Positions 1-64,000 of a DNA stretch of 64,000 nucleotides are shown here, one piece after another; the first letter of the stretch is position 1; every line of letters starts with the position of its first letter. The stretch spans positions 1,120,001 to 1,184,000 of the forward strand of contig CAWEJX010000020.1 in assembly GCA_963809485.1 (NCBI GenBank), read 5' to 3'. The position numbers were made by a program, and so were the translations under genes. Source of the DNA: an uncultured Acidobacteriota bacterium (GTDB lineage Bacteria > Acidobacteriota > UBA6911). The notes under the pieces were generated by a model that worked only from the letters and a program-made list of their open reading frames with translations, was not told where the DNA came from and did not search any database.

Positions 1-436
1 CTCGTAGAATCGGACCGTGGCGCCATAGGACTCCTGGGAGGATGTTTCGATCAGGATCATCCGGCCTCCGCAATCCATCACATCCCGTTCCACATACTGT
101 ATCAAGTCGGCGCCCCAGTCCGGTCCCCTGGGATGCCGGGTCAACCACAATCCAATAGAGGTCGTATACCCCCTCCGTGAGCGGAGTCGGACCGTAGCAG
201 GCATATCCTTTCACCTCGGGATTTGTTTTCCCCCAATCCAGCACGGCAAATATATAGCCGCTCTCCTCGCCCTGCTCGAGCGCCTCATCAACTAATTCCA
301 TCGCCGTGACAATCTCCTGCTGGTTGAATTTGCCCGAGGACACAACCATTGTTTCTATCGGGGATCGATCCCGGGACTCCAATGGACGGATCCGCACTTC
401 CTGGGATTCGATTGAATGCCTGTTCTGTCTTTTCAT
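1..436 (-). CDS. GNAT-family N-acetyltransferase, runs off window start; apparent 1-bp frameshift near 105
   Basis: Manual translation from ATG 436: ...GYACYGPTPLTEGVYDLYWIVVDPASQGTGLGRRL (acetyl-CoA motif A). The homologous-looking tail LIQYVERDVMDCGGRMILIETSSQESYGATVRFYE continues in another frame. Confidence 0.75.
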   Translation of the reverse strand, partial: MKRQNRHSIESQEVRIRPLESRDRSPIETMVVSSGKFNQQEIVTAMELVDEALEQGEESGYIFAVLDWGKTNPEVKGYACYGPTPLTEGVYDLYWIVVDPASQGTGLGRRLDTVCGTGCDGLRRPDDPDRNILPGVLWRHGPILR

Positions 437-743
437 AGGTTTGGATTTATCATGGTGAGAGCCCCCCCAATGGCCCTGAGCTTGGGGTAAGTCACCGTTC
501 AGGTTTCATCCTATAGCCGCACTGAGAAAATATTGTGAATCGCTTCTACTCCTCCGGCACCTGTCAGATCATACAGTGGCCATAAATGGGGCACTTGGGC
601 TGAACTCATGGGAGAAGACAAAGCTCTGCATTTTCGTGAAGGAAAACCGTGTCTAATCTTTCCCTCACAGATAAAGAACTACCGCAATTGTGTGCTTCGC
701 ACCAAAACCTCTCCCGGAATCTCGCTATGGCGGTTTGGGATCG

Positions 744-1139
744 TCAAAGCCGGAAAAGCTCACCCGTGGCTTTGCGTTTGAAATGCACCCTCTGCTGCAA
801 CGGGAAGTTGAACTTGATCGCCCCGGCGCTCAGACGAGGGCATTCGTTCACGCAACATCCACAGTACCAGCATTCGTCAGGGTGCAGCGTAATCGGGGGT
901 TTGCCTTTGATTGGATTCGGTATATACACGTCCACCTGGCATACGTCCACACACGTATTGCAGCCAATACATGCTTCAGGGTTTCGAATAACGGGCCGGT
1001 TGGGCGTAGCCACATTGGGCACGACATAAACCTTTTTGCCTTCAGCTCCCTGAAGCATGCCGCCGGTCCCCTCGAAAGAAGCAGCGGCTTTGGCCGCTCC
1101 GGCGACGGCACTCGCTTTAAGAAAGTCCCTGCGTTTCAT
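744..1139 (-). CDS. 2x[4Fe-4S] ferredoxin, AprB-like, with N-terminal twin-arginine-like leader
   Basis: CIGCNTCVDVC and ECWYCGCCVNECP motifs; MKRRDFLK at ATG 1139 (ORF track extends to 1277). Confidence 0.85.
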   Translation of the reverse strand: MKRRDFLKASAVAGAAKAAASFEGTGGMLQGAEGKKVYVVPNVATPNRPVIRNPEACIGCNTCVDVCQVDVYIPNPIKGKPPITLHPDECWYCGCCVNECPRLSAGAIKFNFPLQQRVHFKRKATGELFRL

Positions 1140-1286
1140 CGACCCGCTTTTCCTTTGTTTCTTCATAGACATTTTCTCCCATAAATCTGTTGCACTCATA
1201 GCTTCCACATCAGCAACAATCGCTCGCAATCCGCTACCACGGGATCTTTTATCACCATGGAAATTTCTTCCATGCATTCTGCCGGA

Positions 1287-3131
1287 CTATCCCTTGTAGG
1301 TGCCGGCATATCCCTGATTGTGGTCTTCGTAATTCTTTTTAAGATCTCCCCAGTAGGCCAGGGGCAGTTCTCCTACGCTTACCTTTCCGTTATCCAATTT
1401 GAGCGTGATCCACTTGTTCCACTCGGGCGGATCCATTTGCGGGTAATCGATCCTTTGGAAACTCAAAGGCCTGCTGCTCGCCTTTCGCTCCAGGGAAGCA
1501 CGGAGGATAATCTGAGAGAAGGTGAGGATGCTGAGGTCTTCCAGGCTGCGCAATAACTTATGCGGGTCCAGGGCGTAGAGCTGGGGGACCCAGTTCTTCT
1601 CAATGTCCTCGAGCGCAGCAAGGCCCATTGTGAGGAGCTTTTCGTTCTTGAACTCGCTGCAGAAGTACTGCATATTCCGGGATATTCCGGCATGTAATTC
1701 CTTCCATTCTATGCCCTGGCTTTTCTTGATTGGAGCATAGACCCGGGCCTTCTCGCGCGCGACTTGTTCCCTGGATATTAGCGGCTGGCCTGCCCGCCGT
1801 GCATAATCGGCCGCCTTTCTGCCGGCATATCTGCCGGTGGACTCTGCATAGCTGTGGTCTCCCGGACCGTACATCTGTTCGCCGGCAGCATACAGTCCGT
1901 CCAGCGTGGTTTTCAAATCCCAGTCGACGACAGGACCGCCTCTGGCGTTCATACTGTCCGGGGAGCGGAAATGAGCGGGTGTGGTCCCCTCGAGCAATGT
2001 ATAACTCGGGAACAGGTCTTTACTTGGATCAAATCCAGCCTCCTGGTATTTTCTTCGAATGGCTTTTGTCGTCGACTCCTCCACGTACATCATGTCCCAG
2101 CAAATCTTTCTCCACTGTTCGTCTTGAGAGGGGAAATCGCCCCAGAAAGGCAGCGCCAATTCTCCTTTGAGTACGGCTTCGCGCAGATTCCCTTTTGCCG
2201 GGAGCGGTTTGCCATTGTCGTCGATCTGCGACAAATGCTCGAAGCTGGCATCGATCGCCGCATACCATTTGTGTTTGTAACCGGTGCCTAGAGTCAGTAG
2301 CCCGGACTTCTCCATCTGGGTAACCGCAGCTCCGGCTCGGAACGCCATCACGGTGCCGTCGCCGGAGGCATTGCGGGACCTAAATGTGGATATACCCGCC
2401 AATTCGGTGTTGAAAACCCATATCGAGCCGACTCCCGCGGTGGAGAGCACAACGGCCTTGGCTTTGAAAATCATGAATTCGCCGGTCCTGGTATTGATTC
2501 CGGTAGCGCCCACCACCCTGGCCCCCTGGACGCCTTTTTCATTCAGCAGGCTGGTACACATGACTCGGTCGTAGATCTTGACCCCCAGGCGTTCGCACTC
2601 CCTCTTCAATACCGGTTTAAGACTCGAGCCCCAAAAGCGGAGACAGGCATTTACGGGCTGATACCTTTCGGCAAGAACGAGTTTGGTTTTTTCATCCCTT
2701 CCCCAACAGCCTGCATATTCGCCTTCGGTGTCCCGGATCTTGCCGCCCATGGGCTCCAGCTCCAAAAACGCATCGTAGCCCTCGCGGCACTGTATGTAGC
2801 GGCCGATTCCGCAGCAATATCCGCCATAGCTTTCAATGATGCGCTGGCATTGCTCCTCCGGACTGACGGTCATCAGAGGACAGGTCATCGGGTAATCCCA
2901 GTGATCGCCTCCGGGCCCTCCGGCGCCACTCCTGATCGTTGCCGCTTTCTCGACTATCGCTACCCTGAGGCCTTTCCCCTGGGCTGCGCTTATGGCCGCC
3001 CGACATCCGGCGATTCCGCCACCGACAATCAATACATCCGTATCGATCGTCTGCTCCTGTTCGTACCGGATCGGGTACGGCCATTCGGGCGTTTGCCCTT
3101 CCAGTTCGATCAACTCATGCCATGAAGTCAT
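1287..3131 (-). CDS. FAD-dependent oxidoreductase, AprA/SdhA/FrdA flavoprotein superfamily
   Basis: DVLIVGGGIAG Rossmann motif, KAVVLSTAG, TTLDGLYAAGE, ASLERKASS...QRIDYP C-terminal motif; GGAGG RBS. Confidence 0.9.
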   Translation of the reverse strand: MTSWHELIELEGQTPEWPYPIRYEQEQTIDTDVLIVGGGIAGCRAAISAAQGKGLRVAIVEKAATIRSGAGGPGGDHWDYPMTCPLMTVSPEEQCQRIIESYGGYCCGIGRYIQCREGYDAFLELEPMGGKIRDTEGEYAGCWGRDEKTKLVLAERYQPVNACLRFWGSSLKPVLKRECERLGVKIYDRVMCTSLLNEKGVQGARVVGATGINTRTGEFMIFKAKAVVLSTAGVGSIWVFNTELAGISTFRSRNASGDGTVMAFRAGAAVTQMEKSGLLTLGTGYKHKWYAAIDASFEHLSQIDDNGKPLPAKGNLREAVLKGELALPFWGDFPSQDEQWRKICWDMMYVEESTTKAIRRKYQEAGFDPSKDLFPSYTLLEGTTPAHFRSPDSMNARGGPVVDWDLKTTLDGLYAAGEQMYGPGDHSYAESTGRYAGRKAADYARRAGQPLISREQVAREKARVYAPIKKSQGIEWKELHAGISRNMQYFCSEFKNEKLLTMGLAALEDIEKNWVPQLYALDPHKLLRSLEDLSILTFSQIILRASLERKASSRPLSFQRIDYPQMDPPEWNKWITLKLDNGKVSVGELPLAYWGDLKKNYEDHNQGYAGTYKG

Positions 3132-3432
3132 CTTCTAGCCTCCCTCCAAGCACTCAACGTGCAGTTTTTGCAGCAAATTGTCGTTTGACACCCCGAAAAA
3201 CGCCCTCCGCACAACACCTCTTGTCCCGCTGCAATCAGGGGAAAAGCCAAGAGTTTGTAAGAGACATTTCATAAGTGCAGATTTTGATAACTGGCTGACA
3301 ATGAATCCTTGGTCTTCCATCGCTTCCTGTAAATCGTGTGGCCACCCGCCGGGGCCATTCCATGGGGCCGAACTCAGGCTGCGCAGGGCTCCGAAATACC
3401 GCCGGTCCAAATGCGTCGTGTCGAACTCGGGG

Positions 3433-3507
3433 CAATTCTTCATCCGGGCCGCCGCAAAAATACTTCTTCTCCGGCGCGGCGCTCAGGTCGGCGAACGGCA
3501 GGACTGC
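3433..3507 (-). pseudogene. Short relic resembling the TolB-like 'AVLPF..L...YFCDG..EEL' module of kinases/cyclases
   Basis: Translates as AVLPFADLSAAPEKKYFCGGPDEEL inside otherwise non-coding sequence. Confidence 0.45.
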
Positions 3508-3897
3508 CCAGAATATCCGGAGTCCGCACCAACGGAGGCTTCGGGCTCTGCCTCCAATATATACGCGCTGCCTATTATAGTGCCATCCCGGACTAGACCA
3601 AAAGCACAACCACAAACTCAGGCAATTCGCTCACGCATATCGGGTGACAGTCAACTTGTTACGCTGCAAAAATCGCGCCGGCATTATTCCACCCCATCCG
3701 GAGGTACACAGATGAAAGGGCTCTCTTTCCCTTTTTGACTTCCTTTTCCTTCTCCCCGTCCTCTCCGTCGCCAAAGAGCATCCCCAAACTGCAGTCCGGG
3801 ATCTAACCCCCGGCGATATTGAGAGGGCCTGTGCTCGGCAGCCGAATACTGAATTTTTTCAAACTTTTCCCGGCCGGATTTCGTCTAACAGCATAAG

Positions 3898-6154
3898 TTG
3901 ACAAGGAGGATCATATTTTTGCCATATTCCGGACGGATTCTTCCGGCCATGCTCATGCTGGCCTGTTCAGTTGTCTTCCTGACCCAAAACGCTCTATCCA
4001 AAACTCAGACAAAGCCTTCGGAAAAGGCGGCCGCTCCTCTTCCCGTTCTTGAAGTCCCGATCCTCAACAGTAATGTGGCGGTTGACGGAGTTCTTGATGA
4101 GGCCGCGTGGAGGGTCCCGCCTCTGCCGGCCGGTGAATGGCTGACCTACAATCCGCTCTACGGCGCCAAAATGGCGCAGCGCACCGAGGTTTGGGCGGCT
4201 CACGATCAGGATGCGCTCTATTTCGCGTTCCACTGCATGGATCCGGAGCCAGACAAGATTAAAACAACGATCAGCAAACGCGACACGATTTTCAACGATG
4301 ATTGGGCCGGGCTGAGCCTCGATTCGCTGGGAAGCCACCAGAGCTCGTACGAATTCTTCATAAATCCCGACGGAATTCAGATGGACATGCTGAACAGCAG
4401 CACCGCCGGCGAGGACACCTCGCCGGATTGGGTTTGGGAAAGCGCCGCCAAAAGAACCGGCGACGGCTACGCGGTTGAAATCCGGATCCCGTTCAAAACC
4501 ATCCGGTTCGCCGGCGGCAGCGTCGTGCGTATGGGAGTCCTTTTCTGGAGGCGCGTCAGCCGCCTCGGCATGTCGGCGTCATGGCCGGATCTTCCGCCCG
4601 GCATCTCCTGGTTCACCCGCCATGCGCCTCTGCTCCTGCATGAGGTCAAGCGTCCCATGACGCTGGAAGTGATCCCAAACGTCACCTACGCGCTAAACCA
4701 GACGCGTTCGGCTCCGGACCGCTGGGCCAGCGATTCGAATCCGGACGGAGGCATCACCGCCAAATACGGGATCACCTCCACGGTGACCCTGGATGGCACC
4801 TATCGCCCGGATTTCAGCCAGGTGGAAAGCGACGCTTTCCAGGTCGAGGTCAACCAGCGCTACCCCCTTTTCTATAGCGAGAAGCGTCCATTCTTTATGG
4901 AAGGGATGGGTACTTTTGACCTGGCCGGAGTCGGCGGTGACGGCAACATGCGCACGGCCGTCCACACGCGCCGCATCGTCGATCCGCTTTTCGGTCTGAA
5001 ACTCACGGGCACGGTCGGCAAAGTGACCTTCGCGACTCTGTCGTCCGCTGACCAGTGGCCCGGAAACACGGACCCATCGGACCCGCTTTTTGAGAAGGAA
5101 AAGTATTTCAACATCGGCCGCGCCCTTTATTCCCTGGGGAAGGGCACCTACATCGGCGGGCTCGTTACGGACACGGAACTGGCCGACGGGTACAACAGGG
5201 TGGTTGCTGGCGACCTCTCGCTGCAGTTCGGGAAGCACCAGCAGTTTAGTGCGACCGCGATTACCACAGGCACTCGCGATTCCGACGGCAGCAATGAACG
5301 GTCGGGAATGGCAGGGCAGGCATCCTATTCGTACAGCAGCAAACGCCAGATCCTTCTCACGCAATTCGAGCACTACGACAAAGATTTTCAGATGGACACG
5401 GCTTTTTACAACCGGACGGGAATTACGGCCAACTGGACGTATTACTCCTACAACCTCTACCCGGATGAAAAGAACTATCCATGGTTCAAGAAATTCGCGC
5501 CATTCGTCTGGGCTCATAGAGCGCGGGACCGCATCCAGAGGGGGGATGAATATATGCTGCTCGGAGGCGTCCGGATGAACTTCACTCGCCAAGGTTCTTT
5601 CCGGATTGACTATGCCGGGGGCAAAGAGCCGTGGGCAGGCCAATCCTACGACATCAGTCAAATCAGAGTAATGGGAGGCGCCCAGCTTTTCCCGTGGCTC
5701 AATTTTTTCGGGTATTTCACTTCCGGAAAATCCATTTTTTATGACCTGGAAAATCCCTTCGCGGGTGACAGCGAGATACCTTAGTGCAGAAGTGACCCTT
5801 CAGCCTACCTCAAAGCTCAGCCAGGCGATATCATACGAGGGAGTGATTTTCAACCGTGCTTCCAGCGGAGAGCGCGTTTATACGGTGGATATCATCAATT
5901 CCAAAACCACCTATCAGTTCAACAAGAGTTTTGCAGCGCGGGCCATTCACCGTTATGACAGTTCGAGAAGCAATGTCCTGCTGGATTACCTCGTGTCCTA
6001 CGAACCCGTGCCGGGCACCGTCGCCTATGTCGGATACGGCTCTCTGTTCAACAGGCAGGATTGGGACGGAACCCGCTACATGCCGGGACACAGCGATTAT
6101 GCAAACACTCAGCGGAGCCTGTTTTTCAAGTTCTCTTACCTTTACCGGTTTTAG
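3898..6154 (+). CDS. DUF5916 / CBM9-like domain outer-membrane protein, split by a 1-bp frameshift near 5773
   Basis: VDGVLDEAAW, PDFSQVESD, YPLFYSEKRPFF motifs. ORF 5741-6154 supplies the C-terminus ending FFKFSYLYRF (barrel-type terminal Phe). Confidence 0.8.
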
Positions 6155-6163
6155 ATGCGAGGA

Positions 6164-6556
6164 AGCATCCTCCGGCAAGGCCGGAGGCTTGAAAGATTTG
6201 AACCGCTCCAAGCGGTTGGAGGAGTTATGCCGGTCTTGAACGCTGACTTACGCGGGCAAAAGCCGATGAGGCGCTTCCGATCCCCGCAGGGGCAAGCGCT
6301 CCGCGCTGGACAGTTTTCTGCGGCGGCACTGTGGCAAGCGCCGTGCGGCAAGGAGATGAAGGGTATGAGAAACCGGGCGTTTGCCACAGTGCCGCCGCAG
6401 AAAACTCCATCGGAAGCGCTTCATCGGCTTTTGCTCGCCGACCCTCGCCGAACAAATCGGCGTTTGTCAGCGTTTTTATCAACGTTTCTCAGCGTTTCAA
6501 AATACGGAGCTGTCAAACTCTTTGAGTCCCCCGGCAGAGCCGGGGGTTTACCAATG
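6164..6556 (-). mobile_element. Nested non-autonomous element with IS200-like hairpin ends, full copy 1
   Basis: End hairpins CCTCCGGC-aag-GCCGGAGG and CCCCGGC-aga-GCCGGGG; nested IRs 6252-6281/6409-6438 and 6312-6337/6381-6406; five more copies in the window. Confidence 0.8.
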
Positions 6557-6686
6557 TAGTTCGCCTCAATCCTGACATTACGCCTCCCAGAGACCTCCCG
6601 GCCTGGCCGCAATTTATTTTCATCCCTGAACCTGTTGGCTTATGATGGTTTCCGAAATCCTAACCTCCAACTTGAAAGGGCGATGT

Positions 6687-7676
6687 ATGAAATCAAAACG
6701 AATGATTGCTTTTGGAGTGGCCGTTTCGCTTTTCATCCTGGCATCTCCTGGCTCGGCGCCGGCAGCGCCCAAATGTGACAGGCAATGTCTGGTCAATTTG
6801 ATGCAGCAGTACGTGGCAGCGATGGTGAAGCACGACCCGAAAGCGGTGCCGCTGGCCGCGAACGTGAAATTCATGGAAAATGCGGCCCTGATGCCGATAG
6901 GCAAAGGCCTGTGGGAAACTGCGTCCGCCGGCCCGACTACGTTCCAGATTTATGCCGCCGATCCGGTTGTGCAATCGGTCGCCTGTATTCTGGTAATGAA
7001 GGAAAAGGGCAAAGATATCCTGCTCGGGGCGAACCTGAAGGTCGTGGACGGCAAAATTGCCCAAGCCGAGCAGCTGGTGGCTCGCGGGAATGTGGACGGC
7101 TCCATGCCTACGCTGCAAAAACCGCGCCCTGGCCTCCTTGAGGACGTTGCGCCGGCCGATCGGATGGATCGCGGAGAGCTGACTAAAATCGGACTTTCCT
7201 ATTACGATGCGCTTACGGGTGAGGACGGCACGTACGCGCCTTTTGCCGGCGACTGCGAACGTCACGAGAACGGCGGCGTAGCGGCCAGCAGCAGGCCGCC
7301 GGAGGCAAAAGCAAAGCCGGCCGCAAAGCCGAATCCTGAACTGGAAAAAATGATGAAGTCGATGGCGGCGATACCAAGAACCTGCGAAGCACAGATCAGT
7401 TCCGGCGTTTTCGGCTATATCACCGAAATAAACCCGCGACGCCTGGTCGTTGCCGATGTACAGAAAGGATTAGCCGTCGGGATGTCCATGTTCCAGCATG
7501 ACGGCCACTTGAAGACGTTGCCGATCAAAGGAGTGCCGGGAATGAACAGCATGCCCGGTTTCACAATGCAGTTCAACTTTCCCTCGATTCATTTTTACAA
7601 AATCAGGAACGGCAAAATTTACGACATCGAGACAATCGGCGTCTCTGCGCCCTTCGGCACGAAATTTGCCTGGTAG
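6687..7676 (+). CDS. Secreted hypothetical protein with CDRxCL motif (SnoaL/NTF2-like repeats suspected)
   Basis: Signal peptide; CDRQCL, PFAGDCERHENG motifs shared with 13769-15757. Confidence 0.8.
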   Translation: MKSKRMIAFGVAVSLFILASPGSAPAAPKCDRQCLVNLMQQYVAAMVKHDPKAVPLAANVKFMENAALMPIGKGLWETASAGPTTFQIYAADPVVQSVACILVMKEKGKDILLGANLKVVDGKIAQAEQLVARGNVDGSMPTLQKPRPGLLEDVAPADRMDRGELTKIGLSYYDALTGEDGTYAPFAGDCERHENGGVAASSRPPEAKAKPAAKPNPELEKMMKSMAAIPRTCEAQISSGVFGYITEINPRRLVVADVQKGLAVGMSMFQHDGHLKTLPIKGVPGMNSMPGFTMQFNFPSIHFYKIRNGKIYDIETIGVSAPFGTKFAW

Positions 7677-7689
7677 CGGGGAAAAGGTA

Positions 7690-7808
7690 GGAACAATGGA
7701 AACAATGGAAACAATGGACACCCACTTTTCACCGCGCGCCCAAGCACCGGAGGGTGTGCGGAGGGTGGGTGTGCCGGAGGGTGGGTGTCCACGATTTTGA
7801 CGATTTTG
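7690..7808. repeat. REP-like inverted pair (TGGACACCCAC / GTGGGTGTCCA) with tandem micro-duplications
   Basis: (AACAATGGA)x3 at 7692-7718, (ACGATTTTG)x2 at 7791-7808, CGGAGGGTG x3 inside; lies between convergent genes. Confidence 0.65.
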
Positions 7809-7852
7809 TTTCTTGGTTAGAATTTCGCCATGAACACTGAATAGCAGCCCAA

Positions 7853-8941
7853 TCACGCTTTCGGCAACGGCTTCTGCCATTCCAGAAGGCTCTCGACTTT
7901 GGCCGGCAGCTTGTAGACTTTGATGTGGTCCTTGATCGGCGGCCCGATGATCTCGATCTTGTTCAGGTCCGCCTGCCCCAGGCCGGCCTTTGCGGCGTAG
8001 ACCAGGTGCCCGACCTTGCCGAGCCCAACTCCCATCAGTTCCGCGCTCACGGTGTCTGCGGCGAGCCAGTCGGTGCTCACAACGCATACACGGTGGTCCA
8101 CCGGCGTGCCGTCGACGGGGCCCTCTCCCTCCATCCCTTCAAAGCCGTCGTTCACCGCCAGGTGCGGATGGAGGCGCGGCGCCAGGGCGGCGAGGTTGTA
8201 ATGGATTCCGCGCACGCCGCCGCCGTGGACGAGAAAACGGTTGGTCCGGTCCAGTTCGCCGGGCTTCTGCCCGGGATCCCTGACCGCCGCGGCGACGATG
8301 ACGTTCTTCAGCGAAAATGTCGCCACCGTAAAGAAATGTGTTTTGAATTTTGCCGCGGAGATGATGTAGCTGTTGGGATCCAGCAGCATTTTGGACACCC
8401 GGCAGGCGTGCGGGCGCATATCCGACTGGTCCATGCAAAAGACGGTATCGACCGCCGTCTTGTCGAGGTCGATCAGTTTGACTCCGTACTTGCCGGCGAA
8501 CTTGTTGTACCCGTAGTTGGAGAAACCCTCGACCGTTGCGCCGTCTGCGGCCGACTCGGCGATCACCACGTTGGCCTTGCGGATGGACTTGAGGAACTCG
8601 AGGATTCCCTCGAGCTGATCGGCGTGGCTCGCACACAGCGGCTTGCTGACGCTGACGTTGTTCGGTTTGACGATGACGAGTTTGTTGCCGATGGCCCGCG
8701 CGATTTCTTTTTCGAAGGTGCGCAGGGCGCGAAAAGTGTTGTCGGCGCGTTCATTGCCCGTCGTCAGGGCTACACGGGCCGGCGGGACCGGAGCAGCGGC
8801 GGGAGCGGGAGGCGGCGGCACACTGCCCTGAGCGCGTGCCGCATCGGGAAAATGCAGCCCCTGCGAGAAACCCAAACCGCCGAGGCCAAGCATTGAATTC
8901 CTGAGAAACCGACGACGGGAACCGACGAAATGTGATGACAT
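7853..8941 (-). CDS. DUF362 domain protein with Tat signal
   Basis: SRRRFLR leader; VKPN, KFKTH, DGFEGMEGEGPVDG motifs. Confidence 0.88.
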   Translation of the reverse strand: MSSHFVGSRRRFLRNSMLGLGGLGFSQGLHFPDAARAQGSVPPPPAPAAAPVPPARVALTTGNERADNTFRALRTFEKEIARAIGNKLVIVKPNNVSVSKPLCASHADQLEGILEFLKSIRKANVVIAESAADGATVEGFSNYGYNKFAGKYGVKLIDLDKTAVDTVFCMDQSDMRPHACRVSKMLLDPNSYIISAAKFKTHFFTVATFSLKNVIVAAAVRDPGQKPGELDRTNRFLVHGGGVRGIHYNLAALAPRLHPHLAVNDGFEGMEGEGPVDGTPVDHRVCVVSTDWLAADTVSAELMGVGLGKVGHLVYAAKAGLGQADLNKIEIIGPPIKDHIKVYKLPAKVESLLEWQKPLPKA

Positions 8942-9426
8942 AAGCCCCCCCCTATCAAATCTTGCGTTCCGATGAGCCCTTTTTTGCTGCGATCATAACA
9001 CAGATTCGTTCGGCCGCCACGGTCCCCGTCGCCAAAACCGAACGGCGGGCTTGTGCCGCTCATGGTTATGCACATTCATTACCGAGAAAGCAGGCCTCGC
9101 TCCGCTCGCTCATCCGCCAGGACTATTTCTCTTTCCTTGCGCGTCGTTCCATCACCTGCTCCAGAGCAGTCACACGGGCATCAAGGGCCAATGACAGTCT
9201 AAAGCTAGGCCGAGGCGCTTACATTGAAGGAACCAAGAAATCAATACCGGCTTTTTCCATCCCGTGCTATTTTGTCTCCAGCCCCCCGAAAAGACTGTCG
9301 GGGGAGAGTCTCAGATTTTCAGATAACAATAGAAAGAGTCAAAGGTCCGTCAGTAAAATTCCCGGCTGCTGCGCCGGGTTACGGCTCGCGGTTACTCCTG
9401 CATTTCGAGTCTCGAAATTATAGAGG

Positions 9427-9855
9427 ATGCAAAATATGGCGCTAAATGTGAAGGGCAAGGATGGCTTTTATGGCTGGGTCAACCTGGTCGTCCTGTTCTT
9501 ATTCAATTTGGCACTGTTTCCGATAATGATGATTGTTTACGCCGTCGTTTTTGGAATAAGCATGGGAATACAGTTCATTGCGATAGGAAACCTCTATCCC
9601 GATTATTTCGGCGTGAGCGAGTTCCCCAAGATCATGGGATATACGATGCCCTTCAACACCTTCATCAGCGCGCTTGGAGCGCCCGTCGCCGGATACATCC
9701 GGGACAAAACAGGCAGCTATGTGCCTGCCTTCCGGGTATTGCTTGTTTTGCTTGCAGTTTCCTTCTTCTGCATTATTTTTGCAAAGCCGCTGGTTCATCC
9801 TTCACTAAAAGGCAAGGTGAGGGTACACGAGCCCGAGGCCCAACCGGCGAGCTAA
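9427..9855 (+). pseudogene. MFS transporter with a large in-frame internal deletion
   Basis: MFS N-terminus (FYGWVNL) joined directly to the last helices (DYFG...KIMG...APVAGYIRDKTGSYVPAF); only about 140 aa. Confidence 0.75.
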
Positions 9856-9874
9856 GAAAACAGGCAGGCGCTTC

Positions 9875-12253
9875 CTATGCTTTGCCCAATGCTTTGAGGA
9901 CCTTTTCCGGCGTGGCCGGCGATTCGATCCATTTGCCGATCGCGTTGTGGATGGCCATGATGACGAGGTGCGTGTTCGCCAGCGAATGGCTGATGCCGCT
10001 GGCGCCGTAGCACGCGTTGCTGGCTCGCGTTTCCAGAAGCTCCAGGTCCACTCGAGGCATGTCCAGCATGCTGACCTTCTTGTACTCAAACATGTTGGTG
10101 CTGAGTCGCACTCCGGTCTTCGGATCGTAGATGAATTCCTCCTGAAGCTGGCATCCTTTGGTGAAATCCATCACCTGATCGATCTGGCTCTCCAGCGACG
10201 TCCGTCGCATGATTTTCCCGGGATCCGCAACGACTCCGAAGCGAAGGATTTCAACTTCCCCCGTCTCCGTGTCTACGGCAACTTCGCACGTGGCAACATT
10301 CATCGCATCCAAAACTTTGCCCCGTTGAGTCCAGACGGCTGCCGGAGGTCTCCCGGAGTATGTCGCGAACAGGTTCGCCCGAACAGCTTGCGCAAGAGGA
10401 AGGCCCTTGCCCGGGTCGTTCTTGACGACGACTTTGCCGTCCTGCATGTCCAGGTCTTCAGGCTTCAGGCCCTTAAAAGGATTGGGAGCCTGCTTTGCTC
10501 CGGGACCTCCCATCATGCCGAATCCCATAGGCGCGGGAGGATTGTTGGCTTCCTCGACCGCCGTCTCCAGGATCAGCTTCTTCAATTTGTTCGCGCACTC
10601 TTTGATGGCCCAGGAGGATGCGGTCGACCCGTCGCTGCCGCCTCCAAAGGGCCGGTAGATTTCGTGGTGATCAAAATCGATGCGAATATCCTTGTACTCC
10701 AGACCCAGTTCTTCGGCTATGACCATAGCGTTTGCTTCCAGGCCGAAGTGGCCGATGATGGGGCCCTTGGTTGCCAGGTGCACGACGCCGTTTCGAAGCT
10801 CGAGTTTGGTGTTGTATCCCGAAACGGAATGGCGCGGGCACTGGTTGTAGCGGAAGCTTGCTCCGTGCAAACGGCCGTCGGGCAGCTTTTTGGCACCGGT
10901 TTTATGCCAGTTCCATTTCATGATCTTTTTGACTTCCGCGACGCACTCTTCATAGCTGGGCACGGGATTGGGGTCGGTCTGGGATTCGGGCCCGTGGAGG
11001 TTCAGGGTTGCGATGTCTATCGGGTCCTTGCCGAGCTTTTCCGCGATCAGGTAAAGCCCCACCATCAGGGTATCCCAGCCCATCGGGTTATGCTGGCCGC
11101 TGACGTACATCATCCCGGTGTTGCTGTCTACAACCTCCATACTCTGTTTGACGTTCTGGCATCGGGTGGTGAAATAGGGCCCATAGTTCTGATCCATTGT
11201 GTTGCCGAAAATGGAGCTTCCCCGGATCCCGCCGTCCGCAATGGAAAAGTCGTCGATGGCCGTGATCAGGCCGTTGCTTTTGAATCCGATCTTCATATGC
11301 ACGAAGCGCTGGCACAGGTTGAAGTCGTACATATCGGCGCGGCTGTAGACGCATCGGACGGGCCTTCCGGTTCTTTTGGCGAGCAAGGGAGTGATCTGCT
11401 CCGATTTGCGGGTGCCCCAGTCGCAGTACCTGCCGCCCACGAACATGCAATTCTGAAAGACCTTCGCCGGAGCCACGCGGTTCATGCCTGCCACCTGGTC
11501 ATGTCCCCAGGGAACACCCTCAATTTGAAGATTCTCTCCTGTCCCGTGCAAAGGATCGTCAAACCACCAGGCAACGGTACCGGATGGATTGGGGATATGA
11601 CCGGCAAATGCGGCTGTGTTCATGTCATATTCGATGACATGGTCCGCTTCCTTGAATCCCTTTTCGACATCGCCGTCATTCATATTGGAATAATTGACGT
11701 TGCCTTTCTTGGGAGGATTTTTTCCTCCTCCCATACCGAATCCTCCGCCTTTACCCGCCGGCGTTGCCGGCCGGATGACCGGAGCGTCTGGCGCCCGTCC
11801 TTTGCGCAGGTCTACGACAAAAGGCAGTTCTTCCCATTCCACTTCAAGCGCATGCAACGCCTGCTCGCAGATTTCCTCACTTTCAGCAACAACGATAGCG
11901 CCTACTTCGGCCCCATCCTGGTCTGCCAGGTTGTCCAGAAAAGCCTGAGTCGGTCCCATTAAAAAACCACCGTCACCTCCGCTGCCCAGTTTCTTCATAT
12001 CCTCGTCTTCCCAGGTAACGATATCGACGACTCCGGGGATGGCCTTGGCTTTGGCCGTGTCGAGCTTTTTGATGCGTGCGTTCGCATAGGGGCTTCTGAG
12101 AAATTTGGCGTGGAGCATGTCTGGAACGACGTAGTCGATACCGAATTTTGCTACTCCGGTTGCCTGCGACCACGATAATACGCCCGGGAGGCTGGGTTTC
12201 CCGACAACCCTGAAGTTTTTCCTGGTTCCGTTTATTCCTGCTAGGTCAGCCAT
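9875..12253 (-). CDS. Xanthine dehydrogenase/CoxL-family molybdopterin-binding large subunit
   Basis: MLHAKFLRSPYANARI, GDVEKGFKEADHVIE, EVAVDTETGEVEI motifs. Confidence 0.9.
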   Translation of the reverse strand: MADLAGINGTRKNFRVVGKPSLPGVLSWSQATGVAKFGIDYVVPDMLHAKFLRSPYANARIKKLDTAKAKAIPGVVDIVTWEDEDMKKLGSGGDGGFLMGPTQAFLDNLADQDGAEVGAIVVAESEEICEQALHALEVEWEELPFVVDLRKGRAPDAPVIRPATPAGKGGGFGMGGGKNPPKKGNVNYSNMNDGDVEKGFKEADHVIEYDMNTAAFAGHIPNPSGTVAWWFDDPLHGTGENLQIEGVPWGHDQVAGMNRVAPAKVFQNCMFVGGRYCDWGTRKSEQITPLLAKRTGRPVRCVYSRADMYDFNLCQRFVHMKIGFKSNGLITAIDDFSIADGGIRGSSIFGNTMDQNYGPYFTTRCQNVKQSMEVVDSNTGMMYVSGQHNPMGWDTLMVGLYLIAEKLGKDPIDIATLNLHGPESQTDPNPVPSYEECVAEVKKIMKWNWHKTGAKKLPDGRLHGASFRYNQCPRHSVSGYNTKLELRNGVVHLATKGPIIGHFGLEANAMVIAEELGLEYKDIRIDFDHHEIYRPFGGGSDGSTASSWAIKECANKLKKLILETAVEEANNPPAPMGFGMMGGPGAKQAPNPFKGLKPEDLDMQDGKVVVKNDPGKGLPLAQAVRANLFATYSGRPPAAVWTQRGKVLDAMNVATCEVAVDTETGEVEILRFGVVADPGKIMRRTSLESQIDQVMDFTKGCQLQEEFIYDPKTGVRLSTNMFEYKKVSMLDMPRVDLELLETRASNACYGASGISHSLANTHLVIMAIHNAIGKWIESPATPEKVLKALGKA

Positions 12254-12320
12254 ACGATGCTCCTTTCATTACCTCTGCCGCTTGCATGACTGCGGTGGGG
12301 TTGGCGGGGCAGGTGCAGCG
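12246..12320 (-). pseudogene. 3' relic of a CoxS/XdhC-type [2Fe-2S] small subunit
   Basis: Translates RCTCPANPTAVMQAAEVMKGASYG*, like the 'CRCGTYP..AV..AA' tail; its stop overlaps the large-subunit start. Confidence 0.55.
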
Positions 12321-12482
12321 CCGCACTGCCCATCGTCCATATATTTTCCTCTGCCATAAGGGCCTACTGCGTATCTGCAAACAGACAGCGCAAGCCTGAT
12401 TCGGCCATATCTCTTATCATACCGGCAAGAGAAGAGCAATTTCTTGATCCAGGTCAACTTTGGACAATTGGGACAATTGTTT

Positions 12483-12652
12483 ATTGGGGTCGGACCACGA
12501 TAAATCTTTAGAACCAAATGAGAAAGGTTCATTTTAGGTTATCCCAAATCCGCTTGGACAAAATATTGGGGGGGGATTTTGGGGCTGTAACGAAACCCGG
12601 CACGGATGCGGTAAAGAGCATATATAGTTGGGGGGGACGGACCACAATATTT
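12483..12652. repeat. RAYT 3'-side REP-like/direct repeat copy
   Basis: ATTGGGGTCGGACCACGATAAATC followed by about 120 bp similar to 13491-13636; a degenerate GGGGACGGACCACAATA follows. Confidence 0.7.
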
Positions 12653-13366
12653 ATTTGATTGTTCTTCTTTGACGTACCAATCGCCGTCTTCTGTCGTGGC
12701 TATATGGAATCTTTTCCTTTTCTTAGTTCTGGAAATAATCTCCTTCAGAAATTCCTCGCTGCCAACTGCAATGCTTTCCGTCCATATTCCTTCGCGGATC
12801 AAACGGCTGTTTTTAATTGATTCAAGAATGCGCTGTTGATGGATCTCTGCCATAGATTTCCTGTTGCTCAAACCCAACAGATCAACAAGTCGCTCGATAT
12901 CGAGGACGCGAAATCGCTGGCGATTGCCAACAAGCTCATGATAGCCGCACCATGCCCAATCGTTGGGATGGGAGACAACGCCCGCCCGCACCATGTTGAG
13001 ATCGATATATCGCAGACAATTCCAAAGATGGTCGCCGCCATCAATCATGGTGGAGTGAAATCGCTCTCCCCAGAATGCTCCGGAGCGATGCTTTCGAAGG
13101 TTGTAATAGCCTGCAAACTCGCCCTCCAACTGTTGCATGAATCGGCTGAGATCTGAAAGGCGGTCGCACATCCCCAGTAGATGGACGTGGTTGCAGGTGA
13201 TGCAAAAGCTAAAGAGAGAAATTCGATGTTTTAGGACGGCTTTTCTCATCCTGACACGATACTCAATTCTGTCAAGTCTGTTTCGCAATAGGAATTGGCG
13301 ATTGTGGCAACGTTGAGTTAGGTGATAAACATACCCCGGCAAGATATAGCGGTTGGCGCGTGGCAT
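12539..13366 (-). CDS. REP-associated tyrosine transposase (RAYT, Y1 HUH family)
   Basis: MPRANR..PGYVYHLTQRCHNR, HUH motif NHVHLL, RSGAFWGERF, catalytic Tyr in RYIDLNMVRAG; AT-richer than flanks. Confidence 0.9.
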   Translation of the reverse strand: MPRANRYILPGYVYHLTQRCHNRQFLLRNRLDRIEYRVRMRKAVLKHRISLFSFCITCNHVHLLGMCDRLSDLSRFMQQLEGEFAGYYNLRKHRSGAFWGERFHSTMIDGGDHLWNCLRYIDLNMVRAGVVSHPNDWAWCGYHELVGNRQRFRVLDIERLVDLLGLSNRKSMAEIHQQRILESIKNSRLIREGIWTESIAVGSEEFLKEIISRTKKRKRFHIATTEDGDWYVKEEQSNKYCGPSPPTIYALYRIRAGFRYSPKIPPQYFVQADLG

Positions 13367-13490
13367 GAAAACCTCCATATTGAAATAATGACCTGGATGC
13401 CGAAAAGGGGCCAGAAGCCTTCATGCATGGCCCTTTTCACCTTTTTCTAATGGAAAGTTCCTCATATTTATCAACAATTTATTGTGGACA

Positions 13491-13744
13491 ATTGGGGTCG
13501 GACCGCGATAAATCTTTGGAACAGAGGCGGAAAGGCTCGTTTTGGCCTATCCAAAATCCGCTTGGATAAAATATTGAAGGGAATTGAATTGGGGGGCTGT
13601 AAGGGATCGAGTACGCACGCGGTTACGAGCATTTATGCTTACACGCAAATAATGCGGCCCAAATTTGAGTGTAAGGCCCCTTTTCTCTTCCGAAAATCGA
13701 GCTAACTCAAATATAGGCAGGATTTATCGTGGTCCGACCCCAAT
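13491..13744. repeat. RAYT 5'-side inverted REP doublet
   Basis: ATTGGGGTCGGACCGCGATAAATC (13491) and GATTTATCGTGGTCCGACCCCAAT (13721-13744), 24-bp IR with one mismatch. Confidence 0.8.
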
Positions 13745-13768
13745 GTAAATGTACCTGAAGGATGAATC

Positions 13769-15757
13769 ATGCGCATGAATCCGGCAAAGATGGCAGTAGT
13801 GGCTCTGATCTGGGGAACTATTCTCAGCGCCGCGGACTCCGCAGTGGCCCAGGCAAACCCGACTCGCGTGTCATGCGATCGCGCCTGTTTGACAGGCATA
13901 ATGGATCAGTATCTCGAGGCGCTGGCGGCCCATGATCCGGCGCGTGCGCCATTTGCGCCAGACGCACGTTTTGCCCAGGACAATCAGCCCTTGCGCATGG
14001 GAGAGGCATTGTGGATGACCGCAAGCGGTCTGGGAAAGTACAGGCATTACTTCACCGATCCGGAGCGAGGCGACGCCGGGCTCATTGGAGTCATCTATGA
14101 AAACGGCGTAGGCGCCATCATCGTATTGCACCTGAAGGTTGAGAACCGCCTGATCACACATGCCGAACAGTGGGTAGCCCACGATCCCGCCGGAGCCGCT
14201 GCCTACGAGGAAGCCGGAGCGCCGGAGCCCCTCTGGTCGGAACCGATCCCGGCTGAGCGGCGGCAGTCCCGCGAAGCCCTGGAGGCAACCGCCTACATCT
14301 ATTACCAAGCCCTGGAGAAAAACGACGGCAGAGGCATTTACCCTTTTACCGACGACTGTCAGCGTACCGAAGATGGAGTGCGAACGTCCAACCGGTCGAA
14401 GCCGCTAAATTACGGGCACTCCGATACCAGCGTAAGCGACTTTACCACATTGGGCTGCAAAGCCCAGTTTCAGCTCGGATTCTTTGGTTTTACCACCGGC
14501 GCTCGCGACCGGCGATTTATGGTAGTTGACCCGGATTACGGCGCTGTGCTGAGTCGTGCCTTTCTCGAATTCGATGGCAGCCAGCCTGATTTTATTACCT
14601 TGACCGACGGCCGCAGATGGAAAGTTTCTCCCTATTTTTGGACGGCGCGCACCAACCAGTTGCACGAGGGCTTCAGGATTGAAAATGGCAGCATTCGCCG
14701 CGTGGAAATGACAATGTACGAAGTGCCCTTCGGCTCCCGTTCGGCTTTTGCGCCGGCAGAACCGTTTCCGGAAATTCCTTCGGCCGGGACGGGAACAAGC
14801 ACAGAGACGTGCGATCGAAATTGCCTGCGTGGCATGGTCGATCAATTCTTCGATGCCATGACTGCGCATTGCTCCTGCTGCGGCCTGCTGGCGGACAATG
14901 TCAAATACACAGAAAACGGACAGATCGTGAAGCCCGGCGAGGGCATTTGGAGAACCCTCAGTGCTCGAGGCGGATACCGCGTCTATCTCCTGGACCCGGC
15001 AACCGGTCAGGCTGGATATTACGGCGACATCAATGAAAAGGGCCTTCTCGGAATGGTGGCATTGCGCCTCAAGGTGGAGGCTCATCGAATTGCCGAAATC
15101 GAGGCCGTCGTGGTGCGTGAACAACTGCGGCCCGGTTTCCGCAAAGCCAATGCGGGTTTGGCGGGTGATACGGCAGGAATTATGACACCCATAATGCTTA
15201 ATGAATTGCAGCCCAAAGGCTTCATTAAAGTGGATCCGCTTTTGCAGCAGATCGTGCCGCGCGCCAGCCGGGTCCCGCGCTCCCAGCTGATTGCCCTCAC
15301 CGACCGGTATTTTAGTGGCTTCGCCCAAGCCAGGGGCGACGCTGTTCCGTTTGACGAACGCTGCGCACGACGGGAAAACGGGATTCCATCCACTGGAAAT
15401 TCCGATGGCCCGCTGGTCGACCCCGCTCAACCGGCATTTCGTCTCTTCAGCCAGGGATGCGGTCAGGAAATCGACACGGGCTTCTTCAGTTCTCTATTGC
15501 GGCTGCGCCATGGCAACGCCCTGGTGGTGGATGAAGAGCAAGGCTTGGTGCTTCACCTCGGTTTCTTCGACGCTGCCGGAAACCTAAAGTCCGTTTCAGT
15601 GCCAAATACGGGCAAAGTGGCCGTGCCGCCTAACCTCCTTCGGCCCGCCACCTACGTCGCGCCCCAATTGTTCAAGATTTTAGACGACAAGATTCGACTG
15701 ATCGAGGGCTTGGCCTGGCCGGTGCCGTATGGAATGAAGTCCGGCTGGGACCGATAA
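13769..15757 (+). CDS. Secreted protein with two tandem CDRxCL-motif units
   Basis: Signal peptide; CDRACL and CDRNCL units, each with PF..DC.R.E.G; paralog of 6687-7676. Confidence 0.82.
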   Translation: MRMNPAKMAVVALIWGTILSAADSAVAQANPTRVSCDRACLTGIMDQYLEALAAHDPARAPFAPDARFAQDNQPLRMGEALWMTASGLGKYRHYFTDPERGDAGLIGVIYENGVGAIIVLHLKVENRLITHAEQWVAHDPAGAAAYEEAGAPEPLWSEPIPAERRQSREALEATAYIYYQALEKNDGRGIYPFTDDCQRTEDGVRTSNRSKPLNYGHSDTSVSDFTTLGCKAQFQLGFFGFTTGARDRRFMVVDPDYGAVLSRAFLEFDGSQPDFITLTDGRRWKVSPYFWTARTNQLHEGFRIENGSIRRVEMTMYEVPFGSRSAFAPAEPFPEIPSAGTGTSTETCDRNCLRGMVDQFFDAMTAHCSCCGLLADNVKYTENGQIVKPGEGIWRTLSARGGYRVYLLDPATGQAGYYGDINEKGLLGMVALRLKVEAHRIAEIEAVVVREQLRPGFRKANAGLAGDTAGIMTPIMLNELQPKGFIKVDPLLQQIVPRASRVPRSQLIALTDRYFSGFAQARGDAVPFDERCARRENGIPSTGNSDGPLVDPAQPAFRLFSQGCGQEIDTGFFSSLLRLRHGNALVVDEEQGLVLHLGFFDAAGNLKSVSVPNTGKVAVPPNLLRPATYVAPQLFKILDDKIRLIEGLAWPVPYGMKSGWDR

Positions 15758-15776
15758 ATCGATTGTTTGGAGGCGA

Positions 15777-16748
15777 TTATTTTGCAGTGCTTATGTCCAG
15801 CTTTCCTTTCTCAAGTGCGACGCCATAAATAATGAATTCGAAGGGCTCGTTCGAGGTGTTTTCAAGAGAATGGATTTCACCCGCGCGTATCGGGACAGCA
15901 TCCCCGTTGATCAACTCAGCCGTCTCATCGTTGACGGTCATTTTCCCCTTGCCCTTTATGACCAGGCAGACCTCTTCTACGCCGGAATGGAAGTGCCTGC
16001 CCACAGAGGCCCCAGGGGGTAAGAGCAGGTGATCGACGAAGGCCCAGTTTGAAGCAAAAGCGGATGGGCCGATCGCCCTGCGGTACCAGACGGAATCCTT
16101 TCCTCCATTCATGTTGGCTATTTGCTGCATCGTATCTTGTGTCAGTTTTCCCGTATGTATGAAGCTGGGCTTCTCAAGGTTTGCACCGACCATGTCATCG
16201 TCAAGGTTAAAAAGAGCGATCGGATCGGCAGAAAAGTTATAGGTGCCCTTGGGTGCAAAACCTCCTGATCCGGCATTCAAACAGCGAACGTTAAAATTCA
16301 CCCATTCGACGGGCTTATCTGAAGAATTATAGACTGCGTGGGAGTTCCCCGACCTGCAGGGGACGCCCATCGGACCGGGAAGCAGGGATGTGTGGCCGTT
16401 GACAGTGAATTCACAGTCACCGTCCAGGATAAGAAACATCTCATCCGAATCGAGATGGAAGTGATGGCCGATCGAGCTTTTAGGCATAAGCGGGCCTTTG
16501 TGCATAAAATTCAATCCCGCAATGGCGTCTCTGCCCAAAAGTGTCTGCATATATAGGGTTCCGGCACCCTCGTGGACGCGCTTGCCGGCAAAAGCTTTGG
16601 AATGGTCTGTATGACCAATCCGCTGTGAAAGAGGGGCCTTGGATTTATCCTGTCCTGCCATGCTGCTTTTCTGATCATCCGATACCGAAAAATTCAACGT
16701 ACAGGACAACACGAGCAGCAGGGCGATTAGGATGAGTGTTGGTTTCAT
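15777..16748 (-). CDS. Secreted bicupin protein
   Basis: Two cupin motifs (HHFHLDSDE...GNSHAVYN; HFHSGVEE...GEIHSLEN); hydrophobic leader from MKPTL. Confidence 0.88.
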   Translation of the reverse strand: MKPTLILIALLLVLSCTLNFSVSDDQKSSMAGQDKSKAPLSQRIGHTDHSKAFAGKRVHEGAGTLYMQTLLGRDAIAGLNFMHKGPLMPKSSIGHHFHLDSDEMFLILDGDCEFTVNGHTSLLPGPMGVPCRSGNSHAVYNSSDKPVEWVNFNVRCLNAGSGGFAPKGTYNFSADPIALFNLDDDMVGANLEKPSFIHTGKLTQDTMQQIANMNGGKDSVWYRRAIGPSAFASNWAFVDHLLLPPGASVGRHFHSGVEEVCLVIKGKGKMTVNDETAELINGDAVPIRAGEIHSLENTSNEPFEFIIYGVALEKGKLDISTAK

Positions 16749-16913
16749 AATCTTCGCTCTTCCCGGTTTTTGTCTCATGCGGTTTGGTTCGTGGAGCTCT
16801 GATCTCAAAATCAATTATTTTTATTCTCAACACTATAATGTATTTTACAATGCATCCATAATCAGTAATGAAATCGCCATGTTTTGTATATTAATCACCA
16901 CGGGGATGGAATC

Positions 16914-18038
16914 ATGAAATCAAAAGAAAATCAGCTGGTTGTCGGCCGGCGCAATGCCCTCAAAATGCTCGGACTGAGTTCAGCTGCCATGTTGGCGGGA
17001 GGATTCAGTGATATCCCGGCTGCCGAGCCGCGTGACATGAAACCCAAACCAAAGCCGCTGATTACGGGCGGCAGAAGCAGCGTTGCCTTCACGACAGGCG
17101 CCGACCGCAGGCAAATGCTGTTTGAGGTCATTAAGCCATTCGAAAAGGAGATCCGTGCAGGTCTGAAAGGGAAGCAACTGATCATTAAACCCAATATGGT
17201 TGTGACCAATGTTGCTCTTTGCGCCACACACGTGGAAGCGTTGCGCAGTCTTCTTGAATACCTGAAGCCGATTTACAGGGGACAGATAGTCATCGCTGAA
17301 TCGAGTTCCCTGGCCAATTCCGCGGAGGGATTTAAAAATTACGGTTATCTGGGCCTCGAGAAAAACTACAACGTGAAGTTTGTTGACCTGAATACGGCCG
17401 GCGGCAAACCTTTTTATGTGCTGGACAGGAATCTGCATCTTGACAAAATTCAGATCGCCGATTCATTCGCAAATCCCGATAATTACATCATTTCCATTTC
17501 GAGGCTGAAAACCCACAACGCGGTCGTGATGACTGCCGGCGTCAAGAATTTGTGTATGGCTGCGCCTGTGAATCGGCCGGCGTCGGGCGGCAATAAGCCT
17601 CTGAACTATAAATGGAATATGCACTCCGGTGGGCCTCGCTTCATCCACTATAATCTTTATCTGATGGCGCAGTCTGTGCGTCCTGATTTCACGATTATTG
17701 ATGGAGTTGAGGGCATGGAGGGCGATGGTCCCATCGGCGGAACCCCTGTGGCTCACAAAATTGCCCTTGCCGGTCAGGACGTCGTGGCGGTCGACAGCAT
17801 GTGCTGCAGGCTTATGGGCATACCTCTCGAGAATGTCGGCTACCTGAATTACTGTGCTGCAGGAGGGCTGGGCAACATCGACCGCAACAAGATCGATATC
17901 ATAGGATCGGAAGATCCCGACAAGCACATAATAAACTACAAACTCAGTCCGAATATCGCCTATCAGCTCGAATGGAAAGATCCGCTGAAAATCCCGGGGC
18001 CGACGATGAAGCCGCCGGCTCCAAAGCAGGGTCTGTGA
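16914..18038 (+). CDS. DUF362 domain protein with Tat signal
   Basis: GRRNALK leader; IKPN, RLKTH, DGVEGMEGDGPIGG; paralog of 7853-8941. Confidence 0.88.
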   Translation: MKSKENQLVVGRRNALKMLGLSSAAMLAGGFSDIPAAEPRDMKPKPKPLITGGRSSVAFTTGADRRQMLFEVIKPFEKEIRAGLKGKQLIIKPNMVVTNVALCATHVEALRSLLEYLKPIYRGQIVIAESSSLANSAEGFKNYGYLGLEKNYNVKFVDLNTAGGKPFYVLDRNLHLDKIQIADSFANPDNYIISISRLKTHNAVVMTAGVKNLCMAAPVNRPASGGNKPLNYKWNMHSGGPRFIHYNLYLMAQSVRPDFTIIDGVEGMEGDGPIGGTPVAHKIALAGQDVVAVDSMCCRLMGIPLENVGYLNYCAAGGLGNIDRNKIDIIGSEDPDKHIINYKLSPNIAYQLEWKDPLKIPGPTMKPPAPKQGL

Positions 18039-18126
18039 AAGCAGGTTGCTTTTCCCCGCAAAGGGCCTGATCGCAACCGAAAAAAGATAAAACCGGTTTC
18101 ACGCGCAACAAGCATCTTTAACGCTT

Positions 18127-18206
18127 TTTGAACCGCAGAATGTCGAATAAAGAATGACGAATTTCGACGCCTTTCTGCGGTTCGACATTCGAAATTCGAG
18201 GTTCAT
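18127..18206. repeat. Short-unit inverted repeat of the type that flanks four-helix-bundle/IVS genes; empty site
   Basis: GAACCGCAGAATGTCGAA...TTCTGCGGTTCGACATTCGAAATTCGA; related half-site at 37857-37882. Confidence 0.5.
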
Positions 18207-18360
18207 TATTTCGCGGCGCTTATGTTCTTGGTTGCTGTCAGAACACCGGGGAAAAGGCATGCTCCGGTATTTGTCGAATTGATGCTGAATCACCGGGAGA
18301 GCCAGTGGGTCTCCAATGCATTGGGTGGCCTGTCCTGCCATTTTCTTTAAGTTCCGGAGG

Positions 18361-18388
18361 TTGAAAATAGCGACAGAGAAAGTATAAT
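18361..18388 (+). promoter_or_regulatory. Sigma70-type promoter of tRNA-Ser
   Basis: TTGAAA-16 bp-TATAAT, 21 bp before the tRNA. Confidence 0.7.
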
Positions 18389-18409
18389 GCCGTCTGCTAG
18401 TTAGACCGC

Positions 18410-18499
18410 GGAGGAATGGCCGAGTGGTTGAAGGCGGCGGTCTTGAAAACCGTTAGGGGGGTAACCCCCTCGTGGGTTCGAATCCTACTTCCTCCGCCA
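18410..18499 (+). tRNA. tRNA-Ser (anticodon UGA)
   Basis: GGAGGAA/TTCCTCC acceptor stem, GCGGT-CTTGAAA-ACCGT anticodon arm, long variable arm, GGTTCGAATCC T-loop, encoded CCA. Confidence 0.97.
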
Positions 18500-18710
18500 A
18501 GCTTAAATTTTCCTGCCGTCTCATTAACTCCTGCAGGCTGATCTTCACCCACATTGTCAGCGCTCATCGGAGCCTTTCCGGCGAAAGTCAGCGTTGCCTG
18601 ATCCTGAAGCCGTCAAACTCCGTAACTCCGCCTGCAGAGCTTGGGGGACATACCTATTGCACAAATATCGAGATCGGCCCAGGGAGCAGATGGAAACGGC
18701 AACCGGACCA

Positions 18711-19121
18711 TCACGCAACTTTTTTCAGATCTTTTCCGCAATGGCACTTCCCGGGCTTGTCCGAAATAGTCCCGCAATTGCAGGTAGCCCCGCAGTCGCA
18801 TACATACTTCTCCTTGAGACTGACCATCTTCACCGGCTTGCCGCAACCGCACTTGCTCGGGTCCTCTTTGCTCCGCTCACAAACGCAGTCCTTGCCGCAC
18901 CGGCAAAAAACCCCATTGCCCTTTTCGATGGCCAGCACATGCATCGCGGCCAGCTCCGCGCCGCAGCTACACTTTCCAGGATGGTCCGACACGTAGTTGC
19001 ACTTGCAGTCATCCTTGCAGTTGCAGACATAGTAAAGCTTGCCATTGTCTGCCGTGACGACCATCCCGGCGGCCGCAACGATAAACAGCGCAGCCACCGC
19101 CGCTACAAACAGCTTTTTCAT
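18711..19121 (-). CDS. Secreted Cys-rich protein with three 6-Cys repeats (putative metal-binding)
   Basis: GGGAGG RBS, signal peptide MKKLFVAAVAAL; 3x C-x-C-x3-C-x-C...P(G/S)KC-x-CG. Confidence 0.88.
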   Translation of the reverse strand: MKKLFVAAVAALFIVAAAGMVVTADNGKLYYVCNCKDDCKCNYVSDHPGKCSCGAELAAMHVLAIEKGNGVFCRCGKDCVCERSKEDPSKCGCGKPVKMVSLKEKYVCDCGATCNCGTISDKPGKCHCGKDLKKVA

Positions 19122-19283
19122 ACACAATCCTCCCTTTAATAAATTCCATACCTGAACATATAGCATGCCCCGAGTAAATTTGCAGGAGCTGGCGCCAGGG
19201 GTTGCCCTCAAGCCTTCGCCGGTTGGGGCCCGTTTTCTAAGACTACCCTAATATGGCCCGAAAATAATTCTGCTCCAAAGCGT

Positions 19284-19311
19284 CAAAAGCCCATCTCTCG
19301 ATGGGCTTTTG
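19284..19311. terminator. Intrinsic terminator hairpin downstream of the ferritin-like gene
   Basis: CAAAAGCCCATC-tctc-GATGGGCTTTTG perfect stem. Confidence 0.7.
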
Positions 19312-19339
19312 CCTTTCGCCTACTTTTTGCGAGTCAGGC

Positions 19340-19762
19340 CTACTTCATGCCTTCGAGCAGTCCCTGAAAGAAATCATGGTGATCTTCTTCGTCCTGGAGG
19401 ATCTTCTTGAAGATCTGCGCGGTCGTGATGTCGCCTTCCGCCTCCGCCACTGCAATGGTCTTCTTGTACAGTTTTACGGCATCCTCTTCGTCGGCCATGT
19501 CCTTGGTCATCATCTCTTTCAGCGTTTTGCCGACAAAGATGGGGTCAGGCTTGGTCGTCGGGACTCCGCCCAGGTAGAACAACCTTTCAGCGATTGCTTC
19601 CGCATGCTTCATTTCGGCGACAGCAATTTTTTTCAGCTCATCCTTAATCGAATAGTGGGCTACGCCAGCCCACTGCACATGCTGCCACATGTATTGCACC
19701 GATACCTGAATTTCTCTTGCGATACCTTTGTTCAGCAGTTCCAGCAGTTCCTTGCTCGCCAT
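19340..19762 (-). CDS. Ferritin-like / bacterioferritin-type di-iron protein
   Basis: ARE..QY, EMKHAE..AERL, DEEDH ferroxidase motifs. Confidence 0.9.
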   Translation of the reverse strand: MASKELLELLNKGIAREIQVSVQYMWQHVQWAGVAHYSIKDELKKIAVAEMKHAEAIAERLFYLGGVPTTKPDPIFVGKTLKEMMTKDMADEEDAVKLYKKTIAVAEAEGDITTAQIFKKILQDEEDHHDFFQGLLEGMK

Positions 19763-20034
19763 AGATGATTTCCTTTTCTCGGTTGATCTATTGTAGAAAA
19801 ATTCGCCTCGCAAAACCAAAGCTTCACCATTGCAAATCCGCGCGGGCCTCTGTATCCGGCCTCATGCGGGATTCTGATTATGAATTTTAATATATAGCGA
19901 TTCGGCAAACAATGTGCTTTGCAATTATCCGTGTTTGAGCCGGAACAGGAATGCATATGGAAATTGCATCCGCCTGCCCCAATTTGGAGTATGATAGGGG
20001 GCCGTCAAGCTCTTTCTTTGAAAGGAAGCATCCT

Positions 20035-20244
20035 ATGTCCGATGAAAAGAAGCCGGGTGTCCCCGGGGCCAAATCCTGGGACGCCACTCAATGGCACGAA
20101 GTGGTGAAGGGAGACACGCTTTCAAAAATCGCCGAAAAGTATTACGGCGATCCGGCCCTGTATCCACAGATCTTTGAGGCAAACAAAGATATCCTTACCG
20201 ACCCCGACAAGATCAAGATCGGCCAGAAACTCCGGATCCCCTAA
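20035..20244 (+). CDS. LysM domain protein
   Basis: HEVVKGDTLSKIAEKYYG...IFEAN...KIGQKLRIP; AAGGA RBS. Confidence 0.9.
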   Translation: MSDEKKPGVPGAKSWDATQWHEVVKGDTLSKIAEKYYGDPALYPQIFEANKDILTDPDKIKIGQKLRIP

Positions 20245-20328
20245 CAGCGCTCTGACAGCGGCGGCAGGACCGGCCGAACACGGAACCATTACTGTTTTTT
20301 AAATTCATTTTTGGGAAAAGGAGATGTT

Positions 20329-20922
20329 ATGTCGAAACGTTTGATTCTTGCAGTCCTCGCAATCGCCTGTTGCTTCGCCCTTGCGGCGTGCAATACGGCA
20401 AAGGCTCCTGCCGAGGCCGCTATCAAGGCCGCGGATGAAGCTCTTGCAGGCGTCAAGGCGGACGCTTCTCAGTACGTGCCCGATCAACTCAAGGGTGTCG
20501 AGGATGCCCTCGCGGCCGCGAAGGACAACTTCCAAAAGGGCGAATATCAAAAGGCTCTCGACGGGGCCAAGGACCTTGCCGCCCAGGCCAAGGATCTCAC
20601 CGCGGCCGTAACCGCCAAGAAGGATGAATTTTCGAGATCCTGGCAGGATATGAGCGGCGGCCTCCCGGGAATGGTTGAGGCTATCCAGAAAAGAGTCGAT
20701 ATTCTTTCCAAGTCGAGAAGGCTGCCCGCGGGCCTCGACAAGGATAAATTCGAAGCCGCCAAAACTTCACTGGCAGCCATCACCCAGACCTGGACGGAGG
20801 CGTCCAATGCATTCCAGGGCGGCAACCTGGTGGATGCTGTCGGCAAAGCCAAGGTTGTCAAGGATAAGGCTGTGGAGATCATGGGTATGCTCGGGATGCA
20901 GGTTCCCGCGGCGGCCCAGTAA
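20329..20922 (+). CDS. Helical Ala/Lys-rich lipoprotein
   Basis: Lipobox LAAC; AAGGAG RBS. Confidence 0.85.
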   Translation: MSKRLILAVLAIACCFALAACNTAKAPAEAAIKAADEALAGVKADASQYVPDQLKGVEDALAAAKDNFQKGEYQKALDGAKDLAAQAKDLTAAVTAKKDEFSRSWQDMSGGLPGMVEAIQKRVDILSKSRRLPAGLDKDKFEAAKTSLAAITQTWTEASNAFQGGNLVDAVGKAKVVKDKAVEIMGMLGMQVPAAAQ

Positions 20923-21003
20923 TCGTTTTCAGACCATCCGGAGCGTCTTGCCGGAATTTTACAGGTGAATTCATCCTAAGGAATCGAATTTCGAGGAGGA
21001 ATC

Positions 21004-21264
21004 ATGCTGAATCTGATCTGGACCATTATCATAGGCTTTATTGTCGGACTAGTGGCCAAATTCCTCATGCCCGGAAAAGATCCGGGTGGTTTCATCATCA
21101 CCACTGTGCTGGGCATAGTCGGCGCGCTCCTGGCAACGTTCCTCGGCCGGCTGATTGGGTGGTACCAGCCCGGCCAGTCCGCGGGTTTTATCGCGGCCAT
21201 TCTGGGAGCCTTAATCCTGCTGGTAATTTACCGGTTCATCAAGAAAAAGCAAACTTCCGCCTAG
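21004..21264 (+). CDS. GlsB/YeaQ/YmgE family stress-response membrane protein
   Basis: IIIGFIVGLVAKFLMPGKDPGGFIIT.LGIVGA signature. Confidence 0.92.
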   Translation: MLNLIWTIIIGFIVGLVAKFLMPGKDPGGFIITTVLGIVGALLATFLGRLIGWYQPGQSAGFIAAILGALILLVIYRFIKKKQTSA

Positions 21265-21316
21265 CGCAAACAGCAGGGAGACCTGCTCGCTTTTGAATTC
21301 CAGAGATTTCGGGAGA

Positions 21317-21340
21317 AGGGGCAGCCCGGGGGCTGCCCCT
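21317..21340. terminator. Hairpin between convergent genes
   Basis: AGGGGCAGCCC-gg-GGGCTGCCCCT. Confidence 0.55.
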
Positions 21341-21352
21341 GATTTATCCAGA

Positions 21353-21904
21353 TTATTTTTGGAAAAGACGCGCGGCGATCCCCAACAGGTCGTCGGCAAC
21401 CGATCCATCCCGATTGGAGTCCAAAAATTGTCCCAGCAGGTCCGACAGCCCGCCGCCGGGCATGCCGGCCGGGGCGGCACTCCGGGCGTTTGCCGTCTGG
21501 CGGCTGAGCGTGCCCATGGCCAGCGCGGCTACCATCGGAAGCATCTTTTTCACTACATCCACGCCGATTCCTGTTTTCTCCGACGTCTGCAGAGCCACCT
21601 GGCGGCTGACATCTTTACTTCCCAGTATGTGGCTCAGGATACCGTTGCCGTCCAGGACCGTCTCTTCCCGGCCCATGAGCGAGGGGTCTTCCAGATAGCG
21701 CTGATGCTCGCCTCCAGTCAGCGCGCCCAGCAGGCTTTCCAGGCCGCCTTGCGACGATGCATTGCGAGCAAGCGCCTGGCCCAGAACCGGCAGAAGGCTT
21801 GACAGCGCTGAGGCCGCCTGGTTCTGATTAAGCCCGAAATTGTTTGCCAGCTGTTGAACTGCCTGTCCTCCCCCCTGGTTCAAAAGCATACCCAATAAAT
21901 CCAT
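21353..21904 (-). CDS. DUF937 family protein
   Basis: DGNGILSHILG, LDSNRDGSVADD motifs. Confidence 0.88.
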   Translation of the reverse strand: MDLLGMLLNQGGGQAVQQLANNFGLNQNQAASALSSLLPVLGQALARNASSQGGLESLLGALTGGEHQRYLEDPSLMGREETVLDGNGILSHILGSKDVSRQVALQTSEKTGIGVDVVKKMLPMVAALAMGTLSRQTANARSAAPAGMPGGGLSDLLGQFLDSNRDGSVADDLLGIAARLFQK

Positions 21905-21953
21905 GACGCACTCCTTTCAGGAAAATGCATGATTGCCGCCCACTATTCTCGAT

Positions 21954-22511
21954 TCATGCGCGCGCAGGCCGCCGACGGAATCTGCGGACGCACCACCAGA
22001 TGAAGCCCAGAATCCCCAGCACCAAAATCGCCGCCAGAATGGGCACAACAACGGCAACAAAGGCCGTCACCCCGGAAATCACATCCTCGATAACGCTGAC
22101 AACAGGATTGCCCATTCCGGCCGTGGAAGCCGTGATCGCCGGACGGGCGGTAGCCTTTGCAGCGTGCACGCCGCCTGCAACAACAAGTCCGCAGATCATG
22201 GCGGTTACGGGGCTCATCTGGCTGATCACATTGCCGCTGGACGCGAAAAGAATCGCCCCCGCGGCAGGCCGTACGAACGTCTGGATGATATCGTTGACTG
22301 TGTCGACCACAGGGATTTTATCCACCATTGTCTCGATAAACAGCAAGGCTCCCAGCACCCCAAGCACCCACGGATTTTCCAGGGTGTTCCAGGGAGCCTT
22401 CAGCGTGACCCAGTCGGTAAACCGCGACAACAGGCCGACGATCAGCAGCGGCAGATAAGCGTTGAGACCTGTGGCGGCCGAAAGCCCAAATGCAGACAAG
22501 ACCTCGATCAT
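21954..22511 (-). CDS. DUF4126 family membrane protein
   Basis: GLSAATGLNAYLPLL, DKIPVVD, NPVVSVIED motifs. Confidence 0.88.
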   Translation of the reverse strand: MIEVLSAFGLSAATGLNAYLPLLIVGLLSRFTDWVTLKAPWNTLENPWVLGVLGALLFIETMVDKIPVVDTVNDIIQTFVRPAAGAILFASSGNVISQMSPVTAMICGLVVAGGVHAAKATARPAITASTAGMGNPVVSVIEDVISGVTAFVAVVVPILAAILVLGILGFIWWCVRRFRRRPARA

Positions 22512-22649
22512 CCCCGTCCTCCTGTGGGAAACGGCAGTCTCAGACTTCCAATATTACATCTTTCCTGGCGCCATTTCCGGTTTTGGGCAATAAGGATTCA
22601 TTTTCTTTCGCATGGTTTCAAAATAATCAGCCGGGCATAATCCTTCGGA

Positions 22650-23528
22650 TCAGAGAGTTGTGGGTGTATTTGCCCGCGAAAACGGCGAAAGCGCAAAAAA
22701 GCCGGCGGCCATCGCCTTGCCAATATTCGCCATCAGATCGCGGTAGCCATTCACAACAAAAATATTGGGCTCCAGCACCCAAAGCTGAGCCGCAATCCGC
22801 CTGGGCCCGGCGCTGCCAAGACCGCGCCTCAGGGATTCCTCTTTCAGCATCGGCAAAACCTTGTCCGAGAGACGCAATGCCGTATCGACCACAAACATGG
22901 AAACATCTGGCCGCAGCAGGCCCAGCCGATCAAAGAAGCCCTTCATTTCGCCTGCGGTCAGATTCCTCGGGGGCGAGGACTTCAGCTCGATATAAACCAA
23001 CTTCCCTTCCGCCGCGGCGACCAAATCCAGATCGCCTCCCACTCCTCCAACATGGAGCTTTACCCCGGTCGCCACATCGAACCCGAACCTTCGTTCGAGT
23101 TCCCGCGCCACGTACCACTCCAGAGTCCCGCCGAAATTCCGGGCTGCCCATATTAGCCGGTACCGGCCCCGGGAAACCTTCTCCGCCAGCCCGAGATCGA
23201 CCAGGGCGTCCGCATAGATGCCGGACTGGTCACGCGTGAGGTACCGTGTTGTTTCCTGGGGAAGAAAGCCCTGCCGCTTCCGGATCGCTCCGCGGAGAAA
23301 AAGCCGGAATGCATAGTGGCCCAGCCAGCCCGACAGCAGGTCCGCCAGCCGCTCGTCCGGTGTTTGCGGGAAAGGCACATCGCCGGCCGTTTTCACCGGC
23401 ATCAATCCCCTGCGGATGAGCATGGCCATGGCTTCGCCGGAATGGGCGGGCGCCGCGGGGGTTTTCACAGCGGGACCGGCGGTTGCCGCCTTGAGTTCCA
23501 GATCATGGGCGCTGAGCTTTTTTTTCAT
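22650..23528 (-). CDS. Hypothetical protein with a PD-(D/E)XK nuclease-like C-terminal domain
   Basis: GGTLEWYV...GDLDLV...YIELKS (E...D...ExK). Confidence 0.65.
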   Translation of the reverse strand: MKKKLSAHDLELKAATAGPAVKTPAAPAHSGEAMAMLIRRGLMPVKTAGDVPFPQTPDERLADLLSGWLGHYAFRLFLRGAIRKRQGFLPQETTRYLTRDQSGIYADALVDLGLAEKVSRGRYRLIWAARNFGGTLEWYVARELERRFGFDVATGVKLHVGGVGGDLDLVAAAEGKLVYIELKSSPPRNLTAGEMKGFFDRLGLLRPDVSMFVVDTALRLSDKVLPMLKEESLRRGLGSAGPRRIAAQLWVLEPNIFVVNGYRDLMANIGKAMAAGFFALSPFSRANTPTTL

Positions 23529-23647
23529 CCCATCCCACCGTTTAGGTATTATACCCATGATCGCCTGGAATCTTCGAGTCCCTCGAATGGCTGACTCCGG
23601 GACCGGAGGTCCGAAGAAATGATATGATCATCCGGGAGGCAGAACTG

Positions 23648-24118
23648 ATGACAATGATTTTTCCCCGTATCCTCCTGAGGATCCTTCCCCTGATTCTCCT
23701 GGCCGCAGCCTCCCTGGGCGCGGCCGACAAAAAGGGCGAGGAACTGGTGCGAGAGCTGGAGAATATGCTGATCGCGCCCTGCTGCTGGTCGCAACCGATC
23801 TCGCAGCATTATTCCGAAGTATCCGAAAAGATGCGCAAGGAAGTGCGGGAGATGGTGGCGGCCGGAAAGAGCCGTGACGAAATCCTGGATTATTACGTGT
23901 CGGAATATGGCGAAAGGATCCTGGCCACTCCCCGCCCCAGGGGATTCAATGCGCTGGCCTATGTGTTGCCCTGGGCAGCCCTGATTCTGGGAGGATGGCT
24001 GCTATTCGTCCTGCTCCGCAAACTGCGGGCTCCCGCCCCGACTGCAATTGCAGCGCCGCCGCTGGATGCACGATACGCGTCAATCGTCGAAAAAGAGATC
24101 AAAGACCTGGACGAATAA
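23648..24118 (+). CDS. ccmH: Cytochrome c biogenesis protein CcmH/NrfF-like
   Basis: LIAPCCWSQPISQH, GKSRDEILDYYVSEYGERILATP, one TM helix. Confidence 0.8.
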   Translation: MTMIFPRILLRILPLILLAAASLGAADKKGEELVRELENMLIAPCCWSQPISQHYSEVSEKMRKEVREMVAAGKSRDEILDYYVSEYGERILATPRPRGFNALAYVLPWAALILGGWLLFVLLRKLRAPAPTAIAAPPLDARYASIVEKEIKDLDE

Positions 24119-24124
24119 ATCTCT

Positions 24125-26875
24125 ATGGAACCGCCAAAGGGGCCACGAATTCCGCAAAAACCAGGGGATCCCCCCCAGACCTTCAATCAGCGATTTGAAT
24201 TGATTGCCGGCCATTTCCCGGACCGCATCGCCTTTCGCCTCAAAACGCCCCAGGGCTACACCTCAGTCCCGTACAGGGAGGCTTACCGCCAGGCCCGGGG
24301 TGTAGCCATGGGCCTGCTCGCGCTGGATCTCAAACAGGGAAGCCGCGTGGCCATATTGTCCGAAAACCGGCCGGAGTGGGTCGTAGCCTATCTCGGCATT
24401 TACCTTTCAGGTATGGTCGCCGTCCCCCTGGACACTCAGATATCCCCCCAGGAGTGGAGGCGGCTGCTGGACGATTCGGCCGCGCAGACGGTCTTCGTCA
24501 GCGGGCTTCTTTTGCCCCAGCTTCGGGAGGCGACACGAGATTCCCGGCCGCCCCGGCGCATAATCTCCCTGGACCCGGTGTCCGGCGACCGCGACGCCCG
24601 CTCGGAACTTGCCGGGCTGATCGACTGGGCCGCGAATCTTCCCAATCCCCCGGCCCTTCCCGTAAGCCGTCCTTCGGATATTGTCACCATAATCTACACG
24701 TCGGGAACCACCGGGACCCCAAAGGGCGTGATGCTCACTCAGTCCAACATGATGCAGGAGCTTCAGTGCATTTCCCGGGCCATCTACTGGGACGAAAAAG
24801 AGGCGCTTCTATGCCTTCTGCCCCTGCAGCACGTTCTTGCATCCGTAATCAATGTGCTGGTTCCTCTCTATGTCGGGGGCCAGGTGGTTTTCGCCGACAC
24901 TTTGAAACGTACCGAAATCCTTCAGGCTCTGAAGGAGGCCGGGATCACCATCCTTGCGACGGTTCCGCAGTTTTTTTACCTGTTTCATGACCGCATTCAG
25001 GAGGAACTCTCCCCAAAATCCCTCCCGGCCCGGAAGCTCTTCCGGGGGATGCTGCGTTTCAACCGGTTCTGCATGCGCTTCCTGCGGATCAATCTCGGCA
25101 GAATACTGTTTCCCAAGGTGCACGATAGTTTCGGCTCGAGCCTGCGCCTGTTCGTGAGCGGAGGCTCCGCCTTCGATCCCAAGGTGGCACAGGATTTCCA
25201 CGACATGGGATTCACAATTCTCCAGGGCTACGGATTGACGGAAACGACGGGGGCATGTACCGTCACCCGCGTCCAGAACAACATCATCGGCTCCGTCGGC
25301 CCCGCCCTGCCGGGCGCCGAAATCAGGATACTGGCGCCGGATGAAACGGGAACAGGGGAAGTGCTGATCCGCGGACCTATGGTCATGGAAGGGTATTATA
25401 AGAATCCTGCTGCGACCGAAGAGGCTGTCAAGGACGGATGGTTCTATTCCGGGGATCTCGGACGTCTGGATGCCAAAGGAAATCTTTTCATCACCGGCAG
25501 GAAAAAGGAGGTCATCGTCCTGCCCAACGGCAAAAACATTTACCCCGACGAGCTGGAAACCCACTACCTGCAGAGCCCCTGTATCAAGGAAATAGCCGTC
25601 GTGGGCGTGTTCAGCCAGCAGGAGCGGGGAGAGCGGCTTCACGCGGTGGTTGTGCCCGACTTCGACTACCTGAAGGCCAGGAAAGTCGCCAACGCGCGCG
25701 AAATACTCCGCGACCAGATCGCCGGCCTTTCCAACCAGCTGCCGAAATACAAGCGCCTGATGAGCTACGAGATCCGGAGCGAGCCCCTGCCGCGCACAAC
25801 GACGCGCAAAATCAAGAGGCTGGAGCTGAAAAAGCTAGCGGAAAGCGGAGGGCTTAAACCGATGGAGAACGCAGGCGCTCCGCAAGCTCCCGCACCCGAA
25901 GACCGTGCCTTAATGGAATCCGCCGTGGGGCAGGAAGTGGTGCACTGCCTGCGAGAAACCTATCATCGGGATATGCCGATTGAGCCTGACATGAACCTGG
26001 AGCTGGATCTGGGATTCGATTCCATGGAGAGAGTCGAGCTCCTGGCCAGCCTCGAGCAGATTCTGAACCTCCAGCTGCCGGATGATTTCGGCGCAGAACT
26101 GCATACCGTCCGCGACCTGGTATCCCGGCTGGAGCTGCAGGCGGGCGTGGTCACGCGCAGCGGAGAGGCGTCGCGACAGAGCTGGAAAACAATCCTGTCC
26201 CAGGAGTCACAGGACGAGGATGAGGCCTCGCTGTTCCGCCAGCCCGGCGCGTTCGCCTCATTCCTGAAATATGTCTGCCTCCGGCTGATTTATTTCCTTC
26301 TGCTGCGTACCCTGCTTCGCCTGGAAGCCAGGGGCCTGCAGCACCTACCTCGAAAGGGGCCGTATCTCATTTGCCCCAACCATCAGAGCTACCTGGACCC
26401 TTTCGTCCTGGTCGCTACATTGCCGTACGGCATTTTTCGAAAAATGTTTTTTGTAGGCTACAGCGTTTTCTTCGAAGGCTGGATCATGAAAACGGTCGCC
26501 CGCCTGACCAACGTCGTGCCCGTCGATCCCGACGCCCATCTCCTGCGTGCGATGAAAGCCGGCGCGTCCGGCCTGAGGAACGGCCTCATCCTCTGCATAT
26601 TTCCGGAAGGCGGCAGGTCCTATGACGGCGAATTGCAGGTATTCAAGAAAGGCGCGGCTATCCTATCCAGGGAGCTCTCGGTCGCGGTTGTACCGGTGGG
26701 GATTCAGGGAACTCACCAGGTGTGGCCGCGGGACAGAAAGCGAATCCGCCTGCACAAAGTGAAGGTGCATTTCGGCGAGCCGATAGTTCCCTCCCCGAGC
26801 AGCACAGCCGACCCGTACCAAGCCGATACCGATCGTCTCCGTGATGCTGTCGCCGCGTTGCTGCCGCGAAAATAA
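24125..26875 (+). CDS. Fused long-chain acyl-CoA synthetase + ACP + PlsC acyltransferase
   Basis: YTSGTTGTPKG and GYGLTET (adenylation), LGFDSM (ACP Ser), NHQSYLD and FPEG (acyltransferase). Confidence 0.92.
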   Translation: MEPPKGPRIPQKPGDPPQTFNQRFELIAGHFPDRIAFRLKTPQGYTSVPYREAYRQARGVAMGLLALDLKQGSRVAILSENRPEWVVAYLGIYLSGMVAVPLDTQISPQEWRRLLDDSAAQTVFVSGLLLPQLREATRDSRPPRRIISLDPVSGDRDARSELAGLIDWAANLPNPPALPVSRPSDIVTIIYTSGTTGTPKGVMLTQSNMMQELQCISRAIYWDEKEALLCLLPLQHVLASVINVLVPLYVGGQVVFADTLKRTEILQALKEAGITILATVPQFFYLFHDRIQEELSPKSLPARKLFRGMLRFNRFCMRFLRINLGRILFPKVHDSFGSSLRLFVSGGSAFDPKVAQDFHDMGFTILQGYGLTETTGACTVTRVQNNIIGSVGPALPGAEIRILAPDETGTGEVLIRGPMVMEGYYKNPAATEEAVKDGWFYSGDLGRLDAKGNLFITGRKKEVIVLPNGKNIYPDELETHYLQSPCIKEIAVVGVFSQQERGERLHAVVVPDFDYLKARKVANAREILRDQIAGLSNQLPKYKRLMSYEIRSEPLPRTTTRKIKRLELKKLAESGGLKPMENAGAPQAPAPEDRALMESAVGQEVVHCLRETYHRDMPIEPDMNLELDLGFDSMERVELLASLEQILNLQLPDDFGAELHTVRDLVSRLELQAGVVTRSGEASRQSWKTILSQESQDEDEASLFRQPGAFASFLKYVCLRLIYFLLLRTLLRLEARGLQHLPRKGPYLICPNHQSYLDPFVLVATLPYGIFRKMFFVGYSVFFEGWIMKTVARLTNVVPVDPDAHLLRAMKAGASGLRNGLILCIFPEGGRSYDGELQVFKKGAAILSRELSVAVVPVGIQGTHQVWPRDRKRIRLHKVKVHFGEPIVPSPSSTADPYQADTDRLRDAVAALLPRK

Positions 26876-26894
26876 AAATCAAATAGGCACGGAT

Positions 26895-27088
26895 CTGCAG
26901 AGCCGTCCTCACCCAATCATAATTAACTGCTGAGAAAATTGTATTTATTAATAATTTTTTCAGTGTGCGTCAGCGTTTACGGGCGTGCGTCAGCGTTAAA
27001 ATTCATGGATGGGCCTCCGGAGCCGGTCTCAAAACGACTGTCATGAGATCCTCCTCGGCAGTTTTAGGACAGTCTCCGGAGACCCGTC
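26895..27088 (+). repeat. Modular MITE-like repeat family 2, copy A (order X-Y)
   Basis: X = GAGCCGTCCTCACCCAA...GTCAGCGTTAAAAT; Y = TCAAAACGACTGTCATGAGATCCTC..GGCAGTTTT; also at 40663-40859 and 59706-59946. Confidence 0.75.
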
Positions 27089-27111
27089 ATTACTGATAGT
27101 TGGCATGCGTA

Positions 27112-28197
27112 CTATTGTTTAATGAAGAGCAGAACGAAAGCAGTGACGAAAATGTTGAGAACGGAAAGGGGAAGCAGGAATTTCCAGCCGAGCCGCATGA
27201 GCTGGTCGTAGCGGAAGCGCGGAAGCGTCCATCGTATCAGGACCAGGAACCAGCAGAAGAAAATGACTTTGACCGCGAAAGCCGCAATCTGCAGCAGGGT
27301 GACCAGGAAACCGGGCAGCGCAAGGAATGATCCCCCGGGGAGGCGAAATCCGTCCGTCTGCAGATATGGGACCTGCCAGCCCCCGAAAAACAGCGTTGCG
27401 ATGAGGGCGGCAATCAGGATCGTCTCGACGAAATCCGTCATGAAGAAAGCGCCGAACTTCATGCTGCTGTATTCAACAAAATAGCCGATGATCTCCGATT
27501 CCCCTTCGGGAAGGTCAAACGGTATGCGCTTGGTCTCCGCCATCCCTGCGGTTACAAAGAGCAGGAATCCCAGCGGCTGAAAAAGGATGCCCCATTTGGG
27601 CAGCCATCCCCAGAGCAGACCACCCTGCGCCCTGTTGAGCTCGGCGAGATCGAGAGTGCCGAATATCATGAGCACCCCTACCAGCGTGGCGCCCATGGTG
27701 ATTTCATAGCTGATCATCTGGCTGGAGGCGCGCAATCCTCCCAGGAAGGCGAACTTGTTATTTGAGGAGAAGCCCGCAAGGAACGTCCCGTAGATGCCCA
27801 GTGACATCATGGCAAAAACGAAAAGCAGGCCCACGTTCAGCTCCAGCACCTGCAGTTCGATCCGCTGCCCCGCGATCATGATGGAATCGCCGAACGGGAT
27901 TGCGGCGAAACTCATCAGAGCGAAAAACAGAGCGGCAAAAGGGGCTGCCGTGTGCAGCAGTTTGTCGCCTCCGGGCGGCACGTAATCCTCTTTAAAAAAC
28001 ATCTTTAAGGCGTCCGACACGATGTGCATCAGCCCGAAGGCCCTAATGCCGAAAACCGGTGCACGGTTCGCGCCCAGGCGGTCCTGCATGACTGCCGACT
28101 GTTTGCGTTCCACCCACGTCAACAGCGCTGTCAGCGTCAGTACGCAGGTCAGGAAAAACAGGATTTTGATCAAAACGATCAGGACGTTGAGCCACAT
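27112..28197 (-). CDS. nuoH: NADH-quinone oxidoreductase subunit H
   Basis: ERKQSAVMQDRLG, RASSQMISYE, PFDLPEGESE, RWTLPRFRYDQLM. Confidence 0.96.
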   Translation of the reverse strand: MWLNVLIVLIKILFFLTCVLTLTALLTWVERKQSAVMQDRLGANRAPVFGIRAFGLMHIVSDALKMFFKEDYVPPGGDKLLHTAAPFAALFFALMSFAAIPFGDSIMIAGQRIELQVLELNVGLLFVFAMMSLGIYGTFLAGFSSNNKFAFLGGLRASSQMISYEITMGATLVGVLMIFGTLDLAELNRAQGGLLWGWLPKWGILFQPLGFLLFVTAGMAETKRIPFDLPEGESEIIGYFVEYSSMKFGAFFMTDFVETILIAALIATLFFGGWQVPYLQTDGFRLPGGSFLALPGFLVTLLQIAAFAVKVIFFCWFLVLIRWTLPRFRYDQLMRLGWKFLLPLSVLNIFVTAFVLLFIKQ

Positions 28198-28204
28198 AAT
28201 ATTT

Positions 28205-29827
28205 CTATTTCCCGGATTCCGGTTTCAGCAACTGCCCGCTGAGGCCCAATGTATCATACGTCATGCCGCAAAAAGCCCCTACTTCTTGACCGATTGCCTC
28301 GAATACGGACGCCGCGGATAAGCCCGCAGGTGGGATATGCAGCTCCGCGGCCAGGCGGGCAAAAATTTCGAGATCGGGCAGCGATTCCCCCAGCGGCGGA
28401 ACAGCTTCGCAGAACCGCTGAACCCGCCCGTCGACATTGGTGAATGTCCCCTCTTTCTCCGCATACACGGCGGCGGGTAGCTGGATATGAGCCAAGGCAG
28501 CCGTCGGCTGGTCCCAGAATCCCTGGAAAACCACGCATTCCACTTTGCCCAGGGCTTCGCGGACAAACTCCGCATCCAATCCACGCATCAGGTCGTGTCG
28601 GAAGATATAGAGCAGGCGGATGCGCCCCTCGATGCACTGGCGCAAAATGCTCTCGATTCCGGCACCGGGTGGAAGCAGGACGCCCGCTCCCCGGCTGTTG
28701 GGATTCTTGTCGGCGGTGATTAAAAAATCGTCCGAGTGCACGGCCTCGCGGGATGGTGCCTTCGCGTCGATATTCGTGATGCCGAGCCGCTCCCTGAAGT
28801 GCTGCCGGACGCAGAAAAGCTCCTCATTCGTCATCTGGGGAGAAGCCAGCATGGCCACCGCCTGCGAACCGCTCGCATCGAGCGCTGATTTTATATGCGA
28901 GGCCGTCTCCCGGACGGCCTCGCTCCAGGATGCCTCCTGGAACCCGCCGGCCTTTTTGATCTGCGGCAGTTTCAGCCGGTCCGGCGCGTCGATGGAGTGG
29001 TAGGCATATCTCCCTTCGTCGCAGATCCAGTGGCCGTTCACTTCCTTGTTGTATCGGGGCTTCAACCGGTGGACCCTCTGGTCGTGGTAGCGCGGATTGA
29101 AGCGCTGGTTGAAGTGTATATTGATGTTGCAGCCGCGGCTGCAGCCGGGACATACCGATGGCGCGCTTCCCAGGAACCACACCCTGCATTTGAAGCGGAA
29201 ATCCCTGTCTGTCAGGGCGCCCACTGGACAAATATCGGCAAGGTTGCCGGTGTAGGCGTTGTCGAGCTCGAAGCCGGGCAAAACATCGATCTCGCTCCGG
29301 TGACCCCGGTCGATGACCCCCAGTTCCCCGGTTTTGGTGATTTCGCGGGTAAAACGCACGCACCTCGTGCAGAGGACGCAGCGCTCCTGATCCAGGATGA
29401 TGTATTGCCCGATCGGGGTGGCTTTCTTCCGCTTGGTCTTATTCTCATTGAAGCGCGTATCGTACAGCCCGTGCGCCATGTAATAATTCTGGAGTTCGCA
29501 TTCGCCGGACTGGTCGCAGACGGGGCAGTCCAGCGGGTGATTGGCCAGCAGAAACTCCAGGACAAAACGCCTGTTCTTCAGCACCTCGGGAGTGCGCGTC
29601 CTGACAACCATCCCTTCCGCAACGGGAGTCGCACAGGAAGGCTGAAGTTTGGGATTTTTCTCAATTTCCACCAGGCACATCCGGCAGCTGCCTACAACCG
29701 AAACTCCCGGATGGTAGCAGTAGTGGGGAATCTGAATCCCGACGGTCTTTGCCGCCTCGATCAGGAGCGTCCCTTTGGGTACTTGAACATTCTGTCCATC
29801 AATGGAGAGGTTTACGGTTTCAGACAC
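28205..29827 (-). CDS. nuoG: NADH-quinone oxidoreductase subunit G (short form)
   Basis: PHYCYHP..GSCRMC, HPLDCPVCDQSGEC, RCVLCTRCVRF, CPVGAL and CPGCSRGC..WICD clusters. Confidence 0.93.
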   Translation of the reverse strand: MSETVNLSIDGQNVQVPKGTLLIEAAKTVGIQIPHYCYHPGVSVVGSCRMCLVEIEKNPKLQPSCATPVAEGMVVRTRTPEVLKNRRFVLEFLLANHPLDCPVCDQSGECELQNYYMAHGLYDTRFNENKTKRKKATPIGQYIILDQERCVLCTRCVRFTREITKTGELGVIDRGHRSEIDVLPGFELDNAYTGNLADICPVGALTDRDFRFKCRVWFLGSAPSVCPGCSRGCNINIHFNQRFNPRYHDQRVHRLKPRYNKEVNGHWICDEGRYAYHSIDAPDRLKLPQIKKAGGFQEASWSEAVRETASHIKSALDASGSQAVAMLASPQMTNEELFCVRQHFRERLGITNIDAKAPSREAVHSDDFLITADKNPNSRGAGVLLPPGAGIESILRQCIEGRIRLLYIFRHDLMRGLDAEFVREALGKVECVVFQGFWDQPTAALAHIQLPAAVYAEKEGTFTNVDGRVQRFCEAVPPLGESLPDLEIFARLAAELHIPPAGLSAASVFEAIGQEVGAFCGMTYDTLGLSGQLLKPESGK

Positions 29828-29834
29828 ATTGACC

Positions 29835-30338
29835 TCAGACTTTGGGCCCGATTCGCGGCTGGCGCTTCTGGATAGGATAATCTTTGCGCAACGGATGCCC
29901 CTCGAATTCCTCGTACATGAGAATCCGCTTCAGGTCCGGGTGCCCGGAAAAGCGGATGCCAAACATGTCCCATACCTCGCGTTCCAGCCAGTTTGCAGAA
30001 CCCCAATAGGGAGTCAGGGAATCCACGCCCTTGTCTCCCTCCGCTGCTACCCTCAAACGCAGGCGCCGGTTAAACGGAAGAGAAAGCAAGTGATAAACGA
30101 CGTCGAAACGGGGCTTCCTCTCAGGGTAGTCCACCGCCGTTATATCGATCAACATATCAAACCGAAGCCGGGGATCGTTTTTGAGGAATTCTATGATTTT
30201 TGTCAGGGACTCCGGGCGAACTACGGCTGTCGCATCTCCCTGCGGAGTCATGGTGTCCACGACGCCGTCAGGGCAGTTTTCCCGCAAAAGCCGGAGAGAG
30301 ATTTCGGGGCCTTCCTCAGGACGGTTCTCTAATCCCAT
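29835..30338 (-). CDS. nuoC: NADH-quinone oxidoreductase subunit C
   Basis: ANWLEREVWDMFGIRFSGHPDLKRIL..GHPLRKDYP; start ATG overlaps the nuoA end. Confidence 0.94.
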   Translation of the reverse strand: MGLENRPEEGPEISLRLLRENCPDGVVDTMTPQGDATAVVRPESLTKIIEFLKNDPRLRFDMLIDITAVDYPERKPRFDVVYHLLSLPFNRRLRLRVAAEGDKGVDSLTPYWGSANWLEREVWDMFGIRFSGHPDLKRILMYEEFEGHPLRKDYPIQKRQPRIGPKV

Positions 30339-30682
30339 TTCAGTGCGCCGATTTTCCAGGCGTAGATGAAACCTGCGCCCACAACGACAAAGAACACCAG
30401 CATTTCGATAAAGCCAAACAGACCAAGAGAGCGGAATACCACCGCCCACGGGAACAGGAACGCCAACTCCACGTCGAAAACGATGAAGAGCATGGCCATC
30501 ACGTAAAAACGTACCGGCATGGCGCCTGCATCATACCCTTCCGAAGGCAGTCCGCATTCAAACGGCGTATCCTTGACCGGATGCCTTTTCCTGGGACCAA
30601 GGAAAACAGACGCCAGGATAAAAACTGCGGCGATGCCGCCGACAATTACTGCCATAACGCAGATGGGGATAAGCGGGTTCAT
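30329..30682 (-). CDS. nuoA: NADH-quinone oxidoreductase subunit A
   Basis: PFECG, RFYVMAMLFIVFDVE, GALKWD. Confidence 0.95.
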   Translation of the reverse strand: MNPLIPICVMAVIVGGIAAVFILASVFLGPRKRHPVKDTPFECGLPSEGYDAGAMPVRFYVMAMLFIVFDVELAFLFPWAVVFRSLGLFGFIEMLVFFVVVGAGFIYAWKIGALKWD

Positions 30683-30785
30683 GGCTGTCTGGATTCCTCC
30701 ACTTGCCGCTCACTGTAGCATCGCCGGACACCAAAAATCAATTCCAATGCGGTATCTGAAAAACTCTTTGACACGAAATACACAC

Positions 30786-31001
30786 GTCAGGTACCTCCGG
30801 CAAAGCCGGAGGCAAGCTTTGAACCGCTCAAAGCGGTTGGAGGAGTTGCGCTGGTCTTGAACGCTGACTTACGCGGGCAAAAGCCGACCCTCGCCGAACA
30901 AATCGGCGTATGTCAGCGCTTTTGTCAGCGTATCTCAGCGTTTCAAAATACGGAGCCGTCAAACTCTATGAGTTGCCCGGCAGAGCCGGGGATTTACCAA
31001 T
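30786..31001 (-). mobile_element. Nested element copy 2 (inner IR layers absent)
   Basis: Same end hairpins; GCGGGCAAAAGCCGA joins directly to CCCTCGCCGAAC. Confidence 0.8.
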
Positions 31002-31167
31002 AGAATCAGACGAAATGGAATTCTTGTTCATTCGTGTCTATCGTGTTTAAAAGGTCACTTCGCCGTTGCCCGGACGTATGCGGACCGGCGCGCAGGGGAG
31101 CACGCCGACATTGACTGGCCCTTTGGCACCCACTATTATCTGCGCAGGTCCGACAACGGGAGATGAA

Positions 31168-32448
31168 ATGCCGATGCGATCGATTTTGCTGCTGTTTCTT
31201 GTCATAGGCATGAGCCAGGGCGCTCCGGTCTGCGCCCAGGCCACAGATGCTTCGGAGCTGTTAAAGGCCGCCGACGAGATGATTCAGACGGTAAAGCAAT
31301 TGCGGGGTCTGGAACCCAAATCCCCCATACAGAGGGGAGTCAAAAGCAGGGAGGAAATCTCGCAGTTCCTCAATGAACACGTTCAGAAAGAATACAGCCA
31401 GAGCGAACTGCTGGCCGAGGGGAAAATGCTTCGCAGGCTCGGTTTCATCCCGGCCGGGATGGATTTCAGGGAATTCACCTTGAAGCTTCTGACCGAACAG
31501 GTCGGCGGATACTACGATCCGGACCAAAAGACATTGTTCATTGCCTCCTGGCTGGCAGTCGAGGAACAGAAGCCCGTGATGGTTCACGAACTGACTCACG
31601 CGCTGCAGGACCAGCACTTCGACGTGAACCGGATCCTTGACCAGGACCGCAAGCTCAGCAACGACGACCAGGCGTTGGCCCACCAGGCGCTCCTGGAAGG
31701 AGACGGGATGGTCGTAATGCTCCAGTATCTCCTGGATCCGCTCAAGAGGCACTTTTCCCAGCTGCCCGACCTGGCCTTCATCATGCGTGCCCAGATGTCG
31801 ACCATGCAGTCTCAATATCCGGTGTTCAAGGACGCTCCGCTCTACATCCAGGAAAGCCTGCTTTTCCCTTATGGCTACGGCGCCGCTTTCCTGCAGAAGG
31901 TCTGGGCGAAGAACCCCTCCTGGCAGACTGTAAACAGGATTTATTCGGACCTGCCGGCCTCAACGGAACAGATCCTTCATCCGGAAAAGTATTATGGCGT
32001 ACGGGATGATCCCAAGCCGGTCAGGGATGAGGACCCCGCAGCGCGAATCGGCAAAGACTGGAAGATCGCGTATCGGAATGTCCTGGGCGAATTCTCGCTC
32101 GGGCTTCTGCTGAGCCTTCACTTCTCTGAGGAACGGGCCCGCAGGGCGACGGCCGGCTGGGGAGGCGACCAGGTGATGCTTTTGGAAAACAAAGAGGGAA
32201 AGGATGCGGTCTTTGTCAGCACCGTCTGGGACACGCCCGAGGATGCGGAAAGATTCTATCTCGCCATGCAGGACTGGTTTCAAAAGCGCAGTCCCCAGGC
32301 AGTCAAAACAGATGAGCCACCGGCCGGATTTTCCATCGCCCAGGACGGAGAATCCCACTCCATAAGGCATGAGGGAACGGCAGTGCGTCTCATCATTGGC
32401 CTCCCTGCAGCCGCCGCCGCGGCAAAATTCTGGTCCGTCAACCCATGA
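31168..32448 (+). CDS. Secreted putative zinc metallopeptidase
   Basis: Signal peptide; VMVHELTHALQDQHF (HExxH) with downstream LEGDG. Confidence 0.75.
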   Translation: MPMRSILLLFLVIGMSQGAPVCAQATDASELLKAADEMIQTVKQLRGLEPKSPIQRGVKSREEISQFLNEHVQKEYSQSELLAEGKMLRRLGFIPAGMDFREFTLKLLTEQVGGYYDPDQKTLFIASWLAVEEQKPVMVHELTHALQDQHFDVNRILDQDRKLSNDDQALAHQALLEGDGMVVMLQYLLDPLKRHFSQLPDLAFIMRAQMSTMQSQYPVFKDAPLYIQESLLFPYGYGAAFLQKVWAKNPSWQTVNRIYSDLPASTEQILHPEKYYGVRDDPKPVRDEDPAARIGKDWKIAYRNVLGEFSLGLLLSLHFSEERARRATAGWGGDQVMLLENKEGKDAVFVSTVWDTPEDAERFYLAMQDWFQKRSPQAVKTDEPPAGFSIAQDGESHSIRHEGTAVRLIIGLPAAAAAAKFWSVNP

Positions 32449-32864
32449 CCGGCGGGAAAGATTGTCGCCCTACCATAGGACCGGCCATGAATGCCGACCG
32501 GATCCGGCGCCCGGACGAAAATGCGGATTTCCTATCCGCCTGGGTGCGCGAATTCTCCGGCGCCGTCACCCTCTGCGATTCTGACGGCATCGTCCTCGAA
32601 ATGAACGAAGCAGCAGCCGCGATGTACCGGGAATACGGCGGCAGGAAATTGATAGGCAAAAACCTGCTCGAATGCCATCCCGAAGCGGCGCGCCGAAAGC
32701 TCCTTCATCTTCTGGAATCGGGAGAGCGCAACGTCTATACGATAGAGAAAAACGGAAAGAAAAAGCTCATCTTCCAGGCGCCATTCCACATCGGCGGGAA
32801 GCGAAGCGGCATGGTCGAACTGGCGCTGGAAATTCCCGACCCTCCGCCCCATTTTGTCCGGTAA
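32445..32864 (+). CDS. Stand-alone PAS domain protein (start uncertain)
   Basis: AVTLCDSDGIVLEMNEAA...LIGKNLLECHP. Confidence 0.8.
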   Translation: MTGGKDCRPTIGPAMNADRIRRPDENADFLSAWVREFSGAVTLCDSDGIVLEMNEAAAAMYREYGGRKLIGKNLLECHPEAARRKLLHLLESGERNVYTIEKNGKKKLIFQAPFHIGGKRSGMVELALEIPDPPPHFVR

Positions 32865-33036
32865 AATTCCCTTCAACCGCCGCAGATCTCAGCAAATCCG
32901 CACTATCACCCATGGGCCGCAAATCGCGCATCCCGGCTAAGTTGTAAGTGTTCCTAAGCGTTTTTTCAGCATCCGTCGGCGATATTCGTGCCGATATGAC
33001 TTCTGGTCCACCGGTCCGGGAATCCCCCATTCGCCT

Positions 33037-34701
33037 ATGAAAATGGTTCCTGACGATAGTCATACGGAAGAATGCAGCATCCTGCGGAAGGACAAGTTTG
33101 CGGCACTGGCATTTGCCGCTTTGGCTGTCCTGCTGGGATCCTTTTTGATTGTCGATGGCGTGTCGGGCGCATATCACGATGACGGCATTTACATTACCGT
33201 AGCCAAGGCAATCGCCCAGGGAGACGGCTACCGTTTGATTCATCTGCCCGATGCACCCGTCCAAACAAAATATCCATTTTTATACCCGGCAATCCTGGCC
33301 GTTATATGGAAAATATTCCCTTCCTTCCCAGGCAACCTTCTCTTCATGCAGTGGGTATCCCTTCTCTCCGGAGCCATCGCAGCCGGGCTATCCTATCTCT
33401 ACCTGATTCGCTTCGGTTATTTTTCCAGAGGCGTCGCAGCGGCTGCCGTCGCCCTGTCCGTGACCTTGCCATCCTTCCTGTTTTTTTGCACCTCATGCCT
33501 ATCCGAGATGCCATTCGCGCTGCTTCTGGTGGCGACGATGTGGATGCTGGACCGGCACATCCGCACACCGTTTCTTTCCCGTAAAGCCCAGCTGCTCCTG
33601 GGCGCTCTGGCGGCGCTGCCTCTTTTGTGCAGGGTCATCGGCTTTGTCTCCGTCATCGCCCTGATCTTCCTGGCCTTCCGGCACAGGAAAATTTTGCGCC
33701 TGCCTGCTGCGGCGGCTTCCCTGATTTGCATCCTGTACTTTGGATGGGCTTTGACCTATACGAAGTGGTCCGATGCAACTGTCAGTTCCTCATACTACAC
33801 AAACTACCTGACCTGGTGGCACTCCTTCGGCATTCCTCATTGGGGCCATGTCCTGGCATCCAACGCCTATGATGCGTTTCAGGGATCTTCACTTTTAGCG
33901 CAGCTTTGCCAGCCGGGGTTTCCGGGCTGGATAGATTGGATTGCCGCGCTGATCGGCCTTGCGGGACTGCTCGTCATTTTGCGCCAGGCCGGACATTGGA
34001 GAGTTTTGCCCGTTCTGCTTGCCGCCTATCTCGCCGTTGTTTTGGTCTGGCCCTGGCCGCCATTTCGTTTTCTGGCGCCGGTCCAGCCTTACCTGTTTGC
34101 CTATTCGATCCTGGCGGTTATGGCGGCCTGCAGAATCAGGACGCCGATCTTAAGGTACACCGGAACGGCCGCACTCGGAATTCTAATCCTGTTTAATGCG
34201 GGGTCTTTATACAACGATATCCTTGAAAGCAGAGCAAACAGATACCCGGCCTATATGGTGAGTTATGGATCTCCGGCGGTACGCTGGTCGGATTACGAGG
34301 AGATGTTCCTTTGGATCCGGGCCCATTCCAATCCGGGCGACCTGTTTGTATGCGCAGCAGACCCGATCCTCTATCTGTATACCGGCCGGCGCTCCTTCCG
34401 TCCTTATGTGTCGCGCCCGGGATCGATGTTTTATGATGACCCTGCTCCGGCTTACGGCGCTTTGAGCGAAGTCATGGACAATATTCGGCCCTACAGGCCA
34501 CAATACCTGGTCCTTGCTCCGACTCCCGGATTTTCCGAAGAAATTTCCTATTCCCAGTTTTTGACGGAATCCCAACGAAGATATCCGGGCTGGCTGGAGT
34601 GCGTCTATCTGGGGAAGGATAAAAGATTCGCCATATGGAAGATCAGGCGGGTGCCGCAGTCTTCATTCCATGATGCCGCGCTTCTGAAGAGACGGTACTA
34701 A
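33037..34701 (+). CDS. GT-C fold (ArnT/PMT-like) membrane glycosyltransferase
   Basis: YHDDGIYITVAKAIAQG, KYPFLYP, LSEMPF; many TM helices. Confidence 0.8.
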   Translation: MKMVPDDSHTEECSILRKDKFAALAFAALAVLLGSFLIVDGVSGAYHDDGIYITVAKAIAQGDGYRLIHLPDAPVQTKYPFLYPAILAVIWKIFPSFPGNLLFMQWVSLLSGAIAAGLSYLYLIRFGYFSRGVAAAAVALSVTLPSFLFFCTSCLSEMPFALLLVATMWMLDRHIRTPFLSRKAQLLLGALAALPLLCRVIGFVSVIALIFLAFRHRKILRLPAAAASLICILYFGWALTYTKWSDATVSSSYYTNYLTWWHSFGIPHWGHVLASNAYDAFQGSSLLAQLCQPGFPGWIDWIAALIGLAGLLVILRQAGHWRVLPVLLAAYLAVVLVWPWPPFRFLAPVQPYLFAYSILAVMAACRIRTPILRYTGTAALGILILFNAGSLYNDILESRANRYPAYMVSYGSPAVRWSDYEEMFLWIRAHSNPGDLFVCAADPILYLYTGRRSFRPYVSRPGSMFYDDPAPAYGALSEVMDNIRPYRPQYLVLAPTPGFSEEISYSQFLTESQRRYPGWLECVYLGKDKRFAIWKIRRVPQSSFHDAALLKRRY

Positions 34702-35663
34702 AACAGCGAGTCTCTCTGAGCTTTGGCGAACTGAGGCAGGCAGCTGAATTTTGTCGCGAAGCGACTGGGGTGCTCTCCCCTGTAAGCAATGCTTCGCTCC
34801 CGCAGGCCGGAGAAATGGGACCCCGCCTTGACGAGATACGGAATTCTGCGCGGGTCGAATCCCATGATCCTTGCCGCGGTGCTATCCACCGCCAGCAGGT
34901 TTTTCCCCATCACAACCGCTCCGACATGTTTGGCCGTGCCCATGATCGGGCCGTCGCCCTCCATGCCCGCCACGCCATCCACGACGGCATAGTGGACAGG
35001 CACCGTCAGCGCCAGATCCACGATGGAATTGTCAATCCCCCTCACATGCAGAGGATTCTTGGGCCACCCGTAGAGGATTCCGGGAAGCGTGCCAAACAGG
35101 TTCTTCATGGAAAGCGTTACGCCCATCCAATGGTGCGTCTTCATCTTGGGCATGCTGATCACCACATCCGCGTTCACAACCGGGGCTGAAACATAGAAAT
35201 GCGACAGCCCGGTATAGGGCCCCTTATTCGCAACTTTGACTGCCGGCCCGTGATTCATGTCCACGCAACGGACTTTCGAATCCAGGATGCCCTTGAGAGA
35301 CGGATGGTACACAGAGTACCAGGGATCGCGCCGGTGGCCCGCGGCTTCTCCTACGATCACTTCCTTCGCTCCAAGGCTGAGGCACGCCTCGGCTATCTGC
35401 GCGATGAGCCGGATGTCCGTGTTAATCGGCCGGCTTTGATGGAACTCGACAAAATTGGGCTTCAGGAGTACCCGTTTGCCCTGTAATGCAAGGTTGTCTT
35501 CCACCAGGACGCGCGCGAAATCCCCGTGAAAATCACTGTCCAGGTCCGGAACGTTCAACACCGTCACCGGCAGCGACCTGGCGGTGCAGCCGCCGGTAAA
35601 GCGCCCCAGCCCGACAGCTCCTATGCTTCCGATCCACCAGCGAAGAAATTGCCGTCGATTCAT
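34698..35663 (-). CDS. DUF362 domain protein with Tat signal
   Basis: MNRRQFLR; LKPN, PKMKTHH, DGVAGMEGDGPIMG; ATGA overlap with the upstream gene. Confidence 0.88.
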   Translation of the reverse strand: MNRRQFLRWWIGSIGAVGLGRFTGGCTARSLPVTVLNVPDLDSDFHGDFARVLVEDNLALQGKRVLLKPNFVEFHQSRPINTDIRLIAQIAEACLSLGAKEVIVGEAAGHRRDPWYSVYHPSLKGILDSKVRCVDMNHGPAVKVANKGPYTGLSHFYVSAPVVNADVVISMPKMKTHHWMGVTLSMKNLFGTLPGILYGWPKNPLHVRGIDNSIVDLALTVPVHYAVVDGVAGMEGDGPIMGTAKHVGAVVMGKNLLAVDSTAARIMGFDPRRIPYLVKAGSHFSGLRERSIAYRGEHPSRFATKFSCLPQFAKAQRDSLF

Positions 35664-36535
35664 GGCGTCAATACCTTCCTTTGCGAAAGCGCTATCCATC
35701 CCATCGCCGAGTGGGCGAGGTTCAGGGAATCGCTCTCCGGCTCCGCCAGAATTGCCTGAATGCGGCGCCGGAGCTCGTCCGTTCCCCTTCCGTGCAAAGC
35801 CAGGCACAGGCATACCAGGGCGCAGGTCGACAGCGAGTGCATTTCAGGAAGCGTCCGTTCCAGGAGGTCCAGGTTTTTGTTTGCCAGACGGGTGTTGCTC
35901 TCCCCCAGCGCCAGCACAGCCAGCGCTGTGGTGTCCCAGAAGGGCATCAGGGTGTTGTTGAAGAGAACCTTGTTGCCGTAGTTCCAGCCGCCTTCGGGTA
36001 TGCACCGGTCCTCCAAAAACCGGCGCCCCTCCATCGCCCTCGGATGATTGTCCTTGCCGGCAAGCCTTAGCGCCAGCAGCGCCCACGATGTGGGTTCCAC
36101 CCAGCCGAACGTTTGAGGCACCCATGGCCATCCGGTCAGTTGTGTGTCCAGATCGTTCTCGGCGCTGCGCCGGAAGGTAAGCGAACGGGATTGAAGAATA
36201 TGATGAAGGGCGGCATCTCTCTCGGCGGTGCGCCCTATGTGGTGCATGGCCATCGCCAGCAACGGGGTGTTCCATTTGCCCTCGTCCGGGAACTCTCGGC
36301 TCAAACCGATGGAACCGTCGGCGTTGCGGTTCCTCAGCGCCCACTCGACAGGGGCCTGCGCCCGAGGCGCTTCTCCGGCAGCCACGAATGCCAGGATTGT
36401 CAGGAGAGTCGGCTCGGAGAAAGAAGGCATGCCCGGGGCATAGGGCATCCCCCCGTCCGGATTCAGATGATCGAGCAATGACGTCAGCTGCAGGTTCATA
36501 ACATCCACGGCATTCTTATCGGCCGCCCGCGCCAT
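35660..36535 (-). CDS. Prenyltransferase/squalene-cyclase-repeat (alpha/alpha barrel) protein
   Basis: NPDGG, NADGS, GWPW..WVEPTS, EGGWNYGN repeats. Confidence 0.78.
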   Translation of the reverse strand: MARAADKNAVDVMNLQLTSLLDHLNPDGGMPYAPGMPSFSEPTLLTILAFVAAGEAPRAQAPVEWALRNRNADGSIGLSREFPDEGKWNTPLLAMAMHHIGRTAERDAALHHILQSRSLTFRRSAENDLDTQLTGWPWVPQTFGWVEPTSWALLALRLAGKDNHPRAMEGRRFLEDRCIPEGGWNYGNKVLFNNTLMPFWDTTALAVLALGESNTRLANKNLDLLERTLPEMHSLSTCALVCLCLALHGRGTDELRRRIQAILAEPESDSLNLAHSAMGWIALSQRKVLTP

Positions 36536-36614
36536 ATCTTCTCAGGTCCAGCACAAATTCCGGCTGTGCAGGCCGGCTTCGCCTTTGCCGATTGCAGTTT
36601 TTGGGAAACGCAGG

Positions 36615-37616
36615 TCATACGGCACGGAGACGGACCACGCGGGTGTGAGAGATTCGGTCATGAAAGCACAGGCTTTCCCGGTCGAAAAGACCCCACAACA
36701 GCCCGATCCCCAGGACCAGGAGCGACAGGAGGTAGCCGAAGCACCGGCTTAGCAGCCGCCGCAGCGGAGGCCTCTTTTGGTCGCTGCCGGTTACGCGAAG
36801 CTCCGTGATCATCATCCCGATGGTCTGGCCGGAGGCGACGAGGAAGTAGATGGAATAGATGAAGTAAGTCATCAGAAACAGCACGGCGAAATCAACAAGG
36901 CTCAGGAAATCCAGCACCACGATGCCGGAAAAGAAGTCCGCCGCAATAATGAACGCTCCCGTGCACAATATTATGAAAATAAGATCTATCAGGCCCGAAA
37001 GGGTCCGCGAGAGCAGGATCAGCTTGCCCTCGGAATGCGGAGGCTGCAGCGGGGCCTGATAGGAAATTTCAGGCTCCGAAACCGGCGAGCCTGCCGACTG
37101 AAGGGATACCGCGCTATCGATGAGCTTCTGTATCTCTTCAGGCTCGGGTGCCTTATTCTCGGGCACGGGAATTGGCTTCGGCTCGACGGGCTGAAGTGCC
37201 TTCTGCCGGGGAGCGGGGGGCCGCGGAAGCAAGGGCCTTTCAGGAATGCGGACAGGCATGCGCGCGAGCTTCGGCGAAGAGTTGCGCGCTGGAGGGTTCT
37301 CCGCGGGCTTCACCGGCAAGGCGACGGGCGGCACAACGACGGCCTGAGGCTGAGCATCCAGGGGATGCTCCCTTTTTTGCTTGATGGCCTGAAGCCGCTG
37401 CGACAGTTCCTGCCTCCACGGAGGCAGATCTTCCTTTCCTTCAGGCGCTTTTGCATCACTGGAATAATCCATCTCGATCATGCTGCGGGAACTGCCTTCT
37501 TCCTTGCCGGCAGCCTCCGCCGCTTCTGCCGGCTTTTCCGTCTCCATCTGGTAGCCGCAAACAAGGCACTGTCCCGAATCGCTAATCTCATTGCTTTGGC
37601 ACTGAGGGCAACCCAT
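36615..37616 (-). CDS. RDD family membrane protein with N-terminal zinc ribbon
   Basis: CPQC..CLVC; Pro-rich linker; R..SGLID, GQTIG, FHDRISHTRV. Confidence 0.85.
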   Translation of the reverse strand: MGCPQCQSNEISDSGQCLVCGYQMETEKPAEAAEAAGKEEGSSRSMIEMDYSSDAKAPEGKEDLPPWRQELSQRLQAIKQKREHPLDAQPQAVVVPPVALPVKPAENPPARNSSPKLARMPVRIPERPLLPRPPAPRQKALQPVEPKPIPVPENKAPEPEEIQKLIDSAVSLQSAGSPVSEPEISYQAPLQPPHSEGKLILLSRTLSGLIDLIFIILCTGAFIIAADFFSGIVVLDFLSLVDFAVLFLMTYFIYSIYFLVASGQTIGMMITELRVTGSDQKRPPLRRLLSRCFGYLLSLLVLGIGLLWGLFDRESLCFHDRISHTRVVRLRAV

Positions 37617-37882
37617 TTTCGATAGACTCCTGCGCCGGCCGGGAACTTACAGGCCCGGACAGCTTCTCTGAAAGTAAGCTGCAATATTTCGCGCGCGATT
37701 ATATCATAAGTCGCATACCGCAGGCCGCACTTCGTCTCTTGTGAGTGTCCCGGGAAAAGCCAAAGGCTTTACGGTTGCTTGGCCCTCAAAAAAGCTTGAT
37801 CGCGAACGATAAAGGATAAATGAGATCCCATGCGCAATAAATATCTTGTCAAACATTTGAACCGCAAAATGTCGGATGACGA

Positions 37883-38117
37883 ATCAGGCGCCTCCGGCAA
37901 AGCCGGAGGCTTGAAAGATTGGAACCGCTCAAAGCGGTTGGAGGAGTTACGCTGGTCTTGAACGCTGACTTACGCGGGCAAAAGCCGATGAGGCGCTTCC
38001 GATCCCCGCGGAAAAAATCGGCGTTTGTCAGCGCTTTTGTCAGCGTATTTCAGCGTTTCAAAATACGGAGCTGTCAAACTCCATGAGTCCCCCGGCAGAG
38101 CCGGAGGCACCCCCGAT
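37883..38117 (-). mobile_element. Nested element copy 3 (partial inner deletion)
   Basis: Same ends; keeps the left arm GCGGGCAAAAGCCGATGAGGCGCTTCCGAT only. Confidence 0.8.
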
Positions 38118-38261
38118 GGATTGGTGAGGACACATATCCAAAGCCGTGCCTGTCGAGGATTTGCGGTTATCTGCTCTGCTAGCGGAGGCATATATCAGGG
38201 TTCATTGATGATCTGAAGGGGGAGGATTTGGTATACTTTGTTCAAAGGGGACCGGGGACGC

Positions 38262-38567
38262 ATGAAGATTCGAAACAGGGTCGCGATCGTGGTCCTCGTT
38301 GCCGCCATTTCCTCGTGCTTCTATGTTGTGGCCAGACATTATTCGCCGTCGCTGGTGCTGTGCGTCGTGGAGCATGCGTTGATGCAAAAAGCGCCTCCGG
38401 AGATCCCCCAGGCAGTGCTGCAGGAGCGTCTTTACGCTCTCCTCGCGGCGGCCCCGGATGATAGCGAAAGGATGAAAAAGCTGTTGCGCATCTCCGAACG
38501 GCTGGAAAAGGTTCAGAAGCTTACGCCGAAGGAAACGAATGATCTCCTGGCAAGGGGCAAAAACTGA
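38262..38567 (+). CDS. Small hypothetical membrane-anchored protein
   Basis: N-terminal hydrophobic segment; plausible composition. Confidence 0.55.
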   Translation: MKIRNRVAIVVLVAAISSCFYVVARHYSPSLVLCVVEHALMQKAPPEIPQAVLQERLYALLAAAPDDSERMKKLLRISERLEKVQKLTPKETNDLLARGKN

Positions 38568-38715
38568 AGGAGCGGGAGGAAGCAGGTTCCGATGGATTTC
38601 CCCGTTTTTTCAGCAAAAATTTGGAACTTTCTTAACCCTCGGGATGTCTGAGACAGCAGTACACTTGTTTGGAAGCAGCTGAAAACATGCTGAGGCGCAA
38701 GCCGTGGACAGGCCC

Positions 38716-39336
38716 ATGTTTCCGGACGAACTGACGCTCCCAAAAGATGAAGGCATTGTTACGCCAGGCTCTGCCCTGGAGCAGGCAAGCCCCAAGGTCG
38801 CCCTGAATTTTGACGAAATATTCGAGCATTACAGCTCTATGGTTTTCAGCTTGGCTTTTCACATTTTGGGGGATCGGGAGGAAGCCCTGGATTTGTCCCA
38901 GGAGGTCTTTCTGACGATCTACCGCAAACTGGGATCCTTCAGGGGGCAATCTTCTATAAAAACATGGATTTACTGCATCACGCTCCACCGCGCAGCCAAC
39001 CGGTTCCGCTGGTGGGGCCGGTTGAGACGCCGCGGGACCGTGTCGCTGGAAGAACACCTGTCCAAAGGATCCAATCGGGACACTATCAGCTGCCTGAGGT
39101 CCGGAATCCAATCCCCGGAAGAGGCTCTCCTTGTCGAGGAAGAGCGCGCCAGAATCGAGAAGATGCTCCAGGAATTGCCGTTGCAGCAGAGGATTGCCGT
39201 AGTCATGCGCGACATCGAAGGGTTTTCCTACGAAGAAATCGCTGAATCGTTGAAGGTATCCCTCGGCACTGTAAAGTCCCGTATTGCGAGAGGGCGAGAG
39301 ATGCTCAAGCGCCATTTCAGGGAAACAGTAAGTTGA
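38716..39336 (+). CDS. ECF RNA polymerase sigma factor
   Basis: DLSQEVFL..FRGQSSIKTWIY; EGFSYEEIAESLKVSLGTVKSRIARGR. Confidence 0.93.
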   Translation: MFPDELTLPKDEGIVTPGSALEQASPKVALNFDEIFEHYSSMVFSLAFHILGDREEALDLSQEVFLTIYRKLGSFRGQSSIKTWIYCITLHRAANRFRWWGRLRRRGTVSLEEHLSKGSNRDTISCLRSGIQSPEEALLVEEERARIEKMLQELPLQQRIAVVMRDIEGFSYEEIAESLKVSLGTVKSRIARGREMLKRHFRETVS

Positions 39337-39348
39337 GCGGAGGGTATC

Positions 39349-40152
39349 ATGGTATGCAGGGATGTATTAAGGGTTCTATCGGAGTTTTTTGACGATGCTT
39401 TGGATGCCGAAATCGCCGTGCGAGTATCCCAGCATCTGGATCAATGCGACGACTGCCGCAGGGAGTACGGCGCCCTCGCAGCCGCGCATGCCAGGCTGAG
39501 GGCTCTGCACGGAATCGCGGCCCCGGCGGCTCTGCGCCGCTTGGTGCAGCTCCGGATCACCGCTCAGCATCGGGATCCATGGCAGTTGCGCTTGCGGAAT
39601 GCTCTGCGGAGCAGATGGTTAAGGATCCGGGACATCGAAGGCACGTGGTATGTGACCCGGGTTTTGGGCACCGTCGTGACGTCCGCATTCTTCTTTATTT
39701 TCTCGTTCGCCAGCACCCCGCTTTATGTCAGCGCCGAGGCCCCGGCCGCAAGCCAGGTCTCCCTTTCTCCCGACTTGCGTTACGCCCAGCTGGTGGGATC
39801 GGGCGTTCTCGAGAAACTCGGTCTGGCGCCTGCCCAGCCGCAAAAAGGCAACGTCGCCTCAAATACACGCATTGCCAAAAGCAACCCTGCGATCAATGCT
39901 CAGTATCTTTCGCATTTTGGACAGAGTATTTCCCAGGAAGGCAATGACTACAATTTTTCCGTGGTGGCGTATGTGGACAGCAGCGGTATGGCAAAAATCC
40001 AGAACGTCATCGAATACCCGAACGCCCAAAACTTTATGGACAACTTCAACAAAGTGATCTCCTCCGGCCGCTTCGCCCCGGCCAGGGAGAACGGAGATGC
40101 GGTAGCCTCCCACATGGTTCTAATGTTCAGCAAGATTTCCGTTTACAACTGA
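39349..40152 (+). CDS. Zinc-finger (HxxxCxxC) anti-sigma factor with TM and TonB-C-like tail
   Basis: C...SEFFD...HLDQCDDC; TM helix; RFAPARENG. Confidence 0.85.
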   Translation: MVCRDVLRVLSEFFDDALDAEIAVRVSQHLDQCDDCRREYGALAAAHARLRALHGIAAPAALRRLVQLRITAQHRDPWQLRLRNALRSRWLRIRDIEGTWYVTRVLGTVVTSAFFFIFSFASTPLYVSAEAPAASQVSLSPDLRYAQLVGSGVLEKLGLAPAQPQKGNVASNTRIAKSNPAINAQYLSHFGQSISQEGNDYNFSVVAYVDSSGMAKIQNVIEYPNAQNFMDNFNKVISSGRFAPARENGDAVASHMVLMFSKISVYN

Positions 40153-40189
40153 TTCAAAATCGAAGACTGCAACGATTTCGAATCTCGAA

Positions 40190-40545
40190 TCATTTCAGGA
40201 AGATGTAGCGGATGATGAAAAGCACGGCGAACACGTAAACCAGGCTATGCACCTCGCGCCCCCGCCCGGTAACCGTCTTCAATAATGCGTAAGAGATGAA
40301 ACCGAAAGCGATGCCTTCCGTGATACTGAAGGTAAACGGCATGATCACCATCGTCAGGAACGTGGCGATGGCGCTGGCGGCGCACGTACCACCACGACCG
40401 CACCGAAATCCATGCCGCATGCGGAGAGGACCGTGGGCTGGACAAAGATGATGTAGGAAAGCGTCATGAAGGTCGTAATCCCGGCGACAATTTCCGTCTT
40501 CACATCCGTATGGTTTTCGCTCAGCCGGAACAGTCTCTGCAGCAT
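40190..40545 (-). pseudogene. NCS2/AzgA purine permease with large internal deletion and frameshift
   Basis: N-terminus EIVAGITTFMTLSYII..GMDFGAV joined to C-terminus FLTMVIMPFTFSITEGIAFGFISY; 1-bp gap near 40388. Confidence 0.85.
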
Positions 40546-40589
40546 AATCCTATTTCTTTACCACGAAATACTCGAAACAGATATTGCTT

Positions 40590-40652
40590 TTAAAGCACAA
40601 TCCTCTCGGTCTGATGCCCAGGATAGTGCCCGAAGTCGATGAGCAATCCGAG
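40590..40652 (-). pseudogene. 3' relic of a GxxExxY family gene
   Basis: LGLLIDFGHYPGHQTERIVL* followed by TTTCGAGTATTTCGTGGT, the short repeat type seen after GxxExxY genes. Confidence 0.6.
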
Positions 40653-40662
40653 CACTGACCGA

Positions 40663-40859
40663 CTCTGGAAGCCCGACCAAAAACTTTAACGCTGACGAAC
40701 GCCGATAAGCGCTGACCTACGCTGAAAAAATATAAATAAATACTATTTTCTCAGCATTTGATGCTGATTGGGTGAGGACAGCTCTCCAGATACTTTCTCA
40801 AAACTGCCGGCGAGGATCTCATGATAGTCGTTTTGAGACAGACTCTGGAGAGCCATCCT
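40663..40859 (-). repeat. Modular repeat family 2, copy B (Y-X on minus strand)
   Basis: Reverse-complement match to 59713-59903. Confidence 0.75.
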
Positions 40860-40900
40860 TATAAAAGGGAAAGATGCCGAAGGCTGAGTTCTGATGGCTG

Positions 40901-41683
40901 CTAATGGTTGTGGCCGGTGGCTGCGCCAGGCACTTCATGTATGGATGCTTTTTTCGCGGCGGCTGAATAAAAGAGGGCGAGTTCGGGGCGGCGCAGAGTG
41001 CGCCATTTGCCCGTTTGCAGGCCTTCCAGGGTGCATGGGCCGATGCGCGTGCGGACCAGCTTAAGCACTTTAAGGCCTACGGCTTCCAGCAGGCGGCGCA
41101 CTTCGCGGTTCCTACCTTCGGTGAGCACGATCTCCAGCCAGCTGTATTTGCCGCGATCCTCTACCCTGCGGACGCTTTGCGGCCTCGCCCAATCGCCCCG
41201 CTTCAGTTCGAGTCCTTCCGACATCCGGGCCAGGATTTCGTCGCTCACCAGGGTATTGGCTTTGACAAGGTAGGTTTTGGGCACCTGCGAGGCCGGGCTG
41301 GTAACGAAATCCGCGAAATCGTTGTCGTTCGTCAGGAGCAGGAGGCCTGAAGTGTCCTTGTCCAGCCGCCCCACGGGCGAAACCCAGGGCACTTCCCTGC
41401 CGAGGAAGTCATACACGGTTTTTCTTCCCCCGGCGTCGCCGTGACTCGTGATCACACCTTTGGGTTTATAAAACAGCAGGTAGACCTTGCGCGCTTCACG
41501 CAGGCGTTCGCCATCCACGTGAATCGCGTCCGCGCCTGGATTTGTCCAATGTCCGGGATCCCGCACGATGCGGCCATTGACCTTGACGCGGCCGGAGCGG
41601 ATCGCCTCGCATGCGACACTGCGGGATGACAATCCGAAGCGTGACAGGACGCGGTCCAGCGTCATCGTGCTTTTCGATTTCAT
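40901..41683 (-). CDS. RsuA/RluB-family pseudouridine synthase
   Basis: S4 domain; YKPKG, VGRLDKDTSGLLLLTND, EGRNREVRR. Confidence 0.93.
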   Translation of the reverse strand: MKSKSTMTLDRVLSRFGLSSRSVACEAIRSGRVKVNGRIVRDPGHWTNPGADAIHVDGERLREARKVYLLFYKPKGVITSHGDAGGRKTVYDFLGREVPWVSPVGRLDKDTSGLLLLTNDNDFADFVTSPASQVPKTYLVKANTLVSDEILARMSEGLELKRGDWARPQSVRRVEDRGKYSWLEIVLTEGRNREVRRLLEAVGLKVLKLVRTRIGPCTLEGLQTGKWRTLRRPELALFYSAAAKKASIHEVPGAATGHNH

Positions 41684-41864
41684 GGCCGGGATTCCCTCAG
41701 GTTTTGTGTGGTAAAGGCACAGCCGCCCCGCTGCCGCCTGCGCTAATTTACTTCGAAACCGGGACGCCGGCAAGCCGCCTCCCCTGAGTATTTATCCGAA
41801 GCTCTTGGCATATGCAGCCGCGGAAGCTACTATAAAGCGGTTTATTTTACATTTTGGAGGTCAT

Positions 41865-43745
41865 ATGCCGGGACGCATACGTATGAATATCGTGCTGAGC
41901 CTGTCGCTCGGGATCGCGCTCATGTTTGCGCTGATGTCGTGCAACACCGCCGGCCAGAAGCCCGCTTCAGCTCCAACCGTGGCGGACGCCGAGAAGTTCA
42001 TCGCGGATACGGAAAAACTTCTGGCGGATCTTTCGGTGAAAGCGTCCAGGGCCGCCTGGGTGCAGTCAAATTTTATAACGGATGACACCGAGGCCATCGC
42101 GGCGCAGGCAAACCAGGACTATATAGAAGCCACCACAAAAATCGCCGGAGAGGTGAAGCGCTTCGACGGCCTGAAGCTTCCGCCCGTTCTGGAACGGAAA
42201 TTCAAGCTTCTCAAATTAACACTCTTCTCTTTAAGCGACCCGGCGGAACGCGCCGAAGTGGCCAAATTGGGCACGAACCTGGAGGCGGACTACGGCAAAG
42301 GAAAAGCCTGCCCCGATTCCGGCAAATATGCGGGTAAGTGCCTGCCCATCGGCGAGGTGGAGCAGGTGCTGGCGACCAGCCGGGATCCCAACGAGATGAA
42401 AGAAATATGGAAGTCCTGGCATGCCGTCGGCGCGCCGCTGCGACAGAAGTATACGCGTTTCATCGAGCTGCAGAACAAAGGAGCCCGGGAACTGGGCTTC
42501 AGCGATATGGGGGCCATGTGGCGATCCAATTACGACATGACGCCCGAGCAGTTCAGCGCAGAGGTCGAACGGCTTTGGAATCAGGTCCGTCCCTTTTATG
42601 AGTCCCTGCACGCTTATGTGCGGTCCCGGATAGCGCGGCAATACGGCGACCAGGGCGTGACACAGGACGGCTTGATACGGGCCGACCTGCTGGGCAATCC
42701 CTGGGCGCAGGAGTGGGCGAACGTATACGGTCTGGTTGCCGCCGGCGGCGGGAATGGCGCAGGCTACGACCTGACCTCGATCCTAAAGCAGAAGAAGATC
42801 GATGAAGTGGGAATGGTGCGTTACGGGGAAGCCTTCTTCACGTCCCTGGGCTTTGCCCCGCTTCCGAAATCTTTCTATGAACGGTCTCTTTTTGTGAAAC
42901 CGCGCGACCGCGAGGTGGTGTGCCATGCCAGTGCGTGGGATGTGGACAACAAGGACGACCTGCGCCTGAAAATGTGCATCCAGATCCGAGGCGAGGATTT
43001 CGCAACCGTCCACCACGAGCTCGGCCACAACATCTATCAGCGCGCTTACAACAAGCAGCCGTTCCTTTTCCAGAACGGGGCCAACGACGGTTTCCACGAG
43101 GCCATCGGCGACACGATTGCCCTTTCGATCACTCCCGATTATCTGAAGCAGGTGGACCTGCTGCAAACCGTGCCCAAATCGGACGAGACGGCGCTGTTGC
43201 TGCGCCAGGCCATGGACAAGATTGCATTCCTCCCGTTCGGGCTGATGATCGACCAGTGGCGCTGGAAGGTGATGGACGGCACCCTGAAGCCTGCCGACTA
43301 CAACAAGGGCTGGTGGGAACTGCGTGAGAAGTATCAGGGCGTCGCACCCCCGGCTGCGCGCTCGGAAAATGATTTTGATCCGGGCGCCAAGTACCACGTC
43401 CCCGCAAACGTGCCGTACACGAGATATTTCCTGGCGCACATCCTTCAGTTCCAGTTCTATCGCGCCCTGTGCAACGAAGCCGGATACCAGGGCCCCCTGC
43501 ACCGCTGCACGTTCTACAATAACAAGCAGGCCGGAGCCAAACTCAACGCCATGCTCGAAATGGGGATGAGCCGTCCCTGGCCGGAAGCCCTGAAGGCCAT
43601 GACGGGCGAGGAGAAGATCGATGCGAGCGCTCTGCTGGAGTACTTCGCGCCGGTTCAAAAGTGGCTCGACGAGCAGAACGCGGCGGCGAACGTCAAATCC
43701 GGCTGGCAGCTGCCGGCCGACCCGCTGGCAGCGGCAGCAAAGTAG
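41865..43745 (+). CDS. M2 family (ACE-like) peptidyl-dipeptidase, lipoprotein
   Basis: CHASAWD, HHELGH, GANDGFHEAIGD, FDPGAKYHVP; lipobox LMSC. Confidence 0.95.
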   Translation: MPGRIRMNIVLSLSLGIALMFALMSCNTAGQKPASAPTVADAEKFIADTEKLLADLSVKASRAAWVQSNFITDDTEAIAAQANQDYIEATTKIAGEVKRFDGLKLPPVLERKFKLLKLTLFSLSDPAERAEVAKLGTNLEADYGKGKACPDSGKYAGKCLPIGEVEQVLATSRDPNEMKEIWKSWHAVGAPLRQKYTRFIELQNKGARELGFSDMGAMWRSNYDMTPEQFSAEVERLWNQVRPFYESLHAYVRSRIARQYGDQGVTQDGLIRADLLGNPWAQEWANVYGLVAAGGGNGAGYDLTSILKQKKIDEVGMVRYGEAFFTSLGFAPLPKSFYERSLFVKPRDREVVCHASAWDVDNKDDLRLKMCIQIRGEDFATVHHELGHNIYQRAYNKQPFLFQNGANDGFHEAIGDTIALSITPDYLKQVDLLQTVPKSDETALLLRQAMDKIAFLPFGLMIDQWRWKVMDGTLKPADYNKGWWELREKYQGVAPPAARSENDFDPGAKYHVPANVPYTRYFLAHILQFQFYRALCNEAGYQGPLHRCTFYNNKQAGAKLNAMLEMGMSRPWPEALKAMTGEEKIDASALLEYFAPVQKWLDEQNAAANVKSGWQLPADPLAAAAK

Positions 43746-43778
43746 TACCCTGACCCGGCGGCTTTGCCGGCTGCGGTT

Positions 43779-44231
43779 TCAGCCGGCCTTGCGGAGGATT
43801 TTTTCCAGAGTGCGGCGCCTGAACTCGAAGATCTTTTCCACTTCCCGTCCGACCACAAGGTTCTGCACCAGCCAGCCGCCGGGAACGGCATAATCGACAT
43901 GATCGCGAACCAGCGTCAGGCCATCCTTTTCCTCGAATCGATGATCGTGACGCCATAGCCGGTATGGCCCCCGGACCTGTTCGTCGACAAAGCGGAGAGG
44001 CGGATCCCAGACTGTGATCTCGCTCTGCCAGGAAAATGGAACCCCGTGCAGGCGCAGCCGGTAGTCAATTTTCAGACCCCGGCGCATTTCCAGGTTCCCT
44101 CGCGCTTTCAGTTCGAACCGCAGCCACGGAGGTGTGATGGCCTCCAGGTTGCGCGGATCGGCAAAGAACGGGAACACTTCGCGCGACGGCAGGTTGATCC
44201 ATTGCTCCGAATCGAAACTGAAGATTCTCAT
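43779..44231 (-). CDS. SRPBCC family protein
   Basis: FFADPRNLEAITPPW, FVDEQVRGPY..WRHDHRF. Confidence 0.9.
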   Translation of the reverse strand: MRIFSFDSEQWINLPSREVFPFFADPRNLEAITPPWLRFELKARGNLEMRRGLKIDYRLRLHGVPFSWQSEITVWDPPLRFVDEQVRGPYRLWRHDHRFEEKDGLTLVRDHVDYAVPGGWLVQNLVVGREVEKIFEFRRRTLEKILRKAG

Positions 44232-44971
44232 CGTGGGTCTTTATCCTTGCCCATGTTCATGTACAGGGATCTCAAATCCCGGGGAAAGCGCTCGAGGGCG
44301 TAGCGCAGCATGGTGCGCGGCATCACCGCGGCATTGTCATCGAGGAATCCGCACACATCCTCCATGGAGCACCGCTTGCCCGCTTCGCGAAGCATCCAGC
44401 CGACAGCCTTGTGGATCAGATCATGGTTGTCCTCGAGCAGCAATCCTGCCAGTCGCAGAGTCTCACGGCCGTCCCCCTGCCGGAGGAAATAATGAGTTGC
44501 CAGGATCGCAATCCGTCGCTCCCACAAATTTTCAGAGCGCGCGAGCCGCGTGAGTACGGATGTTTTCCTGCCGAACAGGTGCCCCCCGACAATATGCGGC
44601 GCCGAAAGATCCACAAGGTCCCAGTTGTTGATGCGCGCGGTATTGGACAAATAAAAATCGAAAATGCCTTTCCTGCGCGATTCATCGCCGCGCCGGTACT
44701 GGTCCACCAGGATGAGGAGCGCCGCGAGCCTTTCTTCGTGGTACGGGGAGTACAGCAGTTTCCGGACCTCGGTCAGCGGGATGTCCGGGTGCGCCTGAAC
44801 AACTTTGCGAACGCCGGGAACCGGCACTCCATGAAACCGATCGTTTTCGCCATATTCCCCCGGTCCCGTCTTGAAAAAGCTCTTAAGGACGGCAGCTTTA
44901 GCCGCATCGGCGGCCGAACGCAGCTTGCCACGGATCACTTCCGACTCTGCCCTTTTCCCGCTTTTCTTCAT
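44228..44971 (-). CDS. DNA alkylation repair protein (AlkD-like)
   Basis: FFKTGPGEYGE, INNWDLVD, HDLIHKAVGWMLRE, MPRTMLRYA. Confidence 0.92.
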   Translation of the reverse strand: MKKSGKRAESEVIRGKLRSAADAAKAAVLKSFFKTGPGEYGENDRFHGVPVPGVRKVVQAHPDIPLTEVRKLLYSPYHEERLAALLILVDQYRRGDESRRKGIFDFYLSNTARINNWDLVDLSAPHIVGGHLFGRKTSVLTRLARSENLWERRIAILATHYFLRQGDGRETLRLAGLLLEDNHDLIHKAVGWMLREAGKRCSMEDVCGFLDDNAAVMPRTMLRYALERFPRDLRSLYMNMGKDKDPR

Positions 44972-45041
44972 AATCGATGAAAGATCTTTTTGCAGAGGAG
45001 GGCTGCCGGAAGGCCGTCCTCAATCATAAAAAGAAAAAACA

Positions 45042-45228
45042 GTCAGGTGCCTCCGGCAAAGCCGGAGGCTTGAAAGATTTGAACCGCTCAAAGCGGTTGG
45101 AGGAGTTACGCCGGTCTTGAACGCTGACTTACGCGGGCAAAAGCCGATGAGGCGCTTCCGATCCCCGCCGAACAAATCGGCGTTTGTCAGCGCTTTTATC
45201 AGCGTTTCTCAGCGTTTCAAAATATGGA
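45042..45228 (-). mobile_element. Nested element copy 4 (inner deletion; one end truncated)
   Basis: Left hairpins intact; match stops after TTTCAAAATATGGA. Confidence 0.75.
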
Positions 45229-45240
45229 ATGGCTTCGCCC

Positions 45241-45873
45241 CTAATCGAAAATCGTCGACCGGCCGGGATCCAGGAGAGCGGAGAAGGCATCGCGGACATG
45301 GCGCGCGGTAGTGCGCTCACCGGAAAAGACCGAAGGGATTTCGTCCTCACCGAAAAAGGCCACTTCCGACGTCTCCTGGCTTGGCCGGGCGGCACCATCC
45401 ACGATGTCGCAAAGGAAAACAATTTTGAACGCATGAAAAACTTCGAGCGGATCCCTCCGGTTGGCGTCGTATACACCCACCACTCTGCGGGCCCGGACAT
45501 GGAACCCGGCTTCTTCCCACACCTCGCGCTCAGCCGCCTTGGAGGGAGTGTCCCCCACATCCGCCCACCCTCCCGGCATGGTCCATCCGCCGTCAAGCCT
45601 TTCCCGTACCAGGAGCAGCTTTCGGTTCCTGAATACGGCTGCGCGCACATCTATCTTGGGAGTTGCATAGCCGATTTGCGCGGTGAAAGCCTGCGCCAGA
45701 CGAAGGAAATCGACGTCCGAGTTTTGGCTGATCATTTCTGCCGCAATTTGCATCAGCCGTTCACAGCGGTCCCGCTGGAAGTCGTCTTTGGCATAATGGC
45801 GCCCCGTTTGTGCCAGGGCCTGTATCTCCCGTGCCCATTCCAGCAATCGTGGTTTCCTGTCAGGACCGGACAT
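45241..45873 (-). CDS. NUDIX hydrolase with N-terminal Nudix_N domain
   Basis: GYATPKIDVR; PGGWADVGDTPSKAAEREVWEEAG. Confidence 0.92.
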   Translation of the reverse strand: MSGPDRKPRLLEWAREIQALAQTGRHYAKDDFQRDRCERLMQIAAEMISQNSDVDFLRLAQAFTAQIGYATPKIDVRAAVFRNRKLLLVRERLDGGWTMPGGWADVGDTPSKAAEREVWEEAGFHVRARRVVGVYDANRRDPLEVFHAFKIVFLCDIVDGAARPSQETSEVAFFGEDEIPSVFSGERTTARHVRDAFSALLDPGRSTIFD

Positions 45874-45967
45874 GAGATCTCCCTGGCAACGAGTACACCC
45901 TCATCCGGGTTTTTGGCGGGAACGGTTCTCCCATTGCGCCCCCACAGAATGAATGCAACATGCTATT

Positions 45968-47338
45968 TTAGCCGGCGAATCCGGCGGCGACATATCCGGA
46001 CATCCCGCCGGCGACACTCTTTACAACCTTGAAGCCGTTGCGCTGCAGGATGCTGGCGGCCAGACTCGACCGCATTCCCGTGCCGCAGATAAGGGCGATG
46101 TCCTTGTCCTGGGGCAGCTCCTTGTGCCGCGTGCGAAGATCCGGCGCCGGGATATTGAGAGCGCCCGGAATGCGGATACCCTGAAATTCCTCTTGGGAAC
46201 GGACATCCACGAGCACGGGGCCGCATTTCGCCTGCATCCAATGATGCAGTTCCTGCGGGCTGAGCTGCGCGACGTGTTCGGTTGGCAGCCCGGCGAGGTT
46301 CCAGCTTAGCATGCCTCCATCAAGATACGCCGTCACATTGTCGATGCCGACGCGCCTGAGCCAGACGGCGGCTTCCTGGACAACAGCCTCGCTGTCGGCA
46401 ACCAGCAAGATTTCGCCGTCAACCGGCAATGTCCAGCCGGCGAAGGTGGCGAAGTTTCCATTGATGTCGTTGCTCCACGCGCCGGGAATATGCTGGCCTC
46501 CGAACGCGTCGAACGGCCGGACATCGAGCACAACCGCGCCGGGCTTCCCGGCGCGTTCGGCAAACGCTTGCGTTGTCAGAGGCGCGGGAACGGGCAGCGT
46601 GCGCACCAGAGCCGGACCGGCGCCGTTGGTGGCGCTGCAGCGCGCAAAATGATCGGGCGCAGCCGGCATATCCGTCGTTAGAGATGCAATGAAAGAGGCC
46701 TTGTCCGGTATCTGGAGAGCCCGGTTTTTCCGGCGCTCGTAGCCGATCGTGCTGGTGCGTTTGGCACCCATGGCCCGCCCGCACAGGGAGCCGGCCCCGT
46801 GCGCCGGATACACTTCGCAGAAGTCCGGCAGCTTCAGCAGCTTCCCGTGGAGGTTGTCGAAAAGTATGGATGCGAGCTCCGCCGCCCGCCCCGGGAAAAG
46901 GTCCGGCCGCCCCACGTCGCCTACGAAGAGCGTGTCGCCGCAGAAAACGCCCACCGGTTCTTCGCCCCGTTCCCGGTCGACCACCACGTAGGAAATATGT
47001 TCGGGAGTGTGGCCGGCGGTGTCGAGAACGGAGATGCGCATGTCGTCGATGGCAAAGGAGTCGCCCTCCGCCAGCGCCACATGCCTGAAGGCGCAGTTGC
47101 CCGCCTTCGGTGCATAGATCGTGGCCCCGGTTTTCTCCGCCAGGTCCATGTGCCCCGAAATGAAATCCGCGTGCAGATGGGTTTCCAGGATGTGCGTGAT
47201 CCCGAGGTCCAGAGCCTTCGCGGCGGCGATGTAGATATCGATATCGCGCTGCGGATCGACGATCGCACAGGAGGTTGAGCCGCCCAACAGATAGGAGCTG
47301 TGTGCCAGGCCGTTCACAAAAAAATGTTGCACGAGCAT
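45968..47338 (-). CDS. MBL-fold hydrolase with two rhodanese domains (persulfide dioxygenase/sulfurtransferase-like)
   Basis: ETHLHADFISG, GHTPEH, GDTLFVGDVGRPDL, ICGTGMRS. Confidence 0.92.
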   Translation of the reverse strand: MLVQHFFVNGLAHSSYLLGGSTSCAIVDPQRDIDIYIAAAKALDLGITHILETHLHADFISGHMDLAEKTGATIYAPKAGNCAFRHVALAEGDSFAIDDMRISVLDTAGHTPEHISYVVVDRERGEEPVGVFCGDTLFVGDVGRPDLFPGRAAELASILFDNLHGKLLKLPDFCEVYPAHGAGSLCGRAMGAKRTSTIGYERRKNRALQIPDKASFIASLTTDMPAAPDHFARCSATNGAGPALVRTLPVPAPLTTQAFAERAGKPGAVVLDVRPFDAFGGQHIPGAWSNDINGNFATFAGWTLPVDGEILLVADSEAVVQEAAVWLRRVGIDNVTAYLDGGMLSWNLAGLPTEHVAQLSPQELHHWMQAKCGPVLVDVRSQEEFQGIRIPGALNIPAPDLRTRHKELPQDKDIALICGTGMRSSLAASILQRNGFKVVKSVAGGMSGYVAAGFAG

Positions 47339-47472
47339 TCGCGTCTCCTTTCAAAACATAATCGTCCCTTTGCCGGGAGGTGCGCCGTCCGGCAGCATGC
47401 CGCTGCGGACATGCTGCCGGATATTTTACGGCGGGCGATTCTCCCTGTCATCCCCGCAAAAAGGCGTCCCGC

Positions 47473-48189
47473 TTACTTCTTCAAAACGGTTTTCAGGACC
47501 TGCTCTTTGGGAAGCTTCTTGGTGCTGATGAACCAGTCGTGCAGGGTCACGTCCGACGCCGGCTTCATCCGCGCCTGGGCGTCATCCATCGTGCCGGGAG
47601 GCGGGACAATCACGTCGTCTCCGGGGCGCCAGTCCGCAGGCGTGGCGACCGAGAAGGCATCCGCGGTCTTCAGGCCGATCAGGACCCGGTAGAGCTCGTC
47701 GAAATTGCGGCCCAGGCTGAGCGGGTAATAGATGATGGCCCGGATCACGCCGGCGGGATCAATGTAAAATACTGCGCGCACAGCCTTGGTAGTGCTCTCA
47801 CCCGGCTGGATCATGCCGTATTTCCTGGCGACCGTCATCGTGATGTCGTCGATCAGAGGGAACTTCACGTCGACGTTCTTCATGCCTTTATAGTCGATTT
47901 TGTCTTTGATGGTGCGAAGCCATGCAATGTGGCTGTAAAGCCCGTCCACAGAAAGCCCCACCAGCTTGCAGTTGGCTTCGGCGAATTTGCTTTCCAGGGA
48001 GGCAAAAGTGATGAATTCGGTGGTGCAGACCGGCGTAAAGTCTGCGGGGTGACTGAAAAGAATGACCCAGCTGCCGGCGTATTGCTCCGGGAAGCTGATT
48101 TCTCCCTGGGTCGTGCTTGCTTTAAAAGACGGTGCCTTATCCCCGATGCGGGGCATGGGAACAACTTCGACCGGATTCTGTGATTCCAT
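47473..48189 (-). CDS. Peroxiredoxin, Prx6-type
   Basis: FSHPADFTPVCTTE, YPLSLGRNFDE, TPADWRPG. Confidence 0.94.
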   Translation of the reverse strand: MESQNPVEVVPMPRIGDKAPSFKASTTQGEISFPEQYAGSWVILFSHPADFTPVCTTEFITFASLESKFAEANCKLVGLSVDGLYSHIAWLRTIKDKIDYKGMKNVDVKFPLIDDITMTVARKYGMIQPGESTTKAVRAVFYIDPAGVIRAIIYYPLSLGRNFDELYRVLIGLKTADAFSVATPADWRPGDDVIVPPPGTMDDAQARMKPASDVTLHDWFISTKKLPKEQVLKTVLKK

Positions 48190-48199
48190 ATGTTTCTCC

Positions 48200-48688
48200 T
48201 TATGATTGAGTCTTCGATTTATGTGTCTGGCAACGGCGGCACAGGCCGCTCAGTTGCACGCGGAAATCCTTCACAACAAATCCGAATTCTGCGGTGTCGG
48301 GTATGGGTGTTTCATCCAGCCCGGCGCTGGCGATGTCGGTAATGGCGTTGCAGCGCAAACAGACCAGGTGGTGGTGCAGTTCGACACGGCCGTCGTAACG
48401 CACCGCGCTCCTGCAGTGCCCGACTTTGAGAATGGCGCCCATCTGGGCGAGGTTTTCGAGAGTGCGGTAAACTGTGGCGCGCGAAACACGGGCGCCGCGA
48501 ACGGCTGCGGACGAGCAGACCTCTTCCGCCGTGGGATGAGTGCCGAGTTCGAGCACCGCCTGAAGCACGGCGCGCCGCTGCGTGGTATAAGGCACACCCT
48601 TTTCGCGGCACAGCCTGCGAAATTCCTCCTCGTGGTGCTTTTTCAAACCCTCGGACATTTCCGGTATGCATTTGATAGCTGTTGACAT
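48200..48688 (-). CDS. Fur/PerR family transcriptional regulator
   Basis: TTQRRAVL, HPTAEE, SRATVYRTL, HHHLVCLRC, GLCRRC. Confidence 0.93.
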   Translation of the reverse strand: MSTAIKCIPEMSEGLKKHHEEEFRRLCREKGVPYTTQRRAVLQAVLELGTHPTAEEVCSSAAVRGARVSRATVYRTLENLAQMGAILKVGHCRSAVRYDGRVELHHHLVCLRCNAITDIASAGLDETPIPDTAEFGFVVKDFRVQLSGLCRRCQTHKSKTQS

Positions 48689-48692
48689 CGGA

Positions 48693-48707
48693 TGAGACTT
48701 TGTCTCA
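48693..48707. promoter_or_regulatory. Palindromic operator just upstream of fur/perR (possible autoregulation)
   Basis: TGAGAC-ttt-GTCTCA, with TTGACT on the minus strand at 48720-48725. Confidence 0.45.
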
Positions 48708-48794
48708 ACTATTCCGACAAGTCAAGAAATATTTGCAAATGGAATGATCCCGCAGGATCGCCCATTTCGCATTACCCGGGCAGAGGAGGAAAAA

Positions 48795-49325
48795 ATGAGA
48801 AAACGAATCTGCCTACGGACCCCAATTGCCGGAATAGCCTTGTGCTTCATGATGATTTGCTCGTGGGCTCATGCCGGGCCGGCAGCCGATGAAGGCCAGG
48901 GCAAGGATATGCAGAAACCTCTGCAAGGGTATGCCTTTTTTTCGCCCGGGGCGATTCTGGGCGACGACTCGGTCTCAACCATGAACTTCGGCGCAGGATT
49001 GGATGCACTGATTTACAGGGGGCTGGGGGCCGGCGCGGAGGTCAGCTACCTGACGCCATGGAGCGACATCGGTAACGGGATCGGCCTGATATCGCTGAAC
49101 GGCGCCTATCATTTCAACCGCAGGCGCAAACTATCCCCGTTTGTCACGGGCGGCTACACGCTGGCATTCCGGGACGGACACGCGAACCTGGTTAATTTTG
49201 GCGGCGGGGTGAATTACTGGTTTCGCGAAGGCCACGGGCTGCGCCTGGAGTTTCGCGACCATCTCCAGCCGCAATATGCCAATACCCATTACTTGAGCTT
49301 TCGCATCGGCTATAGCTTCCGTTGA
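48795..49325 (+). CDS. Small outer-membrane beta-barrel protein
   Basis: Signal peptide; PFVTGGY, NFGGGVNYWF, C-terminal RIGYSFR. Confidence 0.8.
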   Translation: MRKRICLRTPIAGIALCFMMICSWAHAGPAADEGQGKDMQKPLQGYAFFSPGAILGDDSVSTMNFGAGLDALIYRGLGAGAEVSYLTPWSDIGNGIGLISLNGAYHFNRRRKLSPFVTGGYTLAFRDGHANLVNFGGGVNYWFREGHGLRLEFRDHLQPQYANTHYLSFRIGYSFR

Positions 49326-49443
49326 GGGTGGAAGAGGGGCAGTTCCAAAGCTCGCGATTTGTGTCTATCGTGGCCATAAATCCTGTGTTTCCCGGATCAC
49401 GGGATTCGCGTAATGGGAAAGGCACTGCGCGGTAAAGCAGGGG

Positions 49444-49479
49444 AAAAAAGCAAGCCCGGTATCGGCGTACCGGGCTTGC
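49444..49479 (-). terminator. Intrinsic terminator for 49510-50298
   Basis: GCAAGCCCGGTA-6nt-TACCGGGCTTGC with A6 on the left (U-tract on minus strand). Confidence 0.75.
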
Positions 49480-49509
49480 AGGAATTACCCGTTAGCAGCT
49501 TTGGTGCCT

Positions 49510-50298
49510 TTATTTGTCTTTGCCCTTGGCGTATGCATTGCCTTTGCCGTTGGTACCCGGATTTTCGGGCGTAACCACAACAGTTTCCGCCACCTCCGGT
49601 TTCTGTTCTTCGACATCCGCATCGTCGTCCGCATCGTCTTCAGCGTCATCCGCAACTACAACCGGCGCGGCATATTGGTAGATAATCAGGTTGCCCTCGA
49701 AAAGGTAAGAGGCAGGATTCCAGGCCAGCATCTGTGGCGGTACAGCCGACTCCCCTTCCCCCTCTGTGCCGCACTGTACATCCGCAGAGCTTACGAGCCA
49801 TATTTTTGCCCCAACAGCGCCGGAGACTGAATCGGCTATAGGTTTGTAGTTGCCATCATCGGGCAACGGCAGGCCCATCGGGACATCCCCAACCAGGAAT
49901 TGATGCTCGCCATGGATCTGAAGGTTCCCTTTGTCGTTGGCCTTTTGGCTGCCCAGACAAACCAGATTTTCTCCCGGCCAGGGATCGGGATAATAGAGGA
50001 GTGTGTAGTCCATATCGGGCACCAGGTTTTTGCCCTGAAATGAGAACCTGAATTCCGGTCCAAGCAGGTTATATTTCATCTGCCCCCAGCGCCGATTTTC
50101 GGTCATTATCGGCCAAGGACCCTCAACCAAAGGACAGCCCATGGAATCATACCCCTCCAAATCTGCCAGCGTGGAATCGCATTTCTGGAAAAGGAACAAT
50201 CTCCCGACCATTGCGCCGCCTTTATCGCCTGCCATTGCAGCTGATGCAAGAACGGTCAGCATCAGGACCATCACAAGAACCGCTGTTTTTTTCATCAT
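49510..50298 (-). CDS. Secreted hypothetical protein with acidic C-terminal tail
   Basis: GGAGG RBS; signal peptide MMKKTAVLV; no recognised family. Confidence 0.75.
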   Translation of the reverse strand: MMKKTAVLVMVLMLTVLASAAMAGDKGGAMVGRLFLFQKCDSTLADLEGYDSMGCPLVEGPWPIMTENRRWGQMKYNLLGPEFRFSFQGKNLVPDMDYTLLYYPDPWPGENLVCLGSQKANDKGNLQIHGEHQFLVGDVPMGLPLPDDGNYKPIADSVSGAVGAKIWLVSSADVQCGTEGEGESAVPPQMLAWNPASYLFEGNLIIYQYAAPVVVADDAEDDADDDADVEEQKPEVAETVVVTPENPGTNGKGNAYAKGKDK

Positions 50299-50549
50299 AG
50301 CTACCTCCTGCAGTCTGATGACCACACATGGTTAAAAAATTCGTCAATTGTCAGTCGATGGTTATCGATATTACGCGCGTTGCGGATTTGGGCAGTGACA
50401 CGTATCACAGAACCGGCGGATAGCTGCCGATCGCCGTTTTCGACTATTTCCGGCTTGTGTCCGTGCAGGGGATGCCCTATAAGCAAGTGGAGGCAATATT
50501 CGGAAAGCGCAGCTATCCAGCACAAAAATGTGCACTGGGAGGATGAATT

Positions 50550-51392
50550 ATGGCGATGCTCAATGACGGCCCCGGCCGCATAATAGATATCAATCCCAAA
50601 TCGGTCTCACGCGTGTTCGGCCTGGCGGTCGCCGCATTGGCTGTTTTGATTCTTGTTTTTGCGTCCATCGCCCGGGTCGATTCGGGCCACGTCGGCGTCC
50701 TTACGCTGTTCGGCCGCGTGACGGGCGAAGGTTTGTCCGAGGGGATCCACCTGGTCAATCCCTTCAAAGTGAATCACGAGATGTCCATCCGCACGCAGGA
50801 AGTCAAGGAATCGGCCAGCGTGCCTTCGAGCGAAGGCCTGGTGATCAACCTGGACACTTCCATGATATTCCACCTGAACCCGCAAAAGGCGGCCGAGGTC
50901 TACCAGAAAATCGGGCCGAACTACATCGCCGTGCTGATCGAGCCCAATCTTCGGGCCGCAATACGAGAATCGACGGCCGCCCATTCCGCAAACGCCCTGT
51001 ATACGGGAGAACGCGAGATGGTGGCGAAACAGATTTACGAACAGCTTGTTTCCATCCTCGAAAAGAGGGGATTCGTTATCGAGAGCATCCTGCTGCGCGA
51101 CATCCAGCTGCCCGCGACGCTCAAAGCCTCCATCGAGGCCAAACAGCAGGCGGAGCAGGAGGCCCTCGCCATGAGTTTCCGGCTGCAGAAAGAAAAGCAG
51201 GAAGCCGAACGCAAGCGCATCGAGGCCCAGGGCATCCGCGACTTCCAGCAGATCGTAGCCCAGGGTATCAGCCCGCAGCTGCTGGAGTGGAAAGGCATTG
51301 AAGCCACCGAAAACCTGGCAAAGAGCTCAAACGCCAAGGTCGTGGTGATAGGCAGCAACAAAAACGGCCTGCCGCTCATCCTCGGCCAGTAA
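50550..51392 (+). CDS. SPFH/prohibitin family protein
   Basis: GHVGVLTLFG, SIEAKQQAEQEA, EAERKRIEAQG. Confidence 0.92.
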   Translation: MAMLNDGPGRIIDINPKSVSRVFGLAVAALAVLILVFASIARVDSGHVGVLTLFGRVTGEGLSEGIHLVNPFKVNHEMSIRTQEVKESASVPSSEGLVINLDTSMIFHLNPQKAAEVYQKIGPNYIAVLIEPNLRAAIRESTAAHSANALYTGEREMVAKQIYEQLVSILEKRGFVIESILLRDIQLPATLKASIEAKQQAEQEALAMSFRLQKEKQEAERKRIEAQGIRDFQQIVAQGISPQLLEWKGIEATENLAKSSNAKVVVIGSNKNGLPLILGQ

Positions 51393-51416
51393 CAAGTCAG
51401 GAATAATTGGGGAGCA

Positions 51417-51812
51417 GTCAGGCACCTCCGGCAAAGCCGGAGGCTTGAAAGATTGGAACCGCTCAAAGCGGTTGGAGGAGTTACACTGGTCTTGAACGCT
51501 GACTAACGCGGGCAAAAGCCGATGAGGCGCTTCCGATCCCCGCAGGGGCCAGCGCTCGGCGCTGGTCAGTTTTCTGCGGCGGCACTGTGGCAAACGCCCG
51601 GTTTCTCATAACCTCCATCTCATTGCCGCACGGCGCTTGCCACAGTGCCGCCGCAGAAAACTCCATCGGAAGCGCCTCATCGGCTTTTGCTCGCCGACCC
51701 TCGCCGAACAAATCGGCGTTTGTCAGCGCTTTTGTCAGCGTATCTCAGCGTTTCAAAATACGGAGCTATCAAACTCCAGTAGTCACCCAGCCATGCTGGG
51801 CAATTGCCTATG
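51417..51812 (-). mobile_element. Nested element full copy 5, 43-bp core inverted
   Basis: Core 51594-51636 is the reverse complement of 6338-6380; end hairpin diverged to CCCAGC-cat-GCTGGG. Confidence 0.8.
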
Positions 51813-51932
51813 TATTTGATGATCCGGCGCCAGGCCGCGGATCTGCTATGGTTCTGTGTTTGAACTCTTTTGCCGGGTCGGTAATAATTACTAGTTTGTT
51901 CGATCTTTAGGGGATCATTCGATAGGGGGGAA

Positions 51933-53714
51933 ATGTATATGGTGCTGAAGAAAGCAACGCCGTCCACTTCTCTGTGCACTGTTCTGGATCCCAGGGGTCA
52001 GCCCACGATGGTCGTGAAGCCGCTGCCGCTTGCGCCCCGCCTGGACACGCTGGAGGGCAAAACCCTCTATGTGGTCGATGTGGGCTTCGGCGGAGGATGG
52101 GAGTTTCTGGAGGAAGCTGTCGGTTGGTTTTCCCGCCATATGCCCGGGGTAAAAACAGTCCTGCAGCACAAAAAGGGCAACATGTTCGTGGATGAGCCCG
52201 AGATGTGGTCCGAGCTGAAGCAGAATGCCGATGCCGTCATCCTCGGAGTCGGCGGCTGAGACGGATGCACGGCGAGTGTCGCCGCCTACTGCAGGGAACT
52301 CGAATCCAAATACGGCATCCCCACCATTCCCATGGCAAGCGCCCGCTTCGCAGAATTTGCCGCTCAGGATGCCCAGAATCACGGCATGATGCTGCGCTTC
52401 ACCCATCCTCCTTACCCGCTGGTCGGCAGGCCGCGGGAGGTTCTTCGCAAATATGTTGAAGGCAACGATCCCGTCTCAGGCAGGCCCCTGATGCTGCAGG
52501 TGGTCGACGCGCTCATCCGGCCGCTCACCGAAGACGAACAACATCCCAGGGCTGCAAGGGGCAAACCGAGGCCGAGGCTGCTGCAGCCGGACACGGAGGA
52601 GAACCTGCATCGCCTGTTCCTTGAAAACGGCTGGACCGACGGCGCACCGATCGTTCTACCCACGGAGGAGCGTGTGGCTCGTATGCTGACGGGGACCGCA
52701 GCCGACTCTAACCAGGTTGTCGGCCAGATGACCGTCACCATCCACCAGGAAAGGCTGGAATACACGGTGGAAAAGGTCGCCGTCAACGCCGTCATGGCGG
52801 GCGCCGGCCCCGAACACCTGCCCGTTATTCTCGCGCTGGCCGCCAGCCAGGAGACATCCATGCCGAGTTCGACGACCTCATTCGGCAGGATGGCATTTGT
52901 GAACGGGCCCATCCGGGAGGAGATCGGCATGAATTCCGGACTGGGGGCCCTGAGCCCGTTCAACCACGCCAACACCGTCATCGGCCGCGCGTGGACAATG
53001 ATGACCATCAACCTGGGCGACGCGCGCCTGAACGAGACCTTCATGGGATCGACCGGCAACAACATGAATTACAACAACATGATGTTCGCCGAAAACGAGG
53101 AGCGGAGCGCGTGGGAACCCTTCCACGTCCGCAAGGGCTTCAGGAAGGAAGAAAGCACCGTAAGCCTCTTCCAGGGCTGGAGCGCAATCAACAGCATGGG
53201 CGCGGCAGGCTGCTGCCGTCCGGCGCAGGAGGAAATGCTCATCATGATGCAGGCATTCCCCTGCCTGCGCGGAGCGCTGACCCTGGTCATGGACCCGCTG
53301 GTATCGAAGCATTTGAAGGAACAGAGATTCGACACACCGGAAAAGCTTTCCAGGTATCTCTGCGAAAATTTCAAGATGACGGCGGGACAATTCTGGGGCT
53401 CGGATGTGGTCTATTCGCTGGTGGAACCCGGCGCACGCAATGGGATGGAGCCTTATGCCTCCTGGCTGAAGCTTCCCAAGAATGCGCTGATCGCTCCCTA
53501 CACTTCTCCTGAAAATATTAACCTGGTGGTCGTTGGCGGCGAGACCCAGGCGCTCTGGCTGACCACGGACATGTGGCATATGAAAACAGTTTCCATCGAC
53601 CCGTGGAGGCCGAAGAGCGGAGTCTACAAGGAGGACGAAAAGGCTGCGCGCAGGCGCCAGGCGCGGCAGAAAAGGCATGCCGCCGCGCTGACCGCAAGCG
53701 GCTACGACATTTAG
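51933..53714 (+). CDS. Probable UGSC-family selenoprotein (Sec at TGA 52257-52259, U-D-G-C), 593 aa
   Basis: The two ORFs are in frame across one TGA: AVILGVGG-U-DGCTASVAAYCRELE..GIPT; downstream GWTDGAPIVLPTEERV and YTVEKVAVNAVMAG; hairpin at 52270-52284. Confidence 0.8.
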
Positions 53715-53773
53715 GCGATCGGGGGCGAGAAAGCTTCAAGAAGAGCTGACAGCTTGGCGTGGCCATTTGGTAA

Positions 53774-54514
53774 ATGCACATCCGCAAACAAAGCAGCGAA
53801 AACGAGCCGAAGCGTAAGAACCGGAAAAGAAAAATTCTGCTTGCGCTTTGCCTGACAACGGCAGTCTGGCTTTTGTATGAGGTAGCTACCCATCCGGATG
53901 TAAAGGCTCTGGCGCGGGATAGGCCCCAATCCACCGCCTGGATGGAAATGCGGGACCGGGAGGCGCGCAAGGAGGGGAAAAAAACGCGGCGTTTCCAGGT
54001 CTGGAAGCCGCTGAATTCCATTTCATCAAATCTGAAGAACGCCGTACTGATTGCCGAGGACGCGGCCTTCTTCAAGCACGACGGGCTGGACTACGATGAA
54101 ATACGGGAGGCCGTCAAAATCAACGCCGATAAGATGGAATTCGCGCGCGGCGCAAGCACAATCACGCAGCAGCTGGCCAAAAACCTTTATCTCTCCCCCT
54201 CGAAAAATCCGGTCCGCAAACTCAAAGAGCTGCTGCTGACCTTCTCGCTGGAGCGGAATCTGACGAAACGGCGCATCTTCGAAATTTATCTCAACGTCAT
54301 CGAATGGGGAAACGGCGTCTATGGAGCCGAAGCGGCCGCGCGGACATATTACGGAAAATCGTGCTCGGATCTATCCGACGGGGAGGCTGCGGCGCTTGCC
54401 GCGGTCATTATCAATCCGCGCCGTTACAGCCCGGTGCAGCCGAACCGCCGGATACGCAACCGCACTGCCAGGATCCAGGCGCGGATGGCGAGGTATCGCT
54501 ATTACAAGGATTGA
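53774..54514 (+). CDS. mtgA: Monofunctional peptidoglycan transglycosylase
   Basis: [40 protein letters not shown]. Confidence 0.92.
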
Positions 54515-54537
54515 ATGAAAGCAAAGGAGGACGTGGA

Positions 54538-55521
54538 ATGCTCAAACGAAAACTTGGCGCCGATGTCACGGTATCGGCCATGGGTCTGGGCTGCATGGGA
54601 ATGTCGGAATTTTATGGATCGGCCAAGGACGAAGACTCGATCGCGACGATCCACCGGGCCCTGGACATGGGCGTGGATTTTCTCGACACCGCCGACATGT
54701 ACGGGCTCGGCCGGAACGAAATCCTGGTCGGGCGCGCCCTCAAGGGCCGGCGCTACCAGGTTTTTCTTGCTACCAAATTCGGAAACGTGCGCAGCCCGGG
54801 CGGCGAGTTCCTGGGCGTGAACGGCCGGCCGGAGTACGTCCGGCAGTCGTGCGACACAAGCCTGAAGCGGCTCGGCGTGGATATGATCGATCTTTATTAC
54901 CAGCACCGGGTCGATCCGGACACGCCCATCGAGGAAACGGTCGGCGCCATGGTGAGGCTCGTGGAAGCGGGTAAAGTCCGATACCTGGGAATGTCCGAAG
55001 CGGCACCGGCAACCCTGCGTCGCGCCTGCGCCGTTCACCCGATCCTGGCTCTCCAGAGCGAGTACTCGCTCTGGACCCGCGATCCCGAAAAAGAGGTTCT
55101 CTCGACGTGCCGGGAATTAAAGGTGGGGTTCGTGGCCTACAGCCCCCTCGGCAGGGGATTTCTCACGGGACGGTTCAAAAAGCAGGAGGACCTGCCCCCG
55201 GACGATGCGCGACGCCACCACCCGCGCTTCGAAGGAGAAAACTTCCAGCGCAATCTCGATCTTGCCGCGATGATCCGGCAGATGGCGGAAGAGGCCGGGT
55301 GCACCCCCGCCCAGCTTGCCCTTGCATGGGTGCTAGCCCAAGGCGAAGACGTCGTCCCGATCCCCGGGACCAAGCAGATACGCTATCTCGAAGAAAACCT
55401 GGCTGCTCTCGAGGTCCGCTTAACCCCCGGCCAGCTGAAACGCCTCGATGAAGCGTTCCCTTTGGGGGCTGCGGCAGGCGAGCGCTATCACCCGCAAGCC
55501 ATGCAGGCCGTCAACCGGTAA
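54538..55521 (+). CDS. Aldo/keto reductase
   Basis: [38 protein letters not shown]. Confidence 0.95.
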
Positions 55522-55696
55522 CGCTGGGGACGGCCCTCCGGAGCCGCCCAGTGCAGGGAGAACCGCAATCCATCCCTGTCCCGGAGGAATTGAAGCCGCA
55601 TGCAATCCTGCTGCCTCGAGGCTGTGGTTTAGGAGCCTTGTCAGGGATCGCTGCATTAGACGCACTGCATTTTGACCGGCAGCTTTTGTTGATGTA

Positions 55697-55724
55697 TCAT
55701 GTAGTCACACAGGTGACTACATGA
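55697..55724 (+). promoter_or_regulatory. TA operator palindrome overlapping the antitoxin start codon
   Basis: TCATGTAGTCAC-acag-GTGACTACATGA, perfect 12-bp IR. Confidence 0.75.
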
Positions 55725-55996
55725 CGAAAAATATAGCGAAAACCGAGGAGATCGGCATCCGTCAATTGAAATCGCGGGCCTCGGAGCTGGTGCGGACCGT
55801 AAAAGAAAAGCACGCGCACTATGTCATCACACGACGCGGCAAACCCGCTGCCCTGATGATTCCCCTGGACGCTGCCCCGCCCGAAAAATCCGCCGATCAA
55901 GCATGGGAGCGCCTGGCTGCTCTCGGCGAGGAATTGAGCAGCAGCCGGAAAATCAAAAAGAGCGCGGTTGAGCTACTTATGGAGATGCGCCGATGA
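55721..55996 (+). CDS. Phd/YefM family antitoxin
   Basis: IGIRQLKSRASELVRTV..YVITRRGKPAA; ATGA overlap with toxin. Confidence 0.9.
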   Translation: MTKNIAKTEEIGIRQLKSRASELVRTVKEKHAHYVITRRGKPAALMIPLDAAPPEKSADQAWERLAALGEELSSSRKIKKSAVELLMEMRR

Positions 55997-56406
55997 ATTC
56001 ACCCGTTACAATCGACGCCAGCGTCTTTGTGAGCGCATTCATTCAGGCTGAGCCGGCGCACCAGGCAAGCAGACAATTCATGCTGAGGGTACGCCGGGAA
56101 TCGATCCCCATCATCGTGCCGTTTCTTGTTCTCCCGGAAATATCGGCGGCCCTGGCGCGCGGCTACGGGAAACCGGAAGCGGCAAAAGCCTTCGTTCTGG
56201 AACTGAGCAGCTTGCCGCGTATCACATTTGTGGAATTGGACAAAGGTGTCGCCGGCCTTGCAGTGGACATTGCGGCAAGATACCGTCTGCGCGGCAGCGA
56301 CGCCGTTTATGCCGCAGTCGCTTTCCGGTTTGGGGCGGAATTGGTGACGCTGGATAGGGAACAACTGGATCGATTGCCGAAATTGCTCTCCGTGCATAAA
56401 CCCTGA
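55993..56406 (+). CDS. vapC: VapC PIN-domain toxin
   Basis: IDASVF, LPEI, LRGSDAVY, LVTLD. Confidence 0.9.
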   Translation: MNSPVTIDASVFVSAFIQAEPAHQASRQFMLRVRRESIPIIVPFLVLPEISAALARGYGKPEAAKAFVLELSSLPRITFVELDKGVAGLAVDIAARYRLRGSDAVYAAVAFRFGAELVTLDREQLDRLPKLLSVHKP

Positions 56407-56588
56407 TGGGCCTCTACCAGCCGTCGGCGAATCAACTGTTACAGGCCATTGGCGTGTCGGCATTGGCCAGCACCTTTGTCATCTTGGGTCAGCGTTACCG
56501 CAACCGGAAAAATTACCGGTTGCCGGCAGGTAGCCGGCATTCTATATTCGCAAGGGGACGACTGCCTGGGGCACGGAAGGGAGAAGCT

Positions 56589-57506
56589 ATGAAAATGAGC
56601 GTCATCGGCGCTGCCGGATCGGTTGGGGCGCCTGTCGCGTTCAATCTCGCCGCCTCTCGGGTGGCTGAGGAAGTCGTCATGATCGACACGCGCGCCAACT
56701 TGGTGAAACAGCATGCGATGGATATCGGCACGGCGGTCTCGGCGCTCGATGTCCGCGTCCGGGACGGCGGTTACGCAGACATGGCCGGTTCCGATATCGT
56801 GATCAACGCCGCCGGGGCGCTCCAGGGTTTGATCGCCGACCGGATGGAGATGCTGCCGCAGAACATACCGATGATCCGCGACATCGCGCTGCAGATCAGG
56901 CGCCATTGCCCCGATGCGGTCGTGATCACGGCCACCAACCCGATAGATCCCCTGAACTACGCCACGTGGCGCGCCGGGGGTTTCGACCGATGTCAGCTCT
57001 TCGGCTACTCCATCAACGATTCCTTCCGCTTCCGCGAACTGGCAGCCCGCGCCAAAGGGGTCAAGGTCAGCCGGGTGCAGGCCACGGTGATCGGCGAGCA
57101 CGGCAGCAGCCAGGTGCCGCTCTTCAGCTCCGTGCGCATCGACGGCCGGCCGGCGTTTTTCAGCGAAGAGGAAAAGCAGGCTGTGCTCGGCGAAATTCCC
57201 AAAATTTTGAGGCGGTACGAGGAACTTCAGACCGGGCGCACTGCGGGCTGGACCTGTGCGGTCGGCATGGTTTCGATCGCCCAGGCTATCCTTCAGGATA
57301 CTGGTGCGATTTTCCCCTGTTCGGTTGTACTGGACAGGGAATACGGCCAGCACAACCTGAGCATGTCGGTTCCGGTGGCTCTCGGCAGGCACGGTGTGCG
57401 GGAAATCCTGGAGTGGGAGCTTGCCCAGGATGAGAAGGCGGGGCTCGCGCGCTCCGTCGAAGTGCTAAGAGCGGCAGCAAACGCGGTCGATGCGGCCCTC
57501 CGATAG
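56589..57506 (+). CDS. LDH/MDH-family 2-hydroxyacid dehydrogenase
   Basis: VIGAAGSVG, TNPID, NDSFR, IGEHG. Confidence 0.9.
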   Translation: MKMSVIGAAGSVGAPVAFNLAASRVAEEVVMIDTRANLVKQHAMDIGTAVSALDVRVRDGGYADMAGSDIVINAAGALQGLIADRMEMLPQNIPMIRDIALQIRRHCPDAVVITATNPIDPLNYATWRAGGFDRCQLFGYSINDSFRFRELAARAKGVKVSRVQATVIGEHGSSQVPLFSSVRIDGRPAFFSEEEKQAVLGEIPKILRRYEELQTGRTAGWTCAVGMVSIAQAILQDTGAIFPCSVVLDREYGQHNLSMSVPVALGRHGVREILEWELAQDEKAGLARSVEVLRAAANAVDAALR

Positions 57507-57530
57507 GGCCGGCCGGGAAACCGGAACTGC

Positions 57531-59690
57531 ATGTCACACAAACATTTTCAGGGCAAGAAGATGCGCAACACAGTGCAACATTTTGACAAGCTCATGGAAC
57601 CGGGCATGATCGGCCCGGTCCGGACGCGCAACCGCATCATCAAAACGGCCAACGGCACCTCTTACATGGAAGAGGACCAGACTGTCGGCCCGCGCATGAT
57701 CGCCTATTACGAACGCCTGGCCAAGGGCGGCGTAGGTTTTCTCGTAGTGGAGTCCTGCGGTGTTGAATACCCCCTTGGGATCCAGCACGTGCACTACAGG
57801 CCCGACGGCAGCTACGAGGGCGTGCAGCTGCATTTCGACGACGACAGGTTCATTCCCGGCTTCCGGCAGTTGACCGACACCGTGCACAAACACGGCTGTC
57901 CCGTTTCCATACAGTTCCAGCACGCCGGCCCCTGGAATCCCACGGGACTGCTGCCCCGCGATCCTGCGATCCGCGACATCAAATGCGCCTCCACTCTCAG
58001 GCAGGAGGAATTGCCCGGCCCGGACTTCCTTCCCTGCCGCGCAATGACGAAGCAGGAGATCGAGGACCAGATCGACCTGTGGGCGTCGGCGGCCGAGCGA
58101 TCATGGAAGGCGGGTTTTGACGCCTGCGAGATCAACCACGGCACCTGTCACCAGGGCAACACCTTCCTGTCGAGGGTCTGGAACCGGCGCGACGACGACT
58201 ACGGCCCGCAGAATTATGAAAACCGAACCCGCTTCCTGCGCAGCATTCTCGCGGAGGCCAAGCGCCGCTGCGGCCCGGCGTTCGCCGTCCACGCCCTTTT
58301 CAACATCGTAGAATACAACCACCCGCTGGCCACGACGCTCGACGAAGGAGCGGAGATGGCGAAGCGCATCGCGGAAGTGGCCGACGGCATCAATTGCCGG
58401 GCAGAGCGCTACGGGCACAGGGGCGGGCTCATTCAGCCCGACCGGATCCTTTATCCCGAGCCTCCGGCCGAGCTGCCCGCCGATCTCGACTGGAGCCGGC
58501 AGGGCCGCGGAGCCACGGTGCCCCTGGTGGAAGCGGTCAAGCGCAAGGGCGTAAAGATACCGGTGTGGACGGCATGCCGACTGGACGCGGAGCTGGGCGA
58601 GGAATACCTGCGCAAAGGCAGCCTCGACTTTATCGGTATGACCCGCCGGCTCCTGGCCGATCCGTCGCTTCCCAACAAGATAAGAGAAGGCCGCCCCGAA
58701 GACATACGTGTCTGCCACGGATGCCTGCACTGCTTCGATATGCGCAACAAAAACAAAAAGCTCGAATGCCGGGTGAATCCCACGCTGGGCCGGGAGATCC
58801 TTCCAGAATACCAGTGCCGCCCGGCAGAGCGCAGAAAGAAGGTTCTGGTGGCCGGCGGCGGTCCTGCGGGCATGGAAGCCGCGCGCCTGGCAGCCCGGCG
58901 CGGCCACGAGGTCGTCCTGTATGAAAAAAGCTCCCGGCTGGGTGGACTTGTCCCGCTTGCGGCCGTGGTCAAGGACCTTGAGACCGAGGACATCATCGGC
59001 CACGTGCGCTACCTGGAGGCTCAGCTTAAAAAGGAAAAGGTCACCGTGCGCCTGAACCGGGCGCTGACGCCTGCGCTGGTGCGGGCGGAGAAGCCCGATG
59101 TGCTGGTGCTGGCAGCCGGAGCCTCCCATACAAAATTTGATCTGCCCGGGGCGGAAAGCCGCCGCGTCCTCCGCACCGCGAAGCTGCACGGGATGCTCCG
59201 GGCCGTCCTGCGTTTTCTCACGCCGGCCCAGGTGCAGAAGCTCTCCCGCATCTGGATGCCGGTAGCGAAAAGCGTGGTTATCGTGGGAGGGAAGCTGCAC
59301 GGCTGCGAGCTTGCTGAATTCCTCGCCAAGCGCGGGCGCAAAGTGGTGATCGCCCACAACGGGCCGGCTTCGGAGCTGGGCGAAGGCATGACCCGAGACG
59401 ACCTGGAAAACCTGTGGCCGTGGTTCAAACAGAAACACGTGGCGGTCTGGTCCGATGCATCCTACCGGGAGATCGTCGACGAGGGTTTCAAAATCCAGAT
59501 ACCCGACAGGCGCGTGTTTGTGCTCTATGGGAAAAGCATCCTGACCACCCAGGACTGGGGTCCGAATACGAAGGTCCTCGAGGAGCTTGCCATGCTTGTG
59601 GGCGAAACGCACGTGATCGGCAGCTGCAAGGAGCCCGGACTGATCGTGGATGCCGTGCGCGAAGGCGTCCTCGCCGGCTATGCGATTTAA
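57531..59690 (+). CDS. NADH:flavin oxidoreductase (OYE + 4Fe-4S + FAD; 2,4-dienoyl-CoA reductase-like)
   Basis: RNRII, YYERLAKGG, NRRDDDYG, CHGCLHC-x11-C, GGGPAGMEAA. Confidence 0.92.
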   Translation: MSHKHFQGKKMRNTVQHFDKLMEPGMIGPVRTRNRIIKTANGTSYMEEDQTVGPRMIAYYERLAKGGVGFLVVESCGVEYPLGIQHVHYRPDGSYEGVQLHFDDDRFIPGFRQLTDTVHKHGCPVSIQFQHAGPWNPTGLLPRDPAIRDIKCASTLRQEELPGPDFLPCRAMTKQEIEDQIDLWASAAERSWKAGFDACEINHGTCHQGNTFLSRVWNRRDDDYGPQNYENRTRFLRSILAEAKRRCGPAFAVHALFNIVEYNHPLATTLDEGAEMAKRIAEVADGINCRAERYGHRGGLIQPDRILYPEPPAELPADLDWSRQGRGATVPLVEAVKRKGVKIPVWTACRLDAELGEEYLRKGSLDFIGMTRRLLADPSLPNKIREGRPEDIRVCHGCLHCFDMRNKNKKLECRVNPTLGREILPEYQCRPAERRKKVLVAGGGPAGMEAARLAARRGHEVVLYEKSSRLGGLVPLAAVVKDLETEDIIGHVRYLEAQLKKEKVTVRLNRALTPALVRAEKPDVLVLAAGASHTKFDLPGAESRRVLRTAKLHGMLRAVLRFLTPAQVQKLSRIWMPVAKSVVIVGGKLHGCELAEFLAKRGRKVVIAHNGPASELGEGMTRDDLENLWPWFKQKHVAVWSDASYREIVDEGFKIQIPDRRVFVLYGKSILTTQDWGPNTKVLEELAMLVGETHVIGSCKEPGLIVDAVREGVLAGYAI

Positions 59691-59705
59691 GAATGTCCTA
59701 TTTCA

Positions 59706-59946
59706 TGAGGACCGGGCTCCAGAGTCTGTTTCAAAACGACTGTCATGAGATCCTCGCCGGCAGTTTTGAGAAGGTCTCTGGAGAGCCGTCCTCACCCAAA
59801 CAACATCAAATGCTGAGAAAATAATTTCTATTAATGTTTTTTCAGCGTACGTCAGCGTTTATCGGCGTACGTCAGCGTTAAAATTTGCAGACGGGCCTCC
59901 AGAACCGGTGGATCTCCCAATGGATTAGTAAGGACGGGTCTCCAGA
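59706..59946 (+). repeat. Modular repeat family 2, copy C (Y-X plus extra end)
   Basis: Junctions CTCCAGAG 59717, CTCTGGAG 59776, CTCCAGAA 59897. Confidence 0.75.
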
Positions 59947-60228
59947 CGCGCCCGAGCGGATTGCTCGCGCATGGATCCCCAAAATGCAGCCACCACTTTT
60001 TTGCAATATTCAGAGCTTCGCACCGCAACGCTTGCAGTAAAGGGCATTCATGTCGTGGCCCTGGATGCCGCGGGCGGGGCACGCCTGTCCCGAAACCGGC
60101 GGCAAAGCCCGCCACGGAAATCCGTCCGCTTCCGGCCGTCCCTGCAAATCCAATCGCGGTTTTGAGCTGCTTGGGCGGACCTGCCAAAGCTGATATAATC
60201 CCGCCCCATTAAAGATTGGGAGTTCGCT

Positions 60229-61140
60229 GTGAGCGAATCGAGCGGTTCACGCGCCGTTCTGGCGGCGCTGCTGGCAAATCTCGGCATCGCGGCGTCGAAG
60301 TTTGTCGCGTTTTCCTTCACCGGATCGTCGTCGATGCTCTCCGAGGGCCTGCACTCTGTAGCGGATTCCGGCAACCAGGTGCTGCTGATGGTTGGCCGCA
60401 AAAGAGCCCGGCGGGCGGCTACTGAGGAGCATCCTTTCGGTTACGGACGGTCCCGCTACGTTTACGCCTTCATCGTTTCAATCGTGCTGTTCAGCCTCGG
60501 CGGAATATTCGCGCTCGCAGAAGGCGGGCTAAAAATCGCCCACCCGGAGGAACTCAAAAACCCGGTGTGGGCTTTCGCAGTTCTTATCGTAGCAATTGCG
60601 CTTGAGGCTTTCTCGCTGAGGACGGCGGTCAAGGAATCCAACCACGAGCGGCGCGGTGTCCCATGGGACCGGTTCGTGCGCGGGGCGAAGGCGCCGGAGC
60701 TGCCCGTGGTGCTGCTCGAGGACACCGGGGCCCTGCTCGGCCTGGTTTTTGCGTTGTTCGGCGTCAGCGCGGCCGTCATAACCCGCGACGGGCGCTGGGA
60801 CGGCGCCGGCTCGCTGTCCATCGGCGCACTGCTGGTGCTGATCGCAATATTTCTTGCCCTGGAGATGAACAGCCTGCTCATCGGCGAATCCGGCAGCGCG
60901 GAACACGTCGCCGCAATCCGTAAGGCGATCGAGGCCGGCGAGGACATTGAGCGCATCATTCACCTCAAGACGCTCCACCTCGGGCCGGACAACCTCATGG
61001 TGGCCGCAAAAATCGCCGTACGGAACGACGAAACCGCGGCCTCCGTAGCGCGCGCCATCAACGCTGCCGAATCGCGCATACGCTGCGCCGTGCCCATTGC
61101 CCATGTGATCTACCTCGAACCGGACATCTTCCGGAAATAG
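60229..61140 (+). CDS. Cation diffusion facilitator family transporter
   Basis: SEGLHSVADSGNQ, HPFGYGR, VLLEDTGAL, IYLEPD. Confidence 0.93.
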   Translation: MSESSGSRAVLAALLANLGIAASKFVAFSFTGSSSMLSEGLHSVADSGNQVLLMVGRKRARRAATEEHPFGYGRSRYVYAFIVSIVLFSLGGIFALAEGGLKIAHPEELKNPVWAFAVLIVAIALEAFSLRTAVKESNHERRGVPWDRFVRGAKAPELPVVLLEDTGALLGLVFALFGVSAAVITRDGRWDGAGSLSIGALLVLIAIFLALEMNSLLIGESGSAEHVAAIRKAIEAGEDIERIIHLKTLHLGPDNLMVAAKIAVRNDETAASVARAINAAESRIRCAVPIAHVIYLEPDIFRK

Positions 61141-61302
61141 AAAAATTGCCGGCCGGCCCGCAATAACCAACCGCATGCTTTGAGACGGCTCGGCCGAGCT
61201 GTCCCCGCCAACAGCTAAAATCACTTATCGGGAATTTGATTCGGCGGTAGAATCGCTTCTGTATAGAGGTCCGTTACAATGCCGGCTATCGGCGGAGAAG
61301 CC

Positions 61303-62976
61303 ATGCCACCGCAAAAAATATTGAGTTCCAGGCTGACGGAACAGTTCAACGCGCTCCGCGAGATCCTGAAAAGCTCCCTGTCACTGACGGAAAGACTCTC
61401 GGATAAAGACTCCTGCGCCATTCTCAGCGAACGCCTTGCGCGCCTCCAATCCGCGGCGCTCTTCGTCTTCGTCGGCGAAGTCAAATCGGGCAAAAGCAGC
61501 TTCATCAACGCCCTTCTCGGGCAGGACGTCTGCGAGGTCGCGCCCGATCCGTGCACATCCAGGATCCAGGAACTGGTTTACGGGGACGAACCCGCCACAG
61601 CGACGCTGGGTGATTACTGGGAGCGCGTCTTTCTGCCCAAGCCCGTTTTGCGGGAAATAACCATCGTGGACACTCCCGGGACCAACTCCATCATCCGCAA
61701 CCACCAGGCGATCACGGAGAACTATATCCCGCAGAGCGACCTCGTCATTTTCGTCTTTCCAGCCAAAAATCCCTACACGGGCACCTCGTGGGAGCTTCTG
61801 TCGCTCATACGGAAAGACTGGCTCCGCAAAATTGTGTTTGTCCTTCAGCAGTCGGATCTTGCGTCCGGGCACGAACTCGCCACGAACCTGGAACGCATTA
61901 AAGAATATGCGCGCGAGCGGAATGTTCAGAACCCGGTGGTGTTCACGGCATCGGCAAAGCGGGAACAGGAGGGCGCATCGGACAGCGGCTTCGCGGAGTT
62001 CCGCGAGTTCATGCGCAAGACGGTCGAGAGCGGCGATGTCTGGAAAATGAAGGTGGACGGAGCGCGCGACACGGCCCGGAAGATCGTGAGCGCATCGCTG
62101 GCTTCACTGCGGGCCGAAGAGGCCGCCGTTGCCGCGGACAGGATTTTTTACAGCGAACTGACGGCCAAAATCGAGGCTCGCAGGGAAAAGGCCCGTTCGC
62201 TGCAGCGCCTCGTCGTGGACAGCCTTGCCGCCACCTATGACCGCCTGTCCCGTTCTCTCGAGGATGATTTTGCCGAAGGGTTGGGCGCCGGCAACGTGTT
62301 GAAACGATCCATCCCCTTTCTGCGCGACAAAGATATCAAAACGTGGCTGAAGGATCTTCAGTCGCAGTTTGAGAAGAGAGCCAGGGAGGAAATCGACGCC
62401 GAATCGCTCCGGGTATCGAAGGACCTCACCGATGAAATGCAGACGATGCTGGACGAACTTGTCCAGGCGGTGGGGCGCCGTCAGAAGGAAGGCGAGGCGA
62501 GCGCGCTTTCTCGAATCTCCGGCCGCTCGGAAGTGCTGGAGCGCCTGCAATCCAGGCTCAAGGAACTGCGCATAGCGGACATCGTGGGAGACAAGGGGAT
62601 TCAGGGATCGAACCTGGGGATGCTCACGCTGGCCGGCGGCGGCATAGCGGCCCTAGGAACCGTCATCGCGCTGGCGACCCACATGATGGTAGTGGATATA
62701 ACCGGCGGCGTCATCGCCACCCTCGGCATCGGCATTATAGCGCTGGCCTTGCTCTGGAAGCGCTCCGGCATACTCTCTGAATTCCGCCGCAAGATGGCGA
62801 AATCGCGCGAAGAGTTCCGGGACAGGCTGAACCAGGAGATCACCCAGATATTCGAGAAGCTCTTTCTGGAGATCGAGCAGCAGGTCAAGGAACCGCTTGC
62901 CCGCCTGGACAAGCAGGCCGCCCATCTATCCGCCCTGACCTCCGAAGCCCGCCGAATAATGGAGAAATTGGTCTAA
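61303..62976 (+). CDS. Bacterial dynamin-like GTPase
   Basis: GEVKSGKSS, DTPGTN, QQSD at G4; long helical stalk; TM hairpin. Confidence 0.88.
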   Translation: MPPQKILSSRLTEQFNALREILKSSLSLTERLSDKDSCAILSERLARLQSAALFVFVGEVKSGKSSFINALLGQDVCEVAPDPCTSRIQELVYGDEPATATLGDYWERVFLPKPVLREITIVDTPGTNSIIRNHQAITENYIPQSDLVIFVFPAKNPYTGTSWELLSLIRKDWLRKIVFVLQQSDLASGHELATNLERIKEYARERNVQNPVVFTASAKREQEGASDSGFAEFREFMRKTVESGDVWKMKVDGARDTARKIVSASLASLRAEEAAVAADRIFYSELTAKIEARREKARSLQRLVVDSLAATYDRLSRSLEDDFAEGLGAGNVLKRSIPFLRDKDIKTWLKDLQSQFEKRAREEIDAESLRVSKDLTDEMQTMLDELVQAVGRRQKEGEASALSRISGRSEVLERLQSRLKELRIADIVGDKGIQGSNLGMLTLAGGGIAALGTVIALATHMMVVDITGGVIATLGIGIIALALLWKRSGILSEFRRKMAKSREEFRDRLNQEITQIFEKLFLEIEQQVKEPLARLDKQAAHLSALTSEARRIMEKLV

Positions 62977-62980
62977 GATG

Positions 62981-63478
62981 GGTAAGATGGGGACACTCGC
63001 CATTGTCCCCTTTCCCCAAAACAGCCCCTACCGGTCAGGTACCTCCGGCAAAGCCGGAGGCTTGAAAGATTGGAACCGCTCAAAGCGGTTGGAGGAGTTA
63101 CGCCGGTCTTGAACGCTGACTTACGCGGGCAAAAGCCGATGAGGCGCTTCCGATCCCCGCAGGGGCCAGCGCTCCGCGCTGGACAGTTTTCTGCGGCGGC
63201 ACTGTGGCAAGCGCCGTGCGGCAAGCAGATGAAGGGTATGAGAAACCGGGCGTTTGCCACAGTGCCGCCGCAGAAAACTCCATCGGAAGCGCCTCATCGG
63301 CTTTTGCTCGCCGACCCTCGCCGAACAAATCGGCGTTTGTCAGCGCTTCTATCAGCGTTTCTCAGCGTTTCAAAATACGGAGCTGTCAAACTCTTTGAGT
63401 CTCCCAGCAGAGCCGGGGATTTACCAATGTAATTAAGTGTTTCTTTAAGGGGACATTCGTGACTGTCTCCATCTTACC
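62981..63478. repeat. Imperfect 32-bp REP-like inverted pair enclosing nested element copy 6
   Basis: GGTAAGATGGGGACACTCGCCATTGTCCCCTT (62981-63012) versus AAGGGGACATTCGTGACTGTCTCCATCTTACC (63447-63478). Confidence 0.65.
63034..63429 (-). mobile_element. Nested element full copy 6
   Basis: Near-identical to 6164-6556, core in the same orientation. Confidence 0.82.
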
Positions 63479-64000
63479 TGCCGGACCGGGTCAGGGTGGC
63501 GCCGCGGACTTTTCTGGTCTGGTCTGAAGTGGGCGCGTACAGCCCTTCCCGGTAGTACGTCATGCCGAACGAATATCCGGGTATACCGCCGGCCACCACT
63601 ATTCGTATATCTTCAGGCCGGTCCAGAATAGGCAGTTTCCCCCCCGGCTTCAGGGCTTCCATGAAAACCGGCACGCGGTCCGGCGGGATTTCGCCGGAAT
63701 CGATTCTCGGCTGGATGGATGCGATTTCCGCCGGCGTCAGCTGCTCGTAAGGTATGGTCGCACGCCCGTAAAGCAGTTTTTGAAGGCTTGCGCGCGTCTG
63801 TCCCTGGCGGCTCAGCTCATTCGCAAGTTCCGGCTGAAAAATTAATATGTGCTTCATCGGCCCGGGATTCGGCCCGCCGCGTCTCCAGCCCTGCATCATC
63901 GGACGGCTGCTTAACAGACTTCGGGTGATGCTGTCGAGAATCTGCTCCGGGGTCCAGGGCTCCACGGCGCCGCCGCCGAAGTAGTTGCCCGGCGAACTCA
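63474..64000 (-). CDS. C-terminus of a probable second UGSC-family protein (5' end outside window)
   Basis: Frame open to the window edge; PEDIRIVVAGG matches PENINLVVVGG in 51933-53714. Confidence 0.65.
   Translation of the reverse strand, partial: SSPGNYFGGGAVEPWTPEQILDSITRSLLSSRPMMQGWRRGGPNPGPMKHILIFQPELANELSRQGQTRASLQKLLYGRATIPYEQLTPAEIASIQPRIDSGEIPPDRVPVFMEALKPGGKLPILDRPEDIRIVVAGGIPGYSFGMTYYREGLYAPTSDQTRKVRGATLTRSGR

Follow-up and report, generated by a model that had tools for sequence, protein, structure and literature searches.

A probable IS200-derived, non-autonomous element with a long nested palindrome, repeated at hundreds of loci in an Acidobacteriota genome

The element in the window and in the genome

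The window is the whole 64-kb stretch of DNA analysed here, C20:1120001-1184000 of the assembly that we label G000 (6.04 Mb, 21 contigs, 55.6% G+C, 95.7% complete). An earlier note on this DNA had listed six copies of a non-coding repeat in it. We read the six places and found all six copies, every one on the + strand and all lying between ORFs by crude ORF calls, as the note had claimed. They are listed below together with the modules of copy 1, for which a repeat finder gave the inverted arms, and with two other features of the window.

6169-6558, + strand: copy 1, full-length, subfamily A; the 8-nt RE tail is absent at the left edge and the right flank differs from the usual ATYA
6169-6217, + strand: RE module of copy 1, with hairpins at 6169-6187 and 6201-6217; homologous to the tnpA-downstream end of IS200 elements
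6239-6253 and 6460-6474, + strand: L2 arms of copy 1, 15 nt, 87% complementary
6252-6281 and 6409-6438, + strand: L3 arms of copy 1, 30 nt, 93% complementary
6312-6406, + strand: L4 palindrome of copy 1, with 31-nt arms (6312-6342 and 6376-6406, 97% complementary) around a 33-nt core at 6343-6375
6528-6558, + strand: LE module of copy 1, with a hairpin at 6528-6546 and a 12-nt tail; homologous to the tnpA-upstream end of IS200 elements
12539-13378, - strand: ORF of 279 aa with a Y1_Tnp (IS200-like) match
18410-18496, + strand: tRNA gene, the sole Rfam match in the window at the gathering threshold
30786-31004, + strand: copy 2, subfamily B; consensus positions 103-277 deleted at a 5-nt GCCGA microhomology, both ends intact, flank ATCA
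37883-38107, + strand: copy 3, subfamily B; consensus positions 126-286 deleted, terminal LE tail replaced
45042-45228, + strand: copy 4, subfamily A; consensus positions 126-286 deleted, truncated before the LE hairpin; clean empty site in G006
51417-51776, + strand: copy 5, subfamily B; interior full with the 33-nt core inverted, right end replaced and right terminal hairpin absent
63034-63431, + strand: copy 6, a complete subfamily A element; flank ATTA at 63432-63435; clean empty site in G006

Both ends are complete in copies 2 and 6 only, and copies 3 and 4 are without intact right termini. Copies 1, 5 and 6 had been taken as full. This holds for copy 6, and it needs correcting for copy 1 because of the missing left tail and for copy 5 because of the inverted core and the missing right hairpin.

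The family is far larger than the six copies to which it had seemed limited. When the whole genome was searched by blastn, 757 HSPs came out; merged, they make 333 loci, which are spread over 19 of the 21 contigs and add up to 81,329 bp, or 1.35% of the assembly. The consensus element is 403 nt long. About 93-100 of the loci are full-length, and the next largest classes are those without the centre. Full copies match with E-values of 1e-179 or lower, so chance is excluded. Outside the element copies we noticed solo RE or LE hairpin remnants of 20-32 nt (G000:C4:66700-66731, C20:213138-213168, C16:120641-120671 and 9 other places), which may be leftovers of deletions that took out nearly the whole element.

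The nested inverted repeats and the terminal hairpins were found in copy 1 as the note had described them, with a correction to the innermost palindrome. L4 had been given as a perfect 26-bp inverted repeat around a 43-bp core; the 26 perfect bases are there, inside the longer 31-nt arms, and the core is 33 nt. We also saw three TCAGCG units at 6460-6497 with a spacing of ~11 nt (one helical turn) and one inverted unit on the left side, and other copies are alike. By its layout this looks like a putative phased protein-binding array. Among 95 full copies there are two subfamilies, with 66 in one core orientation (A), 28 in the other (B) and 1 unclear. Core orientation is tightly linked to the subfamily SNPs (p about 1e-13), a pattern that fits one old inversion that was later inherited, apart from a few exceptions.

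Folded as single-stranded DNA, copy 6 reaches -136.6 kcal/mol, as against -73.2 +/- 4.7 kcal/mol for shuffles (z = -13.4). The interior is predicted to form one rod and the end hairpins to stay free, which agrees with the suggestion that a full copy could fold into one long hairpin. The covariation check that had been proposed gave double-sided changes in 9 of 141 pairs, compared with 2.4 +/- 1.3 in shuffles and 0-2 in slid controls, and the L3 helix was 100% paired, in an alignment of 4 sequences (two from G000, one from its congener G006 and one from G127, which belongs to another genus of the same family) that also supplied the structure. We regard this covariation of the palindrome arms as suggestive only, and arm-to-arm conversion could yield the same pattern.

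No Rfam family matched the element at the gathering threshold in the window. When one copy was searched at E <= 1, a plant miRNA model and isrG came up below threshold, the best at 41.6 bits where 88 are needed; the hits are hairpin-shaped and we took them as chance. A sequence scan of copy 6 found no promoter-like sites and one terminator-like site, which is the chance level. In public runs the element occurs without its flanks in wetland and soil metagenome contigs, with a small share in RNA libraries; the best DNA runs are possibly the source sample, and contigs show neither strand nor transcription. The flanks and the inner palindrome have little cover in the DNA run, which proves nothing.

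Ends, target sites and orientation

We placed the edges of the element by aligning the 95 full copies with their flanks, which gave (A)GTCAGGyACC on the left and ACCAATrkA on the right. The first ~55 nt and the last ~50 nt match independently in relatives. Both end modules flank an IS200 tnpA on the opposite strand in G007, where the gene is broken by one TGA, and an N-terminally truncated tnpA in G002. An internally deleted IS200 in G030 keeps the same RE, that is, the downstream end. G045 has an intact 143-aa TnpA between ends of the same design, in the order hairpin, conserved GTTTGACA box, gene, two hairpins and short tail. The closest ends with an intact tnpA are those of a Desulfamplus MAG, whose RE matches at 90% over 50 nt, and in both this MAG and G045 the similarity includes the region just inside the LE. 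A Leptolyngbya plasmid has an annotated IS200/IS605 tnpA and, immediately upstream of this gene, sequence that matches the right end of the element. The terminal hairpins had been likened to the subterminal hairpins of tnpA-only IS200/IS605 elements, and the likeness turns out to be true homology, since the same modules flank tnpA in G007, G002, G045, the Desulfamplus MAG and the Leptolyngbya plasmid. The IS200 copies of G007, G002 and G006 are all broken or truncated.

The ends are also found more widely. A scan of species genomes with the G045 TnpA left 80 loci in many phyla. Among the 50 strongest matches, more than 40 are to the LE hairpin at 100% identity (19-23 nt), mostly downstream of tnpA and at several loci also upstream. 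In a plasmid collection the two end modules alone match, in 6 records.

From the homology of the ends, the right end on the + strand of the window is the LE of the IS and the left end is its RE, so the IS top strand is the reverse complement of the + strand. The tail measures ~12 nt at the LE and only 8 nt at the RE. End logos built from 239 left and 216 right ends contain no terminal inverted repeats, and their consensus is A(81%)|GTCAGGyACC ... ACCAATrkA|ATYA. In the ATYA flank that adjoins the LE, the first A is present in 97% of the 216 right ends, the T in 96%, T or C in the third place in 77% and 18% (95% together) and the last A in 90%. On the top strand this reads TRAT, element, T. The target words of IS608 and ISDra2 are TTAC and TTGAT.

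Empty orthologous sites had been named as something to look for, and we compared 10 sites with G006, where the flanking DNA is about 88-91% identical, using flank-anchored alignment for some of them. Four of the ten are clean empty sites without target duplication, namely those of window copies 4 and 6, C20:982993 and C20:802462. The element is also absent at three more (copies 2 and 3 and C20:819860), with flanks that have diverged in G006 and junctions that are unreadable at base level. End remnants are left in G006 at two sites, C20:806447 and the copy 5 site, which holds a 24-nt RE remnant (L026). At the last site both genomes have the element, with an identical internal deletion. For copy 1, G006 offers no syntenic region. 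Because one site is shared down to its deletion and others are empty, the family is older than the split of the two species, and copies were later gained or precisely lost. Excision by IS200/IS605 elements is precise, so the empty sites could be excisions.

The orientation of the copies follows the contigs. We counted 76+/4- on C20 (95%), 0+/24- on C6, 21+/1- on C1 and 10+/0- on C16. On C7 the orientation switches between 440 and 483 kb, from 17+/2- on the left to 2+/13- on the right, and 30 of the 34 copies are concordant. The single dnaA match in the genome lies at C7:454563-455039, and the GC skew changes sign at the same place. Gene strands are balanced (516+/491- on C20, by crude gene calls) and the flanking genes show all four arrangements (98 convergent and 61 divergent contexts), so the bias is not an effect of gene orientation. 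With forks leaving dnaA, the IS top strand is on the lagging-strand template. This is also the strand used by IS608, ISDra2 and other members of the family, whose left end inserts 3' of a short word (Lavatine et al., PMC5027513).

With local GC skew in 50-kb windows as a proxy for the replichore, 247 of the 333 copies are concordant. The number is no higher because the skew is weak, and we relied on dnaA and on the uniformity within contigs instead. The replichore assignment rests on one dnaA locus and this weak skew, which is a thin basis. C8 is mixed (28+/18-), unlike the other large contigs, and the terminus, rearrangements or misassembly are possible causes.

Four places in the genome match Y1_Tnp, none of them inside a copy. 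One is the window ORF listed above, and the others are as follows.

C6: IS200-type gene interrupted by a TAG stop; LE alike in layout, with another stem
C20, at 492k: Y1_Tnp fragment
C15, positions 1405-1857 of locus L002 (G000:C15:224127-227471), - strand: intact 150-aa IS200-family TnpA

None of the four, in the 21-contig assembly, is an intact cognate tnpA with matching ends. The assembly is incomplete, and a cognate copy may be unassembled. An intact tnpA with the same ends, which had been suggested as a check, thus exists in G045 and in the Desulfamplus MAG and was not found here. The G006 ortholog of the C6 gene is open in the region searched, with two bases different near the C-terminus by reading. 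The claim that the window has no tnpA is contradicted by the ORF at 12539-13378 (-), but this ORF is non-cognate, as its flanking repeats differ from the element's ends. On the REP_Tyr_transpos model it scores 71.6 bits, short of the cut-off (80). On both sides it has a local repeat of its own, direct and inverted (12456-12575, 13491-13576 and 13721-13744), with only 4 BLAST hits genome-wide; the C-terminus of the ORF runs into one repeat copy, and the true protein may be shorter. The surroundings of the C15 TnpA are REPtron-like: on either side of it stand arrays of a three-hairpin REP-like unit, and the two sides are oppositely oriented. One hairpin of this unit has 38 occurrences in the genome by a simple pattern, and the same units follow a G006 IS200 copy (L019). 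The idea of a TnpB or guide-RNA system was dropped, as the genome has no PF07282 match.

Shortened copies and the history of the layers

With every locus aligned to the consensus, we could sort the large internal gaps into about 100 alignment classes, artefacts among them. There are at least 30 real, distinct deletions. They are centred on the axis of the palindrome and many have 3-7 nt of microhomology. The commonest, in consensus coordinates, are 126-286 with 123-283 (one deletion, with CGC microhomology), 103-277 (at a GCCGA repeat), 118-278 and 92-276. Identical deletions occur in subfamilies A and B; in the window, copy 3 (B) and copy 4 (A) both have 126-286. Long palindromes readily undergo slippage from one flanking direct repeat to the other. 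The short copies are products of repeated deletion of an unstable palindrome, and the stepwise loss of layers that had been read from the six copies gives way to dozens of different microhomology deletions on the palindrome axis, recurring in both subfamilies. Three of the same junctions also appear in contigs of other public runs, although these runs and the source sample may be connected. Divergence is slightly higher in deleted copies (3.30%) than in full ones (2.86%; p = 0.03), a difference too weak to show that only full copies move.

The layers themselves had been explained as captured repeats of other families, with BLASTN of each layer separately as the check. In this genome, L4 with its core and the small hairpins beside L4 gave 0 HSPs outside the 333 loci, and L2/L3 gave marginal HSPs only. 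The full element is missing from G002 and G015, and both contain a small repeat of a separate kind; its centre shows homology to L2+L3, and there the L3 arms are 6 nt apart. This repeat (L028/L029 at G002:C54, L033 at G002:C210, L030 and L034 in G015) is ~150 nt long; its terminal inverted repeats are imperfect, and it contains phased ACGCGGAT/ACGCTGAC units.

Searched across the class, L4 and its core matched 6 of 137 genomes. The full segment or most of it is present in G000, G006 and G127, and the matches in G128, G130 and G135 cover the first 27-28 bases only and are weak (E 1e-4 to 5e-4). G127 has one full composite copy (L037 1337-1748, at G127:C405) with ~80-86% identity and compensatory changes in the arms, and also one diverged deleted copy; this MAG is rated 8% contaminated and the host assignment is uncertain. 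L4 with its core was never found on its own, in this genome or in the search of 137 genomes, and in G127 it sits within the whole element. With the whole composite in G127 and no free L4, the nest is old, and it probably arose a single time and spread as one unit from then on. The idea of captured repeats is supported in part, by L2+L3, which have independent relatives in G002 and G015, and not by L4 and its core.

Classification, alternatives and significance

We conclude that the repeat is very probably a non-autonomous IS200/IS605 member of ~400 bp, or PATE. Its two ends are those of a tnpA-only IS200, the place of the transposase gene is taken by an imperfect palindrome ~230 nt long, and it would be moved in trans by an IS200 TnpA; its interior has repeatedly been lost. 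It has the features of a PATE in its IS200/IS605-type subterminal hairpins, the lack of terminal inverted repeats, target duplication and coding capacity, the flanking target word and the core deletions. The one feature of such elements not found in this assembly is a resident intact cognate TnpA. No description of this architecture had been known to the authors of the earlier note; the class has in fact been described as PATEs (PMC3119063), and for this particular element we found no description in the literature searched.

We infer a single-strand mechanism for its movement. An IS200 TnpA (a Y1 HUH enzyme), supplied in trans, would recognise the subterminal hairpins on the top strand and excise this strand as a single-stranded circle at the replication fork. 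It would then paste the circle 3' of a TRAT word on the lagging-strand template, without target duplication. As in other IS200/IS605 elements, guide sequences 5' of each hairpin would mark the cleavage sites. Once inserted, the palindrome is unstable and is repeatedly lost by deletion between the short direct repeats on either side of the hairpin, which leaves the shortened copies.

The PATEs of Haloquadratum walsbyi, as reported, likewise have no terminal inverted repeats, near-terminal palindromes related to IS200/IS605, no target duplication, a length too short for a transposase, a short targeting word, a 5' tail longer than the 3' tail and core deletions between repeats (PMC3119063). According to the same report, no intact cognate tnpA is present in that host either, all copies being broken. 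The element described here differs from them in its bacterial host, in a parent that is a tnpA-only IS200 and not of the IS1341/TnpB type, in forming one homogeneous family of 333 loci, in the long nested palindrome inside and in its documented replichore orientation. With the IS200 group and its models IS608 and ISDra2, it has in common the subterminal hairpins, insertion 3' of a tetra- or pentanucleotide abutting the LE and, as we would expect from the orientation, a strand-specific single-strand transposition tied to the lagging-strand template (PMC5027513). Both of its ends are homologous to those of intact IS200 copies, in G045 and the Desulfamplus MAG; unlike those elements it has no tnpA inside, and its target word is TRAT. 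PATE-like elements of Geobacillus stearothermophilus are also minimal and non-autonomous, with LE and RE as in IS200/IS605 copies, and mobilisation in trans by a single tnpA has been predicted for them (PMC10055086). These belong to TnpB/IscB families, often with guide RNAs, and are described as about 47 in all (PMC10055086), whereas we found 333 loci and no TnpB match. What we add to the known class is a full-length master form with a nested palindrome, a genome census, the TRAT target with its empty sites, the flip in orientation at dnaA and the account of the layers by recurrent deletion.

REP/BIME and REPIN elements with RAYT enzymes are likewise abundant hairpins between genes, with Y1 HUH enzymes believed to act on them (PMC3733652, PMC3333891), and REPs too resemble IS200 hairpins (PMC3333891). 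The repeat could then consist of REP doublets spread by a domesticated RAYT and not by an IS200 transposase, and Y1 enzymes do occur here in RAYT-like settings, if we consider the REP_Tyr_transpos score of the window ORF and the inverted hairpin arrays around the C15 TnpA. That score, however, is under the cut-off, and both candidate enzymes are flanked by other repeats, the window ORF by its rare local repeat and the C15 gene by its different three-hairpin unit. REPs are units of 20-40 nt with a single-copy enzyme flanked by its own REPs (PMC3733652), whereas the ends of this element flank neither RAYT-like gene. The element measures 400 bp and is flanked by a specific target word. It has separate LE and RE modules, and these agree with the ends of bona fide IS200 elements, also in the region just inside the LE. 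We give the REPIN account only the slimmest of chances. The similar GC-rich hairpins at the two ends, in opposite orientation, create a weak impression of terminal inverted repeats and could recall a classical MITE moved by a DDE transposase. This reading deserves next to no credence: true terminal inverted repeats are lacking, the four clean empty sites have no target duplication, the orientation bias with the replichore is 95% on C20, and the ends are homologous to IS200.

Two other explanations concern the interior. One takes the short copies as ancestral and derives the long ones by nested palindromic insertion into hairpin loops. For the origin of the nest this has some merit, since L2+L3 occur free in G002 and G015 with arms 6 nt apart, and a single entry of L4 into an L3 loop, ahead of the spread of the composite, is probable; the other genus (G127) already has the composite in full. 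As an account of the copies in this genome we find it very improbable. At least 30 different junctions cannot stem from one insertion, they have microhomology in the full sequence and the same ones recur in A and B, L4 is never alone, and it is the deleted copies that are slightly more diverged. The other explanation is that the repeat is primarily a structured RNA gene or a family of regulatory hairpins (terminator, mRNA stabiliser or small RNA), repeated by chance. The strong fold, the 9 double-sided pair changes in the four-sequence alignment, the excess of convergent over divergent contexts and the fact that contigs of three metatranscriptome libraries contain parts of the element, the inner palindrome among them, would all suit such a role. 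But RNA libraries can contain DNA and the contigs are strandless, arm-to-arm conversion also makes palindrome arms co-evolve, and neither the Rfam search nor the scan of copy 6 for promoters and terminators points to an RNA gene. Orientation tracks replication and not the flanking genes, and the insertions are polymorphic between species. We judge a primary RNA function to be very improbable, although the element may have a secondary RNA or structural role beside its mobility.

A tentative idea, which on balance we doubt, is that the long palindrome is a selected part of the transposon and not passive cargo. As a single-stranded rod of ~150 bp it would bring the LE and RE hairpins next to each other at the foot of the rod, and this could help a TnpA acting in trans to synapse the ends or could protect the single-strand circle. 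Such selection would explain why the full-length form stays the commonest class in spite of constant deletion. It would also explain the persistence of the nested architecture across two genera at 80-86% identity and the compensatory arm differences between them (4 double changes in long helices, with few broken pairs).

The family offers a clean natural record of single-strand IS200-type transposition, with hundreds of young copies, a readable target word and empty sites in a sister species, and it is at the same time a large natural sample of palindrome deletion junctions. The flip in orientation at dnaA could serve for ordering and orienting contigs by replichore in draft genomes like this one. 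At 1.35% of the genome, the element probably breaks short-read assemblies of the lineage, and annotators should mask it. If the palindrome does help transposition, this would amount to a new principle in the design of non-autonomous single-strand transposons.
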